From: Podarcis vaucheri
Lineage: Eukaryota
DNA length: 64,000 nt
Direction: 5' to 3' (one strand)
Assembly: GCA_965113315.1 (NCBI GenBank)
Contig: OZ220372.1
Part shown: positions 1 to 64,000 of the stretch, in pieces
Numbering within the stretch: the first letter of the stretch is position 1
How the letters are laid out: the number at the start of each line of letters is the position of its first letter
The notes under the pieces: model-generated
Database searches by the model: none
Told to the model about the DNA's origin: nothing
Seen by the model: the letters and a program-made list of their open reading frames with translations, nothing else
Position numbers and translations under genes: made by a program

Positions 1-98
1 AGCTATTACATTATTTAATCCAATACATTACAATATAAATTCAAGATTTAAATCCTATAAATATCACACACACAAGTCTTCAGTTTCTGAGTAAGTAC

Positions 99-219
99 CT
101 AAGAGAGTCCCTTTGCTGGAGGTCATATGTATCAGCTGCCTCTCAAAGTCCCAGTTTGCCATTGGAACCTCACAATCAGGCCACAAAGGCGAGACTGCCC
201 TCTCACTGTTGTTGTTTTT
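99..219 (-). CDS. Candidate coding exon of an unidentified divergent gene
   Basis: tcctgtttttatag| 121 nt |gtactt; one open frame KNNNSERAVSPLWPDCEVPMANWDFERQLIHMTSSKGTLL; more GC-rich than flanks; homology not recognised. Confidence 0.3.
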
Positions 220-1869
220 CTATAAAAACAGGACATATTCATTTCTGAAATGCCAATAAACCATTTTTGTTTTAAAGAGCACAGTATTTAAATCCAATTT
301 TATGTTACTATATGAGGTATGATGAATCATGTTTACCAAATCTTTGTGGTTTGCATGGCTTGGCAGGAATGAGGACAACGGCTGTAGAATTCTAAGCATG
401 CTGTCTCATAAGGAAGTACCATTCAATGTAGGGAGATTTAGGATACTTCCAGATGGGGTCTTTATATTGCAAACAGGTCATTCAACAGCTCATTTGTGTG
501 CATAATTTGCATGTTAGCTTCAATGCATTTCCTTTTTTCAGTCATGGTATTTGTTGGTATTCTGCTGTTTGCCATCCACATTAATGGACTGAACTTGATG
601 GGATTGGTTTCCCCACCCCACCCCCATAGCTACTCCTTCTCCATCTTTCACTGCCTTCTTCCAGTCTGGGAATGTATTTTGTACCCATGTGCACACCATT
701 AAAAACAAACAAAAAAAAACCTAGTGAAAGTGCAGAGAATCAGAATTACCAGTCCTTCATTATTAAGTTTTACAATAGGCAAAATGGAGTTTTATGCTTT
801 TGGGAGGGGTTGGGGGAGGGATATCAATTTCCATCACTTCGGCCCCCCCCCCCTTTCTTAATATACTGAGGTTTTGGGCAAGAGTGATAAAGCTATATTC
901 CTCCAGTAATTTGGTAGAGGCATGTGAAAATACTGTATTTAAAATGTGCAATAGGCTCCCATAACATTGAACAGCACAAGCACACATTCCGTCACCCAAA
1001 AAAACCACAGCAGCTTTGAAATACTGAAACAAGAGGTCTTATGCAAGCTATATCTATACTAAATATAGGTATTTTAAAATTTTGTGAAGTAATTCCCCAT
1101 ATGTAGTGTGTGGATGAAGAGCAAGGTTGCTGAAATTTGGATGTGGCAATCAGTGGAAATTGGTCTCATTTGGTCTTGGGACTGCCTGTCTGAAAGCATA
1201 ATTACTGCCTGGTAAGGATTACAACCTTCCAGTACAACATTACACATATCTACTCTTGAAATGGCTCAAGGTCGCTCACGTGCAGTCGCTCATGTGCAGT
1301 TTTGCACCTTAATCTCACTTACATCATTGCAACATCCACGGTTGGGCAATAATATTTACTGGGACAAAAAAAAAATAATATTGACGACCGTGTGGCAAAT
1401 TTTTGAGTCCTCCAGGACTCTTCACTGGGCAAAGTTATTACACAAAGCAGAGAAGTGTGTGTGCCTGATGACAAGTTCTGGAAGACTCGGAAGGTTGCGA
1501 TACTTTTGTGACATTTTGGCTGGTCCCCCCAAAAGCATCGCTCAGCTGATTTGGGAGGGTGCCGCCGATAGGGCTACCTTTGCTTTTTATATTACTTAAA
1601 CCCCAGCATTGTCATGACTGCAGGGAAAATGTAGGAGTCTCCTGCTGCTGCTCTAAACATCATTTACTTGGGAAAGAAAGTAATAAAATTAAACACAAGC
1701 TTTGGCAACCATGTACATTGCTGGCCTCAAGCTATATACATACTGTACAGTGATATACACACTTTTCTTATCAAGGAGGATATATTATACAGTAATAGGG
1801 ACCAGTATTGCCACTTTCCCCTTCATCTGTCGCTGCCCTGAGGTCCTTCCCACTCCTCCTTTTGGAACC

Positions 1870-2780
1870 TCGCCGCCTTCCTCGTACTTTGAAATCAACA
1901 AACCGCGCGAGCGCGCCGTTGGAAAACAACCGCCGCCTGAGCAACAGCCCCGCGCGACTCCGCTCCTTCCGTAAGCAGCGCTCACCCATTACGCACTTTG
2001 CGCGGCAGCCGCCGAACCAGAACTAGCGCGCCTGGCGCTAAAGGACGCTTTAAGAGCCCGCGACCTACTTTCCTGCCAATGCGGAGGCGGCGCCTTCGGT
2101 TTCGGCAGGGTCACGCGATCAAGCCGCCCGCCTCCGGGAAAACTACACGTCCCAGGGTGCCCTTGGGCTGAGCCTCTCCGCCCCTTCTCCCCCTAGCACG
2201 TCCTCCCGGCGTGGCTGACGCGTGCGCGCCCTCCGATTACGACGCTCCGCCGCCCATTGGCTCGCCGAGCCTCTTGCGATGATGACGCGCTCCGGGGCAA
2301 AGGGGAGGCGACGGGAGAGCTGAAAGAGGTGGCGAGTGAAGGCGGAGGGGGCGGGATTCCCGGAGGCGCCGGCGGCACCGTGGGGACTCCCTCCCTCCGA
2401 CCCCCCTCAGCGCCGGACACAGCTGGGCAGCGAAGTGAAGGCGCGTCCGGTAAGCCGGGCTGAGGGGCTGGGGGGCTCCGGGCTGGGGCGCCTCCTGAGG
2501 AGCGGGCGGCGGGGCCTCGGCCGGTTTCGCTGCCGGCTGACATAGGCCGCGGGGTGGGGGGTGCGACCTCCGACCTCCTCGCTCAGGGCCTCCTTAGGCC
2601 GCGGGGGTCGTAGTGCTCGCGGGGCGCTCTCTGCCGGATGACCTCGATTTCCTGCACTCGAGCCCCTCCTCTTGGGCTGCTGCTGCTGACCTTGGGCAAG
2701 TCACTTATCGCCTCTTCTCCCACCCCGGGAGCTATAGTGATAAGTGCCTGCGAAAGCCTTTCGGCCTCTCGCGAAACGCC
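1870..2780. promoter_or_regulatory. CpG-island promoter of ADIPOR2, probably bidirectional
   Basis: Very high GC/CpG density against AT-rich flanks. ZNF143/THAP11-type motif ACTACACGTCCCAGGGTGC at 2142-2160, CCAAT at 2076-2080, ATTGG at 2256-2260, CRE-like TGACGC at 2216 and 2283, TCTCGCGAAA (BANP-like) at 2767-2776. Confidence 0.88.
2290..2449 (+). other. ADIPOR2: ADIPOR2 non-coding exon 1 (5' boundary approximate)
   Basis: Strong donor CCG|GTAAGC at 2449/2450 inside the CpG island. ADIPOR2 is known to have a non-coding first exon followed by a long intron. Confidence 0.7.
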
Positions 2781-4769
2781 CATGAGTTTTACTTTTTAAA
2801 TAAATGAAGGACCAACTCCCTTCAGTGTTGTATCCGGTAGCTAATACACCTGTATAGTTTGAGTCTTTGGGTATACTGAAGTAATGAAATCATTAATTAA
2901 CAAGCAAACAGTGGTATTTTTTTAAAAGTCTTTTCTGCCGCCCTAAAGACGCAAAACCAGCGAAGTTTTGTGGCACTTTTTAAAGGGATCACGAATTTTA
3001 TTATGGTGTGTGGTTTTGTGGCCTCTTAGTTGATATTTCTGGAAGTTTAAGACGAAAAGAAAGAACTTAAAAACCAAGCAACTCCATTCCCACTCTCCTA
3101 CCCCCCCTCAAAGTAACCATGGTTCTCATCCTAAACACACTTAACACACTGCCCCTTGGGCAGCCTGGCTTACTTCTGAGTAAACATGGACCTGCTCTTG
3201 GTTTTCCACACACATTTGGGTAGTCTTAATTGTTAATCATCACTTTAGGAAATGGCTCCTGCTTCCCAAATGGTGACAACACTTGAGGTGAAAAGCACTG
3301 CTCATGTTTTTGTAAACTGCTTCACAGCTGTTAGCAGAATTTGAGGAAATGAAGTGTTAAGTAGTTTTGAGGACTTCCATTTCAATAAACATGCAGAGAG
3401 CTACTTGTGAAACTCAACTTTTCTATTGAGAATGTCAGTTGTCTGCATATTTTGTACTGTACACTAGGAGTAAACTTGGACAAGAAAATGATACTGATAA
3501 AATACTGATGTGAGAAAATACAAGTACAACCAGATAACTATTTTATTCTGGTGGAGAGTGTGCTAGGCTTAAAATGTAACTATTATGGACAAGGCTTGGT
3601 ATCAACAATTGTGTACTTGTGTCTGTTGGCAGAAGGTACAGCTTACACATATTTGAAATATTTGTAAATGACAACTGTTCGCATGTATTTTATATTTGGA
3701 AATACTGCTTTACTCAGAAATCTTAACACACCTGGCCTTTTGTAAAATTGGTACTGCAATATTTTCTTGAGAATGTGCAAAACTAATGTTCAAAGCCTAT
3801 GCACTCCTTGGAGTAAATGTAATTGAACTTAACATGAATAAGTATGTGTATCATAAATGAGAAGTTAATCTACCTAGTTATGGAATCTTGAGCAGATTCT
3901 AGAATAGTAACTTTTTGGCTGCAGTGGCAAAAAAAATCAATGACTGTTTGGCACACCAGAGACCAAGGCTACAATCTTTTTCAGAAACTCAAAGAAGTGT
4001 ACAACCAACTTTACCAAAACAAAATAAAACAATATTTTAAACCTCTATATTCTCATATATGAAACATAGTGTATCTGAAAAGTACAGTGTCACTCAAAGG
4101 ATTGACAAAACAGAAGTTAAATAATGTTCTTGCAGTGGCTTGCAACATTGTTTTGGTGGCTTTTGTCACAAACAGTTAACCTTTTTGGTGGCTTGTATCC
4201 ATCACTGCTGTTTGTTGAATTAAATCTTAGTGGCTCATAGAAAGGCCCAAATGTGGCCCTGACTTCAACAGTCCTTGCATTCACGTATAGGTTTAGGATT
4301 CTCCCAAAGTGGGCATCTAATTATTTATAGCTTTGTTACCAAGAAACATATTCCTTGTTTATAAAGAAACTGCACAAAGGGTAACTTCACATCTTAACAC
4401 AAAAGTAGTGGCAGGAAGTATGAGTGACTCATGTCTCCCCTCTTCTCACACTTTTTGAGTAAGTAGACTTATTATTTCTCCTATCACGCGATGCACAGCT
4501 CCACAGTAGCAGTACACAAGTTTGATTGCATAGGAAGTTGTCACTTGTGTAAAAACATAAAAAGCTATCCTAAGTTGTTTACAAACCACTCTGTTAATAA
4601 GGCTAAGTGACTGTATTCTGTTCTTAGTGGAAATCATATCAGCATATCAATGAGAGCCTAAATTTTAACAGGATTAATGGAACAGCAAAAAATTGGTTTA
4701 TGAGTAGTAGTTAAATCAGGACCAAAATATATATACTGAGCAATATTGTGAGCTTTCTTTACCATAAAG

Positions 4770-4868
4770 ACTGGAGCTCAGAAGAGCCACTGCCAGTCAG
4801 TGTGAACAGTACTGAGCTAGGTGGGGGATCAATGGTCTGACTCTGTATAAGGTAGCTTCCTGTATTCA
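4770..4868. repeat. Dispersed squamate LINE/SINE-tail repeat fragment
   Basis: gccactgccagtcagtg...actgagctag...atggtctgactc..tataagg.agcttcct. Related reverse-oriented copies at ~37655-37730, ~49365-49530 and ~60155-60300. Confidence 0.6.
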
Positions 4869-7800
4869 CAAGTCATGTGAATTATTTTTGTGTCATGTTT
4901 TCACTTACCTGCCATGAAATACTCAAGAGTCTAATTCGGCTGATAGGTAACAAACCACCTTTGATCTTAATCTTATGTTCCCAGTTTATCCTAGGGGCGA
5001 AGAGAACTAGAAGTCACCTGCTTCCTGGCAGGTTTTCATTTGTCTTAGAAGGAAAACAAGCACGGGACCTTTTCTTTATCCAGTTTAGCTAACACATTTA
5101 ATACCAGAGTAGCACTGCCACAGATCCTTTCAACTAGGATGCTTGCATGGCCTGATCTCTTTTTCCAATGGCAGACCTCTCTTACCACTGAGAGGGAGCT
5201 CCAAAAACATCCTTCGACATTTTTCATAGACTATAAGATTGCACCATATGTGTTACATATGTTTATTCACTGCTCAGACTGTTAAGACTTACAGCTGAGA
5301 GATTTCATCATGTGTTCCTTGGTCAACAGTTTGACTCAAATGACAGAGTTGTTGAGTCAATCAGATGACCTACATTCTGCTGACATGAAAAGGTGTGGAA
5401 GTGAAAAGAGAATAAATATTGTTAAGTATTTTTAGTGAGAAAGTGAAATATTGCTAAGGGTTATTATATAAGGATTCTTATTAATACCTGTATCCCTGTT
5501 CACATAGAGGGTAGGCACCCCAAGGGCTGTATAATTACTATTTTTATTATTACTCACCCTTCACCAGCAGTAGATCTCCCAGTCCACCTATGCAGAGGGA
5601 TGAAGGCGATCTTCCCTGGCAAGTCACCACATTGCAGGGAGTGGAGCAGGGGAGGCTTTGGGCTTGCTAGATACAAAGCCCTCCAGGTCTCCCAGCAAGC
5701 TCCCAGAACACAGGAAAAGTAAGTGAGGCCTGACTCTAATGTATTATTTCAGTCCCATTGGGAGCAGTGGGAGAGAAAACCCATAAAAAGTGGCTTCAAA
5801 GTTAAGAAGGGACCCCCTCTCTCCTGTATACACACACACATTGTGCCATGCTGGTATGAGCCGGGCACAGCTTTTGATTGGGCAGCTTTTTCACCTTCAC
5901 ATCTTCCCCTTCTGCCTCTCCTGCACTCCCTTTGCTCTGCTCATTCATTGTTAAGCAGTAACTTGTGTATGCATAGCCAGGGGAAGGGAGTTCTATTACA
6001 CAAGAGTGTCTAGAACAGTTTGCCACCAGTATTGAAGATTCTGTGGGACAAATTTTAGGTGAAAGGGTTGTTGACTTTAGTTGCATAAAGCACTTGAAAT
6101 GAGCTTGCCGAGCACTATTTAAAGAGCTTGTTTACCAATGTGTACAGTGCACTGGACTTCTGCCTGTGTGTTGCGTCCATTTTTTAAAAAAGGTGTTTAC
6201 ATTTCCCTTTGGAAATAAATCCTCACCCGCTTTAAAAAGTAGAAGTCCATATTGGCCAGTTGACATAAAGTATTCCACTAAGAAATTGCAACTCAGCTAT
6301 TACTTGTTGCATGTTTATGGATCCAAGGCTGTTCGGTCTGAGTTCTAGCCCCTTCTCTACATTCTGAGATGTCTTGAGTACTTTGTTTCTGAAGGTGCCC
6401 AGCCTGCCATGTCTACCTCTTAGTTAACTTGGATGTTTCAGAGTTGAAACTAAAGATCTAATAAATGTTTAAGTTAAAATAAAATGATTTTGCTTTTGCC
6501 AGCCTACAGTCCTACATAAACAATAGGTGGAAACACATAGTTCAGTTGTATGCATGTTTATCTGTAAACACCTGGTCTTTGAGCATTTTTGCACTGGAAA
6601 ACTTACTCCTGTTTCACTGTCATGGGATTGTTGTCAGAATGATAGTTAAGGGGTGCTGCTAACAGCAGAGAACTCTGCCAGAACTAGTAGGCCTCAAAGA
6701 AATATTGGTCTCTCCTCCTCTGCCCGCTCCCCCTTGCTGAACCACTGGCAAGGAATTATATTGTGCTAATACGAAAAGTCAAAAGAAACCACTATATTTT
6801 TCAACCCTAGGTAAGTAAAGGAAGTGGATCATGCTGCTGGGCATTCCCTGAAATTTAGGCAATGTGGTGTAGTTGTTAGAGGGCAATCCTACATCCATCA
6901 CTGCCTCATCTCACCCTACCTCATGTGGGTAGTATGGGCATGCATGGGCCATCCCTCTAAAATGGATGTAGAAGTATTGTCCTTAGAACAGCCCATCTTA
7001 AAATTCACAAAGACTACAGTCTATGTTTCTAAATACAGCTCTGAAAGGAGACTCACTTCACTGCAAAAAATCTCTGTATTTAGGTAAGGACATATTCCCA
7101 CCACACTACTCTTCGCTGTTTTGCTTTGACTGCTCTAAAGTATTAAAATATACTTGAATACCAGAACATCACTTGACTAGATTTACAAAGTCATGCAACA
7201 GATATAGATATCTTCTCTTCCTCAATCAATCCTGTTGGTCAGGTTCTACCTGTGTCCTTGGAGCTGGGTGAGCAAAATAAGATGTCCGTAGATATTCAAT
7301 TGAGTAATTTTCAGGTATGGATATTATATATTTGGTTGGCTAAGCTCATGGCTTACAATGGAAGCATCTTTTGGATTAAGTAAGCCCACATTGTACAACT
7401 AAGTAACCAGTTTTACAGCAATGTCACTTTTAATTAGTGCATAGCATTGTGATGGTGTAATTAAAGTAAACAAATATAATAAAGAATTGTTGGGTACATG
7501 CATACAGCACCTTCAGTTTGAAGTGTAGCCCTATTAAAGGAGCTGTGATATTTAATGGGCATGCCATATGCAAATTGAGATCAAACTTGTCCAGTATATT
7601 GTAGGGGGGAAACAGCTTGGCAGCCAATGCAGTTTTGCTGTAGGTGGAGTTTTGGCTTTTATCTCCTGAGGGATCTGGGCATGGGTTGGTAATCTCTTCC
7701 ACGGTGAATGCCAAGCTCAGTTTTCCCTGAACTGGGTTAAAGTGCAACATCTTGCCTGTATCTGTTAGATAGCAGGGGTAAGAAACTCTGAAAGTTCTAC

Positions 7801-8677
7801 TTGCTAGGATTGTGTAGCATATAATAGATGAAACACTTGTGTTTCATGTTACCCTTATGTCTTGTTTTATTGGCGTTTAATATTCAGTCTGTGGTTTAAT
7901 TTCTTAAACTGTAGTCATTTGTATTTACCATGAAATATTTTTTGTTGAAATTGGTATAATTTACTTCTCAGTAAATGTGGATAGGCTATGATTATTAAAT
8001 GTTTTACCTAACACTTAGTGCAAACTGCAGGATGGGTTTGGTAGCACTGTGGATCTTATTCATTTATGAAATCTTATTTGTATACTTCAAATATTTAAAA
8101 GTTTTGAATTGCCAGAGAGTTTTGGTCTTTTGGTCTTTTGGGTGATATGGTGTAGGATAGTGGCATTTTCTCCTTCTCCAGCATGATTTTTCTTATTCTT
8201 TACACCAAAAGCTACACTACTACTTAATATCTAAGCCTCAGAACTTGTAATGCACATCCATGTATGTAGTATGTAGACAGCCTTTGACTTATTTGTATAT
8301 CCTTCAAGGCCATTAAATGTTCAGTAGGGAGTAAACATGATTCTGTAGTGCTCTGACATGGATCAACTATCCTTAGTTTTCTTTATTCAACAATCTGAAA
8401 TGCTTCGCCTTACATAGTTAAATAAGCTTTGGATTCTGACATATATTAATTCTATGCAGAGTCATAGTAGGACAGAACTACTTCAGAATGAACATTCTGT
8501 GGTTGCACAGACTTTTGAAGCCTATTCCAGGAGTGTCTCTGTAGATTTTATGTATGGTTTGTAATATGGGATTTGTAAATAGTATTTATATGGTAATTGG
8601 GCTGTGCTCTCAGTTGCATTTCTTGAAAAACTGGTAGGGAAATTAATAGGGAATGGCTTACTCAGTTGTTTCGTCTG

Positions 8678-8873
8678 TTGTTGTTTTTTTATAAGATATT
8701 TATTAAAGTTTCACAAATTTTATAATCAAACACAGCAATACAAACAAACACAAATAAGAAAAAACAAGTATAATTTCAAATCCTTATTTTCTTAAAACTT
8801 ACTTCCCCGACCTCCTCATACCTCCCCTTTCTGCATTCCAATTTCAAATTTTTGGTTCAGCAAATCCTCACCC
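8678..8873 (-). mobile_element. 5'-truncated L1/Tx1-like LINE 3' end
   Basis: On -: G-rich then U-rich 3'UTR, AATAAA and an A-rich tail. Together with the U2 fragment it is flanked by a 16/17 direct repeat (8661-8677 / 8909-8925). Confidence 0.7.
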
Positions 8874-8908
8874 TCGCTTCTCGGCCTTTTGGCTAAGATC
8901 AAGTGTAG
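8874..8908 (+). pseudogene. RNU2: U2 snRNA 5' fragment (nt 2-36), retrocopy
   Basis: TCGCTTCTCGGCCTTTTGGCTAAGATCAAGTGTAG is an exact match to vertebrate U2 nt 2-36. No Sm site or remainder of U2. Confidence 0.93.
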
Positions 8909-8929
8909 CTCAGTTGTTTCTTCTGAGCT

Positions 8930-8930
<1 letters not shown>

Positions 8931-8981
<51 letters not shown>

Positions 8982-9038
8982 CTTCATTATTTCTACCCCG
9001 CCCATCTGGCTGCGTTTCCCCAGCCACTCTGGGTGGCT
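8931..9038 (-). repeat. (CAA)n microsatellite attached to a retroposon 3' end
   Basis: About 17 CAA units followed by accccgcccatctggctg..tttccccagccactctgggtggct, a common lacertid retroposon tail in reverse orientation. Confidence 0.7.
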
Positions 9039-10299
9039 ATATCTGCGATATCTCCCATACTTGGAATGCCTAGCTTTATAAATTGCATGCCACTGGATAG
9101 AAGTTTAAACTTCTAAATTCTGGCATTTTGCTTGTCTCCCTTAGTGGTCACAATCTCCCATCTGCTTTACATGTAAATGTACATGATTGGACGTATGCAT
9201 CTTTGAGTTGGTCTGATGGACTAGCAAATGGATTTTAAGATCCCTATGCTACTTGAAGAGCATAGACAACTGCCAAGGACTTACTACCCACAAAATGTTC
9301 AAGCTTTCTTAGAGTACAAATGATAATTGTCAATATCATAGTTCTATTTTTTATGATAATATTATTTCTTAGAACTCATTGAGCCAAGTTGTAATCTTTG
9401 CATTAAGGCCAATGTGTACCCATGTAAAAAGCCGCCTTGTCTTTTTTGTGTGTGTGTCCTCTGTAGCAAAATGCTGCTCTAAAAAAGGAAATGAGACAAC
9501 GTTGCATTCTTAAGGGTTGACTTTACTCTGGCTTATGTGGTACTTCAGGCTCTATTATTCTGAAAATAGTCACGTTTGTCAACAGTTCAAACATGGCTGT
9601 GACGAGAGTGCTATTCTTAACCTTGACTGTCTCTTGACAAATACTTTTCCTTCAAACTTCTGCTCACATAATGATATCTGAATGGAGTAAATCTTTATAT
9701 TTGTTTCATGCTTAAATTAAAGTTATTACAATGTTAATTATAGACTGCTGTTCATTTGTCATGGAAAATGTTTATGCCACAGGTTTTGATCGAATGGTAA
9801 ATGTTGTGCTATGTCCGTGTTATGTCTGCCCTAGTACTTAAATGAGATAGGTTCTGTGTTTAGCTACAGAGTAATACAGAACTGCAACCACTCTTAATTG
9901 TAAATCTCAGCATTTATCAATCATGTAGTTAAATATCATCCAATGGCTAGCATGAGTTCAAGTACAACAACATTCCCCCCGCCCCCGTATTTGTGTCAGC
10001 ACAGAACTATAGACATACTGAAACAGGAGTTTGGGTTGGGAAGCAAAGAAAAATCAACAGGATTTGGGATTTGATACCAGACAGCCAGAGTAGTGCTGAA
10101 GGCTAGAGGAGTGATTCAAAATTATAGTTCTTTTGTGTTTTTATGATTATAACTTTGACAGCCTATATTGACTCTTGCTGCAAATATTTGTACTAAAAGG
10201 CTAGGAGGGATATATTTTGATAGATACACAATGAACTATCTTTCACTGTGACCGCAAACATTTATATACACAAAACAAGAGAGCCTGAAACTTCTGAGG

Positions 10300-10759
10300 C
10301 AGACGTTTTCAACCTTTTTGAGTCCACCGCTCCCTTAACTAACTACATGCTTTCTGTGTCACCCCTGTGGGGCTCAGGAGCCCAGTTATATCACCCCTTG
10401 CTTGCAGAGCTGGCAGCCCCTCACCCTTTTTTGAATATCCTCCCTTGTGGAGTGTTCCCTTCACTGCCTCTCCTCTCCCTTCTCTTTGGGAGACCTCTGA
10501 GCAGCTGCTGCTGCAGTACCTGGTCTGTGAACTGCAGCCCCCAAAGAGAGGTGCCTCCCAGAGGCACCATTTGCCTGCGGAGCTTATAGCCAGGGCTACT
10601 GCAATAAACATTTGTGCAAGCCTTAGGGAGGCAGAGATGCGAGGGGGCATCAGAGGAGAGAGGGAAGGAAACGGGAGCAGAGACCAGTGTTGCTGCGGCA
10701 CCCCTGACCATCATTCAAGGCACCCCAGGGTGCCATGGCACACTGGTTGAAAACCACTG
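10300..10759. mobile_element. hAT-type MITE
   Basis: TIRs cagacgttttcaacc / ggttgaaaaccactg (13/15); 8-bp TSD ttctgagg / ctctgagg. Confidence 0.8.
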
Positions 10760-11916
10760 CTCTGAGGGATATTGTCAGGCCATGCCTGTGAATCTTCCTT
10801 TGGGGGCCATTGCTCATAGCCATGCCATATTTGTGCTGCCTAAAGTGCTTTTTTTTTAAGTGCACCAAGTGATTCTTATCTTGATCTGGAATGTGCATAT
10901 GGGATTAATGTTCAGATAGCATCACTTAATATATTTTCAAGAATGCCCTTCTTTAACTGTAACATTATATTAGAATGACATTATATGGTTCACCCTGTAC
11001 CAATGGACATGACTTGTACTAATATTAACTTGTGTATTTATCTTTGTGATTCAGCCCTCTTCCATACAAGATTCTAATTGTCTGAGAAATCTATTATATA
11101 AACCACATATCTTATCTCTTGTGTAACTCTACTGCATAAAAAGTACAAAGGGCAGACCTTTTGCAACTCTGAGTTTGCAAACCCAAGTTATAACTAAAAT
11201 TAGCACATGACCTCACACTTGTAAGCAGAGCAAACACAGTTCTATATCTGATTCCACATGAAAAAGTTACTAGTCTATAATGGCTGCATTGCTGGACAGT
11301 TACACCCCTTAATTGCGGTATATGTATGAACTAGTTGTTCAAGGTCTGTTGTTGCATAATCTGAAGTTGCTCTGGTTGCATCACTGTGGTATTAAGATAG
11401 CTAGTTAGTTGAATTTTTAAGATGCTTATACTCTCTTCCCCTAATGGTCAATAATGGCAGTAACTGTTAACAGAAAGTAGGGAACAGGAAAGCATTTTTG
11501 GAACACTTTTCAAAGCACATTCCTTCTACCAATCATACAAACTTGAGGAAAGGAGAACTGGTGTTTTTCTAGCCGTGTGTTTCAGTTAACATGGGTGATG
11601 TAATCTCACTTATCTGCTGCTACAGTCCTTGGTTGTATAACTTAAAATGACTGTAGCACACGGAAGAGCATTTCCATGACCAAAGGTGCATATGTGCTTC
11701 TAGTGCTAAAGGTTAACTATTGTATGCACCTCTATTTACTGCTGACATAATCTGGCAGAAAGGTAATAGCTAACAAGAAAGCCCTGAAATTGAAGGCTTT
11801 GGATCCAAAGTTCTGCAGATCTCCAAGAGATCCTCAGCTACACCAGCCCTGGTGCTGTCATAGTGAAACTCGACCCACCTTCTGCCCTGGCCAGTGTGAG
11901 TTGACAGGGCTTGAGA

Positions 11917-11918
<2 letters not shown>

Positions 11919-11954
<36 letters not shown>
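11919..11954. repeat. (GT)n microsatellite
   Basis: About 17-18 GT units. Confidence 0.95.
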
Positions 11955-11958
<4 letters not shown>

Positions 11959-12031
11959 CAGACAGACACTATACACTACTGAGAACAGTTCTGTAAATAA
12001 TCTCCTGGCTCTCAAAAGAAACCTCAAACAC

Positions 12032-12175
12032 GAATTATAGAATTGGAAGGAACCCCAAAAATAATCTAGTCCAACCCCCTACAATGCAGAAATCCTGCCC
12101 ATAGCCATCCCTGAGTGGGCCTGAGCCACTAACCTTCTGGTTAACAGCCAGGCACACTGGCTGTCCATATTGCCA
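12032..12175 (-). mobile_element. CR1-tailed SINE or CR1 3' fragment
   Basis: tagaattggaagg.accc...atctagtccaacccc...caatgcag.aatc, shared with the CR1 ends at 25474 and 44262. Confidence 0.65.
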
Positions 12176-13286
12176 TTGCATTTTATCAGAGGCCATGTTG
12201 TATGCAAGTTCTGTGTTGGAGACAACTGTGGAATTTTACTAGTCCCTGGACACCTTTATTTTTGTCGGTTAATACTTTGTTGTCTGCCTAGGCAATTTGC
12301 TGTTTGAAAAACTCAGCTATTGTGTTTATCAGCAGTTTACAGGTAACAAAAAGCAGCTGTTGGGGACACACATTCTGTCTGCTGGAGTCTTGGTATTACT
12401 GATGTCTCTTTGTTAGCAAAATGTTACTTCCCCCATTGACAAAAAGGAACTACACATTCTCATTGTTACATTGAAAGTGACCTCAGATAGGCTCCTCTCC
12501 ATAAAGCAGAAAGACCTAGGAATTCTTGGTATTAGTATGTCAGGCATTAAAGTTTCCCACAGGAGACTGGTCTTTATTTGCAGAAGAAAGGTTGATGGTT
12601 GTTGTTTTTATATAAAATAGTTAAGCGTCTTGGTGAATTGCATGATTCTCTAAGGGCTCTCTGCTTTTTGAATGTAGTGCATGATGCTGCTTTTATTAGT
12701 GCTCTGGTTACAGTAATGTCCTATTGTTAGAGCATTTGAACATTTAATGTAGGAATAAAATGCTTTGGAAATGCTTTGGAAAAAGCTCTTTCTCCCACTT
12801 TAGACTTAGGTTATTAGGTTGCCATAAACAGAAAAACCTCCACCCACCCAGAACACTCTTGCCCTCCTAGAGTATGTGTACATACATTTGTGTATATAAT
12901 CAGGAAACCACAGTATTAAAATCTTGAAATACATGGTTAGTGTATTCTTCTTTGGGCTTTTTAGCTTTTCTTTTGGCTTTTTAGCTTTTGACAGAAAGCT
13001 TCACGATGTAGGTAGCTGTAGTTCACTTTTCATAAATCCCATTGCTGTTGGGACATGTACCTGGGATTCTAGATTTGGTTTTAAGGATGTGTGAGCTGCC
13101 TAAATCATGGTGGTCTCCATGCTCTTCTAAGAGTAAAGAGTAGGCATTGTAAATAGAAATTGCACAATGCTTTTATGGCATAGTGGGGAAATAAAATGTG
13201 AAAAATCTGGTTGTGTAATTTAGAGATAATTGCCAGCTTCTACTGTGTTAGCAACTAGCTTTATGGGAGTCTCTCTTTAGAATTAG

Positions 13287-13672
13287 CAGTGTTCGAAACT
13301 CCCACTGTTCTAGGCGCATTTTACGACAAGGAATTTCATTAGCGTGTGCAGTTTCTGAGCTTAGGGCGCAGTACTGCACCTAAGATTTCAGATTAAATTT
13401 GTAGAGTGGAAGGAAAGGAGGACCTTTTTCTGCCTCCCTACTTCCTCTGAATATTAGGGGGACAGGCAGGGGAAGCATGGCTTTGTTACTGCAGTCTTCA
13501 GATGAGGACTAGACCATGTGAAAAATGAATATAAGATTTTAGCTGAAGATAATTTTCAGCTTTGTATTCTTGTTATAAAAAAGGGCGCCTAGACATTCCG
13601 TTGCTGTGCCTATAACCTAGGTTTAAGGTGCCATTTTAGCTTCTAGCTTTCATATCTCAGTTTCTAACACTG
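13287..13672. mobile_element. hAT-type MITE
   Basis: TIRs cagtgttcgaaact / agtttctaacactg (13/14); 8-bp TSD agaattag / ggaattag. Confidence 0.78.
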
Positions 13673-14072
13673 GGAATTAGTTGTGTGTAACCCCAACACT
13701 CTCCGTTCCCTTCTAAAATGGACTGGCAAACCTTTCCATACACCTGCCTACTATAGCCAGTTTTTAAAAATGGCTCACACCCTCTTTGAGGGTCATAGGC
13801 CTGTCTCATGCAGTGCCTGGCCTACAGTTCTATAGCCTAACTGACAGTGTGGAGCATCCCTGACCCTGTGTCTCCTTGAAATTATGACCCAAAATGGCAA
13901 ACCCATTTGGAGTCGAGCCCACCGCCCATGGCAGGAGCTGCTGTCATAGTATGACAGGCCCTGGACCACTCCCCAGAGCTGCATTCATTCAGCCAACAAT
14001 TAAACACTAATCTCCACTACAAACAGCACACTCTTACCTGCAGCTGGATGATGCAAAATAACATCCAGTGAA

Positions 14073-14158
14073 TACACAGGGTGAGTCCTTTAAAAGAGGG
14101 CCTGTGGATACAGAGTACACATGTTCCACGAGGTCTCTTAAAAGACTCACCCTGTATA
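14073..14158. mobile_element. Tiny palindromic Tc1/mariner-type MITE
   Basis: acagggtgagtc ... gactcaccctgt inverted ends flanked by TA. Confidence 0.7.
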
Positions 14159-15253
14159 ATTGAGGTCTGATATAGTGGGGTGTCTGTTAATCTGCCATTT
14201 AAAAAGATAATTGATTAAATTTGCGTATAAGCGAAACCTCAAGAGCCATAAGATTTGAGAGAAAACTTAAAATACAAAAGCTGTCCATCATTGTAAAAGG
14301 CCTTTTTCTGTATTTAGTTTTATATTCCTGTATGTTAATACAGCAAGCCTGCAATGTACACACATTCAGCTTTATGTATGACATGGCAGAAAGGGGGCAG
14401 GGTTTCAGGAGTAATGGCTTTGGCAATCCCACTTGAACCTAATGGATTTTGACTATAGGCAATTTTGGCTTTAGGTGTGATCCCCAGATCATAGCCCCCA
14501 TATAAATTGCAGGCTTACTGTACACCAGAACAACCTTGAACAACGATTAGGTGTCTTCCCTGACTCATCATTAAAATTGCCCTGTCTGATTAATCAGTTA
14601 AAGCTTCTTACTAATTAAAGCTTGAAGATTAGTTACAAGCTATAAAGTCTCTGCAAAACCTTTGTCTTCCATTTGTGACACGCACATACAATACAGAAGT
14701 GGAGACCATTCAAGATACTTGTTTAAGCTTATGTCAGCTGAGTACAAGATTTTCCTATCAAAATGATGACATTTATAAGTATTTCTGACTAGTCTTTGGT
14801 AGTCTTCACTCCCTTTAGGAGGTGTATAAGACACATGCTTTGGTGTGTTGACAGAACCTTGTGCTATAACCTCTGGTCTTGTGATCATGCTTAACTGAGA
14901 ACCAAATGTCAAGATAGGGTTTGCAGTGAACAGTATCCACATTGTTTTGCAGTGGATTGGTGCTACATATTAAAAAGCTCTGTATTTAAATTGAATCATG
15001 GAATTGGTAATTTTTACCTTTCATAACACCACAGATGCTCCTCTAAAGCTTATTTACTTCAGTCCTAGGGAAATGCGAATTCTCCATGATTGGCTTTCAG
15101 CATCTTCAAAAGTGACTATAAGTTGGATGTTAACATAATTATAGGCTGGCGTGTTTATGAATGACAGTTTTGTTTCCTTTTTCAGGACTAGCCAATCTGT
15201 CATCGCTTCTTGCCGGAGAAAATAAGAACCTTTATTGAGAAGACCCTGGTCTC

Positions 15254-15421
15254 ATGAACGAATCAACGGATCTCGGGAATGGCAGCATTCTGGAGCCAGC
15301 ACTACGGCTCAGGAAGGGACACATGCCCGATCCTGCTGGGCAGGAAATCCTTGATAGTGACCAATCCAGTGAGCAGGGGCCCCTCCTAGTGGAGCCACCT
15401 GAATCTTCTGAACTGGAAAAG
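15254..15421 (+). CDS. ADIPOR2: Adiponectin receptor 2, exon 2 coding part (exon starts 15186)
   Basis: Acceptor tttccttttttcag| at 15185, ATG at 15254, MNESTDLGNGSILEPALRLRKGH...ELEK, donor AAG|GTAAAT; 168 nt, phase 0. Confidence 0.93.
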
Positions 15422-15719
15422 GTAAATAATAATTGGTACTCTGAAATCTAGCCAGGGAGTTGCATCAAACCTTCTTGAACAACTTAGGGATAAGTTAACA
15501 ATTATAGGGGTATGGTTCTTATCGGAGAAGGCTATTCCACAGTGTCCAAGACCCAGGCCATTAAGATATTTTAAAAACAACAACACCCCAGCATCTTGAA
15601 TTTATCCCAGAAATGAACAGGTAACCAGTGGTTTTGTTACCGCGTGTGTCAAATATACTTCATGTTGGAGAATCTTGACAAGTCTTACCGCTGTGTACTG
15701 GAGCAACTGAAGTTCTTGA

Positions 15720-15830
15720 ACTGTCCGCTGCTCCCAGAGCTGCGGGGGGGGGGGAATAATATTTTTTCCCTTGATTTCCCCCCCTGAAAACTAGGTGCGT
15801 CCTATGGGCCTTATAGGGCGAAAAATACGG
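15720..15830. mobile_element. Right-end fragment of pogo/Tigger-like MITE
   Basis: aaaactaggtgcgtc...gggcgaaaaatacgg|ta, same end as the element at 20461-21216. Confidence 0.7.
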
Positions 15831-18800
15831 TACTAGTAGAAAAGGAAAGAATGAAAGCAGGCATGCTTCATTTTGATATTCTTGCAACCTAATCCTATGC
15901 ATGATTCCAACAGGCACTCTCAGAACAGAACCATTGTTATTAAATACTGTTCAGGCATTTTCAGAACCTCGGTCTTGTAGATCTGCTATACGTGGAAGTG
16001 TCACAGGATTTTCAAGTGAAAATAATGCTCAGAACCCTCCTTCCCCCTCCCTTGCCTCCCATCTTGCACACAAATGAGAGTAAGCTGCCTTGAATTCAGC
16101 ATAACTTACTACTGAGTGATATACATAGGATTGTGCACTCTTAATCCTCTTTCTCTTTCCTCCCTCCCCCTTCATTATCAAATGAAAAATACACCATTAA
16201 GTAAGATATTCTGGATCTACGATTTTAGAAGGCAGCCTCGGCCGAAGTGAAGGGTGGAGGTGTTACAGAAGGTTTTCAACTTTAGGAAGGAACGTCAAAT
16301 CAAAAGCTGCCTTATACGTATATATTATGTTGTCTTCCTCCTTGAAAATTTATCTGCACTGCTTCCTTTCTTCACTTTGCCACTTCATAATCACTTTGTG
16401 CTGCTCCAGCACAGGCCCCACCCAGAATAAATGGCACGTGTACAGTGATGCTAGCTACTGCTGATCCTTCCCATAGAGACTTGAGGTGAATGGGCTAGTC
16501 TGTGATAGTAAGGCAAGCTCGTGGGAGGTGGGTCTGAACTGGCCCTCTAATTCTCCCAATTGATCTTGCCTATCCAGCTTCAAGACAGAAATCTTAACCG
16601 TAAAGCATTATGAATATTAACAGTGTTGTGACAATGCTAGACCTGTTTCCTTTGAAGTGTCTGTTGGGGAGGGCACATCATGGTGATGAAAAGTTCTTGT
16701 ATCAGAATTTTTTAGCAGCACCTTTTTGTTAATTCCGACAATTGGCATTTTTTCTGTTAATGTTCAGGCACTTAACAAAACACTCTTGAAAAAGGAAATG
16801 TCAGTTATTCACACTGCGTGTCTAAGCACTGTGAAATGCATTTGTATTTGATACTGCTTGTGTGTTCAGTTTCCTTTTCTATGGAGAAATAGTTTGGCAA
16901 GTTTTTATTCTGAAGTCTGTCATGGTTAGCATGTTTACTTAAAATACGTTTTGAAATCAGCAAGACTTCCTGTTTTAAAGCTGAGTGACGCTTATTGGAT
17001 CACCTTTACCCTACCGTGTGTCTGTTTCCCTCTGACGGAGGAAAGCGCATCTTTTCCACAGTGGTATTGGAGTACTTCTCCAAGAAAGAAAGCCTGTGGG
17101 GTGCCAGGTGATAATTCAGACTGTCCTCAGGCATGCAAATGATAGTTGGATTATTTATTGTACACATTTTTATTTTCACTGTGGTGGGTGTAAATCTTCT
17201 AGAGGAACCTTTCCTAACCTAGTACCCCCTTGACGTTTTTGCCCAGTCAGCATGCTGGCTGGGGCTAATGGGAAATTTAGTCCTAAATGTATGGAGGGCA
17301 CCAGGTTGGCAAAAGTTGCTCTAGTGAATATTCACGTTTTCTTAAGCTGTTGGTGCTTTTTTCTGCCCTGTGCCGGACTGTCTGGCCTCCTTCATGGCAT
17401 TTATCTTCCTTTGCCCTTTGCTATTTGAATGGTTGGAGTGTCTTTGTTCTCCCTGCTGTTCTTCAGTCACTGATATCTCCTAAAGAAATGGTTCTCACTG
17501 TGACTTTGTTAAACTGACACAATCAAATGCATGTGACTTTTATCACCTGATGAATGGGCTTTTTATGTACAGCCCTGAAAACCTGCACTTGACTCTCTCC
17601 CTTTTTTCTATAATCCTCCAATGACAGAGAGGGAACAAAAGGCTGTTTTCTTCACATTTCCCCCCCATCTCCCACAGCCCTCTGCTCTTGATTGATGGTG
17701 GTTTTTGTCTAAAAGTTCCTGCATCTGTGGTGCTCTGTGCACTTGCAGTGTGTGGCCTAGAAGCGTGTCTGTGAAATTTTGGGTCCTTTGCTCTGAAGCA
17801 TTTGGTACTGTGCAGAGGATAATGAAGCGCAGCACTTGACTCTTCAGTCAGTGGAAGGCTTCTTCATGGCAGATACCCAGCTGGAACATTTGTCAAGCAG
17901 CCAGGGCCTCCATGACTCTTGAATTCAGCTGTTTGACCTTTTGGAAAGAATCCATTAGTAAGCCTACTTTGAAAGTGAAAAAACTGTGCTCAAGCATAGT
18001 AAAAATGGGAAGGAAAAGAATAGAAACCAAATAAAAAATACTGACATGAATACTTAAGAACAAGGGATTTAGAGTTCATCCTTAAGGAAAGGCATTGGAA
18101 ACCTGTTGCTTTCTTTTCCATCCTGGTGTGGAAGAGGAAGGTCAACCTGCTGTATGCCATTATGTTCTTTCTTGGTTTCTTTGTTTGTTTATTACAACTA
18201 TTGCTTTTAACTTGTTTTTAGCTCTTTATCTAGTTTTGTGTTTTTATATTGCTATAAACCGCTGCGATACATTTTTATGGTACAGTGGCATATAAACATT
18301 TTTATTAAAAAATAAATAATAAAATGTAAGAGACAAGGCATGGCAGCTACTCATATTTGCACCTTATTAAGGTTTTGTAGTTCTGTAAATAACATGCTCA
18401 GACATTCCTTCTTTCCCTGCCTCTACACTACATCCCACAATCTCTCAATTGCCATGTTTTCTACTTTTTTTGGTTATGCTAGGACAACTTCTCCACTTTT
18501 AGATCCTGCTTTTGCATTGTTTTAATATAGTGAACTGGTTTTGGAAAGTAAACGCATAGAATTGTCTCAGTGTCTTGGATACAGCAAAGGCAAGTTCTAT
18601 ATATGCCCTTGGTATTTTTTTCTCTTGTTGCTGCTTCTCCTCTGTGTTTTCTTTTACCCAATGAGTGATGAGCTATTTCTGCTTTCATAGCAACAAATAT
18701 TACTTTCTAGGATTCCTTCTCTCTGAACTTTAAAAATATTTTTTAAAGGCCAGTATCTGAAAGGTAATCATGTGCAGACACAATGCATGGTTCTGCCAAT

Positions 18801-20460
18801 TTATTGTCCTCTTGAGGGAAGAGGCAGCCATTTTAGAAATAAACAGGACCTTACTGTATAGAGGTTGGTGGAGCTTTGTTTTGTTTTTTAATAAATATTT
18901 TAATTAAGTTTTCACATAATACATCTTTAAAAAACAGGCAGGTGGAGATTTGGTGGATACCCTTCTGTCATTATTTTTACCAGGTTTGCTATGCACTGTC
19001 CTGGACTTTTTCACTTAACATGGAAAGTTGTGTAGTGTGGTGTTGCTTGTGTAGCTTAGTCTAGACTGGCAACTGATCTTTTGCGACTGGATGGAGATGT
19101 CCAGGAGCCACACTTGGTGCTTAGCATCTCCAGCTGCCTGGCTGCAGTCAGCTCGTTTCAGCGCAACAAAAAATGCACCTTTTTTGTGCTGCCGGGTGAA
19201 TCAGGTTTTTGGAAGGATAGTGCAGTAGCAAAAGACATGTCTTTTGCTGTTGCACAACCCTGCAGACCCCCTGATTCTCTTGGCAACTCCCCTCCCCCCC
19301 AGTGAAAAGAAAAGGCACCTAGACATTTTGTTTTGGTGCCCACAACCTACGTCCCAGGAGCCACATGGCTCCTAGCATTCCTATCCCAGTTTCTAACCGC
19401 TGCTCATCAGTTGCTTTTATAAACCATAACTTGTTGAGATCCTAGTTTGATTGTAGGAGAAAGACAAGAAGGCATTTGGTTCATTTACCCTTGCAATGTA
19501 AGAGAGGTTACACTGCATCAAGCAAATAGATCACATTTCCATTTTCTGGCAGCAGGTAGAAGGGGGAGCTAGCAAAGGTATTTTGGCAATTACTGGTGGT
19601 GAAAGCAGGGTTTTCTGGAGCAGTATAATTTCTTATGTATCTTGTTTCCTTTTAGCATGCTTCATAAGCCTGTTTTCTCTCCCTTCCCCCATATCCCCCC
19701 CCCCCTTTGCATATGAAGTGTTGCTTTACTTAGCAAGTCAAATGCCAGGCAGCCTGTCACTCTCATGCACAGCTGCTTTTGGAATTAGCATATGGACAAA
19801 AGAGGTGGGGAAGAGCCTTCTTGGGCAGGTGCTGTTCTTCAGTCTGCCCAGTGTCAGAATGCCCTAGTCATTCCCCAGATAAGATGCATACACAGCCATC
19901 TCTTGCATTGCTGTTGAACACCAGCAAACAGATTTGCTGTGACCTGAAATATGTGTGAACACGCAGGAAGAAAGAATTCTTTGCAGCGAAGGAGCTCTTT
20001 AATATGTCTGCTTAAGCCCAGACACAAATTATCATAAAGCTTGTGATTTGTAGGCTTTAAGAAGAAAAAGAAAAGAAAACCTGAAATATGTAATAAGCTC
20101 TCCCATGATCAGAGAACAGTTCTAATTCCTGTTAACACATTCCAGAGGGGTAGTTGAGTTTCATGGCTGCCAACGAAAAGCTTATGCCACAATCAATCTG
20201 TTAGCCTTTAGGTTGCCTCACGAGTTTGTTGTATCTTGCAGACATCATATTTTGATCAGTAGATCCATTGTCCTTTTTCTTCATGAGACAGATCCCTCAT
20301 GACTTCTGTTAAGTTGCATTTATAACTGAAGGAGACCAGTTAATGTGACATATTAATACAAGGGCTCTAACTTCATTATGTCTCACAATTACCCCCCCCC
20401 CAAATGTCTAGCTCCTGCCTTTGCCTGTACTAAGAGGCTATTTATTCTTTTATTTATTTA

Positions 20461-21216
20461 CCGTATTTTTCGCCCCATAAGACGCACTTTTCCCCCTCCA
20501 AAAATGAAGGGGAAATGTGCCTGCGTCTTATGGGGCAAATGCAGGCTTTCGCTGAAGCCTGGAGAGCGAGGGGGGTCGGTGCGCACCGACCCCTCTCACT
20601 CTCCAGGCTTCAGGAAGCTCTGCGCAACCCTCGGGAGACCGGCTCCGAGGGTTGCGCAGAGCTGCCTGCAGTCCCGGGACCAGCGCAGCTCTGCGTGGCC
20701 ACCGGGAGCCGGGGGAGAAGCTCCGCCCCGCTCCCGGTGGCTGCGCAGAGCTGCCTGCGGTCCTGGGACCAGCGCAGCTCTGCCCGGGAGCCGGGGGCGA
20801 AGCTCCGCTCCCGGTGGCCGCGCAGAGCTGCCTGCGGTCCTGGGACCAGCGCAGCTCTGCGCTGCCATCCGGAGCGGGGCGCTAAGCTCCGCCCTGCTCC
20901 CGGTGGCCGTGCAGAGCTGCCTGCGGTCCTGGGACCAGCGCAGCTCTGCGCTGCCATCCGGAGCGGGGCACTAAGTCCTGCCCCGCTCGGGATGGCGGCG
21001 CAGAGCTGCCTGCCCTCCCGGGACTGGTGCACTTCTCCCCATCGCCAGCCCCACAAGCTTGGGGAACAGCGGGGAGGCAGAGCGTGCCTTCCCACTGTTC
21101 CCCGACCTGGTTCTTCCAGCCCCGCACCTGGGGGGGAAATTTTTTTTTCTTTATTTCCCCCCAAAAAACTAGGTGCGTCTTATGGGCCGGAGCGTCTTAT
21201 GGGGCGCAAAATACGG
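20461..21216. mobile_element. pogo/Tigger-like MITE with internal GC-rich ~89-bp minisatellite
   Basis: 24/25 TIR ccgtatttttcgccccataagacgc with TA TSDs. Internal units start at 20656, 20745, 20822, 20911 and 21000. Inserted into the tail of a LINE fragment that continues to ~21490. Confidence 0.88.
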
Positions 21217-24200
21217 TATACATAACCTTCATTTTTCCTGACAGGACTCAAGGCGGCTTACAGATAAAAATAAGAACCGCTAAAAACATTGAAAAAACAA
21301 TAATGATAAAACAACAAAACCTTGATAGAATTAATACTATATACGTATATAAAATATATTAAAACTATACCAATAATTACAATAAAAACAGCCCTGCACC
21401 AGCCCTTTCATTAAAAGCAGTCAGTTCCCAAAAGCCTCTTGGAAAAAGAAAGTCTTCACCTGTCGGCGGAAGGACAACAAGCAGGGAGCCTGTCTAGCTT
21501 ATTTTATAAGGAGTATGTGTACACTCCAGTTATGCCAGTTCTCTCCTCTTCCCCATTTCTTACAAAGGGTTTCTGGACTCTCATAACAACTCTTATCCTC
21601 ACTTCATCCCTCTCTACTCTTTTTGTTATGCCTTATCTTTTCCATTATTTTTCATCTTGTTTGAATTCTGAATGCCTTTGTCCTGAAGGCAGGGTGTTCT
21701 TCTGAGTGATGTTAGTGCTTAGTCCCATGATGGCTGTTGTCATGGGCAGTTTTTTTATACTAATGGGAGTAGATTTGTGCATAGGTAAGTATCCTCAGTC
21801 ATGCCATGTGTGGGGAAGCTATCTTGATTGGTATGGTAATGCCCACTAACTACTAGAGTACCATTTACACCCACACCCTTTTCTACAAATCCTAAGCGTT
21901 CTTTTAACTGTTGCACTTTGCCTGACTTGTACCGACCTTTCCCCATGAGTTTCTTTCTCCCAAAAAGTAGTGAGACTTAGTTGATCTTCTGTAACTTGCA
22001 GCATTTAAAAGACTTAATAGTTGAAGGTCAGTATAGATCACTGTGACCTTGAACACCAAGTTCTGAAGACAAAATGGCTACACTCTGCATTTGACTTCAG
22101 AATAGCAATTAACTGCATCCAGATGGTCTGCTTGCAGAGTGACATGTTGCCCACTTCACCTCTATTGTGATGAGGCTGCAGAGTCCCTGGAACCAAACAT
22201 GCCCATGTAGCCATTTGGCAGCCAATCAAAATATCCTTGTGATCAATTAGATGAACAGCTTCCTTCCAGAGTCACATTGCTGCAAGATACTGCAATCTCT
22301 GTTGTAGGCTTGAAATGTTTCACTTTGCTTCTCTTTCCCTCTTCCCAATGAACTGCATTGCAATAATGTATCTGCAAATGCAGTATTTGGGGAAGAGAAC
22401 AGAACATGGGTGACCTGTCTGTTCCTGACTTTACTGTTTGTAAACTTAAACAACCTACCTCTCTCATTTTTGCCTAATAATTACTTTCTGTGGCTGAAAG
22501 GACGGAGCATGTGTCTGTTAGGTATTGCTATAAAGACCAATGTGAGTTTCTGTACTATAAATATCCCCAGATTAATAGGTCCCCAGATAATATGTCCCCA
22601 GACAAACTATGGAGTAGCTGGCTTAACATTATGCTCAAAGTAGTGCTTGTGGCTTTATACTTTTCAAACAAACCAGCCTAAGGCTAATGTTTGTTCTAGG
22701 CTTCCTGACTATGTTTTTTTGAAGAGAAACAAATCACAAGTGCTGGTTCAGATCCAACACTAAGCCAGCCTTCCCGTGGTCTGTTTCTCCACTCATAAGG
22801 GAGGAATGAGGTGGAAGAGCTTGAGCTAGGTACACCAGCACAAAGTATGAGCATGTTATGATTAAGACAGACAAACTCCACTTGGCTTAGCATCATGTGT
22901 GAATACGACCAGTATGGTCCAATTTCAAAAACTAACTGTAGAGAAGAGGTGAAATCCTCCACAATTGAGGTTATGGGCTAGGTGTTCAGAAACTAGAGAA
23001 ACTGTGGGGGAAGGGATACTCTGCTGGCTGAACTTGAAACCTAGGCATAGCTTATTAAACTTGGTTTTAAAAGGGTGCATCCTTGGTAGACAAGCTGATT
23101 GCAGTCTACAAACTGTGTTAAAGGGCTTTAATACACTTGTGGAGAGTTACTGTTTTAATAAATGTTGACAGCTAGATCCAAGTGCATAGAGCAAAAGAAC
23201 CATCTGAATCTTTAATGATGTGGATTGCTGTAGCTGCTATTCAGGCAGGTTTTTATGTAGAGTATGTGGAACCATGCTTCCATATAGTATAGAAAACTGC
23301 TTGCTTTGCTTGCTTGCTTAGGTTCTCTTTTTGTTGTCGGATCTAGTATAGTGAGACTCAAAGTTTGTGCATTATTGAAGGTGCACAAGGAATCTCCTTT
23401 TTTTGAAAGCTCTTTTTGGGTTTTAACAGTTTTGAAGTAGATATATGTTTAAGTAAAATTGCAAGCCTCAACAGCTTCCTTAGCTGTGAATGAGGGGAAG
23501 TGGAAAAGGCTCAGGAATTGTAGGCAGGGCAAACAAACACACCACATCCTTTCATCTCTGCTGCACTGCCTTGCATATTTTAACCAGGAAGATGCCTCTT
23601 TGTTTGATGGCAGCAATCCTTTCAGTTTATCACATACAACTTTGGTAGAATAACTGGTTGCAGTTTTAGGCAGCACAATGGACTCAAGTTCGTATATTTG
23701 TATTTGCTGTTAAATTCTGAATTTTCTCAGTAAGCAGTGTGCTTGAATAAGTGTGTGCCAAGTATTCTAGAGTTGCATATACATTCTGATGGGTCATTAG
23801 TGACTTTCGAGTGGGTCTCTTAACCAATATAAAGCCTTACGTGGAGGTGAGTTCTAGCATGCGTAAGTGATGATGTATGTATGCTGGTTGCTGCTTTAGT
23901 GTGAGCAGCTTTGAATAGTAGAGAATCTGTAAGCTGGGTTAGTGACCTACTCCAGTGACCATCTTAAGACCTGCTTGAGTCACTTACGTAGCTTCTCTGT
24001 TCATTCTTGCAGGAAACAAAGGGAAGGAACTGTACCCTTTTCATTTATGTTTGAACTGTTGCTTTCTCCCAGATCTCTTTTAAAACCAAAAGCAATATAT
24101 TGACAGATGGGAAGATTGCCAAACTGGTGAGAAGGAGAGAAAGTAAACTCACTAAGAATTGATCTGCCTCTTTTCTCTATTCTTCCTCTTACCTCCACCA

Positions 24201-25473
24201 CCCAATCTCTTGATTTTTAACCTAGCAGCTTGGCTGTTTTGCAGGTAGGTGTTTATTGTGGAAGAACAGATCCTGCTAAGATCACCTTTGGTGCACATTT
24301 GTATGTTCTTTCAATGATCTCGGATTAAATTATTTTGAATTATAGGATTTTGTATTGGTGATTCTGAATTCTCAGTGGACTCAGGTCCTTCTGGCAGGAT
24401 TCATAAGCATCTGATTGTCCAGTGTAAGAATGGAATGCTGGGCTACGTAAGCCTTTGGTTTGATCCAGTAGTGCTCTTCCTATGTTGATTAACTTGATTT
24501 TTTTTTAAAGTGAAAGCATAGTTAGCAAAGTTTTCTCTGAACATTTAATAAGAAAGATTCTTAACACTGTGTGGGAGCAAAACAGTGCTTAAGTGTCTAA
24601 TCCATATTAAATAACACTGGGAAAATAACTAAGGATTTGTTTTCATTTATGATAGTCAATCTGAAATAAATTATTTGCTCCCTTAAAAAACCTTAGTATA
24701 TATAGGGCTTTACCTTTGACTGTCCTTTAAAGTGCATGGTGCTTCTGTACAGTATAGGTAGGATTTTGATCTTGCGCTACAGTATTGTAAAACTACATTA
24801 ACGGGCAGAAGATGCATAAATGACTGGAAAAGGAACTCTTTCTGTGCCAGCCTCAATGTGAGCCTCCTCAATTAAAAGTTACTAATGTTGGCTGGTACAG
24901 ATGAGAATTGACTAAGTTTCCTGGGTCATTGAAGAGGCTCTTAAATGTTGGAAAGGGACTATCCAATGCTCATATGCTTTGCCTATAGAAAGTTCCATTT
25001 TTAGTGACCAGCATTTCCATTTAAAGACTGTCACATTATTAGACTGGGAAAGGCATCTGCCTGAGACTCTAGGGAACCCCTGATAGTTGGAGTAGACAAC
25101 ACTGGGCCCAGTGGCCCAGTTAAGTCTACTGCAGCTTCGTGTGCAATCTTACAGTTAGGCAATTGTAAGATGTTTGGGGGAAAGCAAAGAACAATAAAAA
25201 AGAGAATCAGTTTAACATTGAGTTTGCCTGACACTGATTCTTCCTAAAACATTGTTGTAGTTAATAACTGGATTCTCATAAGCAAAGGCATGCAAATTGT
25301 GTTTGTTTAACAGTTCTTTTCTAGTAAATAGGTTGGTGATTGACATAATCTGTGCAAGGGCAACAAACTGCAAAATGCATTCATGCTGTGTTAACCGCAT
25401 CTTATTTCACATTGAAAGAAAGGAAAAAGCATGATCAAATTCAGAGTTTTGTCTATCTTTCTAAAAGGGAGTA

Positions 25474-26048
25474 ATAGAATCATAGAATTATAGAGTTAGA
25501 AGGGACCCAGAGGGTCATCTATTCTAACCCCCAGCAATGCAGGAATCTCAACTAATGCATCTATGACAGACGGCATTCCAACCTCTGCTTAAAAACCTCC
25601 AATAAAGTCCACCACCTTCTGAGGGAGCCTCTTCCACTGTCACTCAGCTCTTATCATCAGAAAGTTCTTCCTGATGTTTATTCAGAATCTCCTTTCTTGT
25701 AACTTGAAGCTATTGGTTTGGGTCCTAGTCTCCAGAGGAGACAACAAGCTTGGAAGATGGCTGTTACATCTCCTCTCAGTCTCCTCTTATCCAGGCTAAA
25801 CATACCCACTTCCCTTAACTGTTCCTCATCAGGCTCGATTTCCAGATCCTTTGTCATCTTGGTTACCCTCCTTTACACACATTTCAATATCCTTCTTAAA
25901 CTGTGGTGTCGAGAACTGGACACAGTACTCCAGGTGTGGTCTAACCAAGGCAAAATAGAGTGAAACTATTATTTCCCTTGATTGGGACATTATATTTCTG
26001 TTGATGCAGCCTTAGAATAGCATGAGCCTTTTTTGCTACTGCATCACA
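25474..26048 (-). mobile_element. CR1 LINE 3' fragment
   Basis: Tandem atagaatc tail and CR1-typical antisense RT-end sequence (ccagaactggacacagtactccag-like). Confidence 0.85.
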
Positions 26049-26301
26049 AAGTGGCAGCTATACCTAATAGTCTCTTCTCTTCCATAGCACAAATTGGGGA
26101 CCACCAACTCCATTGCATTTTGCTCAACAGCATTGGCTAGAGAACCTAATTCTGGAGTATGCAGCTAGAGAACATGTTTCTTTTGAACATTCTACACTTG
26201 TGTGCTTACCTGGCTTCATATTTGATAGTAGAATTCCATGTTAAGTCACTGAAAGCAAAACTTGTTTTTGCTTGTTATTCAACAATTCTTTTATGTTTCA
26301 G

Positions 26302-26415
26302 AGTTCTGATCATGTTGGCAGCGATGATGCAGCTCATGAGGATGAAGGATTTATGGGGATGCTGCCTCTCCAAGCTCACCATGCCATGGAGAGGATGGAA
26401 GAGTTTGTATGTAAG
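26302..26415 (+). CDS. ADIPOR2: Adiponectin receptor 2, exon 3
   Basis: SSDHVGSDDAAHEDEGFMGMLPLQAHHAMERMEEFVCK; AG/GT boundaries, 114 nt. Confidence 0.96.
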
Positions 26416-27491
26416 GTAAGAGGCTGCAAAGCAAGTGCCCATCATGCTCTGGTGTGCTTCACACAGCTGTTGGGTCCTTTGGCTAGCAGTGCATGCACTT
26501 CTGGCAACAAAGAGCCAAGTCACAGTGGGTGGCCATCAAGGAGTTCTGTTGTCTTGGCTGATGCTGCCACTGTACGTGTTGGGATCTTGCGCTTCCAGTA
26601 ATTGGATGAATTAGAAAGTTTAGCACGATAGGGATTACACGTTGAAATGTAGGATTAAACATGATGGTACAACTGTTGAGCCTCTTTTTTGAAACATCTG
26701 TGGAAGTCCAAGCAGAATAATGCCCTCTGCTTCTAGTGTTTCTGGGTCAGAGAACTTTAATTTACAAGGTCACCTTTTTCCACACACTCTCTTTCAGGCC
26801 TTTGCAAATCTTTGTTTGGAGATTACCATTTGTCTCCCTTGTGTAGCAGCCTCATTGTGTCCACCGTCCCAAGTGAAAAAAGCCAGTTCTATTGAAATGC
26901 CACCCTGGACAAATTCATTGTGAGCTGTGTAAATATTACTGGTCTTGACTTTCCTTGGCTAATTTTAAAGGGAAATAGTTTATGCTGGTGTCTGGCTCTA
27001 ACGTCAGAATCAGAACAGAGAATATTATTTTTACCTTGTTTTGCTGCTATCTTTTCATAACTGGAAGGATGACCTTGGAAATGCAGGATTTATTAACAAA
27101 ATTTCTACAAATATATGAACCCCAACTTTAATGAATCTCCATTGTTACCATCTTTCTTTTTTCCACCTATCACTGTAGTCTCAGAATATTTGACTTTGGG
27201 TGATTCATATTTTAGAATGGCAAACATGCTCCCAAACTTTCATGGAGGAGTGCTTTTGGATTGGCTTTTCTTTGCCTTCATGTGTTACACTACAGGGAGC
27301 AGTTTTTTTTCAGTTTCCTGAAACTTCATACTAATTTCAAAATTATTTGTGGTGGTAAAGGTGGATTTTGTGGAAGAGTGCAGTGGCTGAACTATTCTCT
27401 ATACTGCTTTCTCCATTTGAAATTTAATGTGTATATTTCCTTGGGAAACTGCCACAGGAGGACTAACACAACCCCTCCTTACTCCCTTTAG

Positions 27492-27663
27492 GTGTGGGAG
27501 GGCAGATGGCGCGTCATCCCCTTTGACGTCTTGCCCGACTGGCTGAAGGACAACGATTACCTGTTGCATGGGCACCGCCCACCCATGCCCTCTTTCCGGG
27601 CTTGCTTCAAAAGCATTTTCAGAATACACACAGAGACCGGCAATATCTGGACACACCTACTAG
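27492..27663 (+). CDS. ADIPOR2: Adiponectin receptor 2, exon 4
   Basis: VWEGRWRVIPFDVLPDWLKDNDYLLHGHRPPMPSFRACFKSIFRIHTETGNIWTHLLG (PAQR signature); 172 nt. Confidence 0.98.
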
Positions 27664-28910
27664 GTATTGACTTGGATGTAAATGTCATATGAATTTATCT
27701 TTTATAACTAATAACTGAGTTAAGAAGCAAAGGAAATAGACTTTGGAATTTACTGCTGATCCAATAGCAAGAGCAAGATTGCCTGGAGCACATCTTACAG
27801 GACTCTACAGGATATGTTGGGCAAGAGTTTGGGGTGAATTATACTTGCATAGATGAATCCTGGACAAAGGGTTGCAGTGACTTTCCCCTTCAGTAACCTT
27901 ACTAAATGCCTGTTCAGTAGAATAACTTCTCTTTGTTCAGCACCAACTAACTTGGTTTGAATTACTCAGATGTGCAAATCCCCCCTTTTCTGTTTGTGTT
28001 GTACTCCCCTCACCCCGTCACTGATAATGTTTTGAGGATGCTCAGATTGACTTGGCAGAGCTACATGAATCCTCTTCCTGTTGTCCAGAAAGATAATTCA
28101 GATTTCTGCTCCAACACTGCTGTTCACTAACAGCTTTTAGGAAGAAAATGTAAACACTTTGGTATGCATGTGCTGCTCTGAGTCAAGACCTTGGTCCAAG
28201 GCTTCAACCTGGGACATCTGAATTGCAATGCTGCAGAAAAATTGTGTGCTTTGTACTTCTGTGTGGCTTTCTCACTGCAGCATTGCCCTTGAAATAAGCT
28301 TAATTGCCTGTGCTTACTGGACCTTTCCTGGCTCTTGGGACTAATGATGGAACAGTCCTCAAATTAGCTTCAGTTGGCATTGCAGTGACCATTTTCTGTT
28401 TGGCTCATTGGGGAGGACAGAACTAGAGCTAAGCTTGCATACTTTAAACATTATTGTCAGCAACTGTTTTGCTTGGCAGAACATTTAGGTTGGAATAAAC
28501 CTAAAGCCCTTTGGTTTATCGATTGGTCATAATTGTGCCAGCCCAACTTCTGTATGCTACATCACCATGCCTCATAATATTTGGGAGAAATAGTGCAAAC
28601 AAACAGCAAATTGAATCTGTTTCCAGCTTTATATCAGGCCACCCATTCCACCATGTTCCAATCCGTGCACAACACACTAAACCATATTTTAACATGATGT
28701 GCATAATGTGGCCAGGGGTTTCCCAAAGCTGTTCAAAGCATATGTAGTACCTCACTCAATGATTTGCAAATGTTAAGTCAAATGATCTACAGAAATGTGA
28801 CATGACATTTCTCAAGTGTACTGAATTTGCTGTGATGCTTTTTTTGGGTTCTCCCGCTACACTCGCACAAGCTTCGGCAGGTCTTGTAACATTTATTTTT
28901 CTTTGTATAG

Positions 28911-29097
28911 GTTGTGTGTTCTTTCTGTGTCTGGGCATCTTTTACATGTTCCGGCCAAACATGTCCTTTGTAGCACCTGTACAAGAGAAGGTAGTGGTTG
29001 GAGTGTTCTTCTTGGGAGCCATTCTCTGCCTCTCCTTCTCATGGCTCTTCCACACAGTTTACTGCCATTCAGAAGGTGTCTCAAGACTATTCTCCAA
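28911..29097 (+). CDS. ADIPOR2: Adiponectin receptor 2, exon 5
   Basis: CVFFLCLGIFYMFRPNMSF...SFSWLFHTVYCHSEGVSRLFSK, includes a Zn-binding His; 187 nt; donor AA|GTAAGT. Confidence 0.98.
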
Positions 29098-29526
29098 GTA
29101 AGTATTGTAGTGGTTCAGTGTGACTTCATAGCCGGAAAATGTAAGTGAAGCACTATGAAAATTGTCAGTGTATAAATGTTTAGCTGTTGGGTCCAGGCTG
29201 AGAAACTGGAATTTGCCTAAGAGCTCTACTTCAGCCATCGATGGGCTGCCCATATTCCTGACATTGTGGTTAGCAGGCCAAGATTAAAGAATTTAGATCA
29301 GAGCTCTTCTCCTAAGGTTTGCCTGCTTTTGCTAATATTAGGAAGTTGCTGTTTAGGGGTGGTCACAGTAGGAACCTTATTAGCCACAGACGTCTTGCAG
29401 CAGAAGCTGGACAATGATGCAACTAGGCTAGGCTTGTTGGGTGCTGTGGAGGCTGTGCAATCAGTGAGCAGGCTATTTCATGTGACCTTCCTGAAACAAC
29501 TTTCCCCCTCTCTTCCCTTGCCTTAG

Positions 29527-29714
29527 ACTGGACTACTCTGGCATCGCCCTCCTCATTATGGGCAGTTTTGTCCCATGGCTCTACTACTCCTTCTATTGCA
29601 ACCCTCAGCCCTGCTTCATCTACTTGATTGTCATCTGTGTCCTGGGCATCACAGCCATTATAGTTTCCCAATGGGACAGGTTTGCAACCCCCCAGTATCG
29701 AGGAGTACGAGCAG
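29527..29714 (+). CDS. ADIPOR2: Adiponectin receptor 2, exon 6
   Basis: LDYSGIALLIMGSFVPWLYYSFYCNPQPCFIYLIVICVLG...ATPQYRGVRAG; 188 nt. Confidence 0.98.
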
Positions 29715-30071
29715 GTAAGACTCAAAGGATCACTTTTAAAATGCTTTCCTCCACATGGAGGGATTTGGTCTGAAATTTTATTCCAAATTGGAACAAAGTG
29801 CTGAACTTACTTATGCATGGTGCTACTTTTTTAAAATGTAACTTTGAACCGAGTGTGTGCGCGCTCATAGATAAAAAGTTTGACACTCCTAATCTGTCAG
29901 TCATATTTGCATAATGTCAGGTTCTAGAGAGGTAGCCATATTTGTCTGCAACAAAACTTATTTAATGTTCCATATTCAGATTTATGGTGACACAAGTTTT
30001 TGTGAGTTAAAGTCCCCTTCCATGATGTGTTGCCTTCCATTAGTCATGCTTATGGCATACAGACAGATATA

Positions 30072-30314
30072 CAGTGGTACCTCTGTTCTGGAGGCCCATT
30101 TGCAACATGAAAAGTCCGCAACCTGATGCGCTGTATCTGTGCAGATGCGCGGTGCAATTTGGCGCTTGTGCACATGCGTGAAGTGCGATTTAGCGCTACT
30201 GCACATGCATGAGCGGTGAAACCCGGAAGTAACCCTTTCCAGTACTTCCAGGTTGCTGCGGGACGCAACCTGAAAAAACGTAACATGAAGCAAATATAAC
30301 ATGAGGTATGACTA
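30072..30314. mobile_element. Tc1/mariner-superfamily MITE
   Basis: ta|cagtggtacctc ... gaggtatgacta|ta. Confidence 0.72.
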
Positions 30315-31683
30315 TACATACAGCAAAATGTAGTCTCCAAACAGGCCTTGAAAAGTTTACACTCTGCATTCTTTATGTGTACAGAGAATCCACTAGTTGT
30401 GGGTAGTTAGTACTTCATGCACCTTATAAATGGGCATCCCTTCATGGATACATAATAAATTGGTTGGTATTTAGATGCCACAAGATTCCTTGTGCCTGCA
30501 TCATGTGTGTTTTAATTTGCACTGTCCCCCCCCCCTTTTTTTTTTGTATGATTAACTTATAGTACTCATTATGTGACATCTTGTTTGGATGACAGTAAGT
30601 TAAGGATTCTGGCTGTAAATGCCATCTGTCCAATGAACACAATTTGTGAAAATGACTCATCAGCTTAGCTGGATGCCATCTTTCATAATGGCTCTAAATT
30701 CTGGCAAAGTCTGAGGAAGCTAGAAAGTCAGGCAGGAGGATAATTTAGGATAAGGTATTGTTTAAAATCAAAACCCTAAATGCATCTTCTAGTGCAGTAG
30801 TTTCCAAATTTTGTCATGAGGGTACTGAAAGAAAAAGAATCTAAGGACGAAAAACATCTGCCTGCAGGGAAGCTGTTTGCTGTTACAGACATACACACAT
30901 TCAGCATCTTATTTGTATGCCACCTTTCCGTAGTTTAAACCATGCTTAAGGCAGCTTACAACATGAAAAAAATAATACATAATTACATAGCAAAAGTAAT
31001 CTTCAACAATAAATAAAAGTACACATTCAAATTGAACATTTCCACATAGATCATAAGATCTAAAATAAGATACAAAACATTATATCAATAACAGCAACAC
31101 ACACCCCTCCAAACAAAACACCCTAAACAACCCCCCAGCCCAACAATCTGTTCAGTAGCCTCAGTTTTTGTAGCTGGAGTCAGGGCCCTGCCTTCCCTGG
31201 CCAGGTGGAAAAAAGGCCAGTAAGACAAGGACTCCTAGCCAAGATGCTTATTCCACCGCTCTGGCCTGCCTGCCCTCCTTTCCATTCTATCTTTACAGGA
31301 GGATGGAGACTTTGTTCTGTCCATCTCTGCTTTTGGAAATGATTAGGTTTTTCTGATACTCCAGTGCAGAGGATGCTACTTGCTGAATCTCTACAAAAAT
31401 TGCTGCTCTGGGCTTTGTCTCCTTCCATTTGGGAGGCACACTTGGAACAGTAACTCCTGTTGCAGTGCATGGGAAGGACTCCTCCGAGGGAAGGTGAAAT
31501 TCTTGCATGTCTGAATGCGCGCACACACAGAATGTGAATGTAGTCATGAATTCAGGGGGGAAAGTCTCATTTGCTTGCTGGAAGTTTGAAGAATTTGTTC
31601 TAGAATATTTCTGTACCTTCCAGGAAGTTGTAAATTTATACAGAGGATCAGGAGATGAAATATATAGCAATTGAAACTTAGTA

Positions 31684-31885
31684 CAGTGGTACCTCTGGTT
31701 ACGAACTTAATTTGTTCCGAAGGTCCGTTCTTAACCTGAAACCGTTCTTAACCTGAAGCACCACTTTAGCTAATGGGGCCTCCTGCTGCTGCTATTCTCA
31801 TCCTGAGGTAAAGTTCTTAACCCGAGGTACTACTTCCGGGTTAGCGGAGTCTGTAACCCAAAGTTTGTAACCTGAGGTACCACTG
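31684..31885. mobile_element. Tc1/mariner-superfamily MITE
   Basis: Perfect TIR cagtggtacctc / gaggtaccactg with TA TSDs. Confidence 0.85.
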
Positions 31886-32129
31886 TACTGGGAATACTAT
31901 TTTGCAAATATTGAAGGTTTTAATTATCGTGAACTGTCAGTTCAATCTGTGGACTGGAGCAGACAAAACACCTTTGAAGTTTATTCTTCCACGACTGATG
32001 TAAGTGCTGCACTTTTTTGGTCAGTCAGTGGTACATGAAGGCCAAAGTTTCTTTCTGCCACTCACAGCCCACTGACAGTGAGTCTTTATTTCAAGGCTTG
32101 TGCTACAGTCTCTAGTGTGCTTAGAAAGC

Positions 32130-32474
32130 TAAAGGTAAAGGTAAAGGTACCCCTGCCCGAACGGGCCAGTCTTGACAGACTCTGGGGTTTGTGCGCCCAT
32201 CTCACATCTATTGGCCGGGGGCCAGCGCTGTCCGAAGACACTTCCGGGTCACGTGGCCAGCGTGACAACGCTGCTCTGGCGAGCCAGAGCCGCACACGGA
32301 ACGCCGTTTACCTTCCCGCTGGTAAGCGGTACCTATTTATCTACTTGCCCCCGGGGGTGCTTTCGAACTGCTAGGTGGGCAGGCGCTGGGACCGAGCAGC
32401 GGGAGCGCACCCCGCCGCGGGGATTCGAACCGCCGACCTTTCGATCGGCAAGCCCTAGGCGCTGAGGCTTTAGC
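32130..32474 (-). mobile_element. Sauria SINE, young subfamily, slightly 5'-truncated
   Basis: (aaaggt)n tail, B-box reverse complement ggattcgaacc; about 6 differences from the copy at 53034-53391. Confidence 0.92.
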
Positions 32475-33043
32475 TAGAGGTATATTAACATATTTTGAAC
32501 AATTGTGCACAGTGGGTGTGTAGTATACATTTTAGGGCACTTGAGAATGAAATCAGGTTTACTTCATTTTCTACAACAAAATGAATTTTGTCTGATTAAA
32601 GAAATTATAGTTGGTTGATTGCAATTTTAAATGATCTGCATAATAAAAGTCACTTGAATTAAATGGTGACTTTGGAATGGAAAAGCATACTTTCTTTATC
32701 TAGTATTTAAGTGGCATGTGTGTATCTGTGCTGCAGCAGGCATAGTATTGAAGGAGGATATGCCTCCTTGTTGCAACAGAAGAGAAAATGCCTCTTCTAA
32801 AATGACATTTAGCACTATGATGAGAAGTACATGGAAATTATTTTTTTTTAAAAAAAATGTGTTCCCAGATTGATCAGGGGCTCCTCTCTAGTTGACCAAA
32901 TGGGTTGTGGCCCTAAAAACCAACCACCCAAGTAGTCTTCCTGCTCTGCTTTGGGATCCTGAGCTTTGGCAGTTTGCCCTCATCTCTGCCACTGCTTCTC
33001 TTGTGTCCAAGGCTGAATCTGTCCCACTTCCCTTATCTCCTAG

Positions 33044-33237
33044 GAGTGTTTCTGGCTCTGGGCCTTAGTGGGGTCATCCCCACCCTGCACTTTGTCATCA
33101 CGGAAGGGTTCCTCAAGGCTGCCACAATGGGGCAGATAGGCTGGCTGGCTCTCATGGCCTGCCTGTATATCACTGGCGCTGCACTGTATGCTGCTCGCAT
33201 CCCGGAGAGGTTCTTCCCGGGCAAGTGTGACATCTGG
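33044..33237 (+). CDS. ADIPOR2: Adiponectin receptor 2, exon 7
   Basis: VFLALGLSGVIPTLHF...YAARIPERFFPGKCDIW; 194 nt; donor TGG|GTAAGT. Confidence 0.98.
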
Positions 33238-33892
33238 GTAAGTATGGCTAATAGATGGCAGGCACATAATAGGGAGGGTGAGAGGCATTAATGCCATTCC
33301 TACTGCATATCTGCAGTGATGGATCACTGTGGTCTGTGGCCGAGCTCTATAAAGACACAGTTCAATAAATGCCTCTTACTGCTCAGTTCTGGGCTAAAAT
33401 GGAGCCCTGCTGTGCAACTGCTAACTTTAAAACCCCATGAAACTCTGCAACCTTCTCTTGGTAGGCATTACAAGAATGAAAAATATTTGCACTGTATCTG
33501 CCTTGGCATATCTGGCTCCCAAGAGAGGGAATGGTGCACAGCTGCAAAAATACAACCATTCTGATACAGCGCTGTTAATGCTCTGTCTTTGTTTGTTTAT
33601 GTGTATGCGAGCATGTATCTTGTCCTCTAGCCAGTTATGCCAAGTTGACTGGGGCTGGGTGGGTTTAAATTGGCACCTCTTGGTGCTTGCATAGCCTGTT
33701 CACACAGAGAAACAAACAATGGATTCCTAGGAAGCAAGAGGGCTTATTCTTTGGCTGGCTTATTCTTTGGCTTCACAATCTCTACTTACTAGCCAGTACC
33801 ACCTATGATGCTCTCCTTTGGTGACTGTTCTGGAAAATGGGAGTCTCCATTACCTAAAGTGAAACAGTGTTCTGTTTTTCTCTCTCCCATAG

Positions 33893-34018
33893 TTCCACTC
33901 CCACCAGCTGTTTCATGTGTTTGTAGTGGCTGGTGCATTTGCGCACTTCCATGGAGTTTCAAACCTTCAGGAGTTCCGCTTCACAGTTGGCGGAGGCTGC
34001 TCAGAGGACGAGATGTAG
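33893..34018 (+). CDS. ADIPOR2: Adiponectin receptor 2, last exon coding part
   Basis: FHSHQLFHVFVVAGAFAHFHGVSNLQEFRFTVGGGCSEDEM*, TAG at 34016-34018. Joined exons give 382 aa with consistent phases. Confidence 0.98.
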   Translation, partial: FHSHQLFHVFVVAGAFAHFHGVSNLQEFRFTVGGGCSEDEM

Positions 34019-36468
34019 TAAAACTGACCGCTTGTCCAAGATCGTAACCAAAAAAGCAGAACCGTTGGAGCAGTCAGTCTACACCTGATCCAGGATGGTG
34101 TAGAAGCTTCGCAGGGATTCTAACTAAAACTTGGAAGAGAAATTCATACCTCAAGCATTGGAGTGAATTGATTGTGAAGACCTGGAAGTTCTTAAACCCT
34201 AATTTATTCCTGGGGTCTACAGACTAAGCTACAGAAAGCCCTTTCTTAATCAGCTTCTGTTCAATGCCATATTTATTTGTAGAAAAACAAGAGGGGTTGT
34301 CATGGGGAGATGGCTTAGCATTTTCTTTTCTTTTTTAAAATCTAGCTTGATTAAGATTTGTATCTTGTTCAGGTAAGTTGATTTTTAGATGCTCTTTTGG
34401 GAGGAAAAATGTAAATAAGATTTCTAACATTCTGTTTAATTGAAAAGTTTATATAAATGTTTTAAAATTGTGTGGGAGGGGAGGGTTTTTTGTATAGATT
34501 GCAACATGCAAGTACCACACACTGTTTCAAGTTTGCACGAACCCTTTTAAGTGCAAGAGGGCCAGGTGAAACCCCTGCAGCATCTGGGTTCTACAGATTC
34601 TTCCTAATGTTTGGGGATATACTGGACAACTAGACCCAGCAGGCTCAGTCTGCACACAAGGGTTCAGGGTAAGCAAGTGTGGACAACCTTAAATTTGGTT
34701 GACGCTTGGGCCCCCCTGTATGTTCAGAAGGCAAAGGCAGGAGACATTGTGCAGCTGAGCTCTGCTCCCTTGGCAGGGCGTGCCTTCTAAGATCTCTGCC
34801 ATTTTGTGGATAGTCTTTAGGTGGTCTTTCTTTCCACCAGCCTTTTGCTGTGTTGGGATTTGATGGCTTAAGGCACAATATGATATGTATCTCGACCTCT
34901 TTGGCAGTGGGGTCTCTTGTCAGTGTTTCACCATTCAGTTGGGCCTGCTATCCTTTTTTATCCAAGTGCAATTGTTAGTGTCAGGCATCTGCCTTCTAGT
35001 TGAGAGACAGTAGGATAAGATGGTCTGCAGGGAGTGAAGAGGAACATATGAAAAAGCAGCCTAGACTAGCTGTTAATTCATTCTAGAGTATGTTGTGTGC
35101 TGCTGAAGTACAGTAGCACTAAGGTTGCCTGGTATTAAATTCCACCAAGCTCCACTTGGCTGCAATGTAACACTGCCGATCCTTCTTGCTTCCTTCTGGT
35201 ATATAAGACAACGCTGCGCACTGGGCTTTTTTCTTTCTTTAAAAAGAACAGCTTGCAGAATCTGCTTGGATATTACATTTTTGCCTCTCCTCAACAGAGT
35301 GCTTGGTACCCAAGAGAAGCTTGTTGTCTCTTTAAAAACTTCCCCAGATAGCTTAACTGCTTGTGGGGTAGCCGTACATTCTGAGAAGGGCAAATTATCA
35401 CTAAGCAGAACACTCAGTCGGGCAAGAAGTGTAGTTGCTGTTTTCTCCTGCTAGGCTGGTGAGGTATGTCAGAGATGGAGAGAAATGTTTTGACACAGTG
35501 TAGAATTTGTGTTGTTGAATACTCACAGTGGGGGCACCATAGTATAATTAACTACAAGTGTTGGGAGATGATAGAATTTGTCACATGTTAAACTGCTTTT
35601 TTGATTATTAGAAGGAAGTTGGTCTTTCTGTCTTTTCTCTCTCCCGCCCTCAAAACAGAACCTTAGTGTTTAGACCTACAAGAGGTGCTTAACGGGTGCT
35701 TGTAGGCAATTTCAGATGTGTATATCCTGGGTAGGATCCTGATGTGCTGAATGCAGTTAGGCCGGAATGGCACCCTAATGCTTCTGATTGTTCAATCCCA
35801 TACTAAAAAACAGAACAGTATTAATTGAACCCCTTTAATGGAATAGGCGATGATTTAACCTTCCCAGTGGTAAATGTAGCCATCTGGAAGAAGGACGGCT
35901 TGCCTGATGGGGAAAGTGCTAATACATATCGGACTCAGATCTACCTATCTGAAAAGCATTTTTTTTGAGAGAGAGAGAAAAAGGGGTGGTAGGCTGCTTC
36001 TGTATTAGCAGCAGAAATAGCACCTCCCCCATTCTGGATCATCCTATGCTCACTCCCAGAAAGGGTTTCTCACAACCTGGTCCTACAGCACACAACCTGT
36101 ACAAAAACACACCCTCCACTTATTCTACCCCTTTGGTCTCTGTTTAGGACATTTTTTTGTGTCCCAATAAGAAAAACTGCTTAGCTGTGCACTTTTCCGT
36201 GGTGCTTGCTGAGACTTCTTCCCAGGTTGGCACCTGAATGCCTTACTCTCAGCAATCGGAGGTTCGCTTGCTTCCTTTGTGTGTGCAGGTTTTCAGTGTA
36301 GTATAGTTCAGAGTTACAGCTTTCTTTTCCCATTAACTAGTGGCCTTGTTCAGTATTTTCTTTTTTAAAAAATTGCTTACTGTTGGAGGCGACAAAGCAC
36401 ATCTTGGACTTTGAAGATTGGGGTCTCCAGGCAATGGGATCTCATTACTTGTTGTATTCTTAACTTCT

Positions 36469-36474
36469 AATAAA
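36469..36474 (+). terminator. ADIPOR2: Probable ADIPOR2 polyadenylation signal (3' UTR about 2.5 kb)
   Basis: AATAAA followed about 25 nt later by GU/U-rich gggtgttgtctttttggt. Confidence 0.65.
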
Positions 36475-38519
36475 AAGAGCAAATGCAATGGAGGCTTGAT
36501 GGGTGTTGTCTTTTTGGTCTCATTCATGATCATATAAGAACTGGATGGACGTATAGAAAAGTATGGATGGGAATGTGGCCTGGAAATATAGAAATTGGTT
36601 TGTGTTACATTAAATGGTGAAAGTTGTTCTTCCATGTTTTTGAACCAAGAGTAGAGAACCATAACCCTTCCCGATGTTTGGGGTTTTTTTAAACATTTTT
36701 TTCTCAACACACCATGTGCTCATATATTAAGGTCAGTTTGACAGTGTGAAGCTCTTACACTATACTGGACTATTGTAAATACATCTAAGCACATTTACTT
36801 GTGAATGTGTGGGTCCATTTTCAGCATAATTCCAGTATGACCTATGATGGGATTTTGTGGCATATTGTGTATGACAACCAAGAAAAACATGAAACAAAAA
36901 TATAATGAAAATGTCATATTTTAAAAAGAGGCCAAATGTCAAACACATATTACAAAAACAAAAGCAAAAGTTCAACATCTTCTGTACTGTCACAAATCTC
37001 TCTTGGGGATTTGAGAGTAGGACTTTCTTATTGAAATGCTAGTCATGTCAAGGAAATACATACCAGCAGTCCTGTAATATGGCTTCCTTCCTTTGCTTGC
37101 TTTCTCCATTTCTGAGGTCTTAAGGTCTTGGCTATCCAACCATCAGCCCACGCCTGGCACGTAAACTACTGGGATCTAGAAACGAAAACTTGGTGTGGTG
37201 AAAATTTTGCCCATAATTTCGTTCATAAGGCAAAATGGCTTTCAAAAGTTGAGAGAAATTTCACATTGTATTAGCACACCTCTGAGGGATTACTCTCTTC
37301 CCTGAAAACTGATAAAGATTGTATTATACAGCTGGTGCATCCATGAAGCCGTCAGCATGTCTGGCAAAATAATATTGTGGGATACAGTAGGAACTGGAAG
37401 GCGACAGTCATATTTCCTGTGCATCTGTACACTTCCCAAAAGTGTCTGCTTTTAAACATTTGCGTCTAACAAAGCTAATGTGCACACTTAGCCTCGCCAT
37501 GTTTAATTTTGTAACCTATGTAATTTTGTAACCTATGCAAGGGAGTTATGGCTAAACTCCTTGTCCAGTGATGTGAAGCTGAGGGAACTTGAGAGGTGTG
37601 GACAGAAGGAATATTTCTAAGGCTAGAGTTTAAGTTTGCCTTAAGAACACAGAAACATAGGTAGAAACATTATTCCTTTTAGCTCAGTACTGTCTACACT
37701 GGCTGGTAGTAGCCATCCAAGGTTTCAGATGAAATTCTCAACCTGCAACCACTCCCCATAATGCATCAAGCCTCTTGAAATAGAACACATGGAGCTATTT
37801 TCACATCAAGCTGATAAATCTAATCATTGTCTGAATCAGCTATTTTAGAGGAAAGCTCTCTGTGTAGCCTTAGAAGAGCTTAAATATCTGCAATAGGCAG
37901 AGTTGCAGGAACTCCTTGCCGGTTACAGGAATCCCTGCCAAAGCCTGGCTTGGCAATATTGTTCTCCAGTTCCTTGACAATAGAAATGAAACTCTGTTGA
38001 TGACCATTATATTCTCTAAGAAGGTAATATTCCTGCCATTCCTGCAGAACTGCCCAGGTGTCTGTTAAGTTAAAAGAAAGGGGATTATGAGATGCTTCTC
38101 TTTAGCAGATAGTACTGACTGTTCCCATTTTGCAGCTAGGGTAAGTTATAGGTTAAGTCCATGCATTCGGCAAATGCCATCCACTGTTCCAGGCCTTTCC
38201 CCCACCAGTGTAAACTTTTCCATGCTGCTAAGGCAGGGAGGGGAAGCTGTGAGATCACACAGCTTGGTGAGCCTGTTGGTCCATAGCCATAGGTGCCCCA
38301 CCCTCAGTTGCAAGCTTCTTGAAGAAAGGAAGCCCCACTTCCAAACACAACACAGCTAGCAAGTTCCTTGGGAGGATGCAGCCGAAGAAGTTCCTGAGCC
38401 TCTGTGGCATTGTCCACATGCTCTGGCATGCAGCAGTTGTCTTAAGTGCCCAAGTAGCATGGTCCTCAAAATAGAGCATTTGCCTTTCTGGTCCAAAATA
38501 AGGACTTTGATGGGCCTTG

Positions 38520-38615
38520 TCACCGCAAGAGAACAGCTGTGGTTCCCAGAGGAAGGAAGAGCAGGGCTAATGAGGCAGAAATCTCTGCCGCTCCTCCACA
38601 GTCCTGGGCGTTTTC
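38520..38615 (-). CDS. CACNA2D4: Voltage-gated Ca channel alpha2/delta-4, last exon (GPI-anchor signal)
   Basis: tttttcag|ENAQDCGGAAEISASLALLFLPLGTTAVLLR*; CGG omega motif plus hydrophobic tail typical of alpha2delta; convergent synteny with ADIPOR2. Confidence 0.95.
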   Translation of the reverse strand, partial: ENAQDCGGAAEISASLALLFLPLGTTAVLLR

Positions 38616-39113
38616 CTGAAAAACAAAGCAAGTTTGTGGTCAGCAAGTAGAATTTAGAGGGCAGCAAAAATTAAAGCCTAGCTTCATTTTAACTTGGGCC
38701 AGATGACTGAAACTTGTTTTGCAACGGGGATGGCCAAATCCAGCTCCCGATAACAATGGATCCATTCATAGGGCTGGCAGGATAAACTGTGTCCGTTCAG
38801 AATATGCGTGCTCATGAGTGCCTACCACATGGCAAGGAACCCAATGCACTTGGCTATATGTATAACGGGTGCACAGGCTTGTTGCATACATCACATCAAA
38901 CACACACTGATGGACAGGTGGGGGCACTGTGCCCTATTTTTAGGGCCTCCACATAGGCAAACAAGTGAGGCAGCTTTGTGGTGGTTAGAAATGAAGAGTC
39001 TATGGATTGTCATTTCAAAACCCAGCCTATTTTATTTAGGCCAGCACATTATCATGGCTGCTGTGGGGCAGAGCCTACTTTGTCAAATGCAACAATTCCT
39101 CAACCCGCCTTAC

Positions 39114-39196
39114 CTCGGGATGGAATGCATGGCAGGTATCTGGTCGCCGCCTCAGCTTCTGGGAACGCATCCTGTCACATTTCACTGATGCATTAT
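39114..39196 (-). CDS. CACNA2D4: CACNA2D4 penultimate exon (AC acceptor)
   Basis: (Y)[27 protein letters not shown]; 83 nt; preceded by CCTTAAC-N8-AC; donor GAG|GTAAGG. Confidence 0.96.
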
Positions 39197-39463
39197 GTGC
39201 AGTGCTGTTAAGGTTAATAGCAGTTTGGGGAAATGGTTGAAAATCAGAAACAATCCCATTTATGGAGGAGCTGTGTTGTCCCAGAATTCCAGTTTACAGC
39301 TAGGCTGTACAAGTCATAAGATGTATTCCCACAGAGGTGCCCTTGATTATGAAGCTACTGCAAGGCCTCTACTCACATGGAATGTCATGCACTCATTCTA
39401 GCATAAAGGGTGCTGTCACAGGCAGGACATTTCTCAAAATACTTACGCTACACCTGGTAAGTA

Positions 39464-39818
39464 AAGGTAACAGTAAAGAGACCCCTGACCATTAGGTCCA
39501 GTCGTGGCCGATTCTGGGGTTGCGGTGCTCATCTCGCTTTATTGGCCAAGGGAGCCGGCGTACAGCTTCCGGGTCATGTGGCCAGCATGACTAAGCCACT
39601 TCTGGCGAACCAGAGCAGCGCACGGAAACGCCGTTTACCTTCCCGCTGGAGCGGCGCCTATTTATCTACTTGCACTTTGATGTGCTTTTGAACTGCTAGG
39701 TGGGCAGGAGCTGGGACCGAGCAACGGGAGCTCACCCCGTTGTGGGGATTCGAACCGCCGACCTTCTGATCGGCAAGCCCTAGGCTCTGTGGTTTAACCC
39801 ACAGCGCCACCTGCATCC
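39464..39818 (-). mobile_element. Sauria SINE, full length, inside the AT-AC intron
   Basis: Typical body and tail; 16-bp TSD ctacacctggtaagta at 39448-39463 and 39819-39834. Confidence 0.95.
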
Positions 39819-40475
39819 CTACACCTGGTAAGTAGGTGGGCTCAATTAAGTTCAGCTAGTATTTTTGAGCATACTTTAATCTGAACACTGCTTAAATTCT
39901 ATTGAAACTAGTAGGAGTTAATTTTCCCATTGATTTCAACATGGTTGTAGTTGGAATGGAGCCATCACGGGTGGCTGCAGAACCAAGCAGCAGCTTTCAA
40001 GGCTAGTGATCACACTTAATGAGCAAGCTCCAGGAGCAGTTAGCCAGGGGTAAGACCTACTGGAAGCAATGGGACATAAGTTAGTCACAACCACCTTGAG
40101 CAAAATTAGGGCTACAATCTACATATTTTTTCCAGCACTGTTGCTGCAGAGCTAAAATTTGTCTACCAAAGGAGAAACTTACTGTTATATTAAATGTGTC
40201 TTCATAGTTTCGTTCTTCCTTGCAAGTTTTTTAAATAACCACTCTTTCCCCCACAAACATACACTCCACTGCCCCAATGTAAATCTCCCTGAAGCCTGTT
40301 GGTATCCTGTGCATCTATGTCATGGTTCTGTTCCAGAACAAGAGTCCCTGCAACTGTAAAAAGCAAACACGTGCCCACATGGGAAGAAGTAGCTCCCGTA
40401 ATAAGCAGTTTCACCCTGGCATTTTGGAGCTGCAATGCACATCTTTCTGTACCATTCACTGGCTTACAGCAAATA

Positions 40476-40754
40476 CAGTGGTGCCTCGCAAGACGAAATT
40501 AATCCATTCCGCGAGTCTCTTCGTCTTGCGGTTTCTTCGTCTTGCGAAGCACGGCTATTAGCGGCTTAGCGGCTATTAACGGCTTAGCGGCTTTAAGAAA
40601 AAGGAAACAAACTCGCAAGAACTTGCAAGACGTTTCGTCTTACGAAGCAAGCCCATAGGGAAATTCGTCTTGTGGAACGACTCAAAAAACGGAAAACTAT
40701 TTCGTCTTGCGCGTTTTTTGTCTTGCGAGGCATTCGTCTTGCGGGGTACCACTG
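40476..40754. mobile_element. Tc1/mariner-superfamily MITE
   Basis: TIR cagtggtgcctcgcaagacgaa / ttcgtcttgcggggtaccactg, TA TSDs, repeated internal cgtcttgcg motifs. Confidence 0.88.
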
Positions 40755-41283
40755 TAAGTCCATTGGTCCATCTCACACAGTATTAATGTATTATGGTACA
40801 CAAAGCACATGGTCCACCATTGACCTAGGACTCCTTCCTTAATTGGGCTTCTATTTTGCAAATGCTAATGAAACCAACAGCATCTTCATCTACACAGAAC
40901 TGTGTAGGGACATACTTCAGAGTGAAGACTATTTTCAGGTTCTAAAGAGAGTTTAACTAAATAGCAAGTCTGATTTCTCTTTCCGTCTTATGCCTGGTAC
41001 CCCTGTGCTTTTTCTTTCCACCTCCTTTCCAGCAATTGAGGAGGCATCTAGAAAAATGCACACAATCAATCCATATAGCACTTACCAAACAACAGTACAC
41101 AATTGTAATTAGCAGCACATTAACTTGCCATTGCTTTTGCCATGCTTTCCATTAGAACGTATGCTAAATTCTTCCCACCCCAAAGAACTACTAAAGCAAA
41201 CCCTCTGCATCAATTCACTGTTGGAAAAATGTAAACCACAAGAACTGTACAGCCCAGTACAACCTCTACCAGAACAAAGATAT

Positions 41284-41396
41284 ATTTGACTTCTTTAGGT
41301 TGCAGTAGGACAGGTGGAAAGTTGCTGCAGTCACATACAGCATCCACAACCAGGAGCAGGAGATTGCTGTTGGTAATTTGCTGCACCACAAACATC
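41284..41396 (-). CDS. CACNA2D4: CACNA2D4 exon
   Basis: MFVVQQITNSNLLLLVVDAVCDCSNFPPVLLQPKEVK(Y); 113 nt. Confidence 0.96.
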
Positions 41397-42752
41397 CTGT
41401 AAGGGCAAGAAGACCCCCCCCCCAAGAGACTATGGTCAGAACAGAAGGTTACAGAATACTCCCCTTGCCCCTTCCAGAGGTGTCTTTTTCCAGCAGGAAC
41501 TGAGTTCCAGCACCTCTCAGGTGGGTGCCATTGCCGTTCTAAGATAACAAGGGAGGTGAGTTCCAACACTTCTTTTTCTAAAAAGAATAGCACTCCCCTT
41601 CCCTTCCCACCACCACAAACAAGCACATGGTTCAAGCAATAGGAGACAGCAAGAATTAAAGCAAATAGGAAGGGGGCAGAGGAAAATGTATTTAGTTAAT
41701 AAATGGGAATACTATTAGGGAATATTCAGAACTGAGTTGAAGACTGCCACTTTCAATTACACAAATACAATTTTATTGCATTGGAGGCAGAATGGTTGAG
41801 AAACTTGAGCTGTGGTTTATAAAGCAGGGACAAATCCTTGTGTACTGCGGACTAATCTGTTAATACTGTAGTGCAGCTCTTGTGTAAATGGATTGATATG
41901 ATGCTTGACTCTGAATGGGAATGTAGCATCTACATACTGTGTGTGTGTGTCCATGCACAATTCAGAGGTTGTAGGTTTTTAGTGTTCATCTTCAATGTAC
42001 TCTGCATTATAAGCATAGTGCTCATGCATGGAAGGGCCTAAAGAAGAACTAATTATGTATGTATTGAAGCACATTAGCTTAAGTACACCACAGTTATGTG
42101 TGCCAAGGCAGGATTACAGATTCAGAGTGTGTTCAAGCCAGTGTAAATGTATGTACAGGACTGACCTGCGTATTAAAGTGTATGTGTGGGGAGACCAACC
42201 CTATACAGCTATGCATGGAAACCACATTCAAAGAATGACTATAAAGCCCCATATGTCCTGACTTCCATGCAAGTGGCCCAATACTGAGGGATCAGCTGGT
42301 GACGTGGACAGACTCTGCTCACATGACACTGAGGCTACAACTCCATTCTGTGTCTGCTCCCATCTCTAGCCATGAATGTGGTGCAGTATTTGGACTGTGA
42401 GCTTGAATTCTCATTTATTGTGTATGTGTCATTTTCATAGTTACTATTAATTATTTTCTGACAACATAAAGTATTCATGTTCAGCTAATATGGAAAATGC
42501 ATCCTAAACATGCCTATAGCCAGAAAGACCAATAGTCCTCTACTGCCCTCTGCTGGGGGACTATGAGTGGTGTGTACTTAGCTAAAAGCAAAAAGTTCCA
42601 TCTTAATATTTAGCACCTGAATTTTAGTTCTTAGATCACCTCCTATAGGCTTGTGGAGGCTTTATTCAAATGGCCGTCTCTGCAAACAGAATCCTGCCAG
42701 CTGTACCCAGCTGGGTACCATGTCTGAGTTAATGGAATCATTTAAAAGCCAC

Positions 42753-42796
<44 letters not shown>
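42753..42796. repeat. (ATA)n microsatellite
   Basis: About 14 units. Confidence 0.95.
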
Positions 42797-42798
<2 letters not shown>

Positions 42799-42899
42799 CA
42801 TGCTTCATGGGCATAATCTTAGGGCTGGTTCAGATGTTACATTTGAGTGATAAGCTTTTCCTTCAGCAACACTCCCTGCAGAAGTGGCAACATCTAGAA

Positions 42900-43184
42900 C
42901 AGTAGTTATCAAACTCCACCCCCCAGTCCACTTGAAATTTGCTGAGGGTCTTGGGGAACCACTTAATGATATCTCTACCTGCTGTAGCAGTTGCAATTCC
43001 ACAGAATTCAATTTGTAATACAATAAAATACAATATTAAGAAAATAAAGGAAGTGATAACAATGCAATTAAAAATTGACACAAAAGTAAATGCAAAGGAT
43101 GTATGATTTCCCATCTTCAGCCACAAATTCACAGACACCTTGAGAACCACTTGTGGTCCACAGACCTCACTTCAGGAACCCCTG
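42900..43184. mobile_element. Old hAT-type MITE
   Basis: CAG...CTG termini with degenerate TIRs; 8-bp TSD atctagaa / atctggaa. Confidence 0.6.
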
Positions 43185-43654
43185 ATCTGGAAGCTTCCCA
43201 CCTGGTTCAACCACCCAAGTGAATGAAGCATCCAACTCCCAGCACCATAATTCCCAATGGTGTTAGTGTGGGATGCTGAAATAAGAAGCTGTTAGATGTC
43301 AGAGCTGTGAACATTACATGAAAATACTAATGTCTGAATTAGTCCTAAGCTTCCTTACAATAATCATGTAAGTTAGATCAGTTAGGGGGCAGGAGGGGAG
43401 GGAGAGACAGAGAGAACAATTTTCTGGAGATCACTTGCTGAGTTCATGGCTGAGCTAAGAAATTGTCCCATGCGCTTTAACCATTATGTTTATACCAACC
43501 ATCATAGGAATTGCTTCAGAAGCTATTTGGTATCAGTAGCTACACAAGAGAGACATGTGTTGCTAAGAGCAAGGCTGAGCTTATTTGCACAAGACAAAGT
43601 ATTCAAATCTAATTTGCTCCTAGTATGGTGTACCTGCAACCAATGCCCTGACAG

Positions 43655-43790
43655 AAGGGCTTTTTTCAGCTGGAACTCACCAGAACTCCGTTTCAGCACT
43701 GCTCAGGTGGGTACCATTGCCATTATAAGAGAACAAGGGAGGAATTCATGGTGAGTTCTGGCACCTCTTTTTCTAGAAAAAATAGCACTG
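43655..43790. repeat. Short interspersed non-autonomous element (second copy ~41477-41594)
   Basis: Shared ggaact...ctcaggtggg..ccattgcc.tt.taaga.aacaagggagg...ctctttttcta.aaa..atagcact in both copies. Confidence 0.7.
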
Positions 43791-44261
43791 CTTGACCGTA
43801 TAAATGAGAGAGAAGAAAAGATAATGCCTAAGGCAGGGCTGACAGTTCTCAAACTCACTATAGCCAGACTTGAGTCTGTCTGTTTTTGGGAACCAGCATC
43901 AAATGCCCAGATTTTTTGGTGCCAGTATTCAGTGTTTAGGCACACTGAGCCTAATGTTGGCAAAGTAGAGTTCTTACAGGTAAACATGCCTCTCAGCCCT
44001 TGCATGCATTTTAGAATGAGTGATGTAAGTTCTCTAAATGAGGGACAATCTCACATGGGAAAACACTCTATGGAGAGCTTTGTGTGAAAAGAAGATTGCC
44101 TTGAAAAGAAATGGATGTTGAACAGAATTAACATATCTGTGGGCCCTCATGGATATGAATTATTTGGAACAGGAATGCTCTACACTGAAGCAAATGCCCT
44201 AACCTATAAAGAAAAAAACATGATCATGTTCAGTTTTGCCTGTCTTTCTAAAGGGAATTCA

Positions 44262-45005
44262 CAGAACCACAGAATTATAGAGTTGGAAGGGACCTCAAGG
44301 GTCATTAGTCCAATCCCCTGCAATACAGGAATCTCAGTTAAAGCATCCATGGCAGATGACCATCTAGGTAAAGGACCCCTGACAGTTAAGTCCAGTTGGG
44401 TGCTGGTTGCGGTGCTCATCTCGCTTTACTGGCCGAGGGAGCCGACATTTGTTCGCAGACAGTTTTTCCGGGTCATGTGGCCAGCATGACTAAACCGCTT
44501 CTGGGGAACCAGAGCAGCGCACGGAAACGCCGTTTACCTTCCTGCCAGAGCAGTACCTACTTATCTACTTGCAGTTTTACATGCTTTCGACCTGCTAGGT
44601 TGGCAGTAGTTGGGACCGAACAACGGGAGCTCACCCCGTTGTGGGGATTTGAACCAACCTTCTGATTGGCAAGCCCAAGGCTCAGTGGTTTACACCACAG
44701 CGTCACCTGTGACTGTTTAAAAACCTCTGAGGAAGGAGAGTTCACCACCTTCCAAAGAGTCCATTCTACTGTCAAACAGCTCTTACTGTCAGAAAGTTCT
44801 TCCTGATATTTAGATGGAATCTCTTGTAATTTGATTCCATTGGTTTGCATTCTAACCTCCAGAGCAAACAAGTTTGCTCCAACTTCCAATATTCCTTTAG
44901 ATATTTGAAGATGGCTATCATCTCTTCTCTCGGTCTCCTTTTTCCCAGGCTAAATATACCCAGCTCCCTCAACCATTCCTCATAAGGTTGGTTTCCAGAC
45001 CCTCA
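44262..45005 (-). mobile_element. CR1 LINE 3' fragment interrupted by a Sauria SINE
   Basis: Homologous to 25474-26048 on both sides of the SINE. Antisense ORF MRELGIFSLGKRRPREEMIAIFKYLK is the CR1 ORF2 C-terminal motif. Confidence 0.85.
44366..44710 (-). mobile_element. Sauria SINE nested in CR1
   Basis: Same body as 39464-39818, more diverged. Confidence 0.9.
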
Positions 45006-45404
45006 CAAGGCCTGGTTTCCAGTGAAGAGTGTGGCTGAGGAGAGTTCTAAGGACCAGACAGAGAGACTTGGAGGGCAAAATGTGGTTCTGGGTCTGAGGT
45101 CCCCCACCCGTGCACTAGGCAAAGAGTGTGTTCAAGGCAGACCTTGGTAGCTGGCAGGTTCATGTAGAAGGGAGTGGTCTGTGAGGGACCTGGGTCCTAA
45201 GCAATTGTCACTACTATTGTTACTAACCAACTTGAATTGAGGCTGGAATAGTTCATAGTTGCAGGCAATTCAGAAGAAATTGTGGAAAATAAGAGGCATT
45301 GTAAGGATAACAAGGGACAGTTAGTTTGCTTGGAGATCAGACTAACCAGGGAGAACTGAGAGGCACAGGTAGGAGAAAAGGAAGAAAGAGAGCACATTTC
45401 TTAC

Positions 45405-45522
45405 TTCTGACAGTCTCCGCATTCAATAATCCCATTGGTCTCTTTGATGGCAGGTTCATATACAAACACTGGGTATTCTGTGTCACATGGCTGTAGCATG
45501 TCGTGCTTCTTGTGCTTGTGAG
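45405..45522 (-). CDS. CACNA2D4: CACNA2D4 exon (start of delta region)
   Basis: [38 protein letters not shown](K); 118 nt; AG/GT boundaries. Confidence 0.96.
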
Positions 45523-48500
45523 CTGAGATGGGGAAAAAGAGGATGAGTGAGAAAATCGGGTGAAGGAAACAAATGAGGTGTGGGAAAAAGAAGCGGAAAG
45601 ATGTTGACCCAAAAACGAAGATTACTGGCAGCCACTAGGTGGTGTGGGAGACTCAGTGTATGAGGATGCCCTAGAAGCATGAATTTGGCCACCCTTCAGC
45701 CAATGGTCGGATTATGTAGCTATCAGTCTGGCAGGCTGTTTACTGCTAGAAAGTCAAAACACACAAACAAGTGGGAAACCACTTGCAGTTAGTTCATGGT
45801 TAGAATCAAACCAGCTGGCCAAGACATTACTAGGTGGCTCATATGGGGGAAACAGGAAGACTTTTTACTAAAGACAGTGACTGCATGAAATATAGCGGGC
45901 TGGGCTGGGCTGGTACAGCACCAATATTTAGTGATTGCAGCTAATTACGTAAGAAGGAAGCTTTACTAGAAAGAAAGTCCACTACCCAGCTCCCACTAGC
46001 CAACATATGAACTGACTACTTGCAGTGGAAAGATCTACATTTTGGGGACCCTGAAGCTTGAACTGTTACGGGGGCCCTTCGGAATCAGCAACAAAGCCTG
46101 AGTAATCACTGTTATCTCCTTCAATGGGGTTGTTCCATGACAGATCACCAAACCTTTACAACACCTGTGCTACTGACTGTCAGACTTTGGTATTGTTGAA
46201 ATATATTTATAAATAATGACTTTTGAAGTTTTTGGAAAGCTGAAATCCAAAACATTTAAGAAAGCATAAATATTGTTTAAAATATTTATGTTATTAACTG
46301 AGTATACAAAACTATTTTAATTGTGTTGCATGTCAACATTTTTAACATTTAGGTGCAATATTTATTTATTTTAAAGAAACACCAGGTGTCATTGTGACAT
46401 TTTGAAGGACAATGTATGATGTTTAGATTTGAGGATAGCTGAGATAATGTGTGGATATGTTTGCACAGAGAAAAAAATAATCACCTGCCAGATAGTCAGG
46501 GAGTGGGTGAACTGGTTGGTCATCAATAACAGCAGAAGTTTGCATTTGATAAAACTAACAGTGGGGCTGCTGTTCTTCAAACAGAGAAATGCTCAAAATG
46601 CTGTTGGACATTTGCATCACACTGGCCTGAGGGAGAAAAGCTGTGCTGGCATTTATTCTCTTGTGCAATGACGACAACTCAGAGACGCAAAGATATTGCA
46701 AATGTCACACAAACATGTATAGAGTCTGTGTCACTCATTGGGAGTTGAAACAGTGACAACTATCCAAAAAACACACCCTTTTCTAGTTTGTTTTTAATCT
46801 ATCCATTTTTATCTCCCTGCCCTTCAAGGAGCTCAGGATCCTCTTATCATCACAACTCCCTTCTCAGGTAGGTAAAACCTGTGAACTCTTGGAATTGGAA
46901 TCAAGCAGGTGATTGAGCCTGTCCAACACTCTAACCACCCTGGCTCTCTCACAAATCTGTGACTGTAGCTTTTGTGAAAATTGCAGTGCTCTAATCTGGA
47001 TACAAAGCTTGCAACACCATTGCACACAAAATAAAGACTTGTGTAGCCCATCTGTCAAGCACCAGTGAAGCGGGGAGAGAGAACTGGACTCGCCTTTCCT
47101 TGTTGCTTCCTGCTGGGAAGTGAGTATCAGAGCTCCCATTGCTTTGTCACAATGGTACCTGTCCTTCCTGAAGGGTTTGCAAGTGACTGAATCTCTGCTT
47201 CAGTGAAACCATCACTGACAATCTGATTCCTCCCATTGCTTTTCTTTGCCTGTAATGTTGTTCACCAAGTTTCCCTCAACGTAACTATGCAGCAGATTCC
47301 CTGTTCTAATCTTTCAACTATGAAGGAAGCAGCAGGCTATTTTAACACAACCTCCCTCAACTGGGATTAAAACCGAAATAAATTTATGCCAGATGGTGCA
47401 ATGAGTATTGTAAACAACACCTACTTGTTTTCCTAGGTCTTATTAAGTTTCCATGCTGTATAGCAAGGATTTGTCCAGTCCTGCATAGGTCACCCCGATG
47501 TTTTGCATTACCCCTCTGCCCTAAATTGGTTGTCTTGTCTAAGGTCTTCTAGATAAGATTTGAACCTGGAACCCCTCAACTCACCAACTCCCTAGAAACT
47601 AATAAAGGTCGCTGATTAGACAGCTTGTCTACAATGTGACAAAATGTAGGTGGACAGGAGTCTTAACCACAGTGCAACCCGGATTGGGTGAGCCAAATTT
47701 AGCATCTGTATAGATAGACCCCACATTTAGCACTCAATATATCTTCTAGGTTTCTCTTCTAGTGCAGTGTACCTTACTAAAACCAAGAAATTACCCAACA
47801 TGGAAAATATGTGGCCTATCCAGGATGCAAAACTGTGAGTTATAGCCGTACAGTTACATGTCCACAACCAGCTCACTCTACATATCCAAACTTTGACTCT
47901 CCTTCTCCTCAAGGTAGAACTGCATTAGTGTCATGTGTGGAAGGGAAGATCCACAGCATGCTTGCCATCTTCTTACTGCGTTTCATTCACAAATAACATT
48001 TGCTCCCGGAGCCACAGAGATTCATTCTGTTCAAACTCCCTTTTGTCTCTCTGTTAAACCACACTTTAACTGGATCGGAAGTGAATTTCCTCATACTCCA
48101 AACAGTTCCTTGGACACAGAGCAATAACAGCAATAAATTGAGCCTGAGGAGAGGGAACAAATTCAGTCAGCTTCAACACAGTGAAGCCACTGCTACATTT
48201 GGGGCAGGGCATTCCCTTCCCCCCTCATCCCCCAGTTTCATTCCACAGATGAGCATGAATTAACACCTGAGCAGCATCGGCAAAAAGGAGCAAAATGTCA
48301 CTGCCATCCTGATATTTGCAGTCACATTGATCCGGAAAAATAACAACAGAGATAGGTTTTAAATTGCTGGCATTTCACTGTCAGCAGGGCAGCCCAAAGA
48401 TATTTTTTTTCTAGCCCAAGCAGCCGTCCATGTGACCAGAGATCAGCACCTCTGCACCATTTTATGATACTGCAAAGGGCCTTGAGTTTCTGTATCTCTG

Positions 48501-51077
48501 CTTTCCTAAGTCATATATTATTAAATATACAAGACCACTGAGTGGTTTACGCAAAATTGTATGAAATCTCTCTCACAGATTGCTAGATGTTACAGCACGG
48601 GCACAGGACAGCTGCTCCCCAGTGGGGGCTGGTGTCTATTGTGATAGGCAGGTCGTAAGGCATGGATGCCAACAGTAGGAGGAGCCAGAGCTGATGATAA
48701 GCAGAACTAATTCTAGTTTAACCCCAATCCTCCTCCACAGAAGGGCAACAGTGGCACTTCAAAGAAACTGACAGGCAGGGCCAGCCCCTAGACTGGTTGT
48801 AAGAAAGAAGGCAGTTGGGAGCTGGTTGCCGTTGGTAGGGCAGTGCTCTAGTGGCCTAATAGATCAGCGCCCACTGCCTTCTCTGTCTTCCAGCCCTCAT
48901 GGGTTGGGTACGTTGGGGAAATAACTAAATCCCCAAATACTACTCTCCACCAGTTACTCCTATGCCGCTGTCCTACTTCCCCAATTCCTCCGAGGCTTAT
49001 AAGCCACCAGCAATAGTCTGGAGGTTTGGAGCCTCTTATCCCCACCCTTTATTTATTTATTTATTTAATTGAATTTATATACCGCCGTCTCAGGGCAGTT
49101 CACCCTTATCTACCTGTAGCCCCTCCTGGCTGATTACTGGCTGGGCTACTCATGAGCAAGCAACCAGTTTAACAACTTCTTTGCCACAGGAGCTTTAGCA
49201 ACTGCTGGTGTTTGGAATTTGGGAAGGAAATAATATCTCTTGCCAGGATATCATAGAGAAGGTTTTTCCTCTCCTTGCCTAAGGGCAGGCTGGTGCTCAG
49301 CTGACCTGGGAAGTACCCTCACATGCCCCAGCTCTTACATGTTGAAGCTTTAGTGACATATTGGAACATGGGAAGTTACTGGACTATCTAGCTCAGTTTG
49401 GCTACACTGATTGGCAGCAGCTCCTCAGGGTTTCAGGCCAAAGCTATTTTCAGCCCTACCTGGGAAATAAGGATTGAACTTGGTGTCTTCTTCATGCAAA
49501 GCAGATGCTACACCACTGAGCTATGACCCATCCCCTGTTGTTGGATTTACTGGCAGCTAATCATGATGACAAATGGTGTGAACTATGCAAAGAGTTTTAA
49601 TATTTATCTTGGTTAGGTATATCTTATTGACATAAGGGCAGCTCCCATATTTCTTATTTCTATAGACAAGCCATTTATCAGCCAGCCTTTGTCTAAATGG
49701 TGGAGGGAGATTAAAGGGCCAGAGCTGCTTATTCAGCCAACCTGTAATCATATCTGCTTCTCTAACATAAATAAATTATGAGAAAGTTGAATGAACTTAT
49801 TTATTGAAGTTGCTCTAGCGATCAGAACCTGACTATCTGCAGTTTTCTGAATAATACAGTTTTGCTGGATTTCCAGTTGAGTGATTACCACCTGTCCTCA
49901 TGCAATTCTGCAAACAGGCTGAAGTTTCTTTCTGAAAGAGTCTTGCCCACCTCTAGCTAATTATCTCTACTTGCATTTTGTACCTACTGAGAATGCAAGA
50001 ATGTCCTCTCGTGTTTCTTTCTGAGCTCCATATTTGACCTGGATCCTCTGATTATTATGGATCCTTTTAGAGCAACCATAGTACATGGGAGCTCTGGTTG
50101 GGGCTCAACTAAGGTTACCTCCCTTCCTGCATGATGCAACCACCACCATGTCTTTTCTCTTGCACGAGTGGCACCTCCCTAGTCCACCCTTCCTCCTTTC
50201 TTCATCATCCCGCTATTGTTGGGTTTACTGGTAGCATGCTAATTATCATGCAAACACTTAGGCCTGGCCTGATTCAATTACCACTCATGAACAATTGAAC
50301 AGAGGAAAGAACTCCTTGAAGTTCTTACTCTACCTCTAGACCTTGGGATACCAAGCGTTATTTGAGACATCAGGCACCAACTCCAGAAGCAGCACCTATT
50401 GGTCTGGCCTAGTATCACAGATAGCAAGATCAGAACCTGATTAAAAGCGCCATAGGAAGGCCTATGCATTTGTATAATGTGTAAATGTACTGAGAATGAA
50501 ATGGGGGGGGGGAGCGGAAGAATAGAAGATGGAACGCTGATAAACCTTGCAACTTTTCAAATACTGATTTGTTCCTTTATAATGGACCAAGCTTGTTGTA
50601 AAATATCATTAATATTGAAGAGCAAGACTTGCAAATATCAATATAAGATTCACTTTAGCAGCGTCCAACAGAATTCTCCACCCATTGCCTATTGCCCAGT
50701 AAGAACTGCTGCCATGCAACCTTAATTCATTTCAGTAAGGCTTGTATGGGTGAACCCGCATGCTTTGCACAAGCTGTTGTTGTTTGCACATATTGGCACA
50801 TCCCTAGAGCTACTGCACATCTTTATATTCAAGGTTATAGTTGGACCAGCAAGTGCAGAAACTTGCAGTGAAGTATGCCAATCACACAGTGAGTGGTAGC
50901 ACAATAATTAAACAAATAGTGATAACTCTGTTTTCAAATAGGCAGTCACAGCTAATTCCTGAACAGCTGTGAAGTGGGAAAGAAATTGCCCCCAGTTTTC
51001 TGGGCAAATCTGCTTAGGTGTTCTCCTGTTTCCAGAAAATGGAGATCTTTTTGCTGTACTATAATGATTCTACTTAC

Positions 51078-51098
51078 CATGATGGAAAACAGCCTTGG
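51078..51098 (-). CDS. CACNA2D4: CACNA2D4 21-nt microexon
   Basis: tatag|CCAAGGCTGTTTTCCATCATG|gtaagt = (A)KAVFHH(A), matching mammalian AKSVFHHS; phase 1-1. Confidence 0.88.
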
Positions 51099-52306
51099 CT
51101 ATATAGGTTGCATGGCATAACATGTGATGCAGATGAATCCATGATGATAATCACAAGATGGTGGTAGAATTCCATGGTGAAGACACATGAATAGGAAGAA
51201 TGGGAAATGAAGAAAGAAAGAGGAAGAATGACATGGTGGTGAAATGAAGAAATAATTGTTCACAATAGTAACAATGAGTGTGAGACTACTCCTTAAAATT
51301 CACCTGCCTTTACAGTTAACTAAACTGCTGTTTCATGAGAAATATGTTTTATTGTCTTATATCCTTCTTTTCTTCACATAAGCCTATGTGAAGTGAATGT
51401 GATTTGCTTAAAAATACTAGAATATTTGACACTGAAAGCTTTGGCCTGCACACTCCTAAATGTTTAGGAGCAGGCAATGCTTTCAGAAACAAGTACAATA
51501 TTGGAAGTACACCCTGGACTAGAGAGAGACAGCTATTCTATCTGGTTAAAATATGTGTAAGCAACATAATGTATGTAACCAGCATATTACTGTTGCCAAA
51601 CCCTAGAAGGCAGTACCATAAGTAACATTTGCTGTATGAGATTGTGCTTTTGAAATGATTTCTGCCATTTATTATTATTAAATGAAACGTATTAAGAATT
51701 AATTATATTTAGAAAGTTCTTTCTTTCTTTCTTTCACTAAAGACTGCCTGTGTTTTTCTACTTTTAGCTTACATTGCTGTTATGTTTCAAAAATTACCTC
51801 CAAGATACGGAGGACTGGAATGGAAGGAATAAAGTTTCGTAATTTTAAGAGCTCATAGACAAAGCGACACTTGCTCAGAGTGCATGTGATCCACAGACCA
51901 CAAGTTACCCACATTGCTGTTTTAGACACTGTACCACAGGCTTTTAGGGGTCTTAACACTGACACCCTTCCCTGCACGTTCCAAGCAAAGTGCATGTAGA
52001 TGAAAGAACTGGCCCACTGCTTCAGCAAATAGTTGTTAGTAGTCTTCCATCCACTTCATGGGATACCCCAACACAGACCACATATATGAGCTGACACAGT
52101 TGACAGTGTTATTAAACCTTGCCAGTATATTCCAGGGTGTCTCAATAAAGGTGAAATGGAAGCTGGCGAATAGATTCTCAGTGCCAACAGGGTGACAATG
52201 TCTCTGGATTGTGCTAAATTGCATTCGTATGTGTGATTCCTTCATCCAAGCCCAGTGGCTGCAAAATTGTGTGTGCTGTGAGCTGGCTGCATTCCCATAT
52301 ACTCAC

Positions 52307-52362
52307 CATCTGCCAAATTGTCTGTGTGCCAGAAGCCAGATATGTTGAACTCCAGAAAGAAT
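52307..52362 (-). CDS. CACNA2D4: CACNA2D4 exon
   Basis: (I)FFLEFNISGFWHTDNLAD(A); 56 nt; ttttgacag| and |gtgagt. Confidence 0.9.
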
Positions 52363-53033
52363 CTGTCAAAAGACGGGGGGGGGGGGGAGATGTATTTTAT
52401 GCTAGCTTGGAAGGGCAAAGGTGTTACGCAGGCAGACAGTCCCTGTGATTTGCTCTACTCTGAGCTTTTAGTCTGCAGGAGCAGCCTAGAACTTGCCTTG
52501 CTGTTTCTTTTTAGTTCACACCTGAGCCAGTTACTTTAAATCTTCCTTTGTTACTTTTCAGAATGGTTAATTGTGCCTTAATCCTACAATAAATTACTAG
52601 CAATTCCTGTGGCAAGGCTGTCATTAACACTGTGCTCCTTGTGGCTGGGAGGGAAATATACTCGGTCACCTTGAAAGCCATCTGCTCGGCAACGGTGGAC
52701 GCTGGTATTCAGTGCCCAGCGACAGCTGTGGAGTGTGCCTAGCAAGTTAATCTCTATGAAGAATCTTGGAATATGGCCCTTGTCTCAAGTTCAAAGGTGT
52801 TTGAATCTAACACTTCAGTCTCTGCCTAGTATAATCATTGATCTCCACTGCACTACCAAGGAGGCGCTGCTGGTAGTCCCTTCATTGAGTACTTTCTAAG
52901 GTGGGGGGCAGAACACACAGTAAAGCCTTCTTGGTGGTGGCTTCCCATTTATGCAACTCCTTCCCACTGCATGTTTGGTTGTCTTCCACTTTCTGTTTAT
53001 TCATATGGCAGCTTAAAACATTATCTATTGTTA

Positions 53034-53391
53034 AAGGTAAAGGTAAAGGTACCCCTGCCCGAACGGGCCAGTCTTGACAGACTCTGGGGTTTGTGCGCCC
53101 ATCTCACATCTAGAGGCCGGGGGCCAGCGCTGTCCGGAGACACTTCTGGGTCACGTGGCCAGCGTGACAACGCTGCTCTGGCGAGCCAGAGCCGCACACG
53201 GAACGCCGTTTACCTTCCCGCTGGTAAGCGGTACCTATTTATCTACTTGCCCCCGGGGGTGCTTTCGAACTGCTAGGTTGGCAGGCGCTGGGACCAAGCA
53301 GCGGGAGCGCACCCCGCCGCGGGGATTCGAACCGCCGACCTTTCGATCGGCAAGCCCTAGGCGCTGAGGCTTTAGCCCACAGCGCCACCCG
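53034..53391 (-). mobile_element. Sauria SINE, young subfamily
   Basis: 9-bp TSD ctattgtta (53025-53033 / 53392-53400); CpGs intact. Confidence 0.94.
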
Positions 53392-55219
53392 CTATTGTTA
53401 CAGGCTTACAAAACATAGCAGCAGAAGCCTTGTTTGTTAAGCTCTACTGCGCTGCTGACTTTTAAATGTTGTTTAATGGTATTTTATGGTTATATTTTTG
53501 TTCAGTTTATTTTTAATAGCCATTTGCTGGGTGTGTTTATTTATTTTTTAATGTGCTGACAGCCATTCCAAGTTCTACATGAGGGGGAGCATGGTATCTA
53601 CAATCTATGTTGGAAAACTGCTTGTTCTCTATATAGTTGGACGCCTTAATATATCATAACCAAATTAAGCATGATCAAAGGCCAGGTTTTAACCTATGTT
53701 TGTATGCAGTTGGGCCTCATTTTGAATCAAGATGAAAAACCAAACCTTTCAAAGGTGCACTGTGTTAGTCACTGATTACAAAATGATGCCAATTTTTTGG
53801 GTTTCTGAGAACTTCCGAGCAATGCTGGGTATGAGGTTGTTAGTAACAAATATATTAATAATAAAATATCAAATGTACTCATGAATCTGCCTTTCTTCCT
53901 GAAGCCCCACCTCCCACAATGTGTCACCTTGGCAGAGATGGCAAGTTAGGTCTACTCCATTAACATATTTTCCTAATAGGAACAGGATTGTCCCTCCTCT
54001 ATGTTTTCAACAGAGCAAATTATTCAAGTTCATTAGAATTTGAGAAGGGAAGGGTAAGCCTGTCACTTGTTGATTTACCTCCATACAGATACTCACAGAT
54101 ATTTTGTTGATTTACAACCACGTAGTAGAACATAAAAGTGTTAATGTTAGTGACATTGGCTCACAAACACACAAAACTCTTCCCCAGGGAAAAATGTATC
54201 ATTGCTGGGCAAGCAAGTGGCTGTGCCTGCCTTCTTCTGTTTATGATATCTGAGTTCCTGCTCCCCAGTGCAGCTTCTTTGCATATTATGGACTTCCACT
54301 TGAAATCAGGAACTCTGGACCCCTTTACTGGGCCTGTTATATATGTTGTACTGCTACAATTTTGTATGAATCAGTTCTCCATGTTTTCACAACTGGAAGG
54401 TGCAAATAATTAAACTGCCTACTTGATAATGCTGCTGGAAGCCTCTTGGGTACCACAGGAATGAAGGCATGACACAAATGCTTCTGCTTCATACGATGGC
54501 AGGATTTTTCCTCTTAGAGCTCTAATGCACTAATCCCATGCATGTGTGTGATGCTTGCAAATCACATGGCTTGTATGCACAAGCCATTCTCCTTCTTCAT
54601 GTAGTCTTTATCTCGAACTGGGGAATTTTCAAGGTCAGCACAAGCAGCAGACTCCACCCAAGAAAAAGACGCAGAAACATGGTAGCATCTTCTGTGGTGT
54701 GTGTGCTTGTGTGTCTGTTTCCTGTGCTTCTTGTATTTGTGCTACAAAGCATTGAACCAGAAGTGAAGGAGGCTCACATGCAGATATTCTCTTACAAAAA
54801 TAGGGCCCAGATGTTTTATTAAACAGGCCCAGTGGCACAATTTTGTCTCTGTTAATGTGACTCATCTGACACTTCAATGCTATGAAGCGAAATCTCCCTT
54901 TTACCTGATTATTCCATTGTGATGCACTGGCTTTGGTACTCATTGCTACAACAGGGGTGGGAGTTAAAGACATTTCTACAACGCAAATCTGTATTGGATT
55001 TACTGGCATTGTCTCACCAAAATAATTCTGGAAGTTATCTTGCTGGGAACTCTGTAAATGACTCCTAACCTTTCAAAGAATTATAGTTCCCTAGGGAGAG
55101 GGAATGACTATTAAAACAAGTTTGTGGCTGCAGACACACTAACCCATTTGCTGCACAAAAATGTAGTTTTTCTCAGTCTGGAATGGTTCATGCTTATGCT
55201 CAATATGCTGCTTTCAACA

Positions 55220-55328
55220 CCTGGGATAGCTCAGTCAGTAGAGCATGAGACTCTTAATCTCAGGATTGTGGGGTCAGGCCCCATGTTAGGCAAAAGATTC
55301 TAGCATTGTAGGGGGTTGGACTAGATGG
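55220..55328 (+). mobile_element. tRNA-Lys(CTT)-headed SINE with CR1-like tail
   Basis: tagctcagtc.gtagagcatgagactcttaatctcagg head with a decayed B box, followed by cattg.agggggttggactagatg (CR1 3' end). Confidence 0.82.
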
Positions 55329-55834
55329 TGCTTTTCAGGGGCTAGAAATATGCAATACATGGTCCATATTGTGTGCGGACTACATAGAAAAAACAAGTAC
55401 TCGTTCTCCATTGATTTTAGAATAAAATGTAGTATATAAGTAGCCCGCCTGTAGATGTAGAAACAGGTGTGTCCTAAGTTTCATGGAACTGGAAATCCAT
55501 TGATGTCTCTCAATTCTACATTTTGGAATAACAGGACTATCTATATAGTGACTGCAACTTCTCCAGCTTGTGCTTCTAAAAGTTAGGACTGTCAACTGCT
55601 TCAGGACTGTTTTGAATATTTTCTTGTTTATTCACTATTATAGTCACATACCAGAATTCTAAAAAAGGCTTGTGCCAGTAACATCAAGCCCCACCAATTT
55701 AAATTTCCTCATACCTATTAACAAACACAAGCATTAGTTGATTAATACACTGATGTAAATGTACTAAAGCTTGCAGTTATAGTTTCTACTTCTAATGATA
55801 TTTCCCTCCAGAACTCCAAAATGTTTGTACTCAC

Positions 55835-55887
55835 ATGAGGAAGTCAGTTATCAGCCACTTTAGTGCTCCCAATAAGGCATAAACTGG
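55835..55887 (-). CDS. CACNA2D4: CACNA2D4 exon
   Basis: PVYALLGALKWLITDFL(I); 53 nt; ttttcaacag| and |gtgagt. Confidence 0.9.
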
Positions 55888-58800
55888 CTGTTGAAAAAGA
55901 AGAAAGCCAAAGAAGAGGAGTATTTTACAGAGCCCACAATTCCAGAAGCCAATCTACAAATTAGGAGGCAGATTCTAAGAAGCAGCAATATGCATACAAG
56001 TCAGCCTACTACCAATAATAATTCTGAACCTCATCTTCGGAAAGGTCGGAAAGCTTATCGAGAATTCGCATGAGTCTTTGAAGACATAATTACTTAACTG
56101 GCTCTCTTCAACCGTAATAGCCTAAATAGCTCGTAGAAAGAAAGAGCTAAAGCTATTTATGTGACTAAAACTTTAGAAAACATTTTTGTTCTAATGGTGG
56201 AAAATAGTGTTTCCACTTCAAACTGTACACAAAAGCAAAACACCACACAAACCTTGTTAGTAGGAGTGCCTAATGCAACAAGGCCTCTAGCATATAAACT
56301 GGTAGGTGCTACACAATGCAGAACAATTTTAATATCAGGGGATTTCTAGTCCTCATGATCATGCTGAAAATGTGGATAGTCTCATCTGAAGGATTTAGGC
56401 AACTCTGCTTTGGAGCAAAGGTATTATTTTTCTTTTGTGGGAATATGGCTTACGAGGTATATTTGTATATCTTAATTCTAATATCATTCTCAACTAAACC
56501 TAATAAGGTCAAAGGTTCAGTCTGTATTTTTTGTTCTCTCCATTAGTGCTTTCTTCTTATAAACAACAATGGTGACGTTTCCAAGGATTACTTTTTTGTT
56601 TCATTCTGTCAGGCGAGCTAGTTTCCAAACAGCAGGGAGAGGGAACCTGTGGCCCTCCAGATATTGGACTGGAGAAGACATGGGATTTTAGCTGTTATAT
56701 TTCCAGTTTCTTCTCATGATCATCATTCCAACTCCCCCCCCCTTTTAAAAATGTCTGCTCATCTCCAGCTCTCCTCATAATTTGTTTATTTATATGATTT
56801 ATGAGTTAATTTCCATGCTTTTGTACATGCTCAAAGCAACATTCAAAACATTTCTTAAAGCACCTCTCATTAAAGTTATATAAACAAACAGACATGATAG
56901 AGTGAGATTCATAAAACGATGAATGAATTAATGATGAAAGCTATTGGAGTGATATCCTTGTCTTTTGACAAAAAGGTACCAAAACATAATTTTAAAAGAA
57001 ACGATGAGTTACTCAACCAAATTAGGTATGCCTCATTTGCATAGTTTTATTGTAAAAACCTAATTTGAATGTTTTGGTTTTAGAATTTGGAGGGTTTTCT
57101 GTAGCGTTTTAAGATCCCTTTGGCCAAGTGCTTGTCAGTGCATGTCAGGTGGAGTGGCAAGATCAGAAGAGCAAGGATGGGCTAGATGAACCTTAGCAGG
57201 AACCAAGGTCAAGCATTTTGCTGCTCTAACCAGACACAAGCCTCACCAGGAAACTTTAATAAGTAGTAGGACCCCTCCAGATGGGTGGGTTTTTTTTGGG
57301 GGGGGGGCTATATTCTGTACTATGCCATTGACACAGTAAAACTGCATTAGTGGTGGGTTTATACTGGACATCTACACATCATTCTGCTTTATTACTTGTT
57401 CTCTAATGCTTCCCCAGAGTTACCAAACATTACTGCTATCTGGATGAGCATTCTTGCACTATAGTGCAGCAAAAGCGAGACCCTGGAACACTTGTACTGT
57501 ATTATAAAAAAGTTACAGCATTTCAATAGGAGACTATGGGACATGCACCAACAGGGAATGAAGCAGTATGTCCATCCCAAAACTTTTACCACAAACAGTA
57601 TTGTAAATGGTATTGTGCATATCACCACCCCAATACAATGAGAAGCAGAAATAATTCTGGATGCACAATAAAAAAGATGTCTGAAGAAGCCTTTAGGCTT
57701 TGCCATATGATCAATTCTGACATTTTGATGTTTAAGAAAGGCTTGCCTTTATTGGGTTTCTTAGTTTTACTTGCTGGTGACAAGCTAAACCACTGCCTAC
57801 CATATTCAAGGTGCCAGGTTCAGGACCTGTGGTGAGCTTATATTGTTTTTATTCAGAGTTGAAAAAGCACTACATTTTCACATATCTACCCATCTCTCCT
57901 TCAAAGGACAAGGCTAAATCTCCTAAAGGACTAGAGCTAACATGGGTGATAAAAAGCCTTTTGATTTGCAGTACCAGTCCAACTGTAATTAGTGAGTGTT
58001 TCCCTATTTAGTTAATACAAATTTAATTATGTAATGCCAGATACAACTACTTAGTTAATCCAACTCTGACAAACAAATCCTATTCTGATCAATTAAAGGT
58101 GCCACAACCTGAAACTTTCCTGGCACAGAACCAGTAGACAGCAACAATTTCATGTAGCCAAAATTGGCCCCAGAGTGCTCCAATGCAGGATTAATTCAGA
58201 GTTAATTTTGATTACTGGTGAAAGATGCAGCAGGCATAAATTGAGATGGGGGGAAAAAGAAAAGGAAGGAAAAGTTCAGCAACTTTCCATCCCTAGAATG
58301 CATTGTCTCTGGTATCTTCCATCTTTTCCAAATTAATACACATGCACTGCTATTTGGTCAATACATGTAGCATGAAACAGATCCCAGGATCAATTGCAGA
58401 ATGATGGGTCAATTTTCACCTGTGCCTTTCTCCATTGAATTTTGGAATTGTTTTGCTTGGTCTGCTGACTCCAGCTAAATGCATGTGTGAAACAGAGTGG
58501 AAATTACTTACTTTGGGAAAGGAAAATTGGAGACGGCTAATTGGTTGCTGGATCAGAAATATATTCTCACTATGCAAGTCCCACATTTTTCTGAGCACAT
58601 AGGCTGTAGGTGAAGGACAAAAAGTGGCAATGGGAATCTACTGTTTCCCTGTGGTGTCCAGCTCTTTTGTGAAACCTTGGGTGTCCCTTCTCACAGAACA
58701 GAAGCACTCTGGACTTGGGTGTTTTAAAAAATGACCACCAAAAGGGTTTTAATCATCATCTTTGTTGCGACACCAGCAAAAAGGTTTTTCACTAACCAGG

Positions 58801-59235
58801 AAATCTCCTGTCCTGTAATAAACAATTAAAATCCCCTTCCCAGTCTGCCTTCACTGGCGTCATCAGATGAGTGACGTAATTGTGTCCAGCCCCCACAATC
58901 AGAGTACATGGAGAAGAGGACATGAGGGCAGACGTGCCTTGGCTTCTTCTTCTGTCCTTGCATAGTCCTCAAATAAGAGCACAGGAAAAGCAATCAGGCT
59001 TGTAGCAAAGACAAGGATGATAAGCATGATTCCGCCCTCAGTGTAATCAGCAGTGGAAGCAAAGACACTTCTGCCTTCACACCGCTCTCTCCTGCACCCC
59101 ATGCCTGGCAATGATGGCGAGGCATGGGATGGTCTCACCCTGGAGCAGAATGACTTAAAGAACTGGACCAATGCTGTTCTAAAATATTTTATTCCGTGTT
59201 TTATGTATTATGTAGAAACGCTTACAGATACTTAC

Positions 59236-59311
59236 ACTGAGAAGAGGGCGCGCACCGCTATGGTGGTGGTGGGGCATTTTACACATGGCTTGGTAATCGT
59301 ACATTTTCACC
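59236..59311 (-). CDS. CACNA2D4: CACNA2D4 exon
   Basis: [25 protein letters not shown] (YDYQAMC motif); 76 nt. Confidence 0.95.
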
Positions 59312-59339
59312 CTGCAAAAAAAACATAAAAAGCTGACAA

Positions 59340-59570
59340 GCGGGCCCATGTGTTCAACACACCAGCTTAGCTCAAGAGTCCACCAGTCTGCCTAGCCCAC
59401 TACTATGCACTCTGACTGTACAGTGGTGCAACGGAACACTGTGGCGCCAGAAGCGGTTTAGTCATGCTAGCCACATGACTTGGAAATGCAAGCTCCTTCG
59501 GTCTGAAGCGAGATGAGCACCACAGTCGCCTTTGTCTGGACTTAACTGTCCAGGGGTCCTTTACCTTTTT
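59340..59570 (+). mobile_element. Degenerate Sauria SINE 3' part
   Basis: cagaagcggtttagtcatgct.gccacatgac...gagatgagcac...ggggtcctttaccttt. Confidence 0.75.
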
Positions 59571-60978
59571 AAATTCTGGTTGAAGGTGACTTTCAAAGGT
59601 CTAGCTGTAGTTTTGCCCAGGTCTGCTATGCAAGATTTTTAGTGGACATGCTAGGAACTGCACCTGAGATTTTCTGCATGCAAAACATGTGCTCTGTCAC
59701 ATGCCCTTTGCTCAACATAGCTGCAGACACATTCATTTGTCCTGCATGAATTCTAGCCTGGATCTGTCTTCACACAGGGAACAGCCATATATCCTCATCC
59801 TAATAATTTAGTTTAGTTTGTGCTTAGCATTGGATGTTTCACAACAAGATCTACTCCCATACAGTGTTTGATTGACTATGTGGTATCTGACAAAGAAACT
59901 TCTTACTGATGTCACAATATGCCCCTACCCTATGAAAACTTTGTATGTGATTTACTCGAATTACCTCAGCTGCTATTTTTACTCACACCAAGGTCCTGAA
60001 AGCTGCTTCTGGACAGCTTAGTGCTCTTCCAGACACATCTGGCTGTGCTCTCAGATTTCTTTATGCCATTTGTGTCTGACTCTGCATCCCTCTGTATGCT
60101 ACATCAGCAACATGGGAACTGCTTCGGAACACATGGACATAGGAAACTCCTTTACACCATGTCAGATCATTTTGCTCATCATTGTCTGCACTGACTGGCA
60201 ACAGCTCTCCAGAGTTTTACACATAAGTTTTCACCAGAGAAGCCAGGGGTTTAACCTAGAACCTTTGCTTATGAAACATGTGCTCTACCGATGAGCTGCA
60301 GATAATGTTTGAAAGCCTGTGCCCTGTACTATGCTGTACAGGGAAACATCGGATGGGAATAGCAAACACAGTTAGCTTTGCTCACATGGTTCTGGGCTCC
60401 CATGCTGTTCTGGCAACATGTAAGGGCCTCCAAGTCAGGAACATAAACAGCCTAGATGAAGCCACATGAAATTGTATTGCTACACAGTAATGTAATGTTA
60501 CTTCTGACATTTAAAAAAGGATATGTGCCTGTATTTTGTGTATTTATTTGTTTGTTTGTCATCTTTCAACATGTATTCTTAGAACATAAGCAGGGAAATG
60601 AAAATAGGTAACATTTTGCATTCGTTCACGTTGTGCACAAACTGTGTGACAGTGGATATAATCAGGAGTGAATCCTGTTACTGCAGCAATGCTTTTTTTG
60701 GCTGCTGCAATCATAGAATCAGTACTGGCTGCACCCATTATTATACAGTTCACACATTACATTTGCCTATATGAGCATGTATCTGGAGATACTTGAATCT
60801 TTCTATGGATAACAAATGTGAACAAGTCCTAACAACTGAGGCAATATTCCACACCCGACTGTCTTCATTCTCTTTTTTAATGTTTAGCTGTGATAATTCT
60901 CAATGGGGATAAGGCATTTTGCTTCAACCAGGCTCTTCTCTGAAAGGAAATCAATACAGAGGAGATAGTAATACTTAC

Positions 60979-61049
60979 TGTTTGAACATTCCCATGCTTA
61001 TAAGCTGGGTCATAACAGAGCCATCCACTTCTCCCAAAAATTTGCTGGT
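60979..61049 (-). CDS. CACNA2D4: CACNA2D4 exon
   Basis: TSKFLGEVDGSVMTQLISMGMFK(Q); 71 nt. Confidence 0.95.
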
Positions 61050-62009
61050 CTGCAAGCACAGGGAGATAAAGAGAGAAAAAAGCAGAAACGATAGATAAAC
61101 CTCCTCAGCTTTTTATCAGTCCAGCTAATCCATCCCCACTACAAGTTTGAAATCCTATACTTAATATTGCCACTATCATAAAACAAGCCCTTTAAGCAGA
61201 CGGTGCTCTGCTATGTCCTCAGGCTGTTTAGCAAAGAGGGGTTTAGAGAAGTGTGTGGTGCCATGGTCAATAAAAATGAAATGCAAATTTTAGCTCAGCC
61301 ATGCACTTACCAGGTGGCCTTAGACAAGTCATCATTTCTCAGCTTATCATATAAACTATGGGGATAGTAATACAGTACAGGCGTACTATATGGTATGTTG
61401 TTGTAAGGAGGAAGCAGTGCCCACTATCCATGAAGACAGTGGGTTCCGATGAGATCTCGCAAGGTTTTGTTGAGATCTCTTTGGAAGCTGCCACTGCTGC
61501 TTCTCCGCCACTGGCAGTGGTGGCAGGGTGAGCACGGTGCCTGCAATGGGTGCCACCTCTTGGACTTCTGCCGCCTTAGGCAGCTGCCTCAACCCACCTC
61601 ATGGGCAAGCCGGCCCTGGCTGGAATGTAGCCTATTGTGCAAGAGTCACTTTCATTGCTGCACCCACTATAACCTCTAGGCCTGTCCAATGCTGGCATGC
61701 AGCCTCTAGAAAGTTGACCATGAGGTAATGTGGCCTGGCTTAAAAGAAGATAAAACTCAACCCTGAGTTCCTTATTGGAAAGGCAGGGTGCAATTATAGT
61801 TAATAAATATAATTATCTTGGGAGATTCACAAATTTGCACGAAGGCTAAAAAGTGATTAGTGCACGTATTCACTGTTCTTTTGGGGGAAAACCTGAAGTC
61901 CCCTTGCTTAAGTCTTAACAAAAGAAATCTGCAGACTTGTCCAATTTGCTCCTCCCTGCCCCCCAGCTCTATAAAAAGGCTTTATAAGAAAGCACAGAAA
62001 ACATCTTAC

Positions 62010-62072
62010 CTGTTTGAAGGCTTTGGAAACGAGTATGAATCCATTATTATCAATGAGAAAGCAGTTCAGATT
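62010..62072 (-). CDS. CACNA2D4: CACNA2D4 exon (gene continues beyond window)
   Basis: NLNCFLIDNNGFILVSKAFKQ; 63 nt, phase 0-0. Confidence 0.95.
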
Positions 62073-63132
62073 CTGAAGAGAAAAAAAGAAGGAAGAAGGA
62101 ATTTCAGCTATAGAGAAGACAATATTGCCTAGTATGAAAGCTTCTGCCTTACCCTGTGAGCTGCTATGATTCTGCTCCCACAGTTCTAGTGGTCTTATGT
62201 AAGGCATTACCGTTAACTCTGCCTCCGGTTTGCTCCCACCACTGGCTTTTGAATCCATGTACACACAATGTTACCCACAACAGAGAGCTAACCGCTTAGA
62301 GATTTCTAAACTTAATTTTATTGTTTTACAATCAAGCAGTATATAAATTTTGTTAAATAAATCAGATAAATCCTGTAGTTTCCTGAGAAATACGACTGTT
62401 TGATGTGTTTCCCCATAGACTGCCATTAATCTGAAAGGAAACTTACGCCACATTCGTTTTGCAATTAAGTTGAGCTGTGTACACTTGAGACATCTATTAT
62501 TATTATTTATTAAATTTGCATATCATTATATACCCATAGATCTCAGGGGAATTACAATATAAAAAGCACAAAATACATAACAAAAACTAAAAGCAGCCCA
62601 ATAATCTCCCCCTATTGCACATGCACAGATGAGTTTCATGAATAGGAGCTTGGGGAAGTGCTATAGGGGCAGGTCTTCACGCTGGGTGAAGACATCCCTG
62701 TCCCCTCTGTGGTGTGTACAACAATCAGCAAATGTGACTTGACATGTAGTGTGTGTGGGTGTGGGCCTGGGGAATGTCCTTGCTGTGTTTTAAGCTGCTA
62801 ATGTGTACATCACCTAAGACTCTCTGATGTTTTGTTATTTCTGTGCTTGCTTACAAGTTTCCTGAATTTGATATCAGAGTACTGGTTGTACTTTTGCACT
62901 ACTATTGTAGGCTTACACTCCATACTGTTTCCCCCCAAAAGTAAAGCATATTTGGGGGCTCATGCGAGGCTATCCCAGAATCCTGTTCCATTTGGCTTCA
63001 TAGAGCTCATGCAGTTCTGTCTAGACTCTGTAGCATTCTTTGTAGCATCTTTGGGGCAAAGTAAACACAGCGGTGTACTGCAAGGTACAAGTCCGGTAAC
63101 TCATTAAAAAAGCAACTGCAGGCTAGAGAAAT

Positions 63133-63270
63133 GAAGTAGATGTTTTTCTGGAACTCTCTAGCTTTCTCCATAGTCCAGCACATGTTTGCAGTTTGGTCTC
63201 AGGTTCCTCTGCCCCTTCGAAATCCAGCTTGCACTTCTGGGAGTTCTTGGTCCACATACAGCTTAAGCCT
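63133..63270 (-). mobile_element. BovB/RTE LINE internal RT fragment
   Basis: Translates on - to RLKLYVDQELPEVQAGFRRGRGT*DQTANMCWTMEKAREFQKNIYF, a recognisable RTE-BovB RT segment with one stop. Confidence 0.88.
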
Positions 63271-63822
63271 GAATGAACACTATATTCACATGTTTATCTT
63301 CATAATTAGTCATAGCTGTGGTTCTCACAATGTTTTCATAACAATTAATTAAAGCTAATGACACTCTCAATACACAACTGATATTTGGGAATAATTTGGG
63401 GTACTGCAATTCTGTAAGCTTTCTAAATGGATTCTAGAATTATTATGAAAGTCTAAGTCCTTCCAGTCCACATAAAACCCTCAAGAGGTTTTCACATGCC
63501 ATTTTTCAGAGCCACATTGTCTTATCAGAAACTTCAAAGATGGATTTTTAAGGCTTCGTGCCTTGAGTGCTGGACTGTAACTGAGGAAACAAGAGGTTCA
63601 GATCCTTGTTTAGCTGTGAAGTTTGCTAGGTAACCCTGGGTCAGTTTCCCACCCCACCCCTCATTCTAACATACCATGGAGACTAAAAGAGAATGAACCA
63701 TATGCACCTTTGCATTTCTTGAGGAAAGGATGGGCTAAGAATGCAATAAAAACCAATGCATTTTCTTTTTCTCACATTTTAAACAGCTCTGAGAGGTTAG
63801 GCTGATTAGTGGCCAGTTAATA

Positions 63823-64000
63823 CCATGTTTTTTGTCCCATAGGATGCTCCGTCCCATAGGACGCATCTAGTTTTTTTGGGGGGAAATAAAGGAAAAAAAT
63901 TTCCCTTTATTTCCCCCCCCCCCAAAAAGCAGGTCGGGGAAACCGAACCAGGTCGAGGAACAGCGGGATGGCGGCGCTGCGCCTCCCTGCTGTCCCCCGA
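63823..64000. mobile_element. pogo/Tigger-like MITE, sister of 20461-21216, inverted, runs off window
   Basis: Similar to the reverse complement of ~21060-21216, preceded by TA. Confidence 0.78.

Follow-up and report, generated by a model that had tools for sequence, protein, structure and literature searches.

The lizard CACNA2D4 gene contains a 21-nt microexon

With the 40-residue downstream exon as query we obtained 195 protein matches; nearly all of the named entries among the 120 listed are alpha2delta-4, and four Podarcis entries among these 120 are 100% identical to the query. The window, by which we mean the whole 64-kb stretch of DNA that was analyzed, is therefore assigned to CACNA2D4 of a lacertid lizard. 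The gene lies on the minus strand, as do all features described below, and tblastn placed nine coding exons from 62072 to 38523. The upstream exon (52307..52362, 56 nt, tblastn) ends in phase 1, and the downstream exon (45405..45522, 118 nt) was located by protein matches, tblastn and a contig joint. Between them lies a frame-preserving microexon of 21 nt (51078..51098), which adds the residues (A)KAVFHH and holds two YCAY tetramers. Its acceptor AG (51099..51100) has no proximal pyrimidine tract, its donor GTAAGT (51072..51077) follows ATG and is near consensus, and the intron upstream is 1208 nt long.

Contigs from two of four runs (X6, organism C; X8, organism B) contain the joints 52307-51098 and 51078-45522 with GT-AG ends, the RNA nature of the runs being the tool's guess. 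No exon-skipping joint was found in the lizard runs, whose contigs reveal presence only. The microexon is real, spliced in and well-formed, and the initial annotation, which had named a 21-nt CACNA2D4 microexon, is borne out by the gene matches and by spliced contigs of two organisms. The insert is present in 36 of the 120 listed homologues, from amphibians to primates. A further 27 clean models among the 120 are without it; we did not take these as evidence of skipping, because gene predictors overlook microexons. The last base of the microexon is G in squamates and T in other tetrapods, the latter deduced from the encoded Ser; the squamate donor is the stronger.

The lizard microexon is orthologous to one already described from mouse photoreceptors. 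The mouse Cacna2d4 exon (mm10 chr6:119,345,430-119,345,450) also measures 21 nt, lies between exons of 53 and 118 nt (56 and 118 nt in the lizard) and encodes the same peptide family (PMC4991804). Its inclusion is 0.82-0.90 in wild-type retina vs 0-0.12 in Aipl1-null retina, which is photoreceptor-less, and mouse non-neural tissues are reported to skip it (PMC4991804). The exon is reported to be kept back to cartilaginous fish (PMC9509328 and preprint). In zebrafish, all brain samples skip the exon (0% inclusion, 5/5), muscle (n = 4) reaches 83% inclusion and eye (n = 5) 68%; the row labels of the supplementary sheet look swapped, and we used the computed percentages, which match the preprint legend (PMC9509328 supplement). 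The cell-type-specific inclusion proposed in the initial annotation, with photoreceptors as the example, is thus supported through the mouse and zebrafish orthologues rather than in the lizard itself.

A 185-nt AG-free zone precedes the acceptor

A sequence scan confirmed that no AG occurs in the 185 nt upstream of the acceptor (51101..51285), as had been annotated, and no listed change in three relatives adds one. This is the longest AG-free run on either strand of the window, the next being 135, 131 and 125 nt on the minus strand and 119 nt on the plus strand; the longest in 30 kb of the paralog CACNA2D3 is 134 nt. When the bases of the zone were shuffled, 89 of 5000 shuffles contained no AG, so the absence of AG owes partly to G-poverty. 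Neither a hidden coding exon nor a tandem duplication was found in the zone: only short CA/UC-rich repeats matched, the zone is single-copy in a genome search, and the RNA joint passes over it.

The described lack of a proximal pyrimidine tract also held, since pyrimidines make up 53% of positions -4 to -20, the lowest value of the 10 CACNA2D4 acceptors examined (59-100% in the others). A displaced UC-rich tract with UCUU motifs, a possible U2AF2 or PTBP site, lies instead at 51190..51230; the 20 nt after 51229 are 95% pyrimidine, and 8 UCUU motifs were counted. At the distal end, CTCAC and CTCAT (51274..51284) offer candidate branch adenosines at -183 and -177, so that the annotated positions of both the tract and these motifs were correct. 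The two motifs are followed by sequence that is only 57% pyrimidine, and the best pyrimidine tract begins about 45 nt farther on. Branch-like yTnAy motifs occur at -177, -147, -142, -110, -90, -80 and -36. The predicted branch near -175 to -185 is one of several candidates.

At 185 nt the run exceeds the 150-nt length that defines the AG exclusion zones of distant-branch-point exons. Zones of at least 150 nt were reported for 165 of 67,334 human exons, and one-half to one-fifth of human zones of at least 100 nt were estimated to mark a distant branch point (PMC1431707). The microexon may well use a distant branch point.

The zone carries a dense YCAY array and acceptor-proximal UGC motifs

We counted 17 overlapping YCAY tetramers in 51112..51247 and two more inside the exon, the numbers originally reported; the whole AG-free zone holds 19 (15 non-overlapping). 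The array, likely a NOVA silencer, overlaps the displaced tract together with several YTCAY motifs, and it covers most of the branch-like motifs. In the remainder of the 64-kb window the next densest stretch of 136 nt contains 9 YCAY, and in the 30-kb CACNA2D3 control 10, so that the array has about twice the density of its nearest rival in the 94 kb examined. The expectation of about 2 tetramers given in the initial annotation agrees with the window average of 2.3 per 136 nt but not with the makeup of the zone itself. Base-composition shuffles of the zone gave 5.4 +/- 2.0 YCAY, with 0 of 5000 reaching the 19 seen, and dinucleotide-preserving shuffles gave 15.7 +/- 1.7, with 268 of 5000 reaching 19. 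Since the latter come near the observed count, what is overrepresented is the CA dinucleotide in pyrimidine surroundings. Moreover, at the constitutive acceptor (45522) AG is missing over 100 nt and 9 YCAY occur in 150 nt, which shows that long pyrimidine tracts gather YCAY unaided, though at half the density of the array. The layout is that of NOVA-repressed exons, in which a YCAY cluster lies directly upstream of or inside the exon: 17 tetramers in 136 nt, plus the exonic two.

Two UGC motifs (51110..51117) begin at -19 and -14, as annotated, and form a candidate SRRM3/4 enhancer. They are unchanged in the listed sites of organisms G and B, and this part is uncovered in organism F; a third UGC begins at -33. 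The features of the exon correspond to those of SRRM3/4-dependent microexons (bioRxiv 10.1101/2024.09.17.613571): a length of 21 nt (within the 3-27 nt class), a preserved frame, a strong donor (ATG|GTAAGT), UGC at -14 and -19, and a tract, with candidate branch motifs, shifted upstream of a weak proximal region. The UGC itself is described there as neither necessary nor sufficient for the SRRM4 response. Of the 9 other CACNA2D4 acceptors examined, 5 likewise have a UGC no more than 25 nt away.

The zone changes slowly among close relatives

We aligned DNA contigs of three organisms (G, F and B) over 50680-51310. Upstream of the exon, organism G has 4 substitutions over 179 nt; its 367 nt downstream contain 25, as well as 3 indels (Fisher p = 0.025). 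Organism F has 4 in 188 nt plus a 6-nt insertion upstream vs 22 in 397 nt downstream (p = 0.08), with 51077-51120 uncovered, and organism B has 1 in 212 nt vs 11 in 398 nt (p = 0.07). Pooled, 6 of 179 upstream sites are variable vs 40 of 396 downstream (p = 0.005), a figure that treats seven organism F rows, not displayed in the table of differences, as distinct sites; five differences in G and two in B are likewise not listed by position, and the three tests are not independent because the organisms are related. In these three relatives the zone evolves about three times slower than the downstream intron, from which we conclude that it is under constraint among close relatives, with NOVA as a candidate reader.

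Every YCAY survives the 5 upstream substitutions that were listed, none of which creates an AG; one of them, common to all three organisms, adds a YCAY. Taken alone, the absence of YCAY loss is not significant (p = 0.22). The initial annotation had proposed to align the intron across amniotes; support for conservation comes here from three close relatives, as slow change with no YCAY lost. A search of metagenome contigs for vertebrate orthologous introns gave 0 matches to a tight pattern and 46 to a loose one, none with a YCAY-rich AG-free upstream region. As a separate observation, a mouse guide RNA (PMC9509328) resembles lizard positions -57 to -45 at 12 of 13 nt with one gap; as this likeness is equalled by 51 of 1000 shuffles when 300 nt are scanned and by 158 of 1000 when 2.2 kb are, it is a hint only.

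A proposed NOVA-bound silencer as the best explanation

We propose, with moderate confidence, that the zone, the 3' splice-site region of the microexon, acts as a NOVA-bound silencer over a displaced pyrimidine tract, such that the microexon would be skipped in NOVA-expressing neurons and included in NOVA-less photoreceptors. NOVA on the YCAY array would keep U2AF and U2 from loading onto the distal tract and the branch region, and PTBP1 on the UCUU motifs would do likewise in non-neural cells. Where both proteins are absent, the strong donor and a scan to the first AG would permit inclusion, and SRRM3 on the UGCs would probably be a helper rather than the switch.

Several published observations are consistent with this proposal. 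YCAY clusters that lie upstream or in the exon generally repress (PMC10987577), and photoreceptors are described as being without NOVA (PMC4991804, PMC5989265; the latter shows Nova1/2 absent). A repressor expressed in neurons would lead one to expect the pattern reported, in which inner retina and brain skip the exon while photoreceptors and fish muscle include it. The skipping in mouse non-neural tissues indicates that NOVA alone is not the whole rule, and that a second repressor or a missing activator is needed; PTBP1 via the UCUU tract and SRRM3 via the UGCs are candidates. Muscle is not known to express SRRM3/4 and has little PTBP1. The high inclusion in zebrafish muscle thus renders a strict need for SRRM3/4 doubtful.

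Some observations weigh against NOVA. The YCAY motif overlaps both the branch consensus and pyrimidine tracts, and the mouse microexon scores 0 for Nova, as for Ptbp, Rbfox and Mbnl, in Dataset S9 of PMC5989265, whose Nova list is a 363-exon network adopted from an earlier study. The zero for Nova might, we infer, reflect weak expression of the gene in brain. Our literature search found no NOVA binding or knockout result for the microexon and no paper testing NOVA or SRRM3 on it; VastDB-type tables, figure alignments and bioRxiv supplements fell outside its scope. The antagonism of NOVA and SRRM3/4 suggested in the initial annotation therefore stands in part: repression by NOVA agrees with both the anatomy and the tissue pattern, but the NOVA target list does not include the mouse exon, and for SRRM3/4 the layout is present, but the fish muscle data and the lack of a CACNA2D4 splicing row in any of the 18 supplementary files of PMC9303857, where the gene appears only in expression tables, speak against it. 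The model as such is not new, having been proposed for retina microexons as a class (PMC9303857, PMC10987577).

The same features can be read in other ways. The exon could be a low-sensitivity SRRM3/4 microexon, whose far-shifted tract and branch need the very high SRRM3 of photoreceptors, with the YCAYs as a by-product of pyrimidine and branch composition. The UGC positions, weak proximal tract and strong donor agree with it, retina microexons require higher SRRM3 activity than neural ones (PMC10987577), and the lizard genome has a gene with an SRRM_C domain (1 match above the cut-off). Given the inclusion in fish muscle, the empty supplementary files, the frequency of UGC at other acceptors and a YCAY density about twice the next best, we nevertheless regard it as unlikely. 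A distant-branch-point spacer repressed mainly by PTBP or other pyrimidine-binding proteins, and only marginally by NOVA, would account for the length of the AG-free zone, which goes beyond the 150-nt class (PMC1431707), and for the UCUU motifs; the sequence ahead of photoreceptor exons is enriched in PTBP motifs (PMC4991804, PMC6952364), although the main text of PMC6952364 makes no mention of CACNA2D4. Inner retinal neurons and photoreceptors alike, however, are devoid of PTBP1 (PMC4991804), yet the exon is skipped in Aipl1-null retina and in fish brain (PMC4991804, PMC9509328), and with the mouse Ptbp score of 0 we find predominant PTBP repression improbable.

Musashi proteins drive many photoreceptor exons (PMC9509328, PMC4991804), and their binding downstream could drive inclusion here while the upstream zone merely weakens the acceptor. 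UAG occurs at +6 and at +17, and organism G, although it has a 3-nt deletion, retains both. There are, however, only 3 UAG in 200 nt (+6, +17 and +124), where at least 3 at 10-15 nt spacing are expected (PMC4991804), and the mouse microexon is not named among the exons reduced in Msi1/Msi2 double knockouts in the passages of PMC9509328 covered; a Musashi switch is hence very improbable in our view. Last, a 13-nt perfect complement of 51105-51117, which holds one UGCAUG, lies at 50710..50722, and a long-range RNA stem between the two could hide the UGCs and loop the exon out. All 13 of 13 pairs are Watson-Crick, the far arm lies 355 nt downstream of the exon, and in an 801-nt fold the pair probabilities are 0.80-0.99 over a stem that spans both UGCs. 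The far arm is altered at 50714 in F and G and additionally at 50720 in F, whereas the near arm is unaltered in G, which leaves the far-arm change uncompensated and the UGCAUG lost. Two kept arms with compensated changes were thus not found in organisms G and F, and 14 of 400 random 25-mers of the gene find an equally strong partner. We rejected a conserved 13-bp stem, as the pairing most likely arose by chance, and give a role for it hardly any credence.

The silencer reading bears on questions already raised in print. How photoreceptor exons achieve specificity without a Musashi driver is an open question stated in the Musashi papers (PMC9509328), and repression by NOVA in other neurons has so far been proposed on the basis of motif counts (PMC9303857, PMC10987577). 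The CACNA2D4 microexon, with its very dense YCAY, large published switch and no Musashi cluster, offers a clean single test case. If present in human, the AG-free zone would also mark where deep-intronic variants could disturb splicing; CACNA2D4 causes human cone dystrophy (PMC11938310).

The microexon falls in the predicted alpha2/delta cleavage loop

HMMER aligned LADAKAV of a lizard homologue with LLEAADM of alpha2delta-1. The aligned position corresponds to the alpha2delta-1 cleavage site, LEA//VEM (PMC5092059, PMC9016415), with the microexon peptide on the delta side. In alpha2delta-3, replacing the hexapeptide MTAKAQ blocks cleavage (PMC5092059, PMC9016415), and in lizard CACNA2D3 the matching exon junction falls in TTK|AQ, inside this hexapeptide. 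On the strength of these two alignments, the microexon is predicted to insert seven residues into the alpha2/delta cleavage loop. No matching microexon was found in the corresponding intron of lizard CACNA2D3, where YCAY never exceeds 6 per 136 nt and no AG-free run is longer than 94 nt. We found no published cleavage site for alpha2delta-4, and the passages of PMC12303104 and PMC9456004 covered do not give one. A structure model of a full-length homologue had a mean pLDDT of only 29.

Deletion of the microexon in mouse was without phenotype, the visual test consisting of A-wave amplitudes and histology only (PMC9509328), and one full alpha2delta-4 knockout is reported to have a normal a-wave and no scotopic b-wave (review PMC11938310). 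Because the exon knockout was scored by a-wave and histology, and the full knockout reportedly lacks the scotopic b-wave, the negative result leaves synaptic function open. As a speculative and rather unlikely extension, the microexon might control, cell type by cell type, how alpha2delta-4 matures by proteolysis: the NOVA silencer would strip seven loop residues in inner retina and brain, and photoreceptors would keep them, altering cleavage and thus Cav1.4 activation or ribbon-synapse wiring. Were this true, the published 'dispensable' verdict would reflect a blind spot of a-wave and histology scoring. Its position in the predicted cleavage loop of a disease gene is a reason to ask again why an exon called 'dispensable' has persisted from cartilaginous fish onward.

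Comparison with known systems

At the protein level, the alpha2delta-1 and alpha2delta-3 sites are the closest references: the lizard microexon peptide is inserted at the corresponding place, the alpha2delta-4 site being placed by homology alone. At the level of the intron, PTB exon 11 and GABBR1 exon 23 (PMC1431707) share with the lizard exon an AG-free region of more than 150 nt, branch-like motifs at its 5' end and an alternative exon. They differ in that the best tract of the lizard zone does not adjoin the 5'-most motifs, and in that candidate branches also lie at -147 to -36. The mouse orthologue has a much shorter upstream intron (333 nt vs 1208 nt), and an upstream YCAY array or AG-free zone is not described in the passages and supplement rows of PMC4991804 and PMC9509328 covered.

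The lizard exon resembles the retina microexons (RetMICs; PMC9303857, PMC10987577) in being short and frame-preserving, with UGC near the acceptor and YCAY upstream. It also shares, as judged from its orthologues, their inclusion in photoreceptors and not in other neurons. For this class, activation by SRRM3 and repression from upstream by NOVA, RBFOX and ELAVL in other neurons were proposed from motif enrichment (PMC9303857, PMC10987577). Unlike the RetMIC model, the lizard zone has no upstream RBFOX motif, and the fish orthologue is also included in muscle. In conclusion, the lizard microexon is a further example of a known exon, for whose class the regulatory model is already in print.

A probable squamate change at the microexon donor

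Among the homologues listed, the insert encoded by the 21-nt CACNA2D4 microexon ends in Ala in 16, all of them squamates (16/16), whereas it ends in Ser in 20, of which the 18 with readable names are birds, turtles, amphibians and primates. Since the final microexon base (window 51078) is also donor position -1, this split between squamates and other tetrapods implies a T-to-G change at that position in the squamate lineage. Such a change would make the squamate microexon donor stronger, and a stronger donor might call for heavier repression of the exon. We searched the genome for SRRM_C, the domain of the microexon activators SRRM3 and SRRM4, and obtained a single match above the cut-off, L053 (G000:C38:22791054-22791212). 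The matched stretch contains a TGA, which probably marks an exon border.

Other AG-free runs and repeats in the window

A sequence scan of the minus strand found an AG-free run of 100 nt with nine YCAY in the acceptor region of the downstream constitutive exon (45514-45649); this YCAY cluster ranks second in density within the window. Between the CACNA2D4 exons at 45405 and 41396 lies a 131-nt AG-free, U-rich run (42981-43114, minus strand), at whose 3' end a TGC-containing sequence is followed by AG, CAG and GTAGAG. This layout has the shape of a 3-nt microexon (CAG) with a weak donor. The candidate is absent from the contig of X6, a presumed RNA run, in which the two flanking exons are joined directly.

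The window also holds a nest of inverted repeats with a GC-rich core and terminal arms (20459-21236). It resembles a non-autonomous DNA transposon, and two smaller nests of similar kind occur at 31680-31889 and 40482-40743.

The 3' end of CACNA2D4 and its neighbour

A further minus-strand run from the scan, 135 nt, AG-free and U-rich with nine YCAY (36844-36978), sits between the CACNA2D4 stop (38523) and a plus-strand gene and is possibly 3' UTR; poly(A) signals lie on the minus strand at 37507 and 35839. The neighbouring gene has a HlyIII-family exon (33061-33240; Pfam PF03006, E = 8e-15), and from its sequence and position we take it to be ADIPOR2, in tail-to-tail synteny with CACNA2D4.
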